The translations under genes and the position numbers were made by a program. From Escherichia phage vB_EcoS_ESCO41: 50,800 bases of DNA. This document shows positions 1 through 50,800 of this stretch, one piece after another (within the stretch, counting starts at the first letter, position 1; the number at the start of each line of letters is the position of its first letter). Below the pieces are notes generated by a model. The model saw only the letters and a program-made list of their open reading frames with translations. It was not told the DNA's origin and searched no databases. Location: sequence record NC_047820.1. One strand, 5' to 3'.

Positions 1-100
1 TTGCAGCTATTGCAATGATTCACTTCACTATTGCGCATATAGCAATATTGCATCTATTGCAATGATGTTTTCGATTGTTGCGAATTGAGCAATGATTCAT
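1..100. repeat. iteron-like cluster of ~4 degenerate ~20-bp repeats built on the palindrome ATTGCAAT / GCAATGAT
   Basis: Direct reading: ttgcagctattgcaatgatt (1-20), ttgcgcatatagcaatattg (31-50), ctattgcaatgatg (54-67), ttgcgaattgagcaatgatt (78-97); no credible ORF. Confidence 0.5.
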
Positions 101-207
101 TGATGGGGGGAATGATGGAGTGATGGACTACCATACAAGTTGATTTTGATTCTGGCTGAGCCATTTTTTAGCCGACGCGTAATTGTGTGTAACTCATGTA
201 TAGGGCC

Positions 208-344
208 TGTATACTGTGTAACGATTTGGCATAAGCATACGCGGCATACGCATTTTTACGCATTAGTTACAATAAAATATCTATATATAACAACCCTTTA
301 TCTATATTATTATTATTATATATATCTATGTATACTGTGTAACG
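208..344. repeat. AT-rich element flanked by exact 16-bp direct repeat TGTATACTGTGTAACG (208-223, 329-344), with tandem GCATACGC (235-242, 244-251) and a (TTA)n/TATA tract; paralogous to 31036-31165
   Basis: Direct reading; about 90 bp aligns at roughly 85% with 31065-31160 (judged by eye). Confidence 0.55.
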
Positions 345-545
345 GATATCTAGGGGAGGCATCTGTCAAATTTGATAATATTGCCAACTAATATATAGGG
401 GAGCCATTCCGCCAGGATAATAGGGCCATATGCAGACAATCACCATTCAGTATGCGTTACATGATATACCGCCTACTTACATCAGGCGTAGCGAGGCCTC
501 CAGGGCAGAAATGTTTCCCGGCCTGTTTTTTACATGAGATTACTG

Positions 546-574
546 TTGACTTACGCGTTAACTCCATCCATAAT
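546..574 (+). promoter_or_regulatory. sigma70-type promoter TTGACT-N17-CATAAT upstream of the first early gene
   Basis: -35 TTGACT 546-551, 17-bp spacer, -10 CATAAT 569-574, about 40 nt before ATG 613. Confidence 0.5.
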
Positions 575-612
575 GACCTCACTTAAACGCAACAATCAAA
601 TGAGGTAGCGAG

Positions 613-1149
613 ATGGATAAGGTGACATTGGGTGATGTGATTCGTGAGATGGTCCGCCAGGCGATTAAGTCCGACAAGAAGCTATGCGTCGTTCCGGTCC
701 GCAAGATATTCAACCTGGTCAACGGGTATGATTATCCGGATGAAATCATCGACGAGGTGACGGGGGGGATAACTAGTCCAGGTCGTGAAATCGCAGGCCT
801 GAAAAGTTCATACATCTATAACACCGCAGCAAGAATGCAGGAGCTTCGCGATATTGATATGCACGTCAAGCATCGCTTTATCTGGCTGGCGTCAGGCGAG
901 GAAACGGCAGCTCGCAAGGTTGATGGCGATGGCGCGGACAAGAACCTCCTGATCCAGCTTGAGCCAGGCGCTCTTAAGCCGACCAAGCGCAAGGCTGCCG
1001 ATATTGAGAAAGAGGTAGCCACCATTGAAAGGTTCAAGGCAAGACTACTCAAGATCACGCCGAACATTATAGACCTGCAAGGCGAACAAAAAGAAGGCGC
1101 GCTTATCGCCCTGGCTCGCTACCATGAAATGATTAAGGAGACTAACTGA
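613..1149 (+). CDS. hypothetical protein (178 aa)
   Basis: Long ORF downstream of promoter; no recognised motif. Confidence 0.55.
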   Translation: MDKVTLGDVIREMVRQAIKSDKKLCVVPVRKIFNLVNGYDYPDEIIDEVTGGITSPGREIAGLKSSYIYNTAARMQELRDIDMHVKHRFIWLASGEETAARKVDGDGADKNLLIQLEPGALKPTKRKAADIEKEVATIERFKARLLKITPNIIDLQGEQKEGALIALARYHEMIKETN

Positions 1150-1673
1150 TGTTTAATTTTGACGAAGACAAACTGACTGATGAGCAGATTATGAATATTG
1201 CTATCCAGGATGGGCTACCGCCACTGCGGGTTGCAATCAATGCTAACGGGTATCGGCATGTTCAGCACCTATGGGGTCAGCCTGATGCATCTGAAGTCTA
1301 CAGAGATGAAGCGCTGGGCGTTCTGATTAAGTTGATCAGGAAGATGGCAAGGAACGGCAAGGGAGTGGTGGGTGTCAAGTCTCTATACGAAGGCGCGCGC
1401 AAGGTTAAACCGTTCGTAGGATGCTTTGATATCATGTTGCGCATCAAGGGTGGGCTCCCCGCTCTAGAGGAAATGAATCTCACGTGCCTCATTGGAGATA
1501 AGATTTATGTCCACCCGGCTATCATTGATGAGTACTGGAAACCAAACTTCAAAACTTACGAAGGTGAGTATGCTAGTAGACTACCATACCACTTACGGTA
1601 CGGTGAGGATGAGGTGGAGGCGGCGATCGAGTTCTACCGGAAAGCTAAATCACTCCTGAATGGTGAATATTAA
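1149..1673 (+). CDS. hypothetical protein; internally deleted paralog of the 527-aa P-loop ATPase at 46380..47963 (N- and C-terminal segments only)
   Basis: MFNFDEDKL..LPPLRVAINANGYR and NGKGVVGVKSLYEGARKVKPF..TCLIGDKIY match both termini of the 527-aa protein; ATGA overlap with upstream gene. Confidence 0.6.
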   Translation: MFNFDEDKLTDEQIMNIAIQDGLPPLRVAINANGYRHVQHLWGQPDASEVYRDEALGVLIKLIRKMARNGKGVVGVKSLYEGARKVKPFVGCFDIMLRIKGGLPALEEMNLTCLIGDKIYVHPAIIDEYWKPNFKTYEGEYASRLPYHLRYGEDEVEAAIEFYRKAKSLLNGEY

Positions 1674-1888
1674 TGCTTATAAAATGCGTGTATGTAAGGC
1701 AAGCAAATCAACAAAACCTTTCAGTTGTAAATGGCGGGATATACGTAGCTAAGCCAATACCTTGTTTTAATGGCTCATACTACATCAAGGTTGATGGCAG
1801 TGAGTACATAGTAAAGACGATAGGTGAAGCCCTTATGATAAAGAGTCTGGGTATCATAATGGCTAAATTCGAAATTGTTCGCAAATAG
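1673..1888 (+). CDS. hypothetical protein (71 aa)
   Basis: TAATG overlap with upstream gene; stop TAG lies inside cassette palindrome. Confidence 0.45.
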   Translation: MLIKCVYVRQANQQNLSVVNGGIYVAKPIPCFNGSYYIKVDGSEYIVKTIGEALMIKSLGIIMAKFEIVRK

Positions 1889-1928
1889 CACGAATTGCTA
1901 AACCAGTACCGCAAGGACGCGGTATAGT
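1886..1928 (+). promoter_or_regulatory. palindrome-promoter cassette: TAGCACGAATTGCTA + 22 bp + TATAGT
   Basis: Palindrome 1886-1900 overlaps stop codon; -10-like 1923-1928; leader CATCGAAACGAAACGAG 1934-1950. Confidence 0.6.
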
Positions 1929-1966
1929 TACTCCATCGAAACGAAACGAGTAATTGAGGATTTGAA

Positions 1967-2185
1967 ATGAGCAAGACAATCACGCTTGAGTGCCTTAAGA
2001 CAAACAACCCTGAGTTCCTTAAAGGTCACAAATATGTAGCAACGCTCGTTGATGGTAAGACCTGGGCCGTTAAGGGTGGGTTTAGTGATTACAAGTTCCC
2101 ACTTGATCACATACCTGGTGGAAACCTTGGTTTTGTTAGTGACTGTCGCTCAGTTAAGTTCGTGTTTGAAGTGGTAATGAAATAG
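1967..2185 (+). CDS. hypothetical protein (72 aa)
   Basis: ORF after cassette and leader; stop TAG inside next palindrome. Confidence 0.5.
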   Translation: MSKTITLECLKTNNPEFLKGHKYVATLVDGKTWAVKGGFSDYKFPLDHIPGGNLGFVSDCRSVKFVFEVVMK

Positions 2186-2225
2186 CACTTTTTGCTAAAC
2201 CTTCCGCAAGGCCATTTGATATAGT
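2183..2225 (+). promoter_or_regulatory. palindrome-promoter cassette: TAGCACTTTTTGCTA + 22 bp + TATAGT
   Basis: Palindrome 2183-2197 overlaps stop; -10-like 2220-2225 preceded by TGA. Confidence 0.6.
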
Positions 2226-2267
2226 GGCCTTGTTGAAGCAAAACAACCAATCACAGAGGATTTACAA

Positions 2268-2630
2268 ATGAAAGTTCGTTTACTTAACCCGTCAATCTAT
2301 GCAGGCATTAGCTACACCAAGCTCCACGAAAAGGAGACGAACCCGCGAGATCCTGGTTCATATCCGATCGTCGTAGAGGGTTTCTTTGATGGCACTGAAT
2401 TTAATAATACTTCAATCAAGGTTGGTGGTGACGAGCTTGATCGAGTATTCAAAAGCTATTTCAGTAGCGGAAAGCCAATGAACTCATGTTACGGTAGCGA
2501 AGCAGTTCTTGGTTGGTGGAACGATCCAGGCGAGCCTAAATCATGGGAACCTGTCGGGCCGTTCGATTACTGGAATAAGCTCAAGGCATCACGCGAAATT
2601 GGCGAGACGGTAGGGAAGGGTTACTTATGA
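2268..2630 (+). CDS. hypothetical protein (120 aa)
   Basis: ORF with RBS-like AGAGGA upstream. Confidence 0.55.
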   Translation: MKVRLLNPSIYAGISYTKLHEKETNPRDPGSYPIVVEGFFDGTEFNNTSIKVGGDELDRVFKSYFSSGKPMNSCYGSEAVLGWWNDPGEPKSWEPVGPFDYWNKLKASREIGETVGKGYL

Positions 2631-2806
2631 TTACTTTATGCATTCTGCTTTACATCCTGGGCGCAATTCCGGTTTATGCAATTGCAAAAGACGTTAGCAA
2701 TAGCGATAACAAATGGTACGACATGGTGATCGTTGCCGCTATCTGGCCCATTGCCATTGCTTTCGGGGTGGTTAATGGCATCTACCAAAAGTTGAAGGAG
2801 AAATAA
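2627..2806 (+). CDS. small hydrophobic protein (59 aa, below ORF-track cutoff)
   Basis: ATGA overlap with upstream stop; translation MITLCILLYILGAIPVYAIAK.. is membrane-like. Confidence 0.4.
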   Translation: MITLCILLYILGAIPVYAIAKDVSNSDNKWYDMVIVAAIWPIAIAFGVVNGIYQKLKEK

Positions 2807-2808
2807 TC

Positions 2809-3027
2809 ATGCAAGTCTACACTAACAGTAAAGGCATTGAGTTTTGTGCGGTAGGCGATGTTGTCCTGCGCACTGGTAGCGATGTCGGGGTTGTTAAAAT
2901 CTCACGCATCACACAGGATCAGTTGGTAAAGGGCATCCAGGCTGGAATCTTTACCTATCACTCATCGTTGACGGCTGATGATTACATCACACTTGATTCT
3001 GCGGTTCGCGTTGGGTTCATCGAATAG
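2809..3027 (+). CDS. hypothetical protein (72 aa)
   Basis: RBS GAAGGAG before ATG; stop TAG inside palindrome. Confidence 0.5.
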   Translation: MQVYTNSKGIEFCAVGDVVLRTGSDVGVVKISRITQDQLVKGIQAGIFTYHSSLTADDYITLDSAVRVGFIE

Positions 3028-3067
3028 CACTTTTTGTTAAAACTTGCTCGGAGACATTAGCTATAGT
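3025..3067 (+). promoter_or_regulatory. palindrome-promoter cassette: TAGCACTTTTTGTTA + 22 bp + TATAGT
   Basis: Palindrome 3025-3039 (G-T variant half-site), -10-like 3062-3067. Confidence 0.55.
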
Positions 3068-3108
3068 GCCTCCTGTCAAGTGAACACAAACCAACTGAGG
3101 AATCACAT

Positions 3109-3915
3109 ATGAACAGCATTAACCGTTATATCCCTGTGTCAGTGCCAACCAGCGTCAACATTCACGGTGTCGGAATGCAGGCCTGCGACGATGGGGTGTG
3201 GGTATCCTACGCGATGCATAAGCAAGAAATTGAGTCCTTACAGACACGTTTAAAGGCCTTAGAATCGACTCAAAAACATCAAATTTCTGCACCGTCGATT
3301 ATCGCTGACCATGTTGAGCAGGCAATCAAAGAAGCTGTAGGTAAGCTGGTGCACGAAGCATGTGAGCAATTGCTCAAGGATTTGCCTAAGTACAATGGCG
3401 ATCCGTGTCACAGCACTGTCGATGCGTTCGTGAATGATCTTGCGGCTGGCCCAGGTAAGACCATCATGGATGACACCTACAGCGTCGCAGGTGAATTGAC
3501 GAAGAACGCCAAGTTCACTTTCGGTAGCAATTTCGGTGAAGGCAAGGCGCTTACCATGTCAACCGCGAAAATGGAACCACGAAGCGGCGGTTACGGTTAT
3601 AGCAATCGTCACGCATGGGCGGTGGGTGAATGTGAATCAGCACGCGATCGCAAGGTGGCGGTTTGCTACCATGTTGGAGGCAATGAGTTTATCAATGGTT
3701 GCGAGTACGCGTATGAAATTGATGAATGCGAACCAGGATGTGAGCCGCGACTTATTCAAATCACGCAAGATGCCTTCTGCTCTGGATTAAAAGGTGATTA
3801 CCGTTGGGAAGCCAGGAGAATTGGTAATGTTATGAATGCCAAGGCAACGCTCGTTGACGCATACGCAATCATAAATCCTGATGGTGGCGTAGTGGCTCAG
3901 TTCTATATCAAATAG
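3109..3915 (+). CDS. hypothetical protein (268 aa), Cys-rich C-terminal half
   Basis: Long ORF; no recognised catalytic motif. Confidence 0.55.
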   Translation: MNSINRYIPVSVPTSVNIHGVGMQACDDGVWVSYAMHKQEIESLQTRLKALESTQKHQISAPSIIADHVEQAIKEAVGKLVHEACEQLLKDLPKYNGDPCHSTVDAFVNDLAAGPGKTIMDDTYSVAGELTKNAKFTFGSNFGEGKALTMSTAKMEPRSGGYGYSNRHAWAVGECESARDRKVAVCYHVGGNEFINGCEYAYEIDECEPGCEPRLIQITQDAFCSGLKGDYRWEARRIGNVMNAKATLVDAYAIINPDGGVVAQFYIK

Positions 3916-3955
3916 CACTTTTTGTTAAAAGGGGATTCATCCTGAGTGGTATAAT
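3913..3955 (+). promoter_or_regulatory. palindrome-promoter cassette: TAGCACTTTTTGTTA + 22 bp + TGGTATAAT
   Basis: Palindrome 3913-3927 overlaps stop; -10 TATAAT 3950-3955 with TG at -15/-14, inside hairpin GGGGATT..AATCCCC. Confidence 0.6.
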
Positions 3956-3988
3956 CCCCACATCAATCACACGAAAGGAAGTTAACAA

Positions 3989-4606
3989 ATGAATCAGATG
4001 TACACCATGATCAAGCATCACCTGAACACCGACGCAATCAATAAGACAGTATACTTGTTTGATTACGACGGCACTCTGTCGGACGGAACCCATCGCCTTC
4101 ATAAGCTGCCAACAAAGGATTTGCACCTTACTGAGTCATGGTCTGAGTTCAATCGACTATCAGAATATGATCAGCCTATCGAGTCAACCATTCAGGTAAT
4201 GAACAGCCTTTACAACTCCGGCGCGTTCATCATCATTCTAACAGGACGTTCAGACGAGGTGTGTGAGATTTCTACTCAGTGGCTTCATGATGCTGGAGCA
4301 AAATATAACGTTATGGTCATGCGCCAGGCTGATGACAACCGCAAGGACACCATCATCAAGGAGGAGTTTTTACGGTACATTGGCTTGCATCGCATCACGG
4401 CGGCATTTGATGACAGCCCTAGCGTAGTTGCTCACTTCCGAAGCCTCGGCATCACTACCTATCAGGTGTGTGACTATGGCGATAACGCGCACTCCGGCCT
4501 TAAGTCTCACGGCGTAGAAAAGGTTTGCGAGCACGAATTTAGCGATCCTCTACCTCCGCATGGTGTTCGCCAGTGCAAGAAATGCAATCTCGTAAGCGGT
4601 AAATAA
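3989..4606 (+). CDS. HAD-superfamily phosphatase-like protein
   Basis: FDYDGTLSDG matches the HAD DxDGT catalytic motif. Confidence 0.5.
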   Translation: MNQMYTMIKHHLNTDAINKTVYLFDYDGTLSDGTHRLHKLPTKDLHLTESWSEFNRLSEYDQPIESTIQVMNSLYNSGAFIIILTGRSDEVCEISTQWLHDAGAKYNVMVMRQADDNRKDTIIKEEFLRYIGLHRITAAFDDSPSVVAHFRSLGITTYQVCDYGDNAHSGLKSHGVEKVCEHEFSDPLPPHGVRQCKKCNLVSGK

Positions 4607-4655
4607 AACTAAACTTAACGGTCGAACATCTCGACCACTACTCAGGAATGTCAAA

Positions 4656-5273
4656 ATGTCAAAGATTATCATTCTCAACGGTCCGGCTGGTGTAGGTAAA
4701 GACACGATCGGCAACGCGCTCGCAGCGGATTACAATTGCATCCCGACCAGCTTCAAGCGTCCGATGTTTGAGATTGCCGCGTCAATCCTTGGTGTCAGGG
4801 CTTTTTCAATGTTCATCACCGCATACGACGACCGCGACCAGAAAGAGCATCCTCAGAGCTTTCTCGGTGGAAAGACCTGCCGCGAGTTCATGATCTGGAT
4901 TAGCGAAACAGTGGTCAAGCCGCTTTTTGGCAATCAGCAGTTCGGCAAATTGATGAGCGAACATATCCGTCTGTGTGATGAAGGATTCTGTTTTGTTTGC
5001 ACTGATGGCGGCTTCCCCGATGAAGTGATTCGACTCGTTGAAGATGGTCACGATGTTACCCTGGTCCGCTTGTTCATGGATGGCAAGACTTTCGCGGGAG
5101 ATAGCCGTGATTATATCCGCATCAAGGAATCGCATTTCCCTGATTACAAGAAATATAACGAACATGATGTGCATCTGGTGAATGGTGATATTGACGGCGG
5201 CGTCATAGCAGTTGTTCGCGCCTGCGGTATCCGTCCTGCAATCGACGAGTGGGCCGACGATATTCCTTGGTAA
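4656..5273 (+). CDS. P-loop nucleotide kinase, T4 gp1 (dNMP kinase)-like
   Basis: Walker A IIILNGPAGVGKDT resembles the T4 dNMP kinase N-terminus (recalled from memory). Confidence 0.55.
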   Translation: MSKIIILNGPAGVGKDTIGNALAADYNCIPTSFKRPMFEIAASILGVRAFSMFITAYDDRDQKEHPQSFLGGKTCREFMIWISETVVKPLFGNQQFGKLMSEHIRLCDEGFCFVCTDGGFPDEVIRLVEDGHDVTLVRLFMDGKTFAGDSRDYIRIKESHFPDYKKYNEHDVHLVNGDIDGGVIAVVRACGIRPAIDEWADDIPW

Positions 5274-5274
5274 A

Positions 5275-5317
5275 TAGCACGAATTGCTAAACCCGCTCCG
5301 GCGGGTTTTGTTATAGT
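5275..5317 (+). promoter_or_regulatory. palindrome-promoter cassette: TAGCACGAATTGCTA + 22 bp + TATAGT
   Basis: Palindrome 5275-5289 just after stop TAA; -10-like 5312-5317 preceded by TGT. Confidence 0.6.
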
Positions 5318-5346
5318 TAGTTCACACCAAACGACAGGAAAGCAAA

Positions 5347-5505
5347 ATGATTACTATCAACCTGTCAGACAAGCAAGCCGTCATTCTTAAGCAACTCCTG
5401 GCAACTCAGACTATGCAGTGCACAGACGATGAGTTCTCGGAGATGGTTAAAGAGGTTCGCACTCAGATCAACAATCAACAATTCGACGAAAACGAAGGGG
5501 AATAA
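5347..5505 (+). CDS. small hypothetical protein (52 aa, below ORF-track cutoff)
   Basis: ATG 5347 preceded by leader CACACCAAACGACAGGAAAG; ends TAA 5503-5505. Confidence 0.35.
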   Translation: MITINLSDKQAVILKQLLATQTMQCTDDEFSEMVKEVRTQINNQQFDENEGE

Positions 5506-5507
5506 CC

Positions 5508-5906
5508 ATGAAATTACGTTGCATCAAGATTAACGCTAATTGGGAGTCGATGATCAAAGATTACTTTCAGGTCGGTAAAGTGTATGAGGCAAAGTACGGT
5601 CGCAACATCTACATTGGCACGGTAGATGTTATTGATGATCGCGAAGGGCTTACCTGGTGCGCTATACAGAAAGGGAGCAAGTTCAACCTGAATCTTCCCA
5701 CTGGCCCAGCCGTCACTTTCGAACTTGTAACAGGTCCGCGCCGCCTGGTGGTAACTGAGAAGCGCGTAACTAACGTGTTAAACGACAAGCGTAAATTCCG
5801 CCGCATGTGCAGACAGTACGGTAAGCTTCGATTTACTGAGCCTGGGATGTTCTGCTTTATCGCCTTCGCGGCAATGAAAAAGAATGCACGCAATCACCAG
5901 CGATAG
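5508..5906 (+). CDS. hypothetical protein (132 aa), basic C-terminus
   Basis: ORF with RBS; stop TAG inside palindrome. Confidence 0.5.
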   Translation: MKLRCIKINANWESMIKDYFQVGKVYEAKYGRNIYIGTVDVIDDREGLTWCAIQKGSKFNLNLPTGPAVTFELVTGPRRLVVTEKRVTNVLNDKRKFRRMCRQYGKLRFTEPGMFCFIAFAAMKKNARNHQR

Positions 5907-5946
5907 CACTTTTTGTTAAAACTCATAATCGGGGTGACTGTATAGT
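5904..5946 (+). promoter_or_regulatory. palindrome-promoter cassette: TAGCACTTTTTGTTA + 22 bp + TATAGT
   Basis: Palindrome 5904-5918; -10-like 5941-5946; leader CATCGAAACGAACGAGG 5952-5968. Confidence 0.6.
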
Positions 5947-5976
5947 TACCCCATCGAAACGAACGAGGAAGCAGAA

Positions 5977-6189
5977 ATGAAAATTGAAATTATCGACGTG
6001 AATTATGCTACTGATGACGACTCCCTCACCTTAGAGGAGTGCGGGTTTAAATTTGGGGATGTTGTCGAGGTGTTCGGTCATTACATTGATGGCGACCTTT
6101 CAATCAGGGCCATCCGTGAAACAGAGTTTGTCACCGTTGGCGATGGGATCAGCATTAGCGAACATGAATATAAGGTAATCGAAGAATGA
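5977..6189 (+). CDS. hypothetical acidic protein (70 aa)
   Basis: ORF after cassette/leader/RBS. Confidence 0.5.
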   Translation: MKIEIIDVNYATDDDSLTLEECGFKFGDVVEVFGHYIDGDLSIRAIRETEFVTVGDGISISEHEYKVIEE

Positions 6190-6512
6190 TTTACATTCAC
6201 ACTTATGGCATTGGCAAATTTGGCAAAGAGATTCGCCGGACCGTTCACGAAACGAAGGAATTAGCAGAAGCGGCACAGAAAGTTCTCGGCGGTGAGTTCA
6301 AGGCTTACCGCGAAGCGGATGACTCGGTTGAATGCTGGCAGGTTGAGCGCATGCGTAACGTTCTGGAAAGTGAGGTGTCAGATCTTATCGATAACATGAC
6401 GAGTCACGGCCCTGGCGGACCATGGGAAGAGCCTGGCTCACCGGAATGGGATTGTGCCAAGGTTGACACAATGAACAAGATCAGCGAAATCATTGATGGG
6501 GTGTACGAATAA
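6186..6512 (+). CDS. hypothetical protein (108 aa)
   Basis: ATGA overlap with upstream gene. Confidence 0.5.
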   Translation: MIYIHTYGIGKFGKEIRRTVHETKELAEAAQKVLGGEFKAYREADDSVECWQVERMRNVLESEVSDLIDNMTSHGPGGPWEEPGSPEWDCAKVDTMNKISEIIDGVYE

Positions 6513-6685
6513 TGCTGACAATAATGATGGCTAATCTTGACCTATCATCTGATTTTAGCATTATCGCCTTCATCTTACCGATACTGCTACTACTGCCTTT
6601 CGCCTGTTACGTGGTAATAAAGGACCTGGCAGAATGGAAACGAATTGACAAAAAAATTAAACAAGCAACCTACAGGAATAAATAA
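6512..6685 (+). CDS. small membrane protein (57 aa, below ORF-track cutoff)
   Basis: TAATG overlap; hydrophobic core FSIIAFILPILLLLPFACYVV. Confidence 0.35.
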   Translation: MLTIMMANLDLSSDFSIIAFILPILLLLPFACYVVIKDLAEWKRIDKKIKQATYRNK

Positions 6686-6925
6686 ATGTTTGGATTAACC
6701 GATCCGCAGATGAACGCAGTAAAGGCCAAGGCCAAGCAATTAAACGCAGCGTATGCCACCCTAAGCAAGAAAGATCGCAAAGATGATAAGCTGGTTGCCT
6801 CAATTATTACCAAGCACCATGATGCCGTAGCGACCATTATATCGCGATCGCGTTTTATATGGATTGCAGGGTACATAGAGGGGAGGTGCGGAAAGCGTGA
6901 AAATGGGGAAAGTATCTATGAGTAA
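6686..6925 (+). CDS. hypothetical protein (79 aa)
   Basis: ORF immediately after previous stop. Confidence 0.45.
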   Translation: MFGLTDPQMNAVKAKAKQLNAAYATLSKKDRKDDKLVASIITKHHDAVATIISRSRFIWIAGYIEGRCGKRENGESIYE

Positions 6926-7112
6926 GATCAAGAAGGGTGACGTGATCAAGTGTATCGGCGCGCGCGGTTATGAGTTCTTTAATGGCTGCGAGTACACAGT
7001 GGAAAAAGTTGATTCCCAGGGATACGTTTATGTCTACAGCGACGAGGGGAACAAGGTCGCGATCGACTACCCTGTTTGCCAGACGTATGGAACTTTTAAA
7101 AAAGTTGATTGA
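6897..7112 (+). CDS. hypothetical protein; likelier start ATG 6918
   Basis: ORF-track frame; the ATG at 6918 has a GGGGAAAG RBS-like sequence. Confidence 0.4.
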   Translation: MKMGKVSMSKIKKGDVIKCIGARGYEFFNGCEYTVEKVDSQGYVYVYSDEGNKVAIDYPVCQTYGTFKKVD

Positions 7113-7137
7113 CAACCATCTCACTGACTGGTATCTT
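7109..7137 (+). promoter_or_regulatory. candidate sigma70 promoter TTGACA-N17-TATCTT upstream of tRNA genes
   Basis: -35 7109-7114, -10 7132-7137; weak -10. Confidence 0.3.
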
Positions 7138-7288
7138 TAATCTCGTAAACAGAAGAGGCCACCAAGTGGCAACGAGCGGTTCGTAATCCGCAAATTGAAA
7201 TAGCGCATCGCCAAAAGCAAAGTGTAAGTCGCAATACAATCGAGGCATTGTGAAAGCCTGCCGGATTCCGTAACCGGCCTTCATTTAA

Positions 7289-7366
7289 GCTCCGCTAGCT
7301 CAATTGGAAAGAAGCAACGACCTTCTAAGTCGTAGGTTACTGGTTCGAACCCAGTGCGGAGCGCCA
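7289..7366 (+). tRNA. tRNA-Arg (anticodon UCU)
   Basis: Acceptor GCTCCGC/GCGGAGC, anticodon stem ACGAC/GTCGT with loop CTTCTAA, T-arm ACTGG-TTCGAAC-CCAGT, encoded CCA; D-arm irregular. Confidence 0.75.
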
Positions 7367-7370
7367 ATTA

Positions 7371-7469
7371 CTCGGCGTTGCTAATATTGGCCTTAGGGTG
7401 GAGCTTATACCTCCATAAAGCAATCGACAGATAATCGATGTAATGCAGGTTCGATTCCTGCCGCCGAGA
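7371..7469 (+). tRNA. atypical tRNA-like gene (about 99 nt): anticodon-type loop CTTATAC (UAU) plus an extra 29-nt region with a second hairpin
   Basis: Acceptor CTCGGCG/CGCCGAG, T-arm GCAGG-TTCGATT-CCTGC, hairpins TGGAG-CTTATAC-CTCCA and ATCGA-CAGATAA-TCGAT; not a canonical class I or II fold. Confidence 0.4.
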
Positions 7470-7487
7470 CTAATAACGAGGTTTGAT

Positions 7488-7673
7488 ATGTTTGAGGTCA
7501 AGCTAACTATTTTGCTAATGGGGCGCACATGCGCATCTTGTAAGCAAAACTTTGAAGCAAAGGTTGAGGCCAGTAGCGCCGAAGAGGCCGTTTCAAAGGC
7601 AAAGAAAATGAGCGGAGTCGATACAACGACTCATAAATTTTTAGTTAATTATGTAAGGGGTATTTCATGCTGA
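7488..7673 (+). CDS. hypothetical protein (62 aa)
   Basis: ATG 7488 with RBS AACGAGG; the longer ORF-track start 7443 would overlap the tRNA-like gene. Confidence 0.4.
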   Translation: MFEVKLTILLMGRTCASCKQNFEAKVEASSAEEAVSKAKKMSGVDTTTHKFLVNYVRGISC

Positions 7674-7888
7674 CGTTTATTTATGGTTTTATTTTCGCTT
7701 TCGTCCTGATCATTTCGTTATCTTGCTCATGTGTAGCCAAGCTAATTAAGCGAGGTCAGTTCGCTCAAGCTCGATACGATGAGAAGAAAAAGCAGTGGCG
7801 CGTATCCGGCAAGTTTATCTCTGTGTTCAACGAGATTAACGACATTCGATCGGGGCGGAAGCCTGGGGCCATCAAATACGTTGACTGA
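7667..7888 (+). CDS. small membrane protein (73 aa)
   Basis: N-terminal hydrophobic segment FIYGFIFAFVLIISL. Confidence 0.4.
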   Translation: MLTFIYGFIFAFVLIISLSCSCVAKLIKRGQFAQARYDEKKKQWRVSGKFISVFNEINDIRSGRKPGAIKYVD

Positions 7889-7896
7889 TTCATTTA

Positions 7897-7921
7897 AGCA
7901 TCCTTTGGGGTGCTTTTTTTA
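7897..7921 (+). terminator. rho-independent terminator
   Basis: 7-bp stem AGCATCC/GGGGTGCT with G-U pair, then T7 run. Confidence 0.6.
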
Positions 7922-7932
7922 TGCCTGCAATC

Positions 7933-7941
7933 TGGTATAAT
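7933..7941 (+). promoter_or_regulatory. extended -10 element TGGTATAAT upstream of terminase genes
   Basis: Direct reading; no clear -35. Confidence 0.3.
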
Positions 7942-7970
7942 TCATTCCTATTCAACAAGGGGAAACAACT

Positions 7971-8489
7971 ATGAAAGACGAAAATTTCACCAGCCACGCG
8001 AACGAGAAGGTTCGAATCGGTAACTTCAAAGAGCTATACAATAAAAAGTATGGCGACATTGCCAACCTGAACCATCGTCACCCAATGACGCCTGAGACTG
8101 TATTCAACCTTGCGGTTAAATATTTCTCATGGGCCGAGGACCAGGCAATTAAGGCAATCGAAACGGCGAGCTTCCATGGTGTAGTTACTGAGAACCTAGT
8201 GCATAAGCCTCGCATTTTCACTTTAAACGGATTCTGCCTGTACTGCGGAGTTACAGCAAGCTCAATTCAGAGCTGGCGCGCATCACCTGGATTCGCGGAG
8301 GTAATGGAGTTCGTTGACTCTGTAATCCATGAGCAAAAATATCAGCTTGCTGCAGCCAATATCATCAATGCTGGGTTTGTAGGCAAGGAGATTGGAATCG
8401 ACAAGCCCGCCGAGGTCAACGTAAGTAATGTAGTGAATGATACTCAGACGATTGAGGATGCTGTGAAAAGCGTTCTTGATAAGATTTGA
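7971..8489 (+). CDS. putative terminase small subunit
   Basis: 172-aa ORF immediately upstream of the large terminase; assignment by position only. Confidence 0.45.
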   Translation: MKDENFTSHANEKVRIGNFKELYNKKYGDIANLNHRHPMTPETVFNLAVKYFSWAEDQAIKAIETASFHGVVTENLVHKPRIFTLNGFCLYCGVTASSIQSWRASPGFAEVMEFVDSVIHEQKYQLAAANIINAGFVGKEIGIDKPAEVNVSNVVNDTQTIEDAVKSVLDKI

Positions 8490-8516
8490 TAAACCTTTAG
8501 CTAGTTCACGTGGAGT

Positions 8517-10136
8517 ATGTGCACAATGGCAAGTAAAGACATTTTAATATGGGAAAATCTAACCGAGAAAGAGAAGTCGGTAGTGAAGGTGATGAGCGAA
8601 AGGTCTTTTAGTGATTTTATGCGCATATGGTTCGCTTTGATACAGGCTCAGAAGTTTAGGTCTAATTGGCACTTCAACTACCTTTGCTGGAAGGTTGAGC
8701 AGATAATCAACGGTGAGATACAAAACATCATATTCAACATTACCCCAGGCTCTGGCAAGACTGAGATCTTCTCCATTCACATGCCAGTGTATTGCATGTT
8801 CAGGAGCGAGAAGATAAGGAATCTTAACCTCTCATTCTCTGATAGTCTCGTTAAGGATAACGGGATCAGGACGCGTGAGATTATCGGGTCTGATGAGTTC
8901 CAGGAGCTTTGGCCCTGCAAACTAGCAAAGGCTTCAGGTGGTGACATTACCGCTCTAAACTCAAAGGAAAAGGCATGGTTAACTCTAACTTCACGTGCGA
9001 TCGGTGGTCAGGTAACTGGTAAGCGTGGCGGTTATATGGATGATGGCTTCACCGGAATGCTGACGCTTGATGACCCTGAGAAGCCGAAAGACCTATACTC
9101 AGCAGTAAAGAGAAAGGCTGGTCACACGCTGTTAAAGAACACCGTTCGATCGCGAAGAATGAATGACAAGACACCATGCGTTGTTGTTCAGCAGCGACTA
9201 CACGTAAACGACGCGACTTGGTTCCTGATGAATGGCGGTATGGGTGGGATGCAGTTTGAGCAGGTAATCATTCCGGCCCTGGTCACTGAGGAATACAGAG
9301 ACGCACTTCCTGACTGGTTGAAAGAAGAGTTTGACCGCGACGTTTTATCTTCTGAACCTGTCGAGATTGATGGTGTTAAGCATTATTCATTCTGGCCTGC
9401 AAAAGAAAGCGCAGAGAGCTTGCTTGCATTGCGGGAGGCCGACCTTTACACCTTTGAGTCTCAGTATCAGCAAAAGCCGATCGCGCTTGGTGGCAACGCG
9501 TTCAAGTCGGAATGGTTCCAGTATTACGGCGACGGCGAAAAAGCCAACATGCCAAAACCGGATCGCTTCGAATACCTCTTTACCACTGCGGACACCGCGC
9601 AGAAGGCTGAGGAAATTCACGACTACAGCGTATTTGTTCTGTGGGGTAAGTATAAGGATCGCGTGTATTTCATCGACGGCATTCGCGGTAAGTGGGAAGC
9701 GCCGGACCTTGAAACGATGGCTCTTAACTTTTACGGCAACTGCTTTAAGTGGGCGAAGGAGAACAAGACGTCATTACGCAAGGTTTACATTGAAGACAAG
9801 GCGAGCGGTACGGGCCTGATCCAGTCAATTAACAAGAAGCTCCCGATTGACATCACGCCAGTGCAGCGAGATACCGACAAGGTTACGCGTGCAATGGACG
9901 CAGCACCAATCATGAAAGCAGGGCGAATCGTTTTTCCTGAATCTCACCCAATGCTTACTGAAATGGAAGCGGAACTGGTAGGCTTCACCTTTGATGATAG
10001 CCATCCTCACGATGATATCGTGGATAACGTGGTTGATGCTGGTAACTTCGAGATGAACTTGCTTGATGATCCGGTGGCACGAATGAAAAAACTCGCAGGA
10101 CTCAGGAAAAGCACTAAAAGTCAAAACACGCCTTAG
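8517..10136 (+). CDS. terminase large subunit (likelier start ATG 8526)
   Basis: 539 aa, P-loop-like NITPGSGKTE, directly upstream of portal; GGAG 8512-8515 fits the 8526 start. Confidence 0.75.
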   Translation: MCTMASKDILIWENLTEKEKSVVKVMSERSFSDFMRIWFALIQAQKFRSNWHFNYLCWKVEQIINGEIQNIIFNITPGSGKTEIFSIHMPVYCMFRSEKIRNLNLSFSDSLVKDNGIRTREIIGSDEFQELWPCKLAKASGGDITALNSKEKAWLTLTSRAIGGQVTGKRGGYMDDGFTGMLTLDDPEKPKDLYSAVKRKAGHTLLKNTVRSRRMNDKTPCVVVQQRLHVNDATWFLMNGGMGGMQFEQVIIPALVTEEYRDALPDWLKEEFDRDVLSSEPVEIDGVKHYSFWPAKESAESLLALREADLYTFESQYQQKPIALGGNAFKSEWFQYYGDGEKANMPKPDRFEYLFTTADTAQKAEEIHDYSVFVLWGKYKDRVYFIDGIRGKWEAPDLETMALNFYGNCFKWAKENKTSLRKVYIEDKASGTGLIQSINKKLPIDITPVQRDTDKVTRAMDAAPIMKAGRIVFPESHPMLTEMEAELVGFTFDDSHPHDDIVDNVVDAGNFEMNLLDDPVARMKKLAGLRKSTKSQNTP

Positions 10137-10186
10137 CGTGCTTTGTATAATTTAGTGTAGATAAATAAAGTTAATGAGGTGTTAAG

Positions 10187-10735
10187 GTGAGATTCAGCGA
10201 TATTTTTACATACAAAAGCGGAGAGGTTTTCTGGAATGGAAGGCCAGAAAGTGATTTTAGTAAAATGAGTGCATATCACGCGTTTAATAGGATGGTTGGC
10301 AATACTGCTGGATACCTAGATAAATCAAACGGATACTGGTATGTGTGGATTACAATTGGCGGTATTGAAAAGAAAATACCACGATCACATATTGTGTGGT
10401 GTATTCACAATAATGCAGCCATCGTTCCAAAAGGGTTTGTTATTGATCATATAAACCACGTAAGAGATGATGATAGGATAGAAAACCTTGAACTTAAAAG
10501 CTATAGAGGAAACAACAGAAACCTTTCAATATCAAAAAGGAATAAAAGCGGTTGCGTAGGTGTTACATGGTATTCTCGCGATGAAATGTGGATGGCTTGC
10601 ATAATGGGTGATGACGGAAAGAACAAAAATCTTGGCAGGTATAATGACTGGTTTGATGCGGTTTGCGCAAGGAAGAGCGCGGAGCATGAGATTGGGTATC
10701 ACACAAACCACGGCAAGGATAGCGAGAATTGCTAA
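10187..10735 (+). CDS. HNH homing endonuclease (GTG start)
   Basis: IDHINHVRDDDRIENLEL matches the HNH/AP2-type motif; paralogous to 12823 and 40179 genes. Confidence 0.75.
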   Translation: MRFSDIFTYKSGEVFWNGRPESDFSKMSAYHAFNRMVGNTAGYLDKSNGYWYVWITIGGIEKKIPRSHIVWCIHNNAAIVPKGFVIDHINHVRDDDRIENLELKSYRGNNRNLSISKRNKSGCVGVTWYSRDEMWMACIMGDDGKNKNLGRYNDWFDAVCARKSAEHEIGYHTNHGKDSENC

Positions 10736-10748
10736 ACTCATGTATAAT

Positions 10749-10778
10749 GGCTAGGCTAACAACCTAGCCATTTTTATT
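10749..10778 (+). terminator. rho-independent terminator
   Basis: GGCTAGG-ctaacaa-CCTAGCC hairpin followed by ATTTTTATTT. Confidence 0.5.
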
Positions 10779-10790
10779 TGGAGAAAACAG

Positions 10791-12053
10791 ATGAGCAAAA
10801 AAAGCGTTAAGACCGACTCTTACAACAAGGTGTTTAAGGGTGAAGGCACGGCAGGCGGGGCGCTTGCATCGCTATATGATCAAATGTATGTGACTCAGTT
10901 TTACATTGATGATCCTATGGCTAAAAAGATTGTTGACGTAATACCAGAGGAGATGGTATTCCCTGGGTTCGGGCTGGACGGCGTGAAAGACGAGAAGGCA
11001 TTCAAATCACTATGGGATGGCCTAAAGCTGAACAAGCAGATCGTAGAGGCGTTCTCATGGGAGCGGCTATATGGCGGTTCAGCTATCGTTGCCGTCGTCC
11101 GTGATAACAGACTTCTGACATCACCAATCAAGGAAGGTGCTCAGCTTGAGTCAATCCGCGTCTACGAGAAAGAGCAGATCCGCATCAAGGACCGCGAGAA
11201 GAACGCACGAAATCCTCGCTATGGTATGCCGAAGATTTACACCATTAACCCTGGCGGCAGCGTACCGGAATACGACGTCCACTACACGCGAGTCTATGTT
11301 AACGGCGGCGAGCGTGTTCCTAACTCACTTCGTGCGCAGAATAACGATTGGGGCGCATCGGTGCTGAGCAAGGGCTTGATTGATGCCATTCTGGACTACA
11401 ACTACTGTGAGGAACTGGCGACTCAGCTATTGCGCCGTAAGCAGCAAGGCGTATGGAAAGCTAAAGGTCTGGCGGATTTGTGCGACGATGACGAAGGTCG
11501 TTACGCAGCACGGCTTCGATTAGCCCAGGTTGATGACAATAGCGGCGTAGGTCGTACAATTGGTATCGACGCCACCGACGAGGAATATGATGTTCTCAAC
11601 TCCGACATCAGCGGCGTAGACACCTTCCTTGATAAGAAAATGGACCGTATCGTGAACTACTCACAGATTCATGAAATTATCCTCAAGAATAAGAACGTAG
11701 GAGGCGTATCAGCGAGCCAGAATACAGCGCTTGAGACTTTCTATAAGATGATTGATCGTAAGCGTAACGAGTATTACAGGCCGCTTCTGGAGTGGTTAAT
11801 TCCAATGATGATTAATGAGGAAGAGTGGTCTGTACGCTTCGAGCCGTTATCAATGCCAAGCGAGAAAGAGCAATCTGAGACGCTGAAGAATAACGTCGAC
11901 TCAATCTCTAAGCTGGTTGCAGATCAGGTCATTGACCGTGACGAGGCGCGTGATACACTTGAGGCGATCGCAGACTTTATCAAGATTCAAGGACCGGCAC
12001 CGGAAATTGAAGTGATTGAACCAGCAGATCAACAGGTTAACAACGAGGAATAA
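10791..12053 (+). CDS. portal protein
   Basis: 420-aa ORF directly after terminase/HNH, acidic C-terminus; assignment by order and size. Confidence 0.7.
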   Translation: MSKKSVKTDSYNKVFKGEGTAGGALASLYDQMYVTQFYIDDPMAKKIVDVIPEEMVFPGFGLDGVKDEKAFKSLWDGLKLNKQIVEAFSWERLYGGSAIVAVVRDNRLLTSPIKEGAQLESIRVYEKEQIRIKDREKNARNPRYGMPKIYTINPGGSVPEYDVHYTRVYVNGGERVPNSLRAQNNDWGASVLSKGLIDAILDYNYCEELATQLLRRKQQGVWKAKGLADLCDDDEGRYAARLRLAQVDDNSGVGRTIGIDATDEEYDVLNSDISGVDTFLDKKMDRIVNYSQIHEIILKNKNVGGVSASQNTALETFYKMIDRKRNEYYRPLLEWLIPMMINEEEWSVRFEPLSMPSEKEQSETLKNNVDSISKLVADQVIDRDEARDTLEAIADFIKIQGPAPEIEVIEPADQQVNNEE

Positions 12054-12055
12054 TC

Positions 12056-12820
12056 ATGAAGGTTAACGGCATTGTAAATCAATGGAGTTACCCCGAAGCA
12101 AGCGAGCGGCAACTTAGCCGCTCATTGTCAACCTTCGCTGGTCAAATGGCTAAGAAGGCTGGCACGCTTACTGGTGGGATGAGGTTTGACGCTTCTGACG
12201 AGGAGATCAACAACGCAGAGGATGAGCTGGCGAAGTATGCCGCTGGGCTTATCGCGACTATCGTTGCTACACTTCCGGCACTGGCCATGGCAATCTATAA
12301 GTTCAACTCAAAGCAATTTCTAAACGTAGCGAAGAAGGCTGGAGGAAAGAATAATCAAGCGGTCATACTGCTTGGCGTGCTGGGGTCGAATGCTAGTGAG
12401 TCATGGTATCGTGAGAAGTCATCGCAATGGCGCGGTTCAGCTGAAGCAAGTATCCTGAAGCTATCAAACGACATCATCTCTGACTGGTCGCAAAACCTAC
12501 GCGTAGAAAATGTGCGCAATAAAACCAGCAAGCAGATTGACGAAGTTTTAAAGCAGCGTTACAAGGTGTATACTGGCTGGACCGTAAACCGATCTCGCGG
12601 CATCGTCTCCACCTGGAATAGCGTACTTATGCGCCAGCGCCTTGAAGATGCCGGGGTAACTCACTATTTCTGGCATGGTAAATTAGATGAGCGCGAGAGA
12701 TTGCAGCACGTAAAGTGGGAAGGTAAACGTATTGAGATCTCAGATGACCATCCGTTCCCTGGAGAGCCTTACGGTTGCCGATGCTGGGCTGTTCCATCAT
12801 TCGATAGCAATGGTAATTAA
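12056..12820 (+). CDS. head morphogenesis / minor head protein
   Basis: 254-aa ORF directly after portal; positional assignment. Confidence 0.55.
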   Translation: MKVNGIVNQWSYPEASERQLSRSLSTFAGQMAKKAGTLTGGMRFDASDEEINNAEDELAKYAAGLIATIVATLPALAMAIYKFNSKQFLNVAKKAGGKNNQAVILLGVLGSNASESWYREKSSQWRGSAEASILKLSNDIISDWSQNLRVENVRNKTSKQIDEVLKQRYKVYTGWTVNRSRGIVSTWNSVLMRQRLEDAGVTHYFWHGKLDERERLQHVKWEGKRIEISDDHPFPGEPYGCRCWAVPSFDSNGN

Positions 12821-12822
12821 CT

Positions 12823-13305
12823 ATGAATTTCAATGATTATTTTTATCATGTAGGAAAAGATCTCATCTGGAAAAATCCGACATCAGCAAGGGTTAAGGCT
12901 GGCGATATTGCTGGATGGAAGGATGAGGATGGATATATTTACGTTAGGATTATGGGTAGGCTAACTCCAGCCCATAGGGTAATATGGGAGATGCACCATG
13001 GCAAAATACCTGAAGGTATGGAGATTGATCATATAAACCACATCACGGATGATAACAGGATCGAAAACTTAAGGCTCGTAACCAGGCAAGAGAACTGCAA
13101 AAACGTCTCGATGAGTAAGTCAAACAAAAGCGGATTTGTCGGGGTTAGTTGGTGTAAGAGAACGAGCAAATGGTTTGCTTCAATAAGGGTGGACAAAAAG
13201 GAGCGGTTCCTTGGTAGATACGATATAAAAGATGACGCTGTGTACGCAAGAAAGGATGCAGAGACGAAATATAATTTTCACAAAAATCACGGGAGTAAAA
13301 AATGA
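12823..13305 (+). CDS. HNH homing endonuclease
   Basis: IDHINHITDDNRIENLRL motif; inserted between head genes. Confidence 0.75.
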   Translation: MNFNDYFYHVGKDLIWKNPTSARVKAGDIAGWKDEDGYIYVRIMGRLTPAHRVIWEMHHGKIPEGMEIDHINHITDDNRIENLRLVTRQENCKNVSMSKSNKSGFVGVSWCKRTSKWFASIRVDKKERFLGRYDIKDDAVYARKDAETKYNFHKNHGSKK

Positions 13306-14429
13306 CTACTAAGCAACGATATGACAGCGTTCCGATTAAGGCGCGATTCGATTCGAATGGTTTTCTGCATGACGAACCAGTCATCGCAAGAATCGGTATT
13401 CAGGAGTACATGCGTGCCGATGGAACAATGCAGCGAGAGTTCCGACCAGCGAACGAAGTGTTCAAGGCTGAGGCTATGGAGCTGTTCCGTGGAATGCCGA
13501 TCGTAGAGGGCCACCAGGAAGTAAGCACAAGCAACGCGCGAAAGATTGTTGTTGGCTCTCTTTCTGGCGCTGGCCGTCGAGACGGGATCGGCTTGAAGTG
13601 TCCGATCGTAATCCATGATAAGGAATCAATTGAATCAGCCAAGCGTGGCGACGCGGCTGAGTTGTCAGTTGGTTACAAGACCAATGACATTCACCGAGAA
13701 GGTTGGGGCAACGTTAACACTGGTGATTATGTTTTCAAGGATGACGCTGAAGGAATGGAGTCACGCTTCCCAAGCGGAACGGTAATGACCGACGAGTGGG
13801 AGGAGTTCGACGTACTGCAAACCAATATTGTCCCTAACCACGTCGCCAAGGTTAAGCACGGACGCGCAGGTATTGCCAGATTAAACCTTGACGGCTCAGA
13901 AGAAATTAAATATGATGAGCATGTTCAATTAACCAATGAGGAAAGTGAAATGACCGTAAAAATTAAAATTGACTCAGCTGAAGTGGAAGTATCAAAAGAC
14001 GTGGCAGACCACATCGGCAAGCTGCAAGCAAAAGCCGAACAAGCTGGCGCAAAGGTTGATGGCCTTCAAGCTGAATGCGACGCCCTGAAAGCTAAAGTTG
14101 ACAGCATTCCAGACCAGATCGAAGCAGCACTGAAAGAAGCAAAAGAAAAATCTGACGCGCTGGGCGCCGTTATCTCTTTTGCATCCGGCATCGGCATTAA
14201 GTGTGATGACCTGACTGAGAAAGAAATCAAGCTGGCGGTTATCGACGAAGTTCTCGGTATCGACGCGAAAGAAAAATCTGATGCATACATCAATCAGTCT
14301 TATGAAATCGCTCGTGATTCTGATAAGATGGCAGCTCAGCGAATCAAGGTTCATGGTGATAAGTCCGACGACAAAAACGATGGTGCAGACTCTGGAATCC
14401 CTGATCCTCAAGCTCGCTTCCGTAAGTAA
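13302..14429 (+). CDS. putative capsid scaffold / prohead maturation protein
   Basis: 375 aa; C-terminal Ala/Lys/Glu-rich coiled-coil-like region; lies between portal and capsid genes. Confidence 0.45.
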   Translation: MTTKQRYDSVPIKARFDSNGFLHDEPVIARIGIQEYMRADGTMQREFRPANEVFKAEAMELFRGMPIVEGHQEVSTSNARKIVVGSLSGAGRRDGIGLKCPIVIHDKESIESAKRGDAAELSVGYKTNDIHREGWGNVNTGDYVFKDDAEGMESRFPSGTVMTDEWEEFDVLQTNIVPNHVAKVKHGRAGIARLNLDGSEEIKYDEHVQLTNEESEMTVKIKIDSAEVEVSKDVADHIGKLQAKAEQAGAKVDGLQAECDALKAKVDSIPDQIEAALKEAKEKSDALGAVISFASGIGIKCDDLTEKEIKLAVIDEVLGIDAKEKSDAYINQSYEIARDSDKMAAQRIKVHGDKSDDKNDGADSGIPDPQARFRK

Positions 14430-14483
14430 TACAATCAGCGGTCGAAAGGCCGCTAACATATAAGTTGAAAAAGGAAAAATATC

Positions 14484-14996
14484 ATGGCACTAATCAAAGC
14501 ATCTTATACGGTTAACCGTTCAAAAGCATATGCAGGCCTGCTGGCTGACACCTCTCTCTACAACGTTGATGGAGCTTGTGCGGCGGCTAAAGAAATTAAG
14601 GTTGGCGTGGTAGTCGCCCTCGATCCTACTGGAAAGGTTGTTGATGGTCACAAAGTCGTAACTGACACCATCTCTGCAGAAACACCGAACCTGGTTGGCG
14701 TCGCAATCATGTCTCACGCGTACTCACCGGAAGGTGTATATGACGAAGGTTCTGCAACAAACGTGCTTACTCATGGTCGAGCATGGGTACTCTGTGCTAA
14801 AGACCTGCCTGAAGCGAACAAAGAGTTCAATAAGCAGGTGTTCTTGACCACTTCCGGCACTGTGGCGGCAACTGGTATTGGCACCGCGTACACCACTACT
14901 GGCGAATGGTTGAAGACTGATAATGAGAACTTCGACATTATCAAAATCCAGGTTACTCAAGCTCAATTCCAGCTTCCGGCAAGTCCGGCAGCTTAA
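14484..14996 (+). CDS. putative head structural/decoration protein
   Basis: 170-aa ORF with strong RBS, followed by terminator; positional. Confidence 0.35.
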   Translation: MALIKASYTVNRSKAYAGLLADTSLYNVDGACAAAKEIKVGVVVALDPTGKVVDGHKVVTDTISAETPNLVGVAIMSHAYSPEGVYDEGSATNVLTHGRAWVLCAKDLPEANKEFNKQVFLTTSGTVAATGIGTAYTTTGEWLKTDNENFDIIKIQVTQAQFQLPASPAA

Positions 14997-15013
14997 TAGC
15001 TGAACCATAATAT

Positions 15014-15036
15014 GGAGCCGAAAGGCTCCTTTTTTA
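15014..15036 (+). terminator. rho-independent terminator
   Basis: GGAGCC-gaaa-GGCTCC followed by T7; same hairpin as at 45841. Confidence 0.7.
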
Positions 15037-15074
15037 TTGCCAGGAATAGCTCAAGCGCTTAACACAAAAAGCTG

Positions 15075-15102
15075 TTGACCGTTTAACAAAAAATGCTATT
15101 AT
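15075..15102 (+). promoter_or_regulatory. sigma70-type promoter TTGACC-N16-TATTAT for the major capsid gene
   Basis: -35 15075-15080, -10 15097-15102. Confidence 0.55.
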
Positions 15103-15149
15103 AGACCCGTGAACTTAATCACGTCTTTCTAAACCAAAAGGAACAAATT

Positions 15150-16103
15150 ATGACTATGAAATTAGATTCTTTCGAGAAGAATATGATCACTAACGGCCTT
15201 CGCCAGCTCGGCATCAGCGGAAGCAAAGTCGATCAGATGGGTATCTGGACCGTTAACCAGATGACGCAACTTCTGAAGCGTCAATATGAAGAGGCGTACC
15301 CTGAAACTTCAGCGCTTGCTCTGTTCCCTGTCACCACAGAAATCAGCCCGACCGCTAACCTGTTCGAATACATGAAGTTGGACGGCGTGACCATGGCGAA
15401 GATTATCGCTGACTATAGCGACGACCTGCCGACCGTTGACGCTACTCACACCATGGAATCAGGTCGAGTTCACCGACTGGGTAACGCGTGGTTTATCTCC
15501 ATTGATGAGATCAAAACTGGAGCAGCTCTTGGTTCAAGCCTTTCTGACCGTAAAGCAACTCTGGCTCGCGAAGGTCACGAAACACTGGTTAATCAGCTGG
15601 TTTTCAAAGGCTCGAAGCCTCACAAGATCGTTTCGGTATTTGACCATCCGAACATTCCGCGAGTAAACTCTGTGGCTGGAGCGTGGGCTGACGCTGAAAA
15701 GGCAAGTGATGAACTGACCGACCTGATCGAGCAGATGGAATCAGTCACCAATGGTAAGCACAAAGTAACCGACATCGTAATTCCGCCGTCTCAGCGTAAA
15801 CTGCTGGCTAAGCGTATGCCGGAAACGACCATGAGTTATCTTGACTGGTTCAAGTCTCAGAACGGTGGCATTACCATCTCTTCCATTTCTGAACTGGAAG
15901 ACATCGACGGAGCAGGCACCAAAGCCGTACTGGCTTACGAAAAAGATCCGATGAACATGAGTATCGAGATCCCTGAGTCGTTCAACATGCTGCCAATGCA
16001 GCCGAAAGACTTGCACTTCAAAGTGCCGTGCACGTCAAAGACCACTGGCCTGATCGTGTATCGCCCACTTACCCTCATCCTCCTGGTTGGTGTGGGCAAG
16101 TAA
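15150..16103 (+). CDS. putative major capsid protein
   Basis: 317-aa ORF with own promoter, strong RBS AAAGGAACA and flanking terminators; positional. Confidence 0.6.
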   Translation: MTMKLDSFEKNMITNGLRQLGISGSKVDQMGIWTVNQMTQLLKRQYEEAYPETSALALFPVTTEISPTANLFEYMKLDGVTMAKIIADYSDDLPTVDATHTMESGRVHRLGNAWFISIDEIKTGAALGSSLSDRKATLAREGHETLVNQLVFKGSKPHKIVSVFDHPNIPRVNSVAGAWADAEKASDELTDLIEQMESVTNGKHKVTDIVIPPSQRKLLAKRMPETTMSYLDWFKSQNGGITISSISELEDIDGAGTKAVLAYEKDPMNMSIEIPESFNMLPMQPKDLHFKVPCTSKTTGLIVYRPLTLILLVGVGK

Positions 16104-16109
16104 AACAAA

Positions 16110-16137
16110 GCCCCTGATTAATTTCAGGGGTTTTTTT
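16110..16137 (+). terminator. rho-independent terminator
   Basis: CCCCTGA-ttaatt-TCAGGGG followed by T7. Confidence 0.7.
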
Positions 16138-16139
16138 GT

Positions 16140-16168
16140 TTGACTCATAGTCAAAAATGAATTAAATT
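16140..16168 (+). promoter_or_regulatory. candidate sigma70 promoter TTGACT-N17-TAAATT
   Basis: Direct reading; weak -10. Confidence 0.3.
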
Positions 16169-16210
16169 AGAACCTCAAAAGCTAATGCAACCAAGTAAGG
16201 AATATTAAAA

Positions 16211-16486
16211 ATGACTACCAAAACCGTTAAGATTAAAAATATTGGCGCTTGCCTGCTTCGCATCAACAAGACAAACGTATCCCCTGATGAATCAATTGAA
16301 GTTGATGAGTCAGAAATCAAGTCTCCTGCATTTAAGCACCTATTTATCTCTGGCGTCGTCGAGTTCGAAGATGAACCAAAGAAAACTCGTGAGATTATTG
16401 AAGGGTTCAAGTCAACCATGAAGACTAAGAAAAAGAAAGAGCCTAAGAGCATCGAAGAGCTGGAAACTGGCGCAGACATCAAATAA
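16211..16486 (+). CDS. hypothetical Lys-rich protein (91 aa)
   Basis: ORF between two terminators with RBS. Confidence 0.45.
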   Translation: MTTKTVKIKNIGACLLRINKTNVSPDESIEVDESEIKSPAFKHLFISGVVEFEDEPKKTREIIEGFKSTMKTKKKKEPKSIEELETGADIK

Positions 16487-16493
16487 ACCATAT

Positions 16494-16519
16494 GGGGCGC
16501 TAATGCGTCCCTTTTTTTT
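16494..16519 (+). terminator. rho-independent terminator
   Basis: GGGGCGC-taat-GCGTCCC followed by T8. Confidence 0.65.
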
Positions 16520-16537
16520 ATCAAGAGGAAATCAACC

Positions 16538-16951
16538 ATGAATGAAGATCAAATTAAGACGTTGGGGTTTATGCGACAGCTAGCTCCGGCACTCAAAAAA
16601 GTGGAAGATGAAGTTTTTACTGCATGGATAGCTCTGTCTGAGTCATTCGTATGCAAGAGCAAATTCGGCAATGATTACTACAAGGCTCTAGCCCTGTACA
16701 CAATGCACTTGATGTTTTTGGATGGTGCGATGAAGGGGGAAAATGAAAGCCTGGAAAACTACTCACGGCGAGTAACGTCATTCTCCCTGAGCGGTGAATT
16801 TTCCACTGGCTACGGCTCTGTAACGCAGAATACTGACGGTCGTCAGATTACTCAAACACCATGGGGTAAAATGTTCGACGTTCTCAACAAGAAGAAAGGC
16901 GGTGGCTTCGGCCTCATCTCTGGCATTCGGGCGCGGGGTTGTGTGCGATGA
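16538..16951 (+). CDS. putative head-tail connector/adaptor protein
   Basis: Position between capsid and tail genes. Confidence 0.35.
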
Positions 16952-17328
16952 TTGATTACAATGAAATCCAAAGGCTTACCAATCAGGGGATTAATGCTTT
17001 TTCTGGTAACGATGAGGTCGGGTTCGATATTATCATCACTGGTGGCGGCGTCCAAATGGTTGACGGTGAAGAGGTGAAAGTGCCGGAGGTTCGAGGTAAA
17101 GTGTTCGGCGCTGTGCGAGCGATCAACTATCACATGATTGATGGCGAATCTATCAAGCTGGGAGACAAGCGTGCGTTCTTCTCTAACGTTACACCGATTG
17201 AGAATGGGATGATTATCATCCTTGAGGGCCAGCACTGGCGAGTCGTTGACAATCGACCAGTTAACCCGACTCAATCTCACGTTATCGCATACCGTCCGAT
17301 CTTGCGTAAGGTAGCGGCACATGGCTAA
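16939..17328 (+). CDS. putative head-tail joining protein
   Basis: Overlapping, translationally coupled ORF in the structural operon. Confidence 0.35.
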
Positions 17329-17764
17329 CTATATCGTCAGGAAATTCCAGGGCGATATAGAGAAGTGGATTAAGCAGGTTAAATCGGGCCTTGATGACGT
17401 TATTCGTGAGTTCGTCAAGGCTGTACACGCCGATTTAGTTAAAGGCTCTCCAGTCGATACAGGGCGATTTAGAGCTAACTGGCAGATAACCTATAACCAC
17501 ATCCCAATGTACGCGCTGAATGAGTATGACAAAACGGGTGACAAAACCATCGCCGCAGGTATACGAACAGCTAACGCATTGCCGTTAGGTCGTGGCGGCG
17601 CGGTAACTACCATCTATTTTTCTAACATGCTGATCTATGCAAATGCTCTGGAGTACGGACATTCACAGCAAGCTCCCGCTGGCGTGCTTGGCCTGGTGGC
17701 TATCCGGTTGAGATCTTACATGGCAGAAGCAATTATTGAATCAAGGAATAAAAATGGTTTATGA
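17321..17764 (+). CDS. putative tail component
   Basis: Overlapping ORF in the structural operon. Confidence 0.35.
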   Translation: MANYIVRKFQGDIEKWIKQVKSGLDDVIREFVKAVHADLVKGSPVDTGRFRANWQITYNHIPMYALNEYDKTGDKTIAAGIRTANALPLGRGGAVTTIYFSNMLIYANALEYGHSQQAPAGVLGLVAIRLRSYMAEAIIESRNKNGL

Positions 17765-18155
17765 CGATTATGACCTGGCGGTCGCGGCGCGTAAGGCGCT
17801 ACATGGTGAGTTCGGAAGTCGATTCCCTATCATGCATGAGAACGTAGCGTTCACTGAGCCTGACGATGGCTCTACGTGGTTGAAGTTTGATTACATTCCG
17901 GCAGAGAAGACGTACAAATCTTTGAGCCGGAAGTGTATCAGGATTCGTGGCCTTGTCCAAATTGGCATTGTTTTCTCGCCTGATACTGGCATGGATGACG
18001 CGCGCAAACTAGCAAAAGAAATTGCTAATTTCTTCGAAGATGGTAAAATCCTTTCTGTAGGTTTTATTTTTGAAGGCGCGAGCCAAAAGCCCGTGCAGAA
18101 ATCACAACGAGGCTGGTTAATTCCAATCCGCTTCACAGTACAATACGACGAATAA
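17754..18155 (+). CDS. putative tail completion protein (start chosen at ATG 17754)
   Basis: RBS AAGGAATAAAA before ATG 17754; ORF-track start 17736 would overlap the upstream gene by 29 nt. Confidence 0.35.
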   Translation: MVYDDYDLAVAARKALHGEFGSRFPIMHENVAFTEPDDGSTWLKFDYIPAEKTYKSLSRKCIRIRGLVQIGIVFSPDTGMDDARKLAKEIANFFEDGKILSVGFIFEGASQKPVQKSQRGWLIPIRFTVQYDE

Positions 18156-18168
18156 AGGAGCATTAACT

Positions 18169-18843
18169 ATGGCACTTCCTAACGGTTCCCAAATCTTTAT
18201 TGAGCAGACCCGAGCAGCCACCGAAATCGAAGCAACCGCAGTGAGTAACGCGGAAAATCCGGTGGCGACTGTTGCGTCAACCACTGGCATTGTGAAAGGC
18301 GATTACGTCCTGGTGCTGGAAAGCGTATGGGCTGCATTTAAAAATCGCGTAATGCGAGTGAAAGAAGTAACCCTGGACGCATCAATCACGCTTGAAGGCG
18401 ACAAGAACACTTCCACGGCTGACCTTAACAAGTTCCCCGCTGGCGGCGCTTCCACCTTCGTTAAGATCGAAAGCTGGATTGAGATTCCATGCGTGAGCGA
18501 CATTGCAAAATCTGGCGGCGAGCAGCAGTTCTATACCAAGCAGTGCCTATCAGATGACCGAGAGAAGCAGATTCCGACCTTTAAATCTGCGACGTCCATC
18601 GCGTATACGTTCGACTTCGACTACTCCAACCCAATCACTCAGCTTCTGATTGGTTACGACGAAGACGGCAAGACGCGAGCTATGCGAATGTTCGTACCGA
18701 AGGCAAGCTATCCGATCCGCACCTTCTCTGGTACTCCATCTTTCGATGACATCCCTAACACGGTGATGAACGAAGATGAAACGACCATCCTGACCATCTC
18801 ACTTGATGGCAAATACACGCACATGAAAGAGTTTGTTGCGTAA
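18169..18843 (+). CDS. putative major tail protein
   Basis: 224-aa ORF with strong RBS AAGGAG, immediately before chaperone and tape-measure genes; terminator follows. Confidence 0.55.
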   Translation: MALPNGSQIFIEQTRAATEIEATAVSNAENPVATVASTTGIVKGDYVLVLESVWAAFKNRVMRVKEVTLDASITLEGDKNTSTADLNKFPAGGASTFVKIESWIEIPCVSDIAKSGGEQQFYTKQCLSDDREKQIPTFKSATSIAYTFDFDYSNPITQLLIGYDEDGKTRAMRMFVPKASYPIRTFSGTPSFDDIPNTVMNEDETTILTISLDGKYTHMKEFVA

Positions 18844-18849
18844 TGCAAA

Positions 18850-18872
18850 GGGGGCTATTGCCCCCCTTTTTC
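18850..18872 (+). terminator. rho-independent terminator
   Basis: GGGGGC-tatt-GCCCCC followed by T-run. Confidence 0.7.
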
Positions 18873-18917
18873 TATTTGTGATTTAATGTCACCAATTCAA
18901 ACAAAGAGGAAAACACC

Positions 18918-19235
18918 ATGAGCTTTAAAGTAACCCTATCAGAACGCCTACCAGACTTCCAATTGCCAGTTAAATTTGTATTACCGAACGGCGTGGAGGC
19001 TACATTTGCATTCACCGTCAAGGCGCTAACGTCATCCGAACTTAACGCTACGCTGAAAAATGCAGAAAAACAGACTGGCGCTCAGTTTGTAAAATCCCTG
19101 GCTAGTGGGTGGGAACTTGAGGACGAGTTCAATGATGAAAACATCAACAAGCTGGTTGACAGTTACCCTGCCGTTGTTGGTGGCCTTATCTCAACCTACA
19201 CTCAAGCGTTGGCTGGCTACCGAGTAAAAAACTAA
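18918..19235 (+). CDS. tail assembly chaperone (lambda G-like)
   Basis: 105-aa ORF directly upstream of tape measure, ending at slippery site A_AAA_AAC. Confidence 0.65.
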   Translation: MSFKVTLSERLPDFQLPVKFVLPNGVEATFAFTVKALTSSELNATLKNAEKQTGAQFVKSLASGWELEDEFNDENINKLVDSYPAVVGGLISTYTQALAGYRVKN

Positions 19236-19546
19236 AACGGGCGGTCGAGCTACTATTCAGGCGAACGCCCACCGACTCAGAATTAGAGGCATACGGATTA
19301 ACCCGTGAAGACTACGAAAACGAAGATCCTGAAATATTGCAGTTCGACGAGGAAACATACCAGTCATGGGAAGTATTCACCGCGATGCAAACTCAATGGA
19401 GATCTGCAGGAGCCGGAGCTTACGGGCTTGACTATAATGTCTTGCCTATGCTATTTCGAATCTATAAAATAGATTGTGAAGAAATGGCCTTAAATGATGT
19501 GCGTGTGATGGAAGCGGAAGCTCTTAAGCAAATGCACAAAAAATAA
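18918..19546 (+). CDS. tail assembly chaperone -1 frameshift product (lambda GT-like); shift at AAAAAAC 19226-19232
   Basis: The -1 frame stays open from 19232 to 19546 (I read every codon); heptamer is 3 nt before the zero-frame stop. Confidence 0.55.
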
Positions 19547-19547
19547 T

Positions 19548-19569
19548 AGCGCCTACGGGCGCTTTTTTC
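19548..19569 (+). terminator. hairpin plus T-run (possible attenuator)
   Basis: AGCGCC-tacg-GGCGCT followed by T6. Confidence 0.5.
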
Positions 19570-19582
19570 GTATGGGGGTTTT

Positions 19583-22489
19583 ATGACAGATAAATTTGCA
19601 GGGCTATCGCTTGGCGTTGACGTTTCCCAGGTTGACAGGGCGGTCAAGTCTCTTGATGAGCTGGCAAGCGCTAACAATAACGCAGGCAAGAGCTTCGACA
19701 ACTTCATTAATGCTGAGCAAGTCGCAAAGCAAAAAATGAAAGATTTAAACAACGAGGTCAAGCGCCAGAAGAAGGAGTTCTCTGAGGTAGAAAAGGTCAT
19801 CGACCCTACAGCGAACAAGATGCGCCAGCTGCAACAAGCAAGTGTAGATCTGGATAAACTCTGGAGTAAGGGCATGGTCCCTGATAAGGAGTTTTTTAAT
19901 CTTTCAAGCATGATTGAGACTCAGATTAACGCGCTTAATCGTTCGAAACTGGCTATGACCGAAGAGGGTCGGGCGGCACTGGAGAACTCAAAGGCAAAGG
20001 CCGCAGCAAAGAACAGTGCTGACTCATTCCTTAAGTCATTAAGGGATCAGGCGAACGCGGCTACCATGACAAAGCAGGAGCTATTGGAGCTGAGAGCCGC
20101 TGAGCTTGGCGTGACAGCTCAGGCCGCTCCATTTATCGCTGCAATGAACAAGCAGGCAAAGGCTACAAACGTAGCAGGGCTTTCTGTTGGTGAATACAAA
20201 AACGCAATGCGTATGCTACCAGCTCAGATAACTGACGTGGTTACTTCTCTTGCGTCAGGTATGCCTGTGTGGTTGGTTGCTGTTCAGCAGGGTGGGCAGA
20301 TCAAGGATTCATTCGGCGGCGTAGGAAATACGTTCAAAGTTCTGCTTTCATACCTGAACCCAGTAACCGTTGGGATGACTGCGATGGGTATTGCTCTTGC
20401 TGGCCTGGCAAAAGCTGGTTATGACTCCTACCGTTACATTACTGATATGCAAAACGCCTTGATTGAAACTGGTGGATTTTCAGCGGCTACCGCAGCTGAC
20501 CTTGATGCGATAGCAACAAAGATTGCTGACACCAGTAACGCGACTATCGGATCTGTTCGAGATATTGCTACTGAGCTTGCAAAGAGCGGGAAGTACACCC
20601 AGGACCAAATCAGGATTATTACTCGCGCCACTGCTGAATGGTCAGCCGCGACGGGTCGGGCAGCGAGCGATATTATCAGTGACTTTAGTAAGATTGCAGG
20701 TGATCCCGTAAAGGGTCTGGCAAAACTGAATGAGCAGTACAACTTCCTTGAAAAAGGACAGTTAACCTACATTAACGGAATCGCAAAGACTAGGGGAGAA
20801 ACCGAAGCAGTAACGGAAGCAACGAAATTATTTGCTGATGTCATGGAAGAAAGAATGAGCAAGATTGCAGGAACGGCGACACCACTTGAAAAGATGTGGA
20901 ATGACATTAAGAAATGGTCGTCTGATGCTTGGGGATGGGTTGGAGATCACACGCTAGGCGCACTAAACCTAATTATTGATGTGGTTAGCGGAACGGTAAT
21001 TCAGGTCAAGATGATTCTCGCCAAAGGTGATGAATACATTTCTAACTTTATCGCGTCGGCAATCAAGGCAACACAGTCTCTGCCTTTCGCAGAAGATTTC
21101 GGTAAGGACATTCTCGCAGGGCAGGAGAAGATCGCATCTGAGTCGAAAGCGACTTACGATGGACTTGCGAAAGATCTTGATGAGATTAACGCCAGGGTAG
21201 AAAAGGGAGAAATGGGGTACGTTAACGCCCTGAAGGAGCGGAGAGATCTTGAGAAGCAATACAGCAAAGAAACGAAGGACGCTGTAGAGAAAGAGGCAAA
21301 GGCCATTGAGGAAGCCAACAGGAAAAAGGGGGGCGCCAGGATAACAAAAGGGGCAACAGAACAGCTTGATAAAGAGCTTTACGTTCTCAAAGCCCAGCTT
21401 AAAACATTGCAAGAGCACACGTCTATTAACGACAAGATCTCAAGCCAGAGGAAAGCGCTATGGTCAACAGAAGCTCAGATCGCAATTCTGCAGGAGGCTC
21501 AGAGCAAACGCAAACTGACAAATGAGGAAAAGGCATTGCTCACCAGTCAGCAAAAGGTTCTCTCGCTAGCGAAGGAAAAGGCTGAAATTGGTGATCAGAT
21601 TGTTGCCCAGGAGAGAATAAACAAGCTGAATGATGATTCAATGAAGTTTATCATGCAGATGGACGCAGCCAGCAAGTCTCTGAACGAGACGAGGTCTATG
21701 GGTACTCGTGAAGCTGAAAGACAGCTTCAGCTTGAGAGAATTAAAGCTGATTACATGGCTAAAGGCGGCGGGGAGGATGACCAGGCGCTGAATAATATGC
21801 TTGATAAGCAGAAGGAGTATTATGCACAAGAGGATCAGCTTCGTGGAGATTGGCTGGCTGGTGCGCAGAAAGCATTTGCGGACTACGGAGATAGCGCAAC
21901 GGATATGTACGGAAACGTATATGACATCGCAACTAACTCCCTGAACGGTTTGTCAGACATGATGACTGAGTTCCTGATGACGGGGCAAGCTAACTTCGCA
22001 GACTTTGCAAAGAGCATTATCAGCCAGATCATTAAGATGATCACTCAGATGGTAATCTTCAACTCAATCTCTGGAATGATGGGCGGCTCGGCTGGCGGCA
22101 AGGGGTTCTCCTTCGCTAACTCAGGATGGTTCGCTACTGGCGGGTACACTGGCGACGGTGGAAAATATGAGCCTGCTGGAACAGTACACAAAGGTGAGTT
22201 TGTCATGACCAAGGAAGCGACAAAGCGAATTGGAGTCGATAACCTTTATCGAATGATGCGCGGTTATGCGAATGGCGGGATGGTTGGTGGAACTTCAAGC
22301 GGAGGCGGCGGCGCTGCAATCATGGCTGGCGGCGTGACAATTGGAAGCATCCCTGTTAGCATCAATAACGGTAGCGATCCGAAGGGTATGGAGCAAGGCG
22401 TGAAAATGATTTTCAAGCAAATGATTCAGGAATCATGCTCCCAGGGTGGCGAAGTTTACAATTACATCAACGGAAAAGCAGGAGCGTAA
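19583..22489 (+). CDS. tail tape measure protein
   Basis: 968 aa, Ala/Lys/Glu-rich helical sequence, Gly-rich C-terminal region, downstream of chaperone pair. Confidence 0.85.
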
Positions 22490-22492
22490 TAA

Positions 22493-22840
22493 ATGGCCCT
22501 AGACGTTTTCAAGTGGTGCGTACAGGTTCAGGATGGTGGCGGCGTGATGACCGTCACCAACAATGACAGGCAGGTGCAGTTTGGTAATGGATTCCGCCAG
22601 GTTGCATCGTCTGGCTACAACACTGAGCGACGAGAGTACGCAATCAGTTACGTTGGCAAGGACTGGAAAGAAGTGCGCGAATTTTTGCGATCGCACAGAC
22701 TGAAAGCCTTTGCCTTTACCCCACCGGAGGACAAGATCGGCGTCTTCCTATTGAAGCCTGACACGCTGAATACTCAGCCAATCGGTCGAGGTCTTCTTGT
22801 CGTAAAATGCACCATTGTAGAAACATTCACAGCGGTGTAG
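22493..22840 (+). CDS. minor tail protein (lambda M-like)
   Basis: 115-aa ORF immediately after tape measure. Confidence 0.55.
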   Translation: MALDVFKWCVQVQDGGGVMTVTNNDRQVQFGNGFRQVASSGYNTERREYAISYVGKDWKEVREFLRSHRLKAFAFTPPEDKIGVFLLKPDTLNTQPIGRGLLVVKCTIVETFTAV

Positions 22841-22845
22841 AATAA

Positions 22846-22869
22846 AGCCTCCTAGCGGGGGCTTTTTTA
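22846..22869 (+). terminator. rho-independent terminator
   Basis: AGCCTCC-tagc-GGGGGCT followed by T6. Confidence 0.55.
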
Positions 22870-22885
22870 TTGGAGGTGCGTGTAA

Positions 22886-23395
22886 ATGTTTAGGGTTTGT
22901 AAAAAATGCGGAGTTGAGAAACCTTTCGAGTTATTCTGCAAGCACAAGCAGTGCAAGAATGGGATAACTCATGAGTGCAAGGAGTGCAGTGAGGCCAGAA
23001 GGGTTCCATTAGACCCGAAAGAGAAGGCGGATTACGATAAGAGAAGGTACGAAAGAAGTAGGGACTCTCACCTTAAGATGATGAGTGAAAATAACGAGTT
23101 ATACAAAATGAGGCATTACATAGCAAGTGATAAAAAGAAAGGTTTTGTAAGTGATATAAACATTGAATATTGTATTATAAAAATGAATGAACCATGTCAC
23201 TACTGCGGTCACATTGACACACCAGCTAACGGCCTTGATAGAATAGACAACTCAATAGGTCACGTTAAATCAAACCTAGTTCCTTGCTGTCGATTATGCA
23301 ACATGACAAGGGGTGACAGGTGGAGCCATGAAGACTTTATCAAATACATATCGCCTTCAATTAAGCTTTTCAGGAGAGAAGAAAATGTCAGCTAA
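22886..23395 (+). CDS. HNH endonuclease with Cys-rich N-terminal zinc-finger-like region
   Basis: CKKCGVEK..CKEC and HYCGH..LDRIDN..NLVPCCRLCN motifs; inserted between M-like and L-like tail genes. Confidence 0.6.
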   Translation: MFRVCKKCGVEKPFELFCKHKQCKNGITHECKECSEARRVPLDPKEKADYDKRRYERSRDSHLKMMSENNELYKMRHYIASDKKKGFVSDINIEYCIIKMNEPCHYCGHIDTPANGLDRIDNSIGHVKSNLVPCCRLCNMTRGDRWSHEDFIKYISPSIKLFRREENVS

Positions 23396-24131
23396 ATTCG
23401 AAAACGTACTGCAGAGCCTGTTTCCGGGTGAGGTAATCACTCTAATTGAAATTGATGGAACTCGCTTTGGCGCTCAAATTTACAGAATGCACAACGAGAA
23501 CATCCAGTTTACGCCGGAAGAGATTCTTGCAGCAACACAGCCAGGCGGGAGCCTTAAGCCAAAAACAATCACCTTTCAGGGAAATGAATATGGCGCACGC
23601 CCATTCGGCATCTCTGGCATTGACTTAAATGGTAATGGCAAGGCCGGAAAGCCTCAGCTATCACTATCTAACCTTGATAGCCGCGTGTCGGCGCTTATCC
23701 GGTCCTACAACGGCATGATGCAGGCCAAGGTGACTATCTGGATAACCTCAAGAGAAATGCTCGGAAACAACGGAGAAGTCTCACCTGGCGACTTCAGAAA
23801 ATACGTTTACTACATTGAGCGACCGAACTTTGTCGATCAGAACGTTGCGAGATTTGACCTGACTTCACCATATGACATGGACGGAATCATGATTCCACCG
23901 CGAGTCACTCAGAGCGTTTGTTTTTGGGCGCAGCGCGGCTGGTACAGAAGCGGAAATGGGTGTGGTTATAATGGGAGCGCTATGTTTGATAAAGACAACA
24001 ATCCAGTAACCGATCCATCTCAGGACGTTTGCGCGGGAACTGTAACTGCCTGCAAGTTGAGATTCGGGGCTGAAAACGAATTGGACTTTGGCGGCTGCGC
24101 TGTCGCATCACTTGACAGGAAAAACCAATGA
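23386..24131 (+). CDS. minor tail protein (lambda L-like); start chosen at ATG 23386
   Basis: RBS AGGAGAGAAGAAA before ATG 23386; the ORF-track start 23313 is deep inside the HNH gene. Confidence 0.6.
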
Positions 24132-24853
24132 TTAACGGCAAAATTAAGATGGCAATCTTCGAGCATGCGAAATCAGTATACCCCAATGAATGTTGCGGGG
24201 TGGTGACTCAAAAGGGGCGGGTTCAGAAATACTGGCCCGTTGACAATGTTCACTCTGAGCCGGAAAAAGGATTCCAACTTGACCCTGTGCAATACGCCTG
24301 CATTGAGGGTAACGATGACCTAACCACGATTGCCATTGTTCACAGTCACACAGGAGACGGGGCTACGACCTTACCAAGCGCTCACGACCTGTGCGTATTG
24401 AACGAGATGGAGTTACCCTGGGTGATTGTAAGTCTACCGGAAGGTGACATGAGAGTTGTTCATCCTGAAGCCATGCCGCTGATTGGTCGGCCCTGGTCGC
24501 TTGGCTCTTTCGATTGCTGGGGGCTGATTATGGCATGGCACAAGGAGCGCGGCGTAATCCTGAATGACTTCCGAAAGCCTTACGAGTGGTGGAAGCCTGA
24601 ATATGGTGAGAATCTCTACCAGGATAACTACATTAAAGAGGGGTTTGTTGAAACCGGAAAGGATCCTGAACCTGGCGACATGATCATCATGAAATTACAA
24701 GCTGATGTATGGAACCATGCGGGGATTTACCTCGGAAAAAATCAAATTCTACATCACGCATTTGGTAAGCTGTCAAAGACGGATATTTACTCAGGATGGT
24801 TCCAGGATCACACGGTGATGGTATGTAGGCATAAGGAGTTAGAGAAATGTTAA
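24128..24853 (+). CDS. tail assembly protein (lambda K-like; JAMM/MPN plus NlpC/P60-type motifs)
   Basis: HSHTGDG metal-site-like motif and conserved Cys/His downstream; ATGA overlap with L-like gene. Confidence 0.65.
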   Translation: MINGKIKMAIFEHAKSVYPNECCGVVTQKGRVQKYWPVDNVHSEPEKGFQLDPVQYACIEGNDDLTTIAIVHSHTGDGATTLPSAHDLCVLNEMELPWVIVSLPEGDMRVVHPEAMPLIGRPWSLGSFDCWGLIMAWHKERGVILNDFRKPYEWWKPEYGENLYQDNYIKEGFVETGKDPEPGDMIIMKLQADVWNHAGIYLGKNQILHHAFGKLSKTDIYSGWFQDHTVMVCRHKELEKC

Positions 24854-25440
24854 AAACAATCAAGCTATCAGGTTCGCTTGGCCGCAGGTTCGGCGTTTTC
24901 CACAAATATGACGTTGACTCATACCCAGAGGCTATCCGAGCGCTATCATCTCAGGTTGCAGGGTTCAAGGAGTTCATGCAAAGCGAGATTGGCTCCCGTA
25001 TGCACTTTGCTGTGTTCGTGGATGGTAAGAACGTTGGGCCGCATGATGAATCGGCATTCAGTTGCGCTAAGGAGGTTCGAATTATACCGATCCCTACCGG
25101 TTCAAAAAATGGCGGCATGTTCCAGATTGTTGTTGGTGCTGTAATGATGGTGGCAGCATTCTACACTGGAGGCGCGTCACTGGCCCTCATGGGTACATTC
25201 GCAACGTCAGCATTTATGATGGGTGGCGCCATGGTTCTTGGCGGCGTGATGCAGATGATTTCACCGCAGCAAGGCGGCTCAAAGATGGAGGTTCAGAGCA
25301 GCAAAAACAAGCCTTCATATGCTTTCGGTGGCTCAGTTAACACAACGGCAGCGGGAAACCCGATCCCGGTCCCGTATGGTTACAGGACTGTAGGCGGGGC
25401 GACATTCTCAGCTTATAGCGTCGCAGAAGATATGGCATAA
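24847..25440 (+). CDS. tail assembly protein (lambda I-like)
   Basis: 197 aa with hydrophobic Gly-rich C-terminal half; position between K-like and J-like genes. Confidence 0.55.
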   Translation: MLKTIKLSGSLGRRFGVFHKYDVDSYPEAIRALSSQVAGFKEFMQSEIGSRMHFAVFVDGKNVGPHDESAFSCAKEVRIIPIPTGSKNGGMFQIVVGAVMMVAAFYTGGASLALMGTFATSAFMMGGAMVLGGVMQMISPQQGGSKMEVQSSKNKPSYAFGGSVNTTAAGNPIPVPYGYRTVGGATFSAYSVAEDMA

Positions 25441-25445
25441 CTTAA

Positions 25446-25469
25446 GACCCGCCTTGCGCGGGTTTTTTT
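25446..25469 (+). terminator. hairpin plus T-run
   Basis: CCCGC-cttgc-GCGGG followed by T7. Confidence 0.5.
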
Positions 25470-25474
25470 ACGCC

Positions 25475-25482
25475 TGTATAAT
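25475..25482 (+). promoter_or_regulatory. extended -10 element TGTATAAT upstream of the J-like gene
   Basis: Direct reading, 36 nt before ATG 25518. Confidence 0.35.
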
Positions 25483-25517
25483 GAAACATCTATAAATCGC
25501 ACTAAAGGCTAAACATC

Positions 25518-28500
25518 ATGATTAAAAATAGTGTAGTGACGGGCAGAAAGGGTGGAAGCAGTAAACCTCACACCCCACAAGAGATGGAAGATAACCTGAT
25601 CTCAATCAATAAGATTAAGGTTTTGCTCGCCGTTAGTGATGGTGAGGTTGACGCGAATTTCTCATTAAAGGACTTATATCTTAATGACGTACCTGTAATT
25701 GCACCCTCTGGAGAAGTTAACTATGAAGGCGTTAAGGCTGAATTTCGCCCAGGCACACAGACGCAGGACTACATCAAGGGATTTAACGACACGGCAGCTG
25801 AGTTCACCGTAGGTCGTGAATTGACGACTACGACTCCTTACGTGATCTCGGTAACGAATAAGCAGCTATCGGCCGTTCGCGTAAAAATCCTGATGCCTCG
25901 CGGCGTTACCACGAAAGAAAACGGCGATATGGTCGGCGTGGTCGTGAAGTGGGCCGTAGATATGGCGGTTGATGGAGGGAGCTACCAGGAAGTTTTGCTG
26001 GACACTATAGACGGGAAAACACTAAGCGGATATGACAAAACGAAGCGCATTGACTTGCCGTCGTTTAATAGCCAAGTCCTGCTTCGGGTTCGTCGTGTCA
26101 CTCCAGATTCTAATAATTCAAGAGTTGTTGACGCGATCAACATTCAGTCATATGCGGAAGTTATTGACGCTAAATTCCGTTATCCTCTGACTGGCCTTAT
26201 TTACGTTGAGTTTAACAGTGAGCTGTTCCCGCAGATCCCAAGCATTAGCACGAAAAAGAAATGGAAGATCATCAACGTTCCGAGCAACTACGACCCAGTG
26301 CTGAGAGAATACAGCGGCACATGGGATGGCAGTTTTAAAAAAGCGTGGTCAAATAACCCCGCTTGGGTGCTTTATGATTTGATTACCAATCAGAGATACG
26401 GGCTCGATCAACGTGAATTGGGGATCGCGGTCGATAAGTGGTCGCTCTATGACGCTGGGCAATACTGCGATCAGAAAGTTCCTGACGGTCACGGAGGGTT
26501 GGAGCCTCGCTACCTTTGCGATGTGGTGATCCAATCTCAGGTTGAAGCGTATAATCTGGTTCGAGATATTTGCTCAATCTTCCGAGGGATGAGCTTCTGG
26601 AACGGTGAGAGCCTTTCAATTGTCATCGACCGACCGAGAGAGGCTTCATACATTTTCACTAACGACAACGTCGTTGATGGCTCATTTGCCTACACGTTCG
26701 CGAGCGAAAAAAGCATGTACACAACTTGTAACGTCACGTTCGACGACGAGCAGAACATGTACAGCCAGGACATCGAGGGGGTATTCGACCTTAACGCTTC
26801 ATTACGATTCGGTCATAACCCAACGGCAATAACTGCAATCGGGTGTACTCGACGCAGTGAGGCTAACCGCCGAGGCCGCTGGGTTCTTAAAACAAACCTT
26901 CGAAGCACGACCGTGAGTTTTGCAACTGGCCTTGAGGGTATGATTCCGATGATTGGCGACGTAGTGGCTATCGCTGATAACTTTTGGTCAAGCAACCTGA
27001 CGCTTTCATTATCAGGTCGTGTCATGGAAGTATCTGGACTGCAAGTGTTCACTCACTTTAAAGTCGATGCTCGTGCTGGTGACTTTATTATCGTCAATAA
27101 GCCTGACGGTAATCCGGTTCGCCGTACTATTTCAAAGGTATCGGCAGACGGAAAGACGATTGAGCTTAATGTTGGTTTTGGTTTTGATGTTAAGCCCAAC
27201 ACTGTTTTCGCAATCGACAGAACTGACGTGGCTTTGCAGCAATACGTCGTAACTGGAATCACGAAGGGTGACGGTGATGATGAGTTCACATACAGCATCA
27301 CGGCGGTTGAGTATGATCCCAATAAATACGACGAGATCGACTACGGAGTAAATATTGATGACCGACCAACCAGTATTGTAGATCCTGACAACATGCAGCC
27401 ACCAAAAAACATTGTTGTTTCATCATACTCTCGAATCGTGCAGGGGATGAGCGTTGAGACAATGGTGGTAGGATGGGATAAAGTTCAGTACGCAAGCAAG
27501 TACGATGTGCAGTGGAGAAAGGATAACGGTAACTGGATGAACGTACCGCGTACAGCAAGCTCAGAGATTGAGGTTGAAGGGATTTATGCGGGTAATTATC
27601 ACGTACGCGTAAGGAGCATATCAAGCGGTGGAAACACGTCTCCATGGTCTGATGTTGTCAGCGTTGGGTTGACTGGTAAGATTGGGAAGCCAGATAAACC
27701 AACAGTCATAACCGCATCTGACGACCAGGTGTTTGGGATACGGGTTAAATGGGGATTTCCAGAAGGTTCTGGCGATACTGCATACACGGAGTTGCAGCAG
27801 ATACCAGATAATGGTGCTGGAGGTCACACTGGTGAGGAGAATGCGAGTCTATTAACAATGATTCCATACCCACAGTACGAGTACTGGCACTCGACACTGC
27901 CAGCAGGATATGTAAACTGGTACAGGGCAAGATTGGTAGACAGGATTGGTAACGCCTCTGACTGGTCTGACATTGTTCGCGGAATGGCAAGCGATGACGT
28001 TGAGTCCATCATTGGAGAAATAAAGGTTGATATCGAGAATTCCGATGGGTTTAAGTACCTACAGCAGAACGCCATTGAGTCAAACGGAGCTATTCAGGCG
28101 CAGGCGGAATCAATTCTTGAAAACGCACTTGCAAACGATACTGACGTGCGACGAATGACCAAGGAGAACGGCAAGAGAAAGGCTGAATACGTTCAGGCAG
28201 TGAATCTTATTGCCGATGAAACTCAGGCTCGCGTAGAGGCTCTCACGGCCCTTAAGGCGCAGATAGATGATGAAGTTGTAGCATCGATTACAGAAGTTCA
28301 GACTGCATTAGCCACAGAGACAGAAGCAAGGACTACAGCAGACACGGCTTTGAGCGCTCGACTTGGCGATACGCAGGCCTCGCTTAATGAAAAACTTGAC
28401 TCTTGGGTAGATGCGGAATCTGCTGGCGCTCAGTACGGCGTTAAGTTAGGACTCAAATACAATGGGGTTGAGTATAGCGCAGGGATGAGCATGGAACTTG

Positions 28501-28898
28501 TTGGAAGTGGTGCTGGCGTTAAGAGTCAGTTCATCTTTGACGCAAACAGATTCGCTATCAGTAACGGGATTGGATCTGGTTCCGGTCAGTGGGCATTGCC
28601 TTTTGTTGTTGAGAGCAACCAGGTGTTCATCCAGAGCGCGGTGATCAAGGATGGCTCAATCACTAATGCCAAGATTGGCAACAGGATTCAGTCAAACAAC
28701 TACGTGGCAGGTAGTGCTGGATGGGCGATTGACAAGAGTGGGGGTGCTGAACTCAATAGCGCAACAGTTCGCGGAAGCCTATATGCGAACAATGGTAACT
28801 TTGCGTTTAATGGAACAAACAATACTGTTCAGATTAACAACAATGGAATTACAGTAAACTTACCGAATGGAGGAAGGGTTGTAGTTGGAGTATGGTAA
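25518..28898 (+). CDS. central tail fibre / host specificity protein (lambda J-like)
   Basis: 1126 aa, last gene of the M/L/K/I/J-like array. Confidence 0.8.
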   Translation: MIKNSVVTGRKGGSSKPHTPQEMEDNLISINKIKVLLAVSDGEVDANFSLKDLYLNDVPVIAPSGEVNYEGVKAEFRPGTQTQDYIKGFNDTAAEFTVGRELTTTTPYVISVTNKQLSAVRVKILMPRGVTTKENGDMVGVVVKWAVDMAVDGGSYQEVLLDTIDGKTLSGYDKTKRIDLPSFNSQVLLRVRRVTPDSNNSRVVDAINIQSYAEVIDAKFRYPLTGLIYVEFNSELFPQIPSISTKKKWKIINVPSNYDPVLREYSGTWDGSFKKAWSNNPAWVLYDLITNQRYGLDQRELGIAVDKWSLYDAGQYCDQKVPDGHGGLEPRYLCDVVIQSQVEAYNLVRDICSIFRGMSFWNGESLSIVIDRPREASYIFTNDNVVDGSFAYTFASEKSMYTTCNVTFDDEQNMYSQDIEGVFDLNASLRFGHNPTAITAIGCTRRSEANRRGRWVLKTNLRSTTVSFATGLEGMIPMIGDVVAIADNFWSSNLTLSLSGRVMEVSGLQVFTHFKVDARAGDFIIVNKPDGNPVRRTISKVSADGKTIELNVGFGFDVKPNTVFAIDRTDVALQQYVVTGITKGDGDDEFTYSITAVEYDPNKYDEIDYGVNIDDRPTSIVDPDNMQPPKNIVVSSYSRIVQGMSVETMVVGWDKVQYASKYDVQWRKDNGNWMNVPRTASSEIEVEGIYAGNYHVRVRSISSGGNTSPWSDVVSVGLTGKIGKPDKPTVITASDDQVFGIRVKWGFPEGSGDTAYTELQQIPDNGAGGHTGEENASLLTMIPYPQYEYWHSTLPAGYVNWYRARLVDRIGNASDWSDIVRGMASDDVESIIGEIKVDIENSDGFKYLQQNAIESNGAIQAQAESILENALANDTDVRRMTKENGKRKAEYVQAVNLIADETQARVEALTALKAQIDDEVVASITEVQTALATETEARTTADTALSARLGDTQASLNEKLDSWVDAESAGAQYGVKLGLKYNGVEYSAGMSMELVGSGAGVKSQFIFDANRFAISNGIGSGSGQWALPFVVESNQVFIQSAVIKDGSITNAKIGNRIQSNNYVAGSAGWAIDKSGGAELNSATVRGSLYANNGNFAFNGTNNTVQINNNGITVNLPNGGRVVVGVW

Positions 28899-28904
28899 TA
28901 GATA

Positions 28905-28926
28905 AAGCCCCTTAATTGGGGCTTTT
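28905..28926. terminator. bidirectional terminator between convergent J-like and minus-strand genes
   Basis: AAGCCCC-ttaatt-GGGGCTT flanked by T-runs. Confidence 0.6.
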
Positions 28927-28929
28927 CTT

Positions 28930-29886
28930 TTAATACATGTTTGGGGTAAAAGGAAGTGCCATTGATATGTTTGTATCGAATGGAAATTGAGCACCTGATT
29001 GCGTTGAGTAGTTACCAATTACAGTTCCTGGGGCTGCTCTAACATTTCCACCTGACATACATATTCCCTTATACCTAAGATTGTTGTAACCTCCTGTCAC
29101 TCTTGTTGTTGCTCCACATCTAAGTATAGGAAAGAACCCACCAACATATTGCCAGTTGTTATTGATCTGAATGAACCCACCAAGGACAAATGGCCTCCTC
29201 ACACTTGAGAACACTATCTGCCCGGCGGGATTGCTCATTGTAATGCCAGGGCCAGCTGGCGGTGGTGAGTTGTTGAATATAACCAGATTCACATATGCAC
29301 TTGCCGCAACATCATCTGTACCTCCGTAGTTTATATCCCTACACCATATCGTTGAACCATCTGATTCAAGTGATACGTTTGGGTTATCCCACATGCCAAA
29401 AGGTATTCCAGGAACCGGAAGGCTTGCTGCACCGTTAACTTGCAAACCACCTACGTACGCCGCACTCATCAATCTCGCGTTGTTTGGTATGGCTGTAAAG
29501 TTCGTTGAGTTCTCTACAAGCAACCCCTGATTTCCAGCTGTAGCAGGTAGTATCTCAAAACAACTGCCGTAGAATCTTAATAGTCTACCATTCGAACCAT
29601 TGAAATTTCCGATCCCAATGCGCCCTACAGAATCGTTAACCTTTGAGAAGCTATTGAGGAAGTAGACCTCTGGAACAACATCAAAATCATCAACATACAC
29701 AGCCTGGCTTGGTAGGCAAAAAGCTGTTGAACCAGGTGTCATTGCCAATCCGAAGTCCCATGTTGAGTTAGCAGAATCAAACCCGTCAGCCTGAATTGCA
29801 CCTGACACGGCTGGCGCTCTTAATCCAGCCGTTATCTGCATAGGAGGTCTTCCGTCATTCAAGTCTATAAATATACCCTGAGGCAT
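28930..29886 (-). CDS. hypothetical Gly/Asn-rich protein (possible fibre or receptor-interaction protein); start ATG 29886
   Basis: 318 aa; RBS AAGGAG 7 nt upstream; TAATG overlap with the lipoprotein gene. Confidence 0.5.
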   Translation of the reverse strand: MPQGIFIDLNDGRPPMQITAGLRAPAVSGAIQADGFDSANSTWDFGLAMTPGSTAFCLPSQAVYVDDFDVVPEVYFLNSFSKVNDSVGRIGIGNFNGSNGRLLRFYGSCFEILPATAGNQGLLVENSTNFTAIPNNARLMSAAYVGGLQVNGAASLPVPGIPFGMWDNPNVSLESDGSTIWCRDINYGGTDDVAASAYVNLVIFNNSPPPAGPGITMSNPAGQIVFSSVRRPFVLGGFIQINNNWQYVGGFFPILRCGATTRVTGGYNNLRYKGICMSGGNVRAAPGTVIGNYSTQSGAQFPFDTNISMALPFTPNMY

Positions 29887-30128
29887 TATTTCCACTCCTT
29901 ACTACCGTGATCTGCAACGGAGCCGCCGTAACCTCCGCCATTGGCCTTAATTCCATCGTAGCGCACGTCAACTTCTCCAGCCGGCACAACCACACCATTT
30001 TTCCATTTAGCCACGCACACTCCGTTTGATTGCGTTGCACACCAACCATCAGGGCGAGGACCAGAAGAACAACCTACCATCATGATTGCTGCTGCGGCGA
30101 TGATTGAAAGTTTGATTAAGTTAGTCAT
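29886..30128 (-). CDS. small lipoprotein, Cor-like superinfection-exclusion candidate
   Basis: Signal peptide plus lipobox MVGC in [22 protein letters not shown]; about 80 aa; adjacent to tail-fibre genes as cor is in FhuA-dependent phages. Confidence 0.45.
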
Positions 30129-30168
30129 TTCTAATTCCTCATTAAGTGCGTTTCGTTTCGATGGAGTA

Positions 30169-30211
30169 ATAGTATCGCATCCTTGCGATCAGTGTTTAGC
30201 AATTAGTGCTA
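30169..30211 (-). promoter_or_regulatory. palindrome-promoter cassette (minus): TAGCACTAATTGCTA + 22 bp + TACTAT
   Basis: Palindrome (plus 30197-30211) overlaps the Rha-like stop; leader CCATCGAAACGAAACG at plus 30149-30164. Confidence 0.6.
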
Positions 30212-30856
30212 TTTCTTTTCCAGCAGCAGCTTGATATCAATGCCGAGATTATTCTCAATCAGTCCGGTCAGCGCATCAGTCTTTTCCTTAAGGGCGAAGC
30301 ATTGAGCTTCATATTTAAATCTTTCCTCCATCTCATCAGAACGACCGACCCAACACTGGCGAGCCTCACAAGCCAACATGTCGAGCTTTTCATCGGTATT
30401 CTTATCCATCAGCAGGATCTCATTTATTCTTTGCTCCGCAACAATGCGCTGGCTCAGGTGTGCATTTTGCGCATTAGCTACACCAAGCATCATGCGCGCC
30501 TCTTTTAGTTCATCAATACTTACCATCTGGCTGATTACCTCAGCTTGCTTTTTAACTAACACCTCAAGCTCATGAAGCCTACGGATAACTTTGTGGCGAA
30601 GCAAGACGCTGTAGCCAGTGATTAGCGTTTCGGTGAGCTCCTTGTCTAGAAGAATCTCAGAATTATAACCTCGACCATCTTTAAGTATCTGATATTGCTT
30701 ATCATCCAAAACTGGATGATCGTTATATTGTAACAACTCATTGATCATATCCCTTGCATCCCTCATTACGTGGAAGTGCTCCTTTCCAGTTAATCCAGCG
30801 ATTTCCTTTGTGCTCATCATGGTTTTTGGTTGTTCTTTGTACGCTTTAATGTTCAT
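30209..30856 (-). CDS. Rha-family phage regulatory protein (antirepressor-like); start ATG 30856
   Basis: MMSTKEIAGLTGKEHFHVMRDARDMI resembles the Rha N-terminal domain; RBS GAGAGATTAAA before 30856; longer ORF-track N-terminus is probably 5' UTR. Confidence 0.5.
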   Translation of the reverse strand: MNIKAYKEQPKTMMSTKEIAGLTGKEHFHVMRDARDMINELLQYNDHPVLDDKQYQILKDGRGYNSEILLDKELTETLITGYSVLLRHKVIRRLHELEVLVKKQAEVISQMVSIDELKEARMMLGVANAQNAHLSQRIVAEQRINEILLMDKNTDEKLDMLACEARQCWVGRSDEMEERFKYEAQCFALKEKTDALTGLIENNLGIDIKLLLEKK

Positions 30857-30926
30857 TTTAATCTCTCTATATGTTTTGACTGCGAAAATTTCGTATTCAA
30901 ACGGCACCATCGCCGCCATGCGCCTA

Positions 30927-30969
30927 AATATACCCAGATATAGCCAGTTGTCTTTAGCAATTCGTGCCA
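30927..30969 (-). promoter_or_regulatory. palindrome-promoter cassette (minus): TGGCACGAATTGCTA + 22 bp + TATATT
   Basis: Plus 30955-30969 palindrome with one half-site mismatch; -10 at plus 30927-30932. Confidence 0.5.
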
Positions 30970-31035
30970 TTTATCGCCAATTCCACCATAAATCACGGTT
31001 ACACGTAACCGATGTAACTCGATGTATACAATCTC

Positions 31036-31165
31036 TTCCGCGAAAAATGATATACGCGCTGTTACGCTGATTTACGCAATGGTTACATTAAAATATCTAT
31101 ATATATCAACCTTTTACTCTTATTATTATTATTATATATATTACTGTGTATATCATGTAACTACT
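31036..31165. repeat. AT-rich element paralogous to 252-344: ATACGC-type repeats, (TTA)n tract, TACTGTGTA motif
   Basis: Aligned by eye to the left-end element; lies between divergent transcription units. Confidence 0.55.
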
Positions 31166-31366
31166 TCTATAGAGTGTTCCGATTATAAATTTCTAATATG
31201 TACATTTATACAGTATTTAATCATACGTATACCAATGCACCATCCGATGAAAATGATATACACGATATACGCGACGTTTACATTGAGCTATAGCTGGTCC
31301 GGACAGTCATTTTATGTAACTACTAACTATGTATACACCAAGTTACAGATATATACGCGTAACCTA

Positions 31367-31394
31367 TTGACTAATGCAACCAATAGCGTATAGT
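31367..31394 (+). promoter_or_regulatory. sigma70-type promoter TTGACT-N16-TATAGT for the recombination operon
   Basis: -35 31367-31372, -10 31389-31394, then leader CATCAACAACGAACGAGG and ATG 31428. Confidence 0.55.
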
Positions 31395-31427
31395 CAGCCA
31401 CATCAACAACGAACGAGGATTAAAGAG

Positions 31428-32468
31428 ATGACCAAACCACTGTTTCAATATTTCACTTCAGAAGAAATGAGCAACGACTTTTATCACAGTAAAGATGAAT
31501 GGACTGCCGAGTATGTCTCTGGTTCATCGTTAAGCAAGATTCACAGCACATGCCCTGCGGCGTGGAAGTTCGAAATGAACTCTACGACTAAGGCTCTTGT
31601 TTTCGGCACGCAGTCACACACAAACTTTGAGAGTAAGGCTCTTTTTGAACGTCAATATCGCCGCGCACCGAAAGAAAGCGAGATTGAAAACGTGATAACA
31701 AGCCAGGCGGCATTGGCAGCTAAGTTAAAATCATTTGGCCTGACTGGTACAAGCGGAAAGCAATATCCAGAGTTGATTAAAATGATGGTTGATTGCGGCG
31801 AAGACCTTAACGTCATGTGGCTGATTGACATGATCGCACAATGTCAGGCGTGGGCCGACGGAGTGGAACTGGTTAAGGCTGAGGACTACGACGCCTGCGT
31901 CAGTATGCGCCAGGTTCTTGAGATGATTCCTGAACATAACGCCTGCATGAACAGTGAGACTGCATTCCGTGAGTATTCATTGTTTGGCGTGATTTGTGGC
32001 GTTAAAGTTAAGGTGCGACTTGACCATGTTGACATCGTTAAGGATCTAGAGGCAATACGGCGCATGGGCTACGATCCTGAGATTCACCCTGAAATTGTCG
32101 TCATCACTGATTACAAAACGACAATGAGCGCTAACCCGACCGAGTTCCCTCGCCTGGCGTTCAATCATGGCTACTACCTCAAGATGGCATTGCAGCGTGA
32201 CTTGTTCGTTAAATGCTTTGAAGAAACGCGACCTGTGGTTGTGCGCTTGCTGGCCCAGGAGAAGAAAGAACCTTACTTGCCTATGGCGTACCGGATGAGC
32301 GGCGATCAGCTTAAGATTGGGCGTGCTCAGTATATGAGCGTTATTCATACTTTCTCAATGTGCGAAGCGAATGACGTATGGCCTTCATACAGCAACGGCG
32401 AGCCAGAGATTGAGCTTGAGACTCCTGATTGGATTAAAAAGCAGTTCAATCACATTTTGGAATCGTAG
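31428..32468 (+). CDS. PD-(D/E)xK-family recombination exonuclease-like protein; start ATG 31428
   Basis: Motif IVVITDYKTT with acidic residues upstream; directly upstream of Erf-like and SSB genes; ORF-track start 31374 lies inside the promoter. Confidence 0.5.
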   Translation: MTKPLFQYFTSEEMSNDFYHSKDEWTAEYVSGSSLSKIHSTCPAAWKFEMNSTTKALVFGTQSHTNFESKALFERQYRRAPKESEIENVITSQAALAAKLKSFGLTGTSGKQYPELIKMMVDCGEDLNVMWLIDMIAQCQAWADGVELVKAEDYDACVSMRQVLEMIPEHNACMNSETAFREYSLFGVICGVKVKVRLDHVDIVKDLEAIRRMGYDPEIHPEIVVITDYKTTMSANPTEFPRLAFNHGYYLKMALQRDLFVKCFEETRPVVVRLLAQEKKEPYLPMAYRMSGDQLKIGRAQYMSVIHTFSMCEANDVWPSYSNGEPEIELETPDWIKKQFNHILES

Positions 32469-32507
32469 CACTTTTTGCTAAACACGAATGCGGTGATTTG
32501 CTATAAT
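32466..32507 (+). promoter_or_regulatory. palindrome-promoter cassette: TAGCACTTTTTGCTA + 21 bp + TGCTATAAT
   Basis: Palindrome 32466-32480 overlaps stop; extended -10 32499-32507 within hairpin CGGTGA..TCACCG. Confidence 0.6.
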
Positions 32508-32544
32508 CACCGTAAATCAAACGAAGTAAACAAAGGTATATATA

Positions 32545-33201
32545 ATGCGTACATCAGAGAAGTTTTCGAATGTTTCATCCGCTCTAATTGCAGCTAAAAA
32601 GCAGTTTGCCATCGCAAAAAAATCAGGCTATAACACTCACCTAAAAACTCACTACTCAAACCTGACGGACGTTTTGGAGGCGGTAGAGCCAGCACTGAAA
32701 GAACATGACCTTATGGTTATCCAGTCAAATCTGGACACGTCAACCGAAAAGGTGATGCACATTGAAACGCTCATCCTTCACAGTTCCGGCGAGTGGCTTG
32801 CTTTCCAGTACAATATGCCGATTGAGAAAATTAGCGCCCAGGCATACGGCTCTACGACTTCATACGGTCGCCGTTACGCATTATGCGCGGCACTTGGTAT
32901 TACTCAGAGCGATGACGACGCAGAGATCGCAAAGCGTACGGCAGCAGATTACAAAAAGCTGATCACCAACTGTGATAAGCTGGAAGACCTACAGGTGATT
33001 TATAAGAGCGCAAAGTGTTCACTTGGCGCGGCGGAATGGAAGATCGCAGAAGACCACTTGCAGAAGCGCAAGGCTGAGCTTAGCATTGGTAACGCTCGCG
33101 GATTCCAGCCAGCAAAAAAGGCTGACAATCAAAAGGTTGAGGATAAGGTTGCAAATGCACCTTCTGAACCTGTACAATCTGAATCCATCGAGCAATTCTA
33201 A
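32545..33201 (+). CDS. Erf-like single-strand annealing protein (putative)
   Basis: 218 aa between exonuclease and SSB; functional assignment by module context. Confidence 0.45.
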   Translation: MRTSEKFSNVSSALIAAKKQFAIAKKSGYNTHLKTHYSNLTDVLEAVEPALKEHDLMVIQSNLDTSTEKVMHIETLILHSSGEWLAFQYNMPIEKISAQAYGSTTSYGRRYALCAALGITQSDDDAEIAKRTAADYKKLITNCDKLEDLQVIYKSAKCSLGAAEWKIAEDHLQKRKAELSIGNARGFQPAKKADNQKVEDKVANAPSEPVQSESIEQF

Positions 33202-33239
33202 TTAACGGGGCTTCGGCCCCATCAAAAAAGGAAAATATA

Positions 33240-33683
33240 ATGCCACACGTAATCACTGGCCAGATCCGTAAATCACCATTCACTAAAGAAGGAAGCAACA
33301 ACAACGGACGTTGGAAAATGTATGCCGTCGAACTTTCTGAGCGCATGAAGATTCGAAATCAGAATGGCGAGGATGAGACGGTTTATAGCAACTACCGCGC
33401 TACATTCTTCGCAAAAGAAAACGTTATGCAGTGGTATGATGAAGCGTTCCAGGAGGGAAAGGTTGTTTCAATTTCTGCCGACACTCTTCATTTATCGTCT
33501 CGACAGGGTAATGATGGAACCGTTTACGTCACCGCTGAAATGATCCGGCCTCAGCTGCAATTCAGCCAGCGCGAACAAGCGCAGAAGCAGAGTCAAGGAC
33601 AACAACAGCATCAGCAGAATCAGAGACATCAGCAGCAGCAGCCACAACAACAAAAACAATTCGAAGACGATATACCGTTCTAA
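33240..33683 (+). CDS. ssb: single-stranded DNA-binding protein
   Basis: 147 aa; Gln/Gly-rich linker and canonical acidic tail ..QQKQFEDDIPF. Confidence 0.8.
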   Translation: MPHVITGQIRKSPFTKEGSNNNGRWKMYAVELSERMKIRNQNGEDETVYSNYRATFFAKENVMQWYDEAFQEGKVVSISADTLHLSSRQGNDGTVYVTAEMIRPQLQFSQREQAQKQSQGQQQHQQNQRHQQQQPQQQKQFEDDIPF

Positions 33684-33687
33684 AGAT

Positions 33688-33713
33688 AAGGCCCCTTTCG
33701 GGGCCTTTTTTGT
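33688..33713. terminator. bidirectional terminator
   Basis: AAGGCCCC-tttc-GGGGCCTT with T-runs; separates convergent SSB and tail-fibre genes. Confidence 0.65.
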
Positions 33714-33717
33714 TTGG

Positions 33718-36123
33718 TTAAATCAATCCATAAATAACATTGTGTAACGTAAGGGAGCCAATGGATGGTCCTACGTTAAAGTTTATCTCGGCTCTATATG
33801 CACCCTGAGGAACTGTTGATATAAGAGCGTAAAAAGAGAAGCTACCACCTTGCGGTATGTAGTAACCTACAGATTCCTCAACGGCATTACCAGAAATATC
33901 TAAAAATCTAATACTTGCTAATGCTGTTGTTGTGCTCATGGCCCAAAAGCCGAACTGGAAGTATCTACCCGGTTCGCAATCATAAGCATTAGTGGTAAAG
34001 TTAGCTGATGAGTTTAAGTCCGGTACATTCAAAAGGAATGACCTATCAAACTGAGCAGCTACACCTGTAGGCGCCTGCGAGACACTAGAGACAGCAACCG
34101 ATCCAGAAGAAGTTTGCGACAGTGACCAGTTGGAAGTATTCTGAAACTGGCCGCTGCCATTGCTTAGGCTGTTAATGTAAGGGCTAACAATTGATCCCTT
34201 GCTCCAATCACCAACAGGGAATCCAGCTCTCGGAAAGCACCCTCTCGCGATAACCTTTTTACTAGACCCGCCGACAACTTGCCTTGCTGGGAAACCAGAA
34301 GCAATTGTGGTACTTCCGTATAGGGGAAGCGAACAATTATTCAAGATTACAACGCCATCATCATTACTTACGATTGGAACAGACGTAAAACCATCTGGAA
34401 CAAGAATGGTGGTGTCTTTTATGCTTAATCTCGAACTTCCTGTGACCAGGAATGATACGAAGTTCTGACCTGGCTGATACTCTATATTTCCATTTGAGAA
34501 AACTACCGTCGCGTTATCGGACAGATTTACTGTGGGGTCAAAATAGCCACTCTTTTTACCTGCCGGTAATGAGCATGAATCAAAAATAAACTGACCATTC
34601 TCAAAGGTGATTGGTCCTCCGTTATCTACAATCCAGCAGTGATTAAACTTCATAACTTCACCAGAGTTAGCTCTCGACCTAAAAGTTATTGTCTCATTAA
34701 AACTCCTGCTTATTGCGCATTTATCAAAAAGAATCCTATATGAGTTGTCTAAGAACTCAATTCCACCAGTTGATATGATTCCGCAGTTCTCGATTCTTAA
34801 TTCGCCAGTCTCACCAGATGTTGCTCCACCTATACAGAACTTGCGGGCTCCAAGGCCAATAAATGAAACTCCAGATATCAATGATGTTGATGATATCGAG
34901 TCTCTATCAACATAATCAGTATTTGAGTTGAATATGTTGATGAAATATTCACCAACAGCACCGGGGGACTCTTTAATATTGCACTTGTTCTCGCCTATCA
35001 ATGAACCTTTTGATACGTCTATGTTTATCTGTGATTGCACAAGGCCATCTACAGGCACAACGCAGTCAAGGCCAGCCATGTTTACTGAGTTTATTGGCGC
35101 AGCTATATCACCATCACCAGTGTAACCAGCATCATATACTGTTGCTCTTCTACCGTTAAGTTTACGCCTCCATGTGACGCCGTCTCCTGCAAAAACAGTT
35201 ACATTATTAACCTGAAGTGATGCATCTGACGCGATAAGAGTACCGCCGCCTAGGTTGAATCCAGCCACATAAGACTCAAGCTCAATCGTAGTAATACCAA
35301 TCTCACCTGACAAACTAGATAACTCTGAAACTGATTTAACCTTACCGATTGAGCTTAAACCATCGTAATCAAACAAGTTTGAGTCATAAACCTTAACCCA
35401 TGAATCTACACCAACTCCACCCGTTGAATCTGGCGTAGAGCCTGCTGGAATCGTCTTTGGGAATGACCCAGTCCAGACATAAGACTTAACATCACTTCCA
35501 TTGATGTATAAAACCTGCTGATTTGTAGACTCTACCGTTCCTCCATCTGAGAAGTTTAAAGTTAATGTTCCAGACACAGAGTTTGCCGCTGCCTCTGCTC
35601 TATCGGCGGAAGATGATGCATTGGTGGCGTTAATTTGTGATGATGATGCATCACTTGAAACCTGTTCTGCAATCGTAACAATATCACCGTACTTCGTGTT
35701 TACCTGCTCTGCAATCGTAACAACATCACCGTGCTGCGTGTTTACCTGCGTTACCTTTGATTCAAAATCAGCATAGTCAAAATTGTTAAATGCATCAATA
35801 GCATCTGCAACTTCTGTTTCACGAGACTGATAGTAACGAAGTGTTTCTGCAACATCCTGAGCTAAGCCCTGAACGGTAATCCCATCGTGAGCAAGAATCG
35901 CGTAACCAGTTCCGGCAGGAACAGTTTCAGAATTAGGGTTATAAACATTAATATGCGTATCGCTGATAATTTCTGAGATAGTGTAAATCTGTACTGGTTC
36001 AGTTTTGAAAACAATGGTAGCACCAACGCGAATCAGTGTAAGCGGTGCTTTCCATGTCGTCCCGACGCCAGTAACCTCGCCATTTGCGGCTAGCGATGCT
36101 GTTCCTAAGTCATAAATTGCCAT
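33718..36123 (-). CDS. tail fibre / tailspike protein; start ATG 36123
   Basis: 801 aa; N-terminus MAIYDLGTASLAANGEVTGVGTTW is a phage-fibre-type anchor (recalled from memory); Gly/Asn/Ser-rich body; RBS AGGAG. Confidence 0.65.
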   Translation of the reverse strand: MAIYDLGTASLAANGEVTGVGTTWKAPLTLIRVGATIVFKTEPVQIYTISEIISDTHINVYNPNSETVPAGTGYAILAHDGITVQGLAQDVAETLRYYQSRETEVADAIDAFNNFDYADFESKVTQVNTQHGDVVTIAEQVNTKYGDIVTIAEQVSSDASSSQINATNASSSADRAEAAANSVSGTLTLNFSDGGTVESTNQQVLYINGSDVKSYVWTGSFPKTIPAGSTPDSTGGVGVDSWVKVYDSNLFDYDGLSSIGKVKSVSELSSLSGEIGITTIELESYVAGFNLGGGTLIASDASLQVNNVTVFAGDGVTWRRKLNGRRATVYDAGYTGDGDIAAPINSVNMAGLDCVVPVDGLVQSQINIDVSKGSLIGENKCNIKESPGAVGEYFINIFNSNTDYVDRDSISSTSLISGVSFIGLGARKFCIGGATSGETGELRIENCGIISTGGIEFLDNSYRILFDKCAISRSFNETITFRSRANSGEVMKFNHCWIVDNGGPITFENGQFIFDSCSLPAGKKSGYFDPTVNLSDNATVVFSNGNIEYQPGQNFVSFLVTGSSRLSIKDTTILVPDGFTSVPIVSNDDGVVILNNCSLPLYGSTTIASGFPARQVVGGSSKKVIARGCFPRAGFPVGDWSKGSIVSPYINSLSNGSGQFQNTSNWSLSQTSSGSVAVSSVSQAPTGVAAQFDRSFLLNVPDLNSSANFTTNAYDCEPGRYFQFGFWAMSTTTALASIRFLDISGNAVEESVGYYIPQGGSFSFYALISTVPQGAYRAEINFNVGPSIGSLTLHNVIYGLI
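35661..35744 (-). repeat. intragenic 42-bp tandem repeat (2 copies, 4 mismatches) in the tail-fibre gene, encoding VNTQHGDVVTIAEQ / VNTKYGDIVTIAEQ
   Basis: Direct comparison of 35661-35702 with 35703-35744. Confidence 0.7.
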
Positions 36124-36148
36124 AATAATCAACTCCTATATTGTTGTT

Positions 36149-36163
36149 TAGCACGAATTGCTA
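36149..36163. promoter_or_regulatory. isolated TAGCACGAATTGCTA palindrome 26 bp upstream of the tail-fibre start, with no -10 at the usual distance
   Basis: Direct reading. Confidence 0.4.
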
Positions 36164-36189
36164 AAGCGCATTGTATCATAACAAAGGAA

Positions 36190-36212
36190 TAAAAAAACCC
36201 GCCGTAGCGGGT
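36190..36212 (-). terminator. rho-independent terminator (minus strand) after the primase-like gene
   Basis: ACCCGC-tacg-GCGGGT followed by T7 on the minus strand. Confidence 0.65.
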
Positions 36213-36217
36213 AATTG

Positions 36218-37159
36218 TCATGAATACTTATCTATCAGATCCTGCGGCGTATATAGCTTTCGCTCAAGGCCCATCTTGAAGTTTCCACCGTTCGGCACGA
36301 CGACCTTCAAATCTCTCTCATCAGCCATGTAAAGCGTTCTCAAATCGTCAGCCGGACAAGCTACGCGCAACTCTCGATCTCCACGATAACGATAAGCAAC
36401 TATCTCAAGATTCTCAGGAGAGAAAGTAACCCAGACTTCCTGAATGGTCGCCATCTTCACACGATAACCATCAATCAGATCGCTTGTCATATATATAGCT
36501 GCATCAGCCTCGCCACTCCCCAGCTTAACCACTGAGCCGCGAGAATAATCACGCGCAAGGAAAGTGTATTCGCCATTATCATAAGCAAACATGACGTTAC
36601 ACATATCCTCATCAATTCCGTCATGGTGGACCATGTAGCACGGTAGTGCGTGTATTAGCTCCTCAGTGCCATTCTGACGCACTTTTACGCCAACATCATA
36701 CGAATCCTCAGTTAGGCACTCATACACGCTTAAATCGGTGCTCTCGCGCTTTTCTGTGCGTTCCATTACAGCTACACACGACTCATGATCCGCCATCTTG
36801 CCTAGGCCTTTCTCCGGTACGCGTGACGCCCTGCGGTAAGCTTTGGCTTTGTAATCCTGTGGCACTTTGCCAAGGAATCGACCGAGAATATTAATCACTT
36901 CACTGTAAGGCTCACCAGTCAGCTTCATCATCCAGCCAACACCGGAGTCGTTACCGCACTGATTACAGATTGCCCCACCGTCACCAGGGGAGTTAATGTT
37001 ATCAGTCCAGCGGAAGCGATCCGATCCTCCACAATACGGACAAGCCTGGTGCTTCTTATTAAAAACTCCAGACTGTAAGCCACATATCGACTGCAAGGCT
37101 TCTCGCCATAACCCCTTCATATATGGCAGAACTTCTTCTTTCCGATACATCTCATTCAC
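36218..37159 (-). CDS. primase-like zinc-binding protein (putative; GTG start)
   Basis: CPYCGGSDRFRW..CNQCG zinc-finger-like pairs near N-terminus; 313 aa; replication-module context. Confidence 0.45.
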   Translation of the reverse strand: MNEMYRKEEVLPYMKGLWREALQSICGLQSGVFNKKHQACPYCGGSDRFRWTDNINSPGDGGAICNQCGNDSGVGWMMKLTGEPYSEVINILGRFLGKVPQDYKAKAYRRASRVPEKGLGKMADHESCVAVMERTEKRESTDLSVYECLTEDSYDVGVKVRQNGTEELIHALPCYMVHHDGIDEDMCNVMFAYDNGEYTFLARDYSRGSVVKLGSGEADAAIYMTSDLIDGYRVKMATIQEVWVTFSPENLEIVAYRYRGDRELRVACPADDLRTLYMADERDLKVVVPNGGNFKMGLERKLYTPQDLIDKYS

Positions 37160-37174
37160 TTTGATTACTCCAAT

Positions 37175-37204
37175 AAAAAAGGTTGCACCAATTATGGCAC
37201 AACC
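37175..37204 (-). terminator. hairpin plus T-run (minus strand) that also carries the -10 of a degenerate cassette
   Basis: GGTTGCACC..GGCACAACC hairpin with plus-strand A6 (minus T6) tract. Confidence 0.45.
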
Positions 37205-37233
37205 TTAATTTTACTCTTTAGCTTTTCGTGCCA
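37191..37233 (-). promoter_or_regulatory. degenerate palindrome-promoter cassette (minus): TGGCACGAAAAGCTA + 22 bp + CATAAT
   Basis: Same spacing as canonical cassettes; -10 lies in the hairpin loop. Confidence 0.4.
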
Positions 37234-37234
37234 T

Positions 37235-37423
37235 CTAAACAACAAAGTGATGAGTCATTCTCCGCGACAAAAAAGACTCAAGATATCTTTCAATTACTTC
37301 CTTTTTACCAGTTTTTTTGTTGTAGGCGTATGGAGTTCCGCTGGTGTTGTCAACTTTACCAACAAATTTGTCGCCATCAACGTTAAAGATTGCTACGAAT
37401 TTACATTTAGGTAATTTGTTCAT
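37235..37423 (-). CDS. hypothetical protein (62 aa)
   Basis: ORF preceded by leader CACATCGAAAGCAGG and RBS. Confidence 0.45.
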   Translation of the reverse strand: MNKLPKCKFVAIFNVDGDKFVGKVDNTSGTPYAYNKKTGKKEVIERYLESFLSRRMTHHFVV

Positions 37424-37465
37424 TTTGTATATCCTCGTTTGGTTTGCCTGCTTTCGATGTGGTCA

Positions 37466-37508
37466 ATCATACCTCATCAATGAGAAATGTCTTTAGCTTT
37501 TCGTGCCG
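37466..37508 (-). promoter_or_regulatory. degenerate palindrome-promoter cassette embedded in the 3' end of the HTH gene: CGGCACGAAAAGCTA + 22 bp + TATGAT
   Basis: Plus 37494-37508 palindrome-like, -10 at plus 37466-37471, then leader and gene 37235..37423. Confidence 0.45.
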
Positions 37509-37959
37509 CATCGTTAGCGGCCTTAATCTTGCGCCATGAACGACACTCTGGCTTAGTGGCTAGTTCAGCCTCGGTGACGACGCGCAGCATGTGACGCTTT
37601 TTGCAACGCAGCGTTAGCGGCTTACCGTTCCCGTCGAATTGCAGATCCGGTCGGCAGAACGTAGCGCGGAATCCCTCTCCAGTTCGTTTGTATCGGTTAT
37701 GAGCCAGCTGAGCGCCACGGGCCGACATCATGCCGCGCTTAAACCATTCCTCAACGGCCTGGCGACTAACTTTCAGTTGCTTTGCGATATTTGCCTTCGT
37801 TCCGTAGAAGTCGAGAACCATTTCCAGTCGCGCCCGAAGCCCCGCCTTTACTTCATCTTTTAAAACGTAGTAACCTGAAGGTCGTTTTCGTTGCTTTTTG
37901 TCTTCAGTGCGGACTGTTCCGTTGTTACCGTTAATAGTTCGCTTGTCAACTGCTTTCAT
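37477..37959 (-). CDS. basic DNA-binding protein with helix-turn-helix (candidate transcription regulator)
   Basis: HTH-like TKANIAKQLKVSRQAVEEWFKRG; Lys/Arg-rich; divergent from the helicase gene with a palindrome in between. Confidence 0.5.
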   Translation of the reverse strand: MKAVDKRTINGNNGTVRTEDKKQRKRPSGYYVLKDEVKAGLRARLEMVLDFYGTKANIAKQLKVSRQAVEEWFKRGMMSARGAQLAHNRYKRTGEGFRATFCRPDLQFDGNGKPLTLRCKKRHMLRVVTEAELATKPECRSWRKIKAANDAARKAKDISH

Positions 37960-37972
37960 TTTATCACCTCAA

Positions 37973-38015
37973 TAGCATTTTTTGTTAAAAGTCATTACGA
38001 TTTGATGGTAGTATT
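37973..38015 (+). promoter_or_regulatory. palindrome-promoter cassette: TAGCATTTTTTGTTA + 21-22 bp + TAGTAT
   Basis: Palindrome 37973-37987 sits 14 bp upstream of the divergent HTH gene start and upstream of the helicase gene. Confidence 0.5.
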
Positions 38016-38060
38016 GTACCAAATTAAACGCTACAAGACAATTTTTATAGGAATTTAGAT

Positions 38061-39242
38061 ATGTTGCCTATCGAGAAGTTGGTTGCGAACTTCGATAAAG
38101 AAAGAATCAAACAAATTCAGAGAGATTATCAGTTTGGCGAGATAACCCCTTACGAATTCCAGTGCGTTACATTTGATGCAATTGGAAAGGCTATTGGGAA
38201 GTATGAGGCCCCATTTATAGCAGACCTTTCCGTTTCTGCGGGTAAGACAATTATTCTTGCCATGATTGGTAAGCGCATGGAGCAATTAGGGTTGCCTTAT
38301 ATGGTTCTTTCTCGCCAGTCAGAGATAATCAGCCAGAACTCAGAAGAGCTCCGTAATTTCGGTATCCGTAACAGCGTATATTGCGCTGGCCTTAACGTTA
38401 AATCAGTTTACTACCCAACCATAGTGGCTAGTGAGGGTACGGCAGCCAATGGCTTATTTAAGGGGCTTGGTGACTATGTTCCTGCGGTTATCGCTATAGA
38501 TGAATGTCACATGCTTGATACCATAGATATTGTGGAAGCCGAAGAGAATGAAGAAACATTTGAGCAAATGAGCACAAAGAAAGGCGAGATGGTTTTTAAG
38601 GATGGCGTTAATACTGGATTGCTTGGTACTGGTCGTGCGCAGTACACGCTAATAATCACTGAGATGAAGCGTCGCTGCCGTGAAAAATACGGGCGGGAGC
38701 TTCGTATATTCGGCCTTACTGGTAGCCCTTATCGAAACAATGACCATATCGTCGTTAGCAATCCAAACATCCGTGGGTTCTGGCGAAAAACTGTGATTCA
38801 GGTTCCAACAAATTACCTTGTTGATTTGGGATTCGTGGTTCCTACTGTTTATGGCGAGGTTGGCGATTTAGGTTATGACCTTAGCGAGTTTGAGCCTGAC
38901 GGAAGCGATGGTGTGAAAGATTTCAGCAAGAAAGAAATGGATGCGATGGCTGCAAAGATTCACGACAATCAGTCAATGACTCAAAAAATAATGGGGTTTG
39001 TTGTAAAAATACTAGAGACTCGTAACGCCGCGCTGGTTACATGCGCTGGCAAGTTGCACTGCAGTGAAGCGGCTGCCGCACTGCCTGATGGATACCCTTA
39101 CGCAATCATTACTGATTCTACTGGCGAGAAAAAACGACGTGAGATTCTATCTGATTGCCAGACAGGTAAGTACAAAATAATATTCCAAATTGGGTGTCTA
39201 ACTACGGGCGTTTCGGTCCCGCCCTTACGCAATCATTACTGA
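38061..39242 (+). CDS. SF2 helicase, N-terminal part (reading frame broken by 127-bp tandem duplication)
   Basis: Walker A SVSAGKTI, DEAD-box-like AIDECHM; ORF stops 21 nt into the second repeat copy. Confidence 0.65.
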   Translation: MLPIEKLVANFDKERIKQIQRDYQFGEITPYEFQCVTFDAIGKAIGKYEAPFIADLSVSAGKTIILAMIGKRMEQLGLPYMVLSRQSEIISQNSEELRNFGIRNSVYCAGLNVKSVYYPTIVASEGTAANGLFKGLGDYVPAVIAIDECHMLDTIDIVEAEENEETFEQMSTKKGEMVFKDGVNTGLLGTGRAQYTLIITEMKRRCREKYGRELRIFGLTGSPYRNNDHIVVSNPNIRGFWRKTVIQVPTNYLVDLGFVVPTVYGEVGDLGYDLSEFEPDGSDGVKDFSKKEMDAMAAKIHDNQSMTQKIMGFVVKILETRNAALVTCAGKLHCSEAAAALPDGYPYAIITDSTGEKKRREILSDCQTGKYKIIFQIGCLTTGVSVPPLRNHY

Positions 39243-39348
39243 TTCTACTGGCGAGAAAAAACGACGTGAGATTCTATCTGATTGCCAGACAGGTAAGTAC
39301 AAAATAATATTCCAAATTGGGTGTCTAACTACGGGCGTTTCGGTCCCG
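39095..39348 (+). repeat. perfect tandem duplication, 2 x 127 bp (39095-39221 and 39222-39348), inside the helicase gene
   Basis: Base-by-base comparison; 127 is not a multiple of 3; deleting one copy restores a single ORF 38061..40182. Confidence 0.85.
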
Positions 39349-39369
39349 CCGTGGGACACAAGCGTTGTA

Positions 39370-40182
39370 TTGAGAAAGATTGGTAGCTTAACTCTCATGA
39401 TTCAGCTTCTTGGGCGAGGCATGCGAATTCTAAAGAAAAAGCATATAGAAATGGGGATGAAAAAAGATGATCACCTTGTTCTAGACTTCGCCGGCGCACT
39501 TGACGATATGGCCGAACTTTACTTTGACCCAATCATTGAAGAAATTCAGGCTGAGAAGTTCAAGTCCTCAAGGAAAGGTGGTGATGAGGTCCGGCAGTGC
39601 CCGCAGTGTGGATATGAGAACTCACCATTTGCTCGACGCTGTAGCAACAAGATTGATGGAAAGCGCTGTGAGCACTTTTTCAGCTTTACGGTTTGTGAAG
39701 ATATTACTGACCCACAAACAAAGTCCGTCATCAAGAAAGGTTGCGGTACTCGCAACGACATAGCAGCAAAGGTTTGTCGTGAATGCGGAGAAATGCTTAA
39801 AGACCCTAATGCTAATCTAACCGGTAAGATGTATCGTCGTGGTGATTACCTCCGAGTTTATGATTTTCAAGTTGGTTTAAGTAAGAACCAGACTGGAATA
39901 GTTGTTAAATACAACATCATGGCGCATAACGGAGAGCGGTTTAATGCTTGGGAGTTCTTTAATCCAGAATCAGACCATCGAGTTTGCAGCGTGCTTTGGA
40001 AAAATTTCTGCCTATCCCATATTGAGAATCGCACAGAAGCAGCACGAATTGCTAAACTTCGCAGCGCAAAAATGATTATGATGAACGTAGATAAATTCCG
40101 TGCTCCTGTGCAGGTAACTCACAGAAAGAATGGCAAAGGAAAGGACATAATAGCTTTTAAGAATTTTGGAGAATTATTATGA
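39370..40182 (+). CDS. SF2 helicase, C-terminal part (motif VI plus Cys-rich zinc-finger-like region); possibly a pseudogene fragment
   Basis: QLLGRGMR helicase motif VI; CPQCG..RRCSNK..CEHF and CGTRND..CRECG; frame continuous with upstream ORF if one repeat copy is removed. Confidence 0.55.
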   Translation: MRKIGSLTLMIQLLGRGMRILKKKHIEMGMKKDDHLVLDFAGALDDMAELYFDPIIEEIQAEKFKSSRKGGDEVRQCPQCGYENSPFARRCSNKIDGKRCEHFFSFTVCEDITDPQTKSVIKKGCGTRNDIAAKVCRECGEMLKDPNANLTGKMYRRGDYLRVYDFQVGLSKNQTGIVVKYNIMAHNGERFNAWEFFNPESDHRVCSVLWKNFCLSHIENRTEAARIAKLRSAKMIMMNVDKFRAPVQVTHRKNGKGKDIIAFKNFGELL

Positions 40183-40655
40183 ATTGGAATGAGTGTTTTT
40201 ACTATGACAATGGCGTTTTGAGGTGGAAAATCCGCAGGGCTAATTGCGTTAAAATTGGTGACGAGGTCGGATTTAAACACGAGAGAGAGGGTTATAGGTT
40301 TTTCTGTAGGGACAGAAAACAATACTCTACACACAGAGTAATATGGGAAATGTTTTACGGACCAATACCGAAGGGCATGGAGATAGATCACATTAATCAC
40401 GTTAGGGATGACAATAGAATAGAAAACCTTAGACTTGTAAGTAAGCAATCAAATATGGAGAACAAATCGAAATACAAGAACAACAAAAGCGGATTTACTG
40501 GAGTGAGCTTCGAAAGTAAGTCTGGTCGGTGGTCTGTGAGTGTTGGGTCAAAAAGATACGGAAGATTCGATAACATCGAGCACGCAAAAATATGCGCAAT
40601 GATAGTTAGGGCTGAACTTGGATACCACGATAACCATGGGGATTATTTCCAGTGA
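40179..40655 (+). CDS. HNH homing endonuclease
   Basis: IDHINHVRDDNRIENLRL motif; paralog of 10187 and 12823 genes. Confidence 0.75.
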   Translation: MNWNECFYYDNGVLRWKIRRANCVKIGDEVGFKHEREGYRFFCRDRKQYSTHRVIWEMFYGPIPKGMEIDHINHVRDDNRIENLRLVSKQSNMENKSKYKNNKSGFTGVSFESKSGRWSVSVGSKRYGRFDNIEHAKICAMIVRAELGYHDNHGDYFQ

Positions 40656-41071
40656 ATATTACAGATAAGGTTGATTACATTGAGTTTTACCCGGGCCCTG
40701 TTAAATCATGCCCAAAGGAGGATGACGAACAAATATTTTGCTCTGATTGGGTTAAGTATAACTATCCAGAGATGGTATTTTTCCACTGCGTGAATGAGGG
40801 TAAGAAAACCATTGGACAAGCAAGAAAGGACCAGGCTAAAGGATTGCTTAAGGGGGTTTCGGACTGCTTATTCCTGATGCCTGAATCGCTGCGTGGCAAA
40901 TACCCTTTCGGTGCCATAGAGCTAAAGAGAGCAGGAAAAACCCAAGCAAGCCCAGTCAGTGACGAACAGAAGTCATTCCTTAAAAGCGTAAGGGAATCAG
41001 GAGGTTTTGCTGGGGTTGCCTACGGGCGTGAAGGTTTTCTTGCGGCATTTAAAGAGATGATTTCAAAATAG
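40652..41071 (+). CDS. VRR-NUC-like nuclease domain protein (putative)
   Basis: PD-(D/E)xK-like pattern around ..FLMPE..GAIELKRAGK..; low-certainty motif reading. Confidence 0.4.
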   Translation: MNITDKVDYIEFYPGPVKSCPKEDDEQIFCSDWVKYNYPEMVFFHCVNEGKKTIGQARKDQAKGLLKGVSDCLFLMPESLRGKYPFGAIELKRAGKTQASPVSDEQKSFLKSVRESGGFAGVAYGREGFLAAFKEMISK

Positions 41072-41111
41072 CACGAATTGATAAAGACTAATCGGTGAGG
41101 TGGTGTATTAT
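41069..41111 (+). promoter_or_regulatory. palindrome-promoter cassette: TAGCACGAATTGATA + 22 bp + TATTAT
   Basis: Palindrome 41069-41083 overlaps stop; -10-like 41106-41111 in loop of GAGGTG..CACCTC hairpin; leader CATCGAAACGAAG. Confidence 0.55.
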
Positions 41112-41150
41112 CACCTCATCGAAACGAAGTAACCAACCAAGGAAATCAAA

Positions 41151-41423
41151 ATGAAAAAGTCAATCATCGCTCTACTGGCAGTTGTGGCAATGGCAGGTTG
41201 TGCAGAAGATACCAAGTTTTACGATTGCGGCAAGGAATCCTTCACAGTAACCAAGTCACAGATTGTTTCAGATAAGGGCGTTGTTATTGAGCGTGAAGGC
41301 GATCACTACGAACTGCAAACTTTCTTAGGGAAGGCAGTTTACAACGTGACTGAAAGTCAGGTCAAAGTTAGCGTCGGCGGGTTCGTCGCTGTGAATAACT
41401 GCAAAGTTACCGAGGTTAAATGA
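41151..41423 (+). CDS. small lipoprotein (90 aa)
   Basis: MKKSIIALLAVVAMAGCAED: signal peptide plus lipobox. Confidence 0.55.
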   Translation: MKKSIIALLAVVAMAGCAEDTKFYDCGKESFTVTKSQIVSDKGVVIEREGDHYELQTFLGKAVYNVTESQVKVSVGGFVAVNNCKVTEVK

Positions 41424-41424
41424 G

Positions 41425-42153
41425 ATGATCGACTCAAATGACAAAGATACCCATGACGCATTCGTTAGCTTTGAACAGATCGAGCGTGAAAACTTTGTTA
41501 CCAATGCGCTTGTTCCTGGGAACGGTCATTACCAGGCGGTCAAGCCTGATACCTTCTATCAGGTAACTGGAAACCGATATGCCGGAAGCAAGACGCCTGA
41601 CGCAGTTCGTGACCTATGGGCCACTGACAGAGAAGTAATCTCATGGATGGAGCTTCGTTATGGGAAGTATGACATTGACGCCGCCGACAGCGCTAACAAT
41701 GCTGTTTGCGAAAAGTTCTACAGCGAACAAGTGAACTGCCTAAAAATCTGGTGGGGTAGCAATAAGCACATCTGGCTTAATCCGCCGTACTCACATCCAG
41801 ATCCTTTCGTGAAGAAAGCGATTGAACAAATGGAGCACAACAATCAGATTGATATGTTGCTTCCTGGTGATAACTCTACGGCATGGTTTGCCGAGGCCAG
41901 ACGCAACGCGGCTGAAATCATCTGGATTGAGGCGGACATCACAGAGATTGACAGTCAGGAATATTGCCGGACGGGGCGGTTGGCATTCATCTCTGGACTG
42001 ACCGGAAAGCCTGTCGATGGCAACAATAAAGGTAGCGTTATTTTTGTCATGCGAAAACTGCAAGAAGGCGAGACGCAGAAAACGACATACGTTAGCGTTG
42101 CCGATATTTGTCCTGGCGTAAGCCGCAAGAAACCACGTAAGCGGAGTGTTTAA
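41425..42153 (+). CDS. DNA N6-adenine methyltransferase (Dam-like)
   Basis: Catalytic NPPY motif in IWLNPPYSHPD; 242 aa. Confidence 0.65.
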   Translation: MIDSNDKDTHDAFVSFEQIERENFVTNALVPGNGHYQAVKPDTFYQVTGNRYAGSKTPDAVRDLWATDREVISWMELRYGKYDIDAADSANNAVCEKFYSEQVNCLKIWWGSNKHIWLNPPYSHPDPFVKKAIEQMEHNNQIDMLLPGDNSTAWFAEARRNAAEIIWIEADITEIDSQEYCRTGRLAFISGLTGKPVDGNNKGSVIFVMRKLQEGETQKTTYVSVADICPGVSRKKPRKRSV

Positions 42154-42385
42154 GATGGAAAAGTTGCAATTTGATTTAACTGAGCAGGGGCAATTCCTTT
42201 TATTTCGCGGCCTTGTTTGCACGGCTCTTACAATGGCTGGGTTCAAGGGTGATGCTTGGGTATTCTCAAATCTTGACATGTCATTTGAAGAGGTCCAAGG
42301 CACTCCATTTGAATCATGGTCAAGATCAATAGCAAAAGATCTCGCAGACTATAAGCGCGATTGCCCTGAAGATTTTAACCAATAG
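42146..42385 (+). CDS. hypothetical protein (79 aa)
   Basis: Overlaps methylase stop; own stop inside palindrome. Confidence 0.45.
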   Translation: MFKMEKLQFDLTEQGQFLLFRGLVCTALTMAGFKGDAWVFSNLDMSFEEVQGTPFESWSRSIAKDLADYKRDCPEDFNQ

Positions 42386-42425
42386 CACGAATTGCTAAAC
42401 ATACCCGCCGCCGTGCGGGTATACT
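42383..42425 (+). promoter_or_regulatory. palindrome-promoter cassette: TAGCACGAATTGCTA + 22 bp + TATACT
   Basis: Palindrome 42383-42397; -10-like 42420-42425; leader CACACCAAAGAAACGAGG. Confidence 0.55.
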
Positions 42426-42455
42426 TCTTTCACACCAAAGAAACGAGGAATCACC

Positions 42456-42689
42456 ATGAAAAAGCAACCTTTTAGCACTTACAACCAGCAGGCATACCGT
42501 AAAAATATTTTACTGCCGCACCTGCTTCGCATGGCTAATGAGTGCGCAAGTGAAGCGCTGTCGCTTGGTAAGGACGGCGGTCTTGACGAAGTGATTGCCG
42601 TTACTTATCTCAAGGGCGCTTATGGTCACTTGCCGATCGCAGACTATCAAGCTATGTCAGGGAGCTTTGACATTTATGGTAACTGTTGA
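42456..42689 (+). CDS. hypothetical protein (77 aa)
   Basis: ORF after cassette/leader/RBS. Confidence 0.45.
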   Translation: MKKQPFSTYNQQAYRKNILLPHLLRMANECASEALSLGKDGGLDEVIAVTYLKGAYGHLPIADYQAMSGSFDIYGNC

Positions 42690-42921
42690 GGTAGGTCGTC
42701 AGGCTGTTTGGGATCACTGCAAGGAGGCGGGCATAAGTGATGATATTGCTCTTATAGCAAAGTATTTCGATATTAAAGATATATGCGTCATTTTCAACGG
42801 AAAGATGACGTATATACACGAAAGGCCACGTAAGCTGATCAGGGTTCCGGCAAATTCGGTGAAGATTGACTACAGGGCCTGCATTCAAGCAACGAAAGAC
42901 GCAGCGAGAAGATATAAATGA
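42676..42921 (+). CDS. hypothetical protein (81 aa); start chosen at ATG 42676
   Basis: ATG overlaps upstream stop by 14 nt; ORF-track start 42595 would overlap by 95 nt. Confidence 0.4.
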   Translation: MVTVEVGRQAVWDHCKEAGISDDIALIAKYFDIKDICVIFNGKMTYIHERPRKLIRVPANSVKIDYRACIQATKDAARRYK

Positions 42922-43169
42922 ACTTACCAGGCCTTGATTTTGACGCTGACAAATATCCGACTTGCAGCAACAACAATGAGACGTTCGCAATCATCCCTTT
43001 CTCTGACTGGTTACCTTCTGACTTCGAAGATGTGCCATGTTCGCGCGGCGGCGGGTATCGCCTGATGTATTTTAGCCCGTCAACTGGTATGATGGCTCCC
43101 AGCGAATCAGAGGAAGCAGGTGAGGCGGTTGAGCCAAATACTTTAACAACATGGTTGAAAAAGATTTGA
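42918..43169 (+). CDS. hypothetical acidic protein (83 aa)
   Basis: ATGA overlap with upstream gene. Confidence 0.45.
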   Translation: MNLPGLDFDADKYPTCSNNNETFAIIPFSDWLPSDFEDVPCSRGGGYRLMYFSPSTGMMAPSESEEAGEAVEPNTLTTWLKKI

Positions 43170-43250
43170 TGCGCTGCTTAATTGCTGTATTATTACCGCC
43201 GATAACTGGCTTTATTATCATATACTTAATAACACGATAAGGATTTAAAA

Positions 43251-44381
43251 ATGGCTATTCAGAAAATTAGTGACGAACAATTCATTGCAGAACGTGAAGC
43301 TGGTAAAACACTTCGTCAAATTTCCCAGGAATACGGAATGAACATCCGCACCGTAGAGCAACGCTCAAGCAACCTGGCCAAGAGAGGTCACGGACACGGT
43401 AACAAAGCTGTTGCTAAATATGTTCCTGATGGATTCGCTGTAAAAGGCACGTCAACCATGATTGATGCGGAAGGTAACGAGAAGATTCGGTGGGTTAAGA
43501 CCTCAATTGATAATGAGCGCCTTGAGGTTCTGATGGAGCAGGCTCGCGAGGCATTCTGCTCAGAGTTGCCGAAGGCAGATGTGGTAATCCATTCAGGCAA
43601 TGAGGTCAACTCTGAATTAATGACTCTTTACCCTATTTTCGATATCCATATTGGCATGATGGCACATCGCCATGAATCTGGTGAGAATTATGACACTAAC
43701 ACGGCAGAGAAATTAATGTGGTCATATTTTGACCATGCAATCTCTGTATCACCAGCCTCAGAGAAAGCTGTGATTTTAGTTGGTGGAGACTTCCTCCACT
43801 CCGATGGGTTGGAGGCGGTAACTCCAGCAAGCGGACACTGCCTTGATCAGGATAGCCGATATGCTAAGTTAGTTTATGTTGCGATTCGCTCAATTCGTGG
43901 TGCCGTAGGGAAGATGCTTAAGAAGCATAAAAATGTCGAGATTCAGATTATAGAGGGAAATCATGACCAAAGTGGTATGATTTGGCTTCGCGCGGCAATG
44001 GCTGCATTTTATGAAGACGAGAGTAGAGTGTTTGTTGATACCAGTCCGGCAATCATGCACAAAACACGATTTGGTTCAACACTACTTGGTTACACGCACG
44101 GTCACACGATGAAGAAAGCTGAGGGTCGACTTGCAGCAATGGCGACCGACTACCGCAAAGACTTTGGTGAATGTGAGTTTGTTTACTGCCACTCCGGCCA
44201 TTTCCATCATGCAACTGTTACAGAGTGCACTCTTGGGATTGACGAGGTTCACCCAGCGCTGGCTAGCAAGGATGCATATGCCGCTCGAGGAGGGTGGCGA
44301 TCATATCGTCAAGCTGCTGCAATCATCTATCACAAGGATTTCGGTGAGGTCGGTAGACACATTTATCGCCCAGGTATGTAA
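43251..44381 (+). CDS. calcineurin-like metallophosphoesterase with N-terminal HTH-like segment
   Basis: GGDFLHSD and GNHD phosphoesterase motifs; N-terminal GKTLRQISQEYGMNIRTVEQ. Confidence 0.55.
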   Translation: MAIQKISDEQFIAEREAGKTLRQISQEYGMNIRTVEQRSSNLAKRGHGHGNKAVAKYVPDGFAVKGTSTMIDAEGNEKIRWVKTSIDNERLEVLMEQAREAFCSELPKADVVIHSGNEVNSELMTLYPIFDIHIGMMAHRHESGENYDTNTAEKLMWSYFDHAISVSPASEKAVILVGGDFLHSDGLEAVTPASGHCLDQDSRYAKLVYVAIRSIRGAVGKMLKKHKNVEIQIIEGNHDQSGMIWLRAAMAAFYEDESRVFVDTSPAIMHKTRFGSTLLGYTHGHTMKKAEGRLAAMATDYRKDFGECEFVYCHSGHFHHATVTECTLGIDEVHPALASKDAYAARGGWRSYRQAAAIIYHKDFGEVGRHIYRPGM

Positions 44382-44382
44382 G

Positions 44383-44426
44383 TAGCACTTTTTGCATAAC
44401 ACTATAGCGCCGAAAGGCGCTATATT
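44383..44426 (+). promoter_or_regulatory. palindrome-promoter cassette (variant half-site): TAGCACTTTTTGCAT + 23 bp + TATATT
   Basis: Starts 2 nt after stop TAA; hairpin AGCGCC-gaaa-GGCGCT in spacer. Confidence 0.5.
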
Positions 44427-44453
44427 CATATCTCACCCACAGAGGATTCAATC

Positions 44454-44627
44454 ATGGTTAAATTATTTTGCGTTAAGAACACATCTAAAACCCTTCCTTT
44501 CACTGTTAACAATCCGTACAGCGCCGAGTATCAAGGTGACGGTAACTACAAGATTTACGGCGACGATATGACGTGGATTTTTGCGCCGATTGATGGTGCG
44601 CTGGTTGAATTTATTATCGCTGACTAG
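44454..44627 (+). CDS. small hypothetical protein (57 aa, below ORF-track cutoff)
   Basis: ATG 44454 preceded by CACAGAGGATTCAATC RBS; ends TAG 44625-44627. Confidence 0.35.
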   Translation: MVKLFCVKNTSKTLPFTVNNPYSAEYQGDGNYKIYGDDMTWIFAPIDGALVEFIIAD

Positions 44628-44654
44628 CGCAATAAAAACATAACGTTAAGCACG

Positions 44655-44680
44655 GGGAGCCTTTAGGCTCCCTTTTTTTT
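44655..44680 (+). terminator. rho-independent terminator before the lysis cassette
   Basis: GGGAGCC-ttta-GGCTCCC followed by T8. Confidence 0.7.
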
Positions 44681-44759
44681 CGCTTCTTTTTCATACCATG
44701 CTAATGTATTATGTTTTTTACTAACTGAGATATTGACAAATACATAAAAGGTGGATCAC

Positions 44760-44975
44760 ATGAGAGAGGTAATTAACGCCGCTACAGCGTCAACTGGCGG
44801 GGCTGCGGTAACTGGAGCGGCAACTGGTCAAGTGACCATAGCAATAATCAGCCTTATCGCTCTAATCATTTTTGGTGCGTGGGGTGCTTACTGGAAGTTT
44901 AAGGATAGCCAGGCGATTAGGCGCGCTCTTGAATCAGGAGACTTAAAAACAGCAATCAAGATAAGGAGCAAGTAA
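44760..44975 (+). CDS. putative holin (pinholin-like); start ATG 44760
   Basis: 71 aa with one hydrophobic segment VTIAIISLIALIIFGAWGAYW and charged C-terminus; RBS GGTGG; immediately upstream of endolysin. Confidence 0.5.
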   Translation: MREVINAATASTGGAAVTGAATGQVTIAIISLIALIIFGAWGAYWKFKDSQAIRRALESGDLKTAIKIRSK

Positions 44976-45461
44976 ATGAAGCAGAAGTTGTTAATTAGTG
45001 CGGCTACAGCTGCGGCAATATACATAGCAGCGCCGCTTATTGAGCTTGTCGAGGGTGTGGAGAACAGGCCTTACATTGACATTGCTGGAGTGAAAACAGT
45101 TTGTTCAGGGATCACTGGCCCAGACGTAGTTTGGGGTAAAGCTTACAGTAACAGGGAGTGCCGGAACCTGCTGGAGAAATACATTCAGATTCATGGCAAG
45201 TATGTTCAGAACGCCGTCACCTACCCAATCGCACCAGAGACAAGGGCGGCTTTAATCAGCTTTAGCTACAACGTTGGCGGTTCAGCAATGAGGAAATCCA
45301 CTGCTATTAAGTTGATTAATCAGGGTAAGATTGAGCAGGGTTGCAAGGCTCTGGGGATGTGGAACAAAGCTACCGTTAATGGAAAAAAGGTTGTCGTTAA
45401 GGGTTTGGTGAATCGCAGGAATGAGGAGATTAAATTATGTTTAAGCGGAATTGGAAAGTAG
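44976..45461 (+). CDS. endolysin, phage lysozyme family with N-terminal SAR-like hydrophobic segment
   Basis: LVEGVENRPYIDIAGVKTVCSGITG and ISFSYNVGGSA resemble phage 21 R / P1 Lyz (Glu-Asp-Thr catalytic triad region), recalled from memory. Confidence 0.75.
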   Translation: MKQKLLISAATAAAIYIAAPLIELVEGVENRPYIDIAGVKTVCSGITGPDVVWGKAYSNRECRNLLEKYIQIHGKYVQNAVTYPIAPETRAALISFSYNVGGSAMRKSTAIKLINQGKIEQGCKALGMWNKATVNGKKVVVKGLVNRRNEEIKLCLSGIGK

Positions 45462-45838
45462 TCGCATCGGCAGTATTGCTGTCCATTTTTTTAACGGGTT
45501 GTTCGGCAACATCTGCTCTGACTGGTTTGATTGGCAGCAAGCCAGAAATTAGCGCACAGGCTGGGGCCGAAAACGTGAAGCAAACGGTAGGCGTTACCGG
45601 AAAGGTGGATAAGTCAAACGACAACGACACCACTATCAAAGATTCAAAGGTAGGAAAGGTTGATACGTCAAACGGGAAGTCTGTCAGCACATCAAGCATC
45701 AAGGCTGACACCATCATCGCTGATAAGATTGAGATCAGGAATGACTCAAAAGGCAATCTGATTGCTGGACTGGTATTCCTGTTCATCGGTATTCTGATGG
45801 TAATTTTCTATCTATGGCTGGAACGACGCAAAAAATAA
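45437..45838 (+). CDS. unimolecular spanin (T1 gp11-type)
   Basis: N-terminal lipoprotein signal with lipobox LTGC and C-terminal transmembrane segment in a single 133-aa protein; overlaps endolysin 3' end. Confidence 0.65.
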   Translation: MFKRNWKVVASAVLLSIFLTGCSATSALTGLIGSKPEISAQAGAENVKQTVGVTGKVDKSNDNDTTIKDSKVGKVDTSNGKSVSTSSIKADTIIADKIEIRNDSKGNLIAGLVFLFIGILMVIFYLWLERRKK

Positions 45839-45840
45839 AA

Positions 45841-45864
45841 GGAGCCGAAAGGCTCCCTTTTTTT
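45841..45864. terminator. bidirectional terminator
   Basis: GGAGCC-gaaa-GGCTCC with T-runs on both sides; identical hairpin to 15014. Confidence 0.7.
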
Positions 45865-46057
45865 ATCCAAATCTTTGCACCAGCAGCAACAATTCACCTT
45901 CATTATTGCACAGTGTATGCTCATCACGACGTCCGGCACGCATGGATGAGTTAAGAATTGAAAGAAGGGCTTGATTAATCCCATCCTCACTGATGCCATT
46001 CTCAGAACTGCATCTGATTATCGCGTCGATTACAACCTGGCTTTCCGAATAACTCAT
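45863..46057 (-). CDS. hypothetical protein (64 aa); uncertain
   Basis: ORF overlapping the 3' end of the upstream gene by 56 nt; weak RBS. Confidence 0.3.
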   Translation of the reverse strand: MSYSESQVVIDAIIRCSSENGISEDGINQALLSILNSSMRAGRRDEHTLCNNEGELLLLVQRFG

Positions 46058-46376
46058 TATCGCTCATCTTCTCTATGTTCATCATCTCCCATGTATAGCT
46101 ATCGTTCTCACCGCCATAGCACCTGAAATGAAATTCAAATGGCCTTTTTTGCGCCCCTTTGGACCAGTACCAGTTGTTCACGCCGTCAAGGTATCCTTCG
46201 CCCATGCATCTTGCTATGAACTCCTTTGATGCTGATGATGCGAAGTAGCGAGGCGTAACTCCGGCAGCCTTCGCCAGTCGCTCGCACTCCCTATGCTTGT
46301 ATATGAATACCGCCAGGTGCTGACGATTGAACTTTTTATATCCTTCACAAAACCGGTACACGTCGAGCAGGAACAT
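46002..46376 (-). CDS. hypothetical protein (124 aa)
   Basis: ORF directly downstream of the ATPase gene on the minus strand. Confidence 0.45.
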   Translation of the reverse strand: MFLLDVYRFCEGYKKFNRQHLAVFIYKHRECERLAKAAGVTPRYFASSASKEFIARCMGEGYLDGVNNWYWSKGAQKRPFEFHFRCYGGENDSYTWEMMNIEKMSDNELFGKPGCNRRDNQMQF

Positions 46377-46379
46377 TGT

Positions 46380-47963
46380 TTACCCCAGCAATCTCGGATT
46401 AATGTAAATTTTATCACCAATCAGGCACGTATAGTTCTTCTCATCCAACATAGGGATTAGGTGATCCTTGATGCGAGTCATCACACCAGCTTGCCCTTCA
46501 AAGGGTTTGACCTTACGCGCAGCTTCATATAGGGATCGGACACCTACAACGCCTTTCCCGTTCTTGCCTTGCTTGATCAGTATGTCTATCAGCTTGTTCA
46601 TCTCCGCATGGTCGCCAGCGTGACCAGCGGCGTTGGCAGATGACAGATAAGTCTTACTCAGTTCCTGGAACATAATTACCGCTTCCTGCATTGTGTCAAG
46701 CTCAATCTCTCTGGACTTCTGCGGACTCCCGCCATTGGGATTAAACCAGTTACGCACAGTGTGAAGAACAGCCGCGATCCTGATAGCCTGCTTATCAAAC
46801 TTACCAAGCGCGCCGCGAAGCATTGTGTGTGAATACTTCCCGCCGTCCGCAAGGTGAGGCTCCATATCCTGACGCGCACGGTTGAGATATTTCATCGCCG
46901 ACGTGCTCACTGTCAGGTTTACTTCGTGTTCGCTCATGATCTCATGGACCAGACGGAAGTAGTCCGCCTTGAGTCCGCCATCAATCGGCTCATATGTTGA
47001 TTCGCCTTTCTCATCTACGAACACACGCTCACCAAGGAATGACTTCTCACGCACAAGCAGGAAACGCTCGGATACACCGATACCACGCGCGCCAGCGTTC
47101 ATGATCGCGTTTATCGTTTCATCCTGTGCAATTACAGAGATGCAACCCATCGCAATAAAGCTCATGTTATTGTCTGCGTTCGCACGGGCGATAGATACGT
47201 TACCAGCATCCCACGCCTTAAGCACAAGCTCGCTGTTCGTTTTCTTTGAGCCGTCACCATAGGTCATGCCTAACAGTGAGTTCACGCTCGTTGCTTCATC
47301 CGAGATAACTGCAAAGTTGCCCTGGCGGTTGTTGATTCGCGCAAGACCTTCCGGCGTGGTGTCGGATACGGGGAAAACGATGTCACAGAGTCGTTCAAGT
47401 TTTTCTTCAAGCTCCTCTTTCTCCTCAAACAGAGCCGCCATATCAGATGGTGATTTTTCCTGCTTCATCTCCTTGGATAGAGCGGAGAGCTTAGCCATAA
47501 TCTTCTTGCGGTCACGCTTTCGGATCTCGTTGAGTCGCTCAGTCTCTGCGATCATTGGGGCCAGAGAAAGTGAGTTGATGGCTGATTTACCTGTCGATGG
47601 CGGCTGACTGGTTACGACGTAAAGAGCGGTCGGCTGTTGTGTTCCGTGATACTCAACCGTAAATCGGCCCAGCATGGCGGCTGATATGCATCCGAGGAAA
47701 TGCATGTAAGCGGACGACTCTGGGAACTGAACAGAACGAGCGGCATTGCTTGACAGTTTACCAACGACATCATAATCGTTACCAAGTGAGATAACCGGAT
47801 ATTTGTCACCGCCTGAGTCAATCTCTGTTGGGGCTTTCCAGAACGACTGGCTTTGCCTGTATCCGTTCGCATTGATGGCAACGCGCAGAGGCGGGAGGTT
47901 ATCGGCGGCGGCGACAGCCATGACCTGATCGATTGACAATTTATCTTCGTTGAAATCAAACAT
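46380..47963 (-). CDS. P-loop NTPase, putative replication ATPase/helicase (SF3-like)
   Basis: Walker A SQPPSTGKSA, Walker B FAVISDEA; 527 aa; termini homologous to the 174-aa protein at 1149..1673. Confidence 0.55.
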   Translation of the reverse strand: MFDFNEDKLSIDQVMAVAAADNLPPLRVAINANGYRQSQSFWKAPTEIDSGGDKYPVISLGNDYDVVGKLSSNAARSVQFPESSAYMHFLGCISAAMLGRFTVEYHGTQQPTALYVVTSQPPSTGKSAINSLSLAPMIAETERLNEIRKRDRKKIMAKLSALSKEMKQEKSPSDMAALFEEKEELEEKLERLCDIVFPVSDTTPEGLARINNRQGNFAVISDEATSVNSLLGMTYGDGSKKTNSELVLKAWDAGNVSIARANADNNMSFIAMGCISVIAQDETINAIMNAGARGIGVSERFLLVREKSFLGERVFVDEKGESTYEPIDGGLKADYFRLVHEIMSEHEVNLTVSTSAMKYLNRARQDMEPHLADGGKYSHTMLRGALGKFDKQAIRIAAVLHTVRNWFNPNGGSPQKSREIELDTMQEAVIMFQELSKTYLSSANAAGHAGDHAEMNKLIDILIKQGKNGKGVVGVRSLYEAARKVKPFEGQAGVMTRIKDHLIPMLDEKNYTCLIGDKIYINPRLLG

Positions 47964-47995
47964 CTTATTCTCTCTCGTTGTTATCGATGGGTATA

Positions 47996-48039
47996 AATAT
48001 ACCCGCCGAAGCGGGTATTGTCATTAACAAAAAGTGCTA
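47996..48039 (-). promoter_or_regulatory. palindrome-promoter cassette (minus): TAGCACTTTTTGTTA + 22-23 bp + TATATT
   Basis: Plus 48025-48039 palindrome overlaps upstream stop; hairpin ACCCGC-ttcg-GCGGGT; leader CATCGATAACAACGAGAG. Confidence 0.55.
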
Positions 48040-48246
48040 TTTTTTGAAGTGCCCTGGCGCATAGCATTTTCCATCCTTCTTATGCAAAACCCACCCAGCA
48101 GATTTAAGTTGCCTTGCACAATCAGAAAAGTTCTCGCCAGCAGCGTCCGTATAGTGTGGCATAAAATAATGCCCATCATCATTTGACTCAGTTGAGCACT
48201 TCTTGCAGTCGCAATAAACAGCGATGGAATAACCTGAAATAATCAT
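48037..48246 (-). CDS. hypothetical Cys-containing protein (69 aa)
   Basis: ATGA overlap with upstream gene. Confidence 0.45.
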   Translation of the reverse strand: MIISGYSIAVYCDCKKCSTESNDDGHYFMPHYTDAAGENFSDCARQLKSAGWVLHKKDGKCYAPGHFKK

Positions 48247-48596
48247 TTGTAAGCCGCCTCAAACTTATACATCCCATAACCAACATCATATCCAACCTCA
48301 TCATCGCGAGTGAGTTGCCAGCCGTCGCCGTCATTGTCGTAGATGTAGCCGGCATTACGACCTAATCCAGCGTGCATGGAGATCTGATAGCGCTTTCCTT
48401 CAGTGAATGATTTCTTAAGTGGATTGCTGTGGTCAACTTTTGTACATAGCAGGGTTTTGGTCTTAATGTAGCGCCCCTTGACGTCCAGGTTAACCCACTT
48501 GCCATCAACCTTGATTTGCTCTACATCATCTTTCACTCGAGCTTTAAAGAGTTTATTGTCTGAACTCACGAAGTTCTTTGTCAGTGTGGTAGCCAT
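48243..48596 (-). CDS. hypothetical protein (117 aa); start ATG 48596
   Basis: Leader CATCGAAACGAAACACACC and RBS AAGGAAA precede ATG 48596; ORF-track start 48668 falls in the cassette. Confidence 0.5.
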   Translation of the reverse strand: MATTLTKNFVSSDNKLFKARVKDDVEQIKVDGKWVNLDVKGRYIKTKTLLCTKVDHSNPLKKSFTEGKRYQISMHAGLGRNAGYIYDNDGDGWQLTRDDEVGYDVGYGMYKFEAAYK

Positions 48597-48634
48597 GATT
48601 ATTTTCCTTTGGTGTGTTTCGTTTCGATGAGATG

Positions 48635-48677
48635 AATATACAGGAAAAGCCCCGAAGGGCTTTAGCAATTAGTGCTA
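48635..48677 (-). promoter_or_regulatory. palindrome-promoter cassette (minus): TAGCACTAATTGCTA + 22 bp + TATATT
   Basis: Plus 48663-48677 palindrome overlaps stop of methyltransferase-like gene; hairpin AGCCC-ttcg-GGGCT. Confidence 0.6.
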
Positions 48678-49343
48678 TTTGTTACTTTCATATAGTGCGC
48701 GAGCAAACCCCTCAGGTGTTAATGATCGGAGTACTTTTGTCTTTGCAGACTTTCCGCCGCAGTATTTCCAGGCCCAGAAGAACCCAATGCTCTCGACTGG
48801 CTTTTTAATCGGTTCAACAAATCCATTCCCACACCAAATACATGTCTTTTTATTATAGGCGTTACGAGGGGGCATCCTGGGGTGATAAACTTCATCATGT
48901 TCAACGTAACCGCCATAATCGCAAGGGTGAAAATAGAAGTCAGGCTTACGCCACAGGCTTGAAAGCTTGCCTACCGGATTCTCGACCATCCAGGGTGCCT
49001 GGAAGTGATTTCCGACTTCCTCGACGAGCTTCGCATTAGCCAAGGCATACGCCAGTTCATCCTCACTGCGCTCATGCTGTGATCCAGACTGAGAGAACAG
49101 CGTGCAATCAGGGAATCCGATAACCATCTGCGCCGGAGGCAGGCCGAGTAATTCACACTTGGTGATGAAATCCTTGTCAATCCACATATTGACGTAGTGG
49201 ATGTTCTCATGCTTCATCTTGATATGGTATTCGCCATGATTACCAGAGTCCGCGTTGAAACAGTAGACGGTGTGACCATCTTCCGCCCATGGCAGGCCAG
49301 CGATGCCGGATCCGTCAAAAAGACAATAAATTACCTTTTTCAT
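48675..49343 (-). CDS. compact C5-cytosine methyltransferase-like protein (putative)
   Basis: Motif I-like LFDGSGIAG, motif IV-like GFPDCTLFSQSG (Pro-Cys), motif VI-like ENPVG; only 222 aa, no obvious target-recognition region. Confidence 0.4.
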   Translation of the reverse strand: MKKVIYCLFDGSGIAGLPWAEDGHTVYCFNADSGNHGEYHIKMKHENIHYVNMWIDKDFITKCELLGLPPAQMVIGFPDCTLFSQSGSQHERSEDELAYALANAKLVEEVGNHFQAPWMVENPVGKLSSLWRKPDFYFHPCDYGGYVEHDEVYHPRMPPRNAYNKKTCIWCGNGFVEPIKKPVESIGFFWAWKYCGGKSAKTKVLRSLTPEGFARALYESNK

Positions 49344-49498
49344 TTCTTCTTTTCCTTCTCAATTGCTTTCTGTGTGATTTCGTAACTGCTTTGCAAGTCT
49401 TCAACCTGAGCGCTGGTGCTCCATGGATACCATCCTTGACCTGAGAGCTTCGCGATCGTGTCGTTGTCGTAGTAGTTCAAATCGGATGGCTTGAGCAT
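49340..49498 (-). CDS. small hypothetical protein (52 aa, below ORF-track cutoff)
   Basis: RBS GAGGTGAAATA before ATG; TAATG overlap upstream and ATGA overlap downstream. Confidence 0.3.
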   Translation of the reverse strand: MLKPSDLNYYDNDTIAKLSGQGWYPWSTSAQVEDLQSSYEITQKAIEKEKKK

Positions 49499-49737
49499 TA
49501 TTTCACCTCATCAAACGTTGCGATGCCAGGGATGAACATTCCGACCTTCCATCCTGCGATAGCAATCCAGCCAGAATCGTGCTTGTGCGGTCGCTCAGCG
49601 CCATTAATTACCCACTCGTTCGGGATTGTCTTACCTTTAATGATTAGCGGCTCAGCGTCGTATACAGAGCCTTTTACGAACGGTGTCAAAACTTTCTTGT
49701 CGGTGCTGGTGATGCAATTTGTGCATATTACTTTCAT
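49498..49737 (-). CDS. hypothetical protein (79 aa)
   Basis: ORF with RBS, in coupled gene chain. Confidence 0.45.
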   Translation of the reverse strand: MKVICTNCITSTDKKVLTPFVKGSVYDAEPLIIKGKTIPNEWVINGAERPHKHDSGWIAIAGWKVGMFIPGIATFDEVK

Positions 49738-49746
49738 GTTATCGCC

Positions 49747-49962
49747 TTAGAACGGTATTCCGTCGTCAAATTTTAAGCGGTAGTCGAAATCATCACCGAT
49801 TCCGTCGACTGACTGGTTGCTCTCGCTTTCCAGATCCATATCCATAATGCCGAGAGCGTCATCAAGTTCTATACATCCATAAGCTACCTTGAGCGCCCAC
49901 TCTTCATTAAGTCCGGCTTCAAGTGCCGCGCGGTGGCGGCTCCAGAAATTATCTTGATGCAC
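49747..49962 (-). CDS. small acidic protein ending in SSB-like tail ..FDDGIPF (GTG start)
   Basis: 71 aa, highly acidic; C-terminal DDGIPF mirrors the SSB tail DDIPF of 33240..33683. Confidence 0.4.
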   Translation of the reverse strand: MHQDNFWSRHRAALEAGLNEEWALKVAYGCIELDDALGIMDMDLESESNQSVDGIGDDFDYRLKFDDGIPF

Positions 49963-49964
49963 TG

Positions 49965-50189
49965 TTAGCTCCAGGAATTGATGTAAAGTGAATTGTCGTT
50001 TAACAGGTTGACCATCTCAGCACGGGTAAGGCTACGGATGATTGAGCCTGGATGAGTGCCAACAACGTAGCGGTCGAACTCACGGCGCGTAATGGTTATT
50101 TGGCTTACGCCTGCGGCGCGGTCCAGCTTGACGATTGCACGGCCTTTTGCTTCGATGTGTGCTACTACGTTCTGAGCTTTAACTGACAT
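49965..50189 (-). CDS. hypothetical protein (74 aa)
   Basis: Strong RBS AAGAGGAAG after cassette and leader. Confidence 0.5.
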   Translation of the reverse strand: MSVKAQNVVAHIEAKGRAIVKLDRAAGVSQITITRREFDRYVVGTHPGSIIRSLTRAEMVNLLNDNSLYINSWS

Positions 50190-50227
50190 TTTTACTTCCT
50201 CTTTGTGTACTTCGTTTCGATGAAATT

Positions 50228-50270
50228 ATTATGCCTCAATCCGTGAGGCTTCGTTTAGCAATTCGTGCTA
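50228..50270 (-). promoter_or_regulatory. palindrome-promoter cassette (minus): TAGCACGAATTGCTA + 22 bp + CATAAT
   Basis: Plus 50256-50270 palindrome immediately after upstream stop TAA; leader TTCATCGAAACGAAG. Confidence 0.6.
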
Positions 50271-50271
50271 T

Positions 50272-50703
50272 TTAACGATTTTTTGGTGGTCGTTTATAGT
50301 GAGAATAAAACGGCGTTGGCGGAAAGCATGGCTGATAACCAGTCAGGTTCTGACGTGCCGCTTTACCGAGCGCAACAGCCGCATTTTGCTGAACTCTGGC
50401 AATCTCACCATTGCGGAACAACCGCTCTTTACTGAACCGTCGCCCCATGAACTCAACGGCAAGGTAGTCAATAGGATCTAGCGCCACGCGTTTTTCCATG
50501 AATACCTTTCGGCTTGATGCCAGGAATACTTTGCTGCCTTTCTTGCCGACTGCTGAGCGAATAAGTCTATAGGTTGAATCGACGAACTGGTAATAGAAGC
50601 GCCATGCTCCATAGGACCACACATACATCCGGCCTGACGGAGTAATGAATCTGGTCTTGCCGTCAGCAATGCCCTTATAGATAACTCCGTAAACAATGCT
50701 CAT
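50272..50703 (-). CDS. hypothetical protein (143 aa)
   Basis: ORF with RBS AAGGAGAAATAA. Confidence 0.5.
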   Translation of the reverse strand: MSIVYGVIYKGIADGKTRFITPSGRMYVWSYGAWRFYYQFVDSTYRLIRSAVGKKGSKVFLASSRKVFMEKRVALDPIDYLAVEFMGRRFSKERLFRNGEIARVQQNAAVALGKAARQNLTGYQPCFPPTPFYSHYKRPPKNR

Positions 50704-50736
50704 TTATTTCTCCTTATCTCTCGTTTCTATGAGGTA

Positions 50737-50780
50737 ATAATAGCGAATCCACCATGACTGGTCATTAGCAAAAAGTGCTA
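50737..50780 (-). promoter_or_regulatory. palindrome-promoter cassette (minus): TAGCACTTTTTGCTA + 23 bp + TATTAT
   Basis: Plus 50766-50780 palindrome; leader CATAGAAACGAGAG. Confidence 0.5.
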
Positions 50781-50800
50781 TTCGTTGGATTTATGGATTG

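Follow-up and report, generated by a model that had tools for sequence, protein, structure and literature searches.

Genomic context of the gene at 49747..49962

The window, that is, the whole 50,800-nucleotide stretch of DNA analysed, is the genome of a T1-like siphovirus of the family Drexlerviridae, which falls in the genus Nouzillyvirus as judged by its nearest relatives. It carries a leftward early operon in which small ORFs are followed by an orf5-like gene, the gene at 49747..49962, two further small ORFs, a methyltransferase gene and the genes for a 141-aa protein and a DUF3987 ATPase, and the map of phage T1 shows the same order of orf5, orf6, methyltransferase and DUF3987 ATPase. The gene at 49747..49962 (minus strand), a homolog of T1 orf6 (phrog_9085), starts with GTG, stops with TAA and encodes 71 amino acids, with the translation MHQDNFWSRHRAALEAGLNEEWALKVAYGCIELDDALGIMDMDLESESNQSVDGIGDDFDYRLKFDDGIPF. 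Of some 900 T1-like records, at least half contain a T1 orf6-like gene, in syntenic position.

The upstream partner is a T1 orf5-like gene (49965..50189, minus strand; phrog_4344), which encodes 74 amino acids and whose stop codon lies 2 nt before the GTG. In 65 of the 71 related loci an orf5-like gene precedes the T1 orf6-like gene on the same strand, with gaps that range from 1 to about 350 nt and are no longer than 3 nt in 20 of them. The predicted structure of its product is well folded (pLDDT 81-90), of the alpha+beta type and made up in part of five strands. The product has a conserved C-terminus, NSxYIxSW; Foldseek returned nothing significant, and no fold or family match was obtained for it.

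Downstream, two small ORFs encode 79 amino acids (49498..49737, minus strand; phrog_4448) and 52 amino acids (49340..49498, minus strand; phrog_4548), respectively. They occur in just one or two of the 71 related loci, suggesting that the junction between the T1 orf6-like gene and the methyltransferase gene is a variable insertion point in a block that is conserved in other respects. The DNA methyltransferase gene itself (48675..49343, minus strand) lies downstream of the T1 orf6-like gene in 64 of the 71 loci. Further along the operon, a 527-aa P-loop protein with a DUF3987 domain (46380..47963, minus strand) carries annotations that vary between DNA helicase and putative ATPase (RavA-like); the DUF3987 ATPase was found in 905 phage records and probably serves T1-like phages as replicative helicase or initiator. 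The curated annotation of T1 lists a primase, helicases, an SSB, an ERF recombinase and exonuclease VIII, and no DNA polymerase, which implies that T1-like phages rely on the replication proteins of their hosts.

Coding status and start codon

The sequence-only reading had described 49747..49962 as a highly acidic 71-aa ORF which ends in DDGIPF and depends on a GTG start. Translation bears out this description, since the product contains 17 Asp and Glu residues and only 5 Lys and Arg residues (pI 4.05) and has that C-terminus. The GTG start was upheld as well. A Shine-Dalgarno sequence, GGAG (49969..49972, minus strand), lies 6 nt 5' of the GTG within the last codons of the upstream gene, and the same arrangement is found in CJ19 and T1. 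Because the stop codon of the upstream gene is so close to the GTG, the two genes are probably translationally coupled. The GTG is retained in all nine Nouzillyvirus genomes compared, and the corresponding codon in the alignment is ATG in T1 and most other relatives.

Moreover, the protein matches phrog_9085 over its full length (E 6.5e-36, residues 1-71 against profile positions 1-69 of 69), and a family profile search also matches it (E 3.6e-29). Homologs were detected by tblastn in 454 phage records, phage T1 among them, a count that is a lower bound, as a 71-residue query is near the sensitivity limit for Klebsiella phages. Across the nine Nouzillyvirus genomes the whole gene has a pN/pS of 0.116, indicating purifying selection. 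A downstream ATG was considered as an alternative start, but the conservation of the first 49 residues, and the purifying selection that acts on them, led to its rejection. Judged from these comparisons, 49747..49962 is a real gene and its GTG start is sound. It is highly improbable that the ORF is not translated; such a view could appeal to the GTG start codon, whereas the PHROG match, the 454 records, the low pN/pS, the conserved Shine-Dalgarno sequence and the ATG starts of relatives at the same position all speak against it.

The SSB-like C-terminal tip

The last seven residues, FDDGIPF (residues 65-71; 49750..49770, minus strand), resemble the C-terminal tips of E. coli SSB (FDDDIPF) and of the phage's own SSB (FEDDIPF). 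The phage SSB (33240..33683, plus strand; tip EDDIPF) serves here as the comparison point; it had been read from the sequence as ending in DDIPF, and its translation indeed closes with KQFEDDIPF, while weak TIGR00621/ssb matches were found over its C-terminal half. E. coli K-12 SSB ends in MDFDDDIPF, with which the phage tip LKFDDGIPF shares six of nine residues, and six of seven over the last seven, so that the claimed likeness of the tail to an SSB tip is confirmed. The ORF tip and the phage's own SSB tip are equally identical to the E. coli tip. Position -4 is Gly in the ORF and Asp in E. coli SSB, and the acidic stretch before the tip therefore reads D-D-G in place of D-D-D; six acidic and two basic residues are present among the last 22. 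The IPF is followed directly by TAA, which places a hydrophobic-Pro-Phe sequence with a free carboxylate at the extreme C-terminus.

Such an end is rare in the window. Among 884 stop-to-stop segments of at least 30 aa, only three end in IPF, namely the SSB, the ORF and one antisense non-gene. The last is a 72-aa segment at 10532 (minus strand), antisense within the structural genes, which ends in AFIPF; we take it as a chance occurrence, because its context is non-acidic and it lies opposite long coding ORFs.

The tail is also under unusually strong constraint. In the nine Nouzillyvirus genomes, pN/pS is 0.013 (at a pS of 0.32) for residues 50-71 and 0.17 for the N-terminal domain; by this measure no part of the protein is more constrained than the acidic tail, despite its predicted disorder. 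A pN/pS this low in the presence of many synonymous changes indicates that the constraint acts on the protein and not on the nucleotides. A tblastn search with a 25-mer tail query recovered the same gene alone, in 12 Nouzillyvirus records, and thus found the tail in no other protein family. An explanation of the SSB-like tip by chance was rejected in view of the family conservation, the selection and the rarity of IPF ends.

The last 12 nt of the gene (49747..49758, minus strand) and of the phage ssb gene (33672..33683, plus strand) are identical, ATACCGTTCTAA. They include ATA, the rarest Ile codon, which accounts for 13% of the Ile codons in eight long genes; among nine related genomes, two have ATC at this Ile and one has TTT for the final Phe. 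This shared stretch may hint at a common origin or gene conversion of the tip, although it is too short to decide.

Domain structure and predicted fold

An AlphaFold2 model, built on a 27-sequence alignment, divides the protein into two parts. The N-terminal domain (residues 1-49; 49816..49962, minus strand) is predicted to be helical, with helices at residues 6-16, 20-28 and 33-49 and a pLDDT of about 80. The end of the third helix carries the near-invariant motif ALGxMDMDxES (residues 36-46; 49825..49857, minus strand), and invariant positions in the family comprise R9, A13, G17, L18, V26, L33, A36, L37, G38, M40 and E45. The acidic tail (residues 50-71; 49750..49815, minus strand), QSVDGIGDDFDYRLKFDDGIPF, is predicted to be disordered (pLDDT below 55) and in this respect resembles the linker and tip of SSB.

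No usable Pfam match was obtained for the ORF or for 17 family members, NCBIfam gave no match for the 71-aa protein, and the PDB gave no usable match either by sequence profile or by Foldseek with the AlphaFold model. An OB fold is absent, as the model is all-helical and neither Pfam nor NCBIfam gave an SSB match (PF00436/TIGR00621). The only Cys of the protein is C30, outside the tail, and the protein thus lacks the Cys4 knuckle of its relatives. A likeness to the DNA mimics Ocr, ArdA and gp5.9 was looked for as well; no Pfam, PDB-sequence or Foldseek match pointed to one, and acidity alone is common.

The orf5-like protein was co-folded with the ORF product as a fusion through a GS linker, based on 26 naturally paired sequences. 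The tail stayed below a pLDDT of 50 in this fusion, a weak negative result obtained without interface metrics, and the models thus give no sign that the orf5-like neighbour is the receptor of the tail.

The T1 orf6 family and its tail types

Relatives were collected by a word-indexed protein search together with a viral contig scan (71 loci), and also by an exhaustive profile search, which gave 42 matches in 1.84 billion representative proteins. These comparisons identify the gene as the counterpart in Nouzillyvirus of phage T1 orf6 (CPTT1_074, AAP49993.1), to which its product is 55% identical over the full length. The family (phrog_9085/9323) is annotated as hypothetical throughout, except that a small number of Warwickvirus members bear the label "putative cytosine DNA methylase".

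The constant part of the family is the helical domain that ends in ALGxMDMDxES, and the sequence that follows it differs by lineage. In the lineage of the window the tail is an acidic stretch, GDDFDYRLKFDDGIPF, and T1 and its relatives have GDDINEDVDDYIPW or DDDDYIPW, the T1 protein itself ending in DVDDYIPW. TLS-like and Warwickvirus-like members carry a Cys4 knuckle and then the end, in the pattern C-G-C-x5-C-x2-C-F-P-F, and in Webervirus (Klebsiella phages) the residues after the knuckle are IPFW, VPFW or VPFL. Among scattered members from metagenomes the endings are FDFDQLPF, DFDNNHLPF, DYDDFIPW, GDEIPW, MGIPF, EHVPF or AYIPF. Most relatives have the knuckle in place of the acidic tail, and the largest subgroup is non-acidic (as in CKRCFPF), with Lys or Arg neighbours; the mean charge of the last 15 residues is -3.9 for knuckle-free tails and -0.67 for Cys4-knuckle tails. 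The knuckle presumably binds zinc. The arrangement C-x-C-x(5-8)-C-x2-C directly before [IF]-P-F was seen in L020-L057 (TLS/Warwickvirus-like), L058-L075 (Webervirus) and P0052-P0076.

Despite this diversity, the extreme C-terminus is conserved. A Pro-Phe or Pro-Trp end is found in 117 of 130 distinct small members, nine more have one extra residue after the Pro-Phe, and an aromatic residue stands at or next to the C-terminus in 126 of the 130. All of 96 distinct tails have Pro at -2. Their last residue is Phe in 81 and Trp in 15, while position -3 is Ile in 72, Phe in 18 and Leu, Met or Val in others, so that I/F/L/M/V accounts for 95 of the 96. As aligned here, the acidic SSB-like tail is a lineage-specific form of a more general hydrophobic-Pro-aromatic C-terminal motif, and the family combines a constant helical module with an exchangeable C-terminal end, which in T1-like phages is hydrophobic-Pro-aromatic throughout.

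The ALGxMDMDxES motif is kept in all small members and also in larger relatives (143-309 aa) without the Pro-Phe end. These larger proteins (L074 2827..3333, L078 2725..3318, P0070, P0075, P0079, P0081 and P0083-P0089; contigs of 69 and 159 kb) have the same helical module with ALGDMDMD and extra N-terminal domains, and their C-terminus is different but conserved, with either GGEDDNTPPLEVLMAGGWAAWEYQNEKNAWLDSRL or a CPAC...CPAC ribbon. The presence of the module and ALGDMDMD in larger proteins of other, bigger phages suggests that the module is mobile.

Possible function of the tail

Partners of the SSB tip include ExoI, RecQ, RecJ, RecO, PriA, the chi subunit of Pol III, DnaG, Ung and RNase HI. 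In these interactions a hydrophobic pocket edged by a basic lip takes up the last residues of SSB, above all Pro176 and Phe177, including the free carboxylate of the latter, and the Asp residues before them contact a basic ridge; Pro-Phe are the critical residues of the tip, as seen in the ssb113 mutant P176S. The sequence-only reading had suggested a decoy for host SSB-tail-binding proteins or a means of recruiting them to phage DNA, a suggestion that the analysis supports in part. We tentatively propose, from sequence comparison and structure prediction, that the tail of the phage protein may be an SSB-tip-like docking peptide, displayed by a helical specificity domain and aimed at an SSB-tail-binding pocket. 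On this view the SSB-docking pocket of host, or possibly phage, proteins, which is hydrophobic and basic, would receive the terminal Ile-Pro-Phe and its free carboxylate, and the Asp residues upstream of it would contact the basic rim of the pocket. Less firmly, the helical domain could provide a second contact, making the binding tight and specific for one partner; such a contact is proposed because a single monomeric tail would compete poorly with abundant SSB, which is a tetramer presenting four tails. By filling the SSB-docking site of its partner, the protein might uncouple this partner from SSB-coated DNA and could act as a bipartite competitive inhibitor or decoy. A sensible target would be a nuclease or helicase that attacks the ssDNA intermediates of recombination or replication of a linear, recombination-dependent phage.

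Several features favour docking at an SSB-tip pocket. The tip is identical to the end of E. coli SSB at six of seven positions, the disordered tail with its tip recalls the architecture of SSB and bears the strongest constraint in the protein, and Pro at -2 is invariant, as in the critical Pro-Phe of SSB. In addition, independent knuckle-free lineages repeat the acidic and aromatic context (DDDDYIPW, DYDDFIPW, FDFDQLPF and DFDNNHLPF), and the terminal motif is kept when the Cys4 knuckle is swapped for an acidic stretch, which suggests that the end itself is the functional part. The position of the gene in an early operon that adjoins replication functions, including the DUF3987 ATPase/helicase, and the dependence of T1-like phages on host replication proteins point in the same direction. 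However, the proposal is weakened by the largest subgroup, which is non-acidic and Cys4-anchored (CKRCFPF), by the Trp in place of Phe in T1 and the Gly in place of Asp at -4 in the ORF, and by the extra residue in Webervirus, which removes the free Phe carboxylate. Two options remain for the family as a whole: either the target pocket is more permissive than those known, or the common target is not an SSB-tip pocket.

The latter option amounts to a docking motif unrelated to SSB, with an SSB likeness that is convergent or incidental in the Nouzillyvirus and T1 lineages. We give this slightly less credence than the proposed SSB-type docking. In its favour, just the last three residues are common to the whole family, and in most members they sit on a Cys4 knuckle whose neighbouring residues are basic or neutral. 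The family also accepts Trp, an additional residue at the end, and Phe or Met at -3, and the larger relatives with the N-terminal domain and MDMD motif have quite different ends. A motif unrelated to SSB leaves the identity with the host tip hard to explain, as well as the repeated appearance of an Asp-rich, Phe-containing SSB context (DFD...LPF, DYDDFIPW, DDDDYIPW and FDDGIPF) in several independent knuckle-free lineages; to our knowledge, no other bacterial docking system reads an [IL]-P-F-COOH end. An adaptor function, in which the tail occupies SSB-tip pockets while the helical domain holds a phage component (the DUF3987 helicase, the primase or DNA structures), would recruit a host factor, such as Pol III (via chi), PriA or DnaG, into the phage replisome and would not block it. 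A replication accessory would be expected to be as widespread as this gene, which is syntenic in almost every related locus and occurs in no fewer than half of the T1-like records; the operon is shared with the DUF3987 ATPase/helicase, T1 has no annotated DNA polymerase, and there is a precedent in T7, whose gp4 and gp2.5 bind the polymerase through acidic tails ending in Phe. The adaptor is nonetheless unlikely in our view, as the phage SSB already has a canonical tip and the one phage-protein co-fold (with the adjacent gene product) showed no interaction. Even less probable is a purely structural role of the C-terminal residues, through packing on the helical domain or knuckle, or their use as a proteolysis tag. 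Such a role could draw on the knuckle variants, where the motif comes straight after the last Cys and could be part of a mini-fold, whereas the tail is disordered in AlphaFold models both alone and in the fusion, and the motif persists where an acidic stretch has taken the place of the whole knuckle; the C-terminal degrons known from E. coli, for their part, look different.

Within the proposed docking at an SSB-tip pocket, we lean slightly towards inhibition over recruitment, because the protein is a small, acidic early product encoded in a block of small early genes, and because the phage SSB already offers a recruiting tip. On the other hand, the near-universal syntenic presence beside replication genes argues against inhibition, and its frequency among T1-like records fits a core replication accessory as well as an inhibitor. 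More generally, it is conceivable, with a confidence well short of even, that small early proteins of T1-like phages graft an SSB tip, by way of an acidic tail or a zinc knuckle, to tap the host SSB hub, the helical domain directing each of them to one partner.

Comparison with known systems

The phage protein shares with the C-terminal segment of E. coli SSB a disordered acidic stretch, the sequence F-D-D-x-I-P-F and a free C-terminus, and Pro at -2 and the aromatic residue at -1, which matter in SSB, are the most conserved positions of its family. Unlike SSB, it has neither an OB fold nor predicted ssDNA binding, its body is a 49-residue helical domain, and its position -4 is Gly. T1 orf6 is a true homolog in the same early-operon position after orf5 and differs by its DVDDYIPW end.

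The tails of the T7 SSB gp2.5 and of the helicase-primase gp4 both dock on the same partner, the phage's own polymerase. The ORF product is similar to them in being a second phage protein with an SSB-like tail and an aromatic end, but it has no sequence relationship with them, and T1-like phages have no annotated polymerase. Ocr is a small, very acidic early protein that occupies the binding site of a host protein. Likewise, T7 gp5.9 is a small, very acidic early decoy that occupies a host protein's binding site (PMC9836394). Both mimic DNA by a folded surface, whereas the candidate mimic in the ORF product is a short linear peptide, and there is no homology. Bas52_0087 is an SSB-like trigger of the DRT10 defence system with an FDDDIPF tip, and was suggested to interface with host SSB partners such as ExoI/SbcB (bioRxiv 10.64898/2026.04.29.721553). 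It has two predicted OB folds, unlike the ORF product, which has none. Two other candidates were set aside: the CapRel trigger Gp54 of the T1-like phage Bas11 is a different protein, a 66-aa beta-barrel, and the bNACHT11 paper is unrelated to the ORF.

Our literature searches found no described non-SSB protein that carries an SSB tip, and no SSB-tail mimic. Two articles describe the SSB tip as a common docking handle for at least 17 E. coli proteins of replication, recombination and repair (PMC10018359, PMC7145534), and the tip is pursued as an antibiotic target (PMC5872125, PMC10143822). Mimicry of the motif of this known interaction hub on a new protein family is a plausible reading of the ORF from its sequence. 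If it is correct, the ORF product would be the first demonstrated case of the SSB-tip docking code being exploited by a protein that is not itself an SSB; it would also be a natural inhibitor or adaptor that acts, through a peptide motif, on a validated antibacterial target. It would represent a new viral way to take over or blunt host DNA metabolism, would show which SSB partner matters most to a T1-like phage, and would offer evolved high-affinity scaffolds for inhibitor design, zinc-knuckle presentation included. Should it be wrong, the family still defines an unexplained, strictly conserved hydrophobic-Pro-aromatic motif at the C-terminus.

A repeated 16-mer upstream of the gene pair

A near-palindromic 16-mer, TAGCACGAATTGCTAA (50255..50270, minus strand), precedes the pair formed by the orf5-like gene and the ORF by about 65 nt. 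The sequence, TAGCAC-N4-TTGCTAA, has 10 copies in the window against 0 expected from shuffles, at 1886, 2183, 5275, 32466, 36149 and 42383 on the plus strand and at 30196, 48662, 50255 and 50765 on the minus strand. Those copies that were compared with the ORF coordinates fall just upstream of, or at, gene starts. The 16-mer probably unites a phage promoter (-35 TTGCTA) with an operator, and a Cro/C2-like HTH protein encoded at 37477..37959 (minus strand) is a candidate for its regulator.
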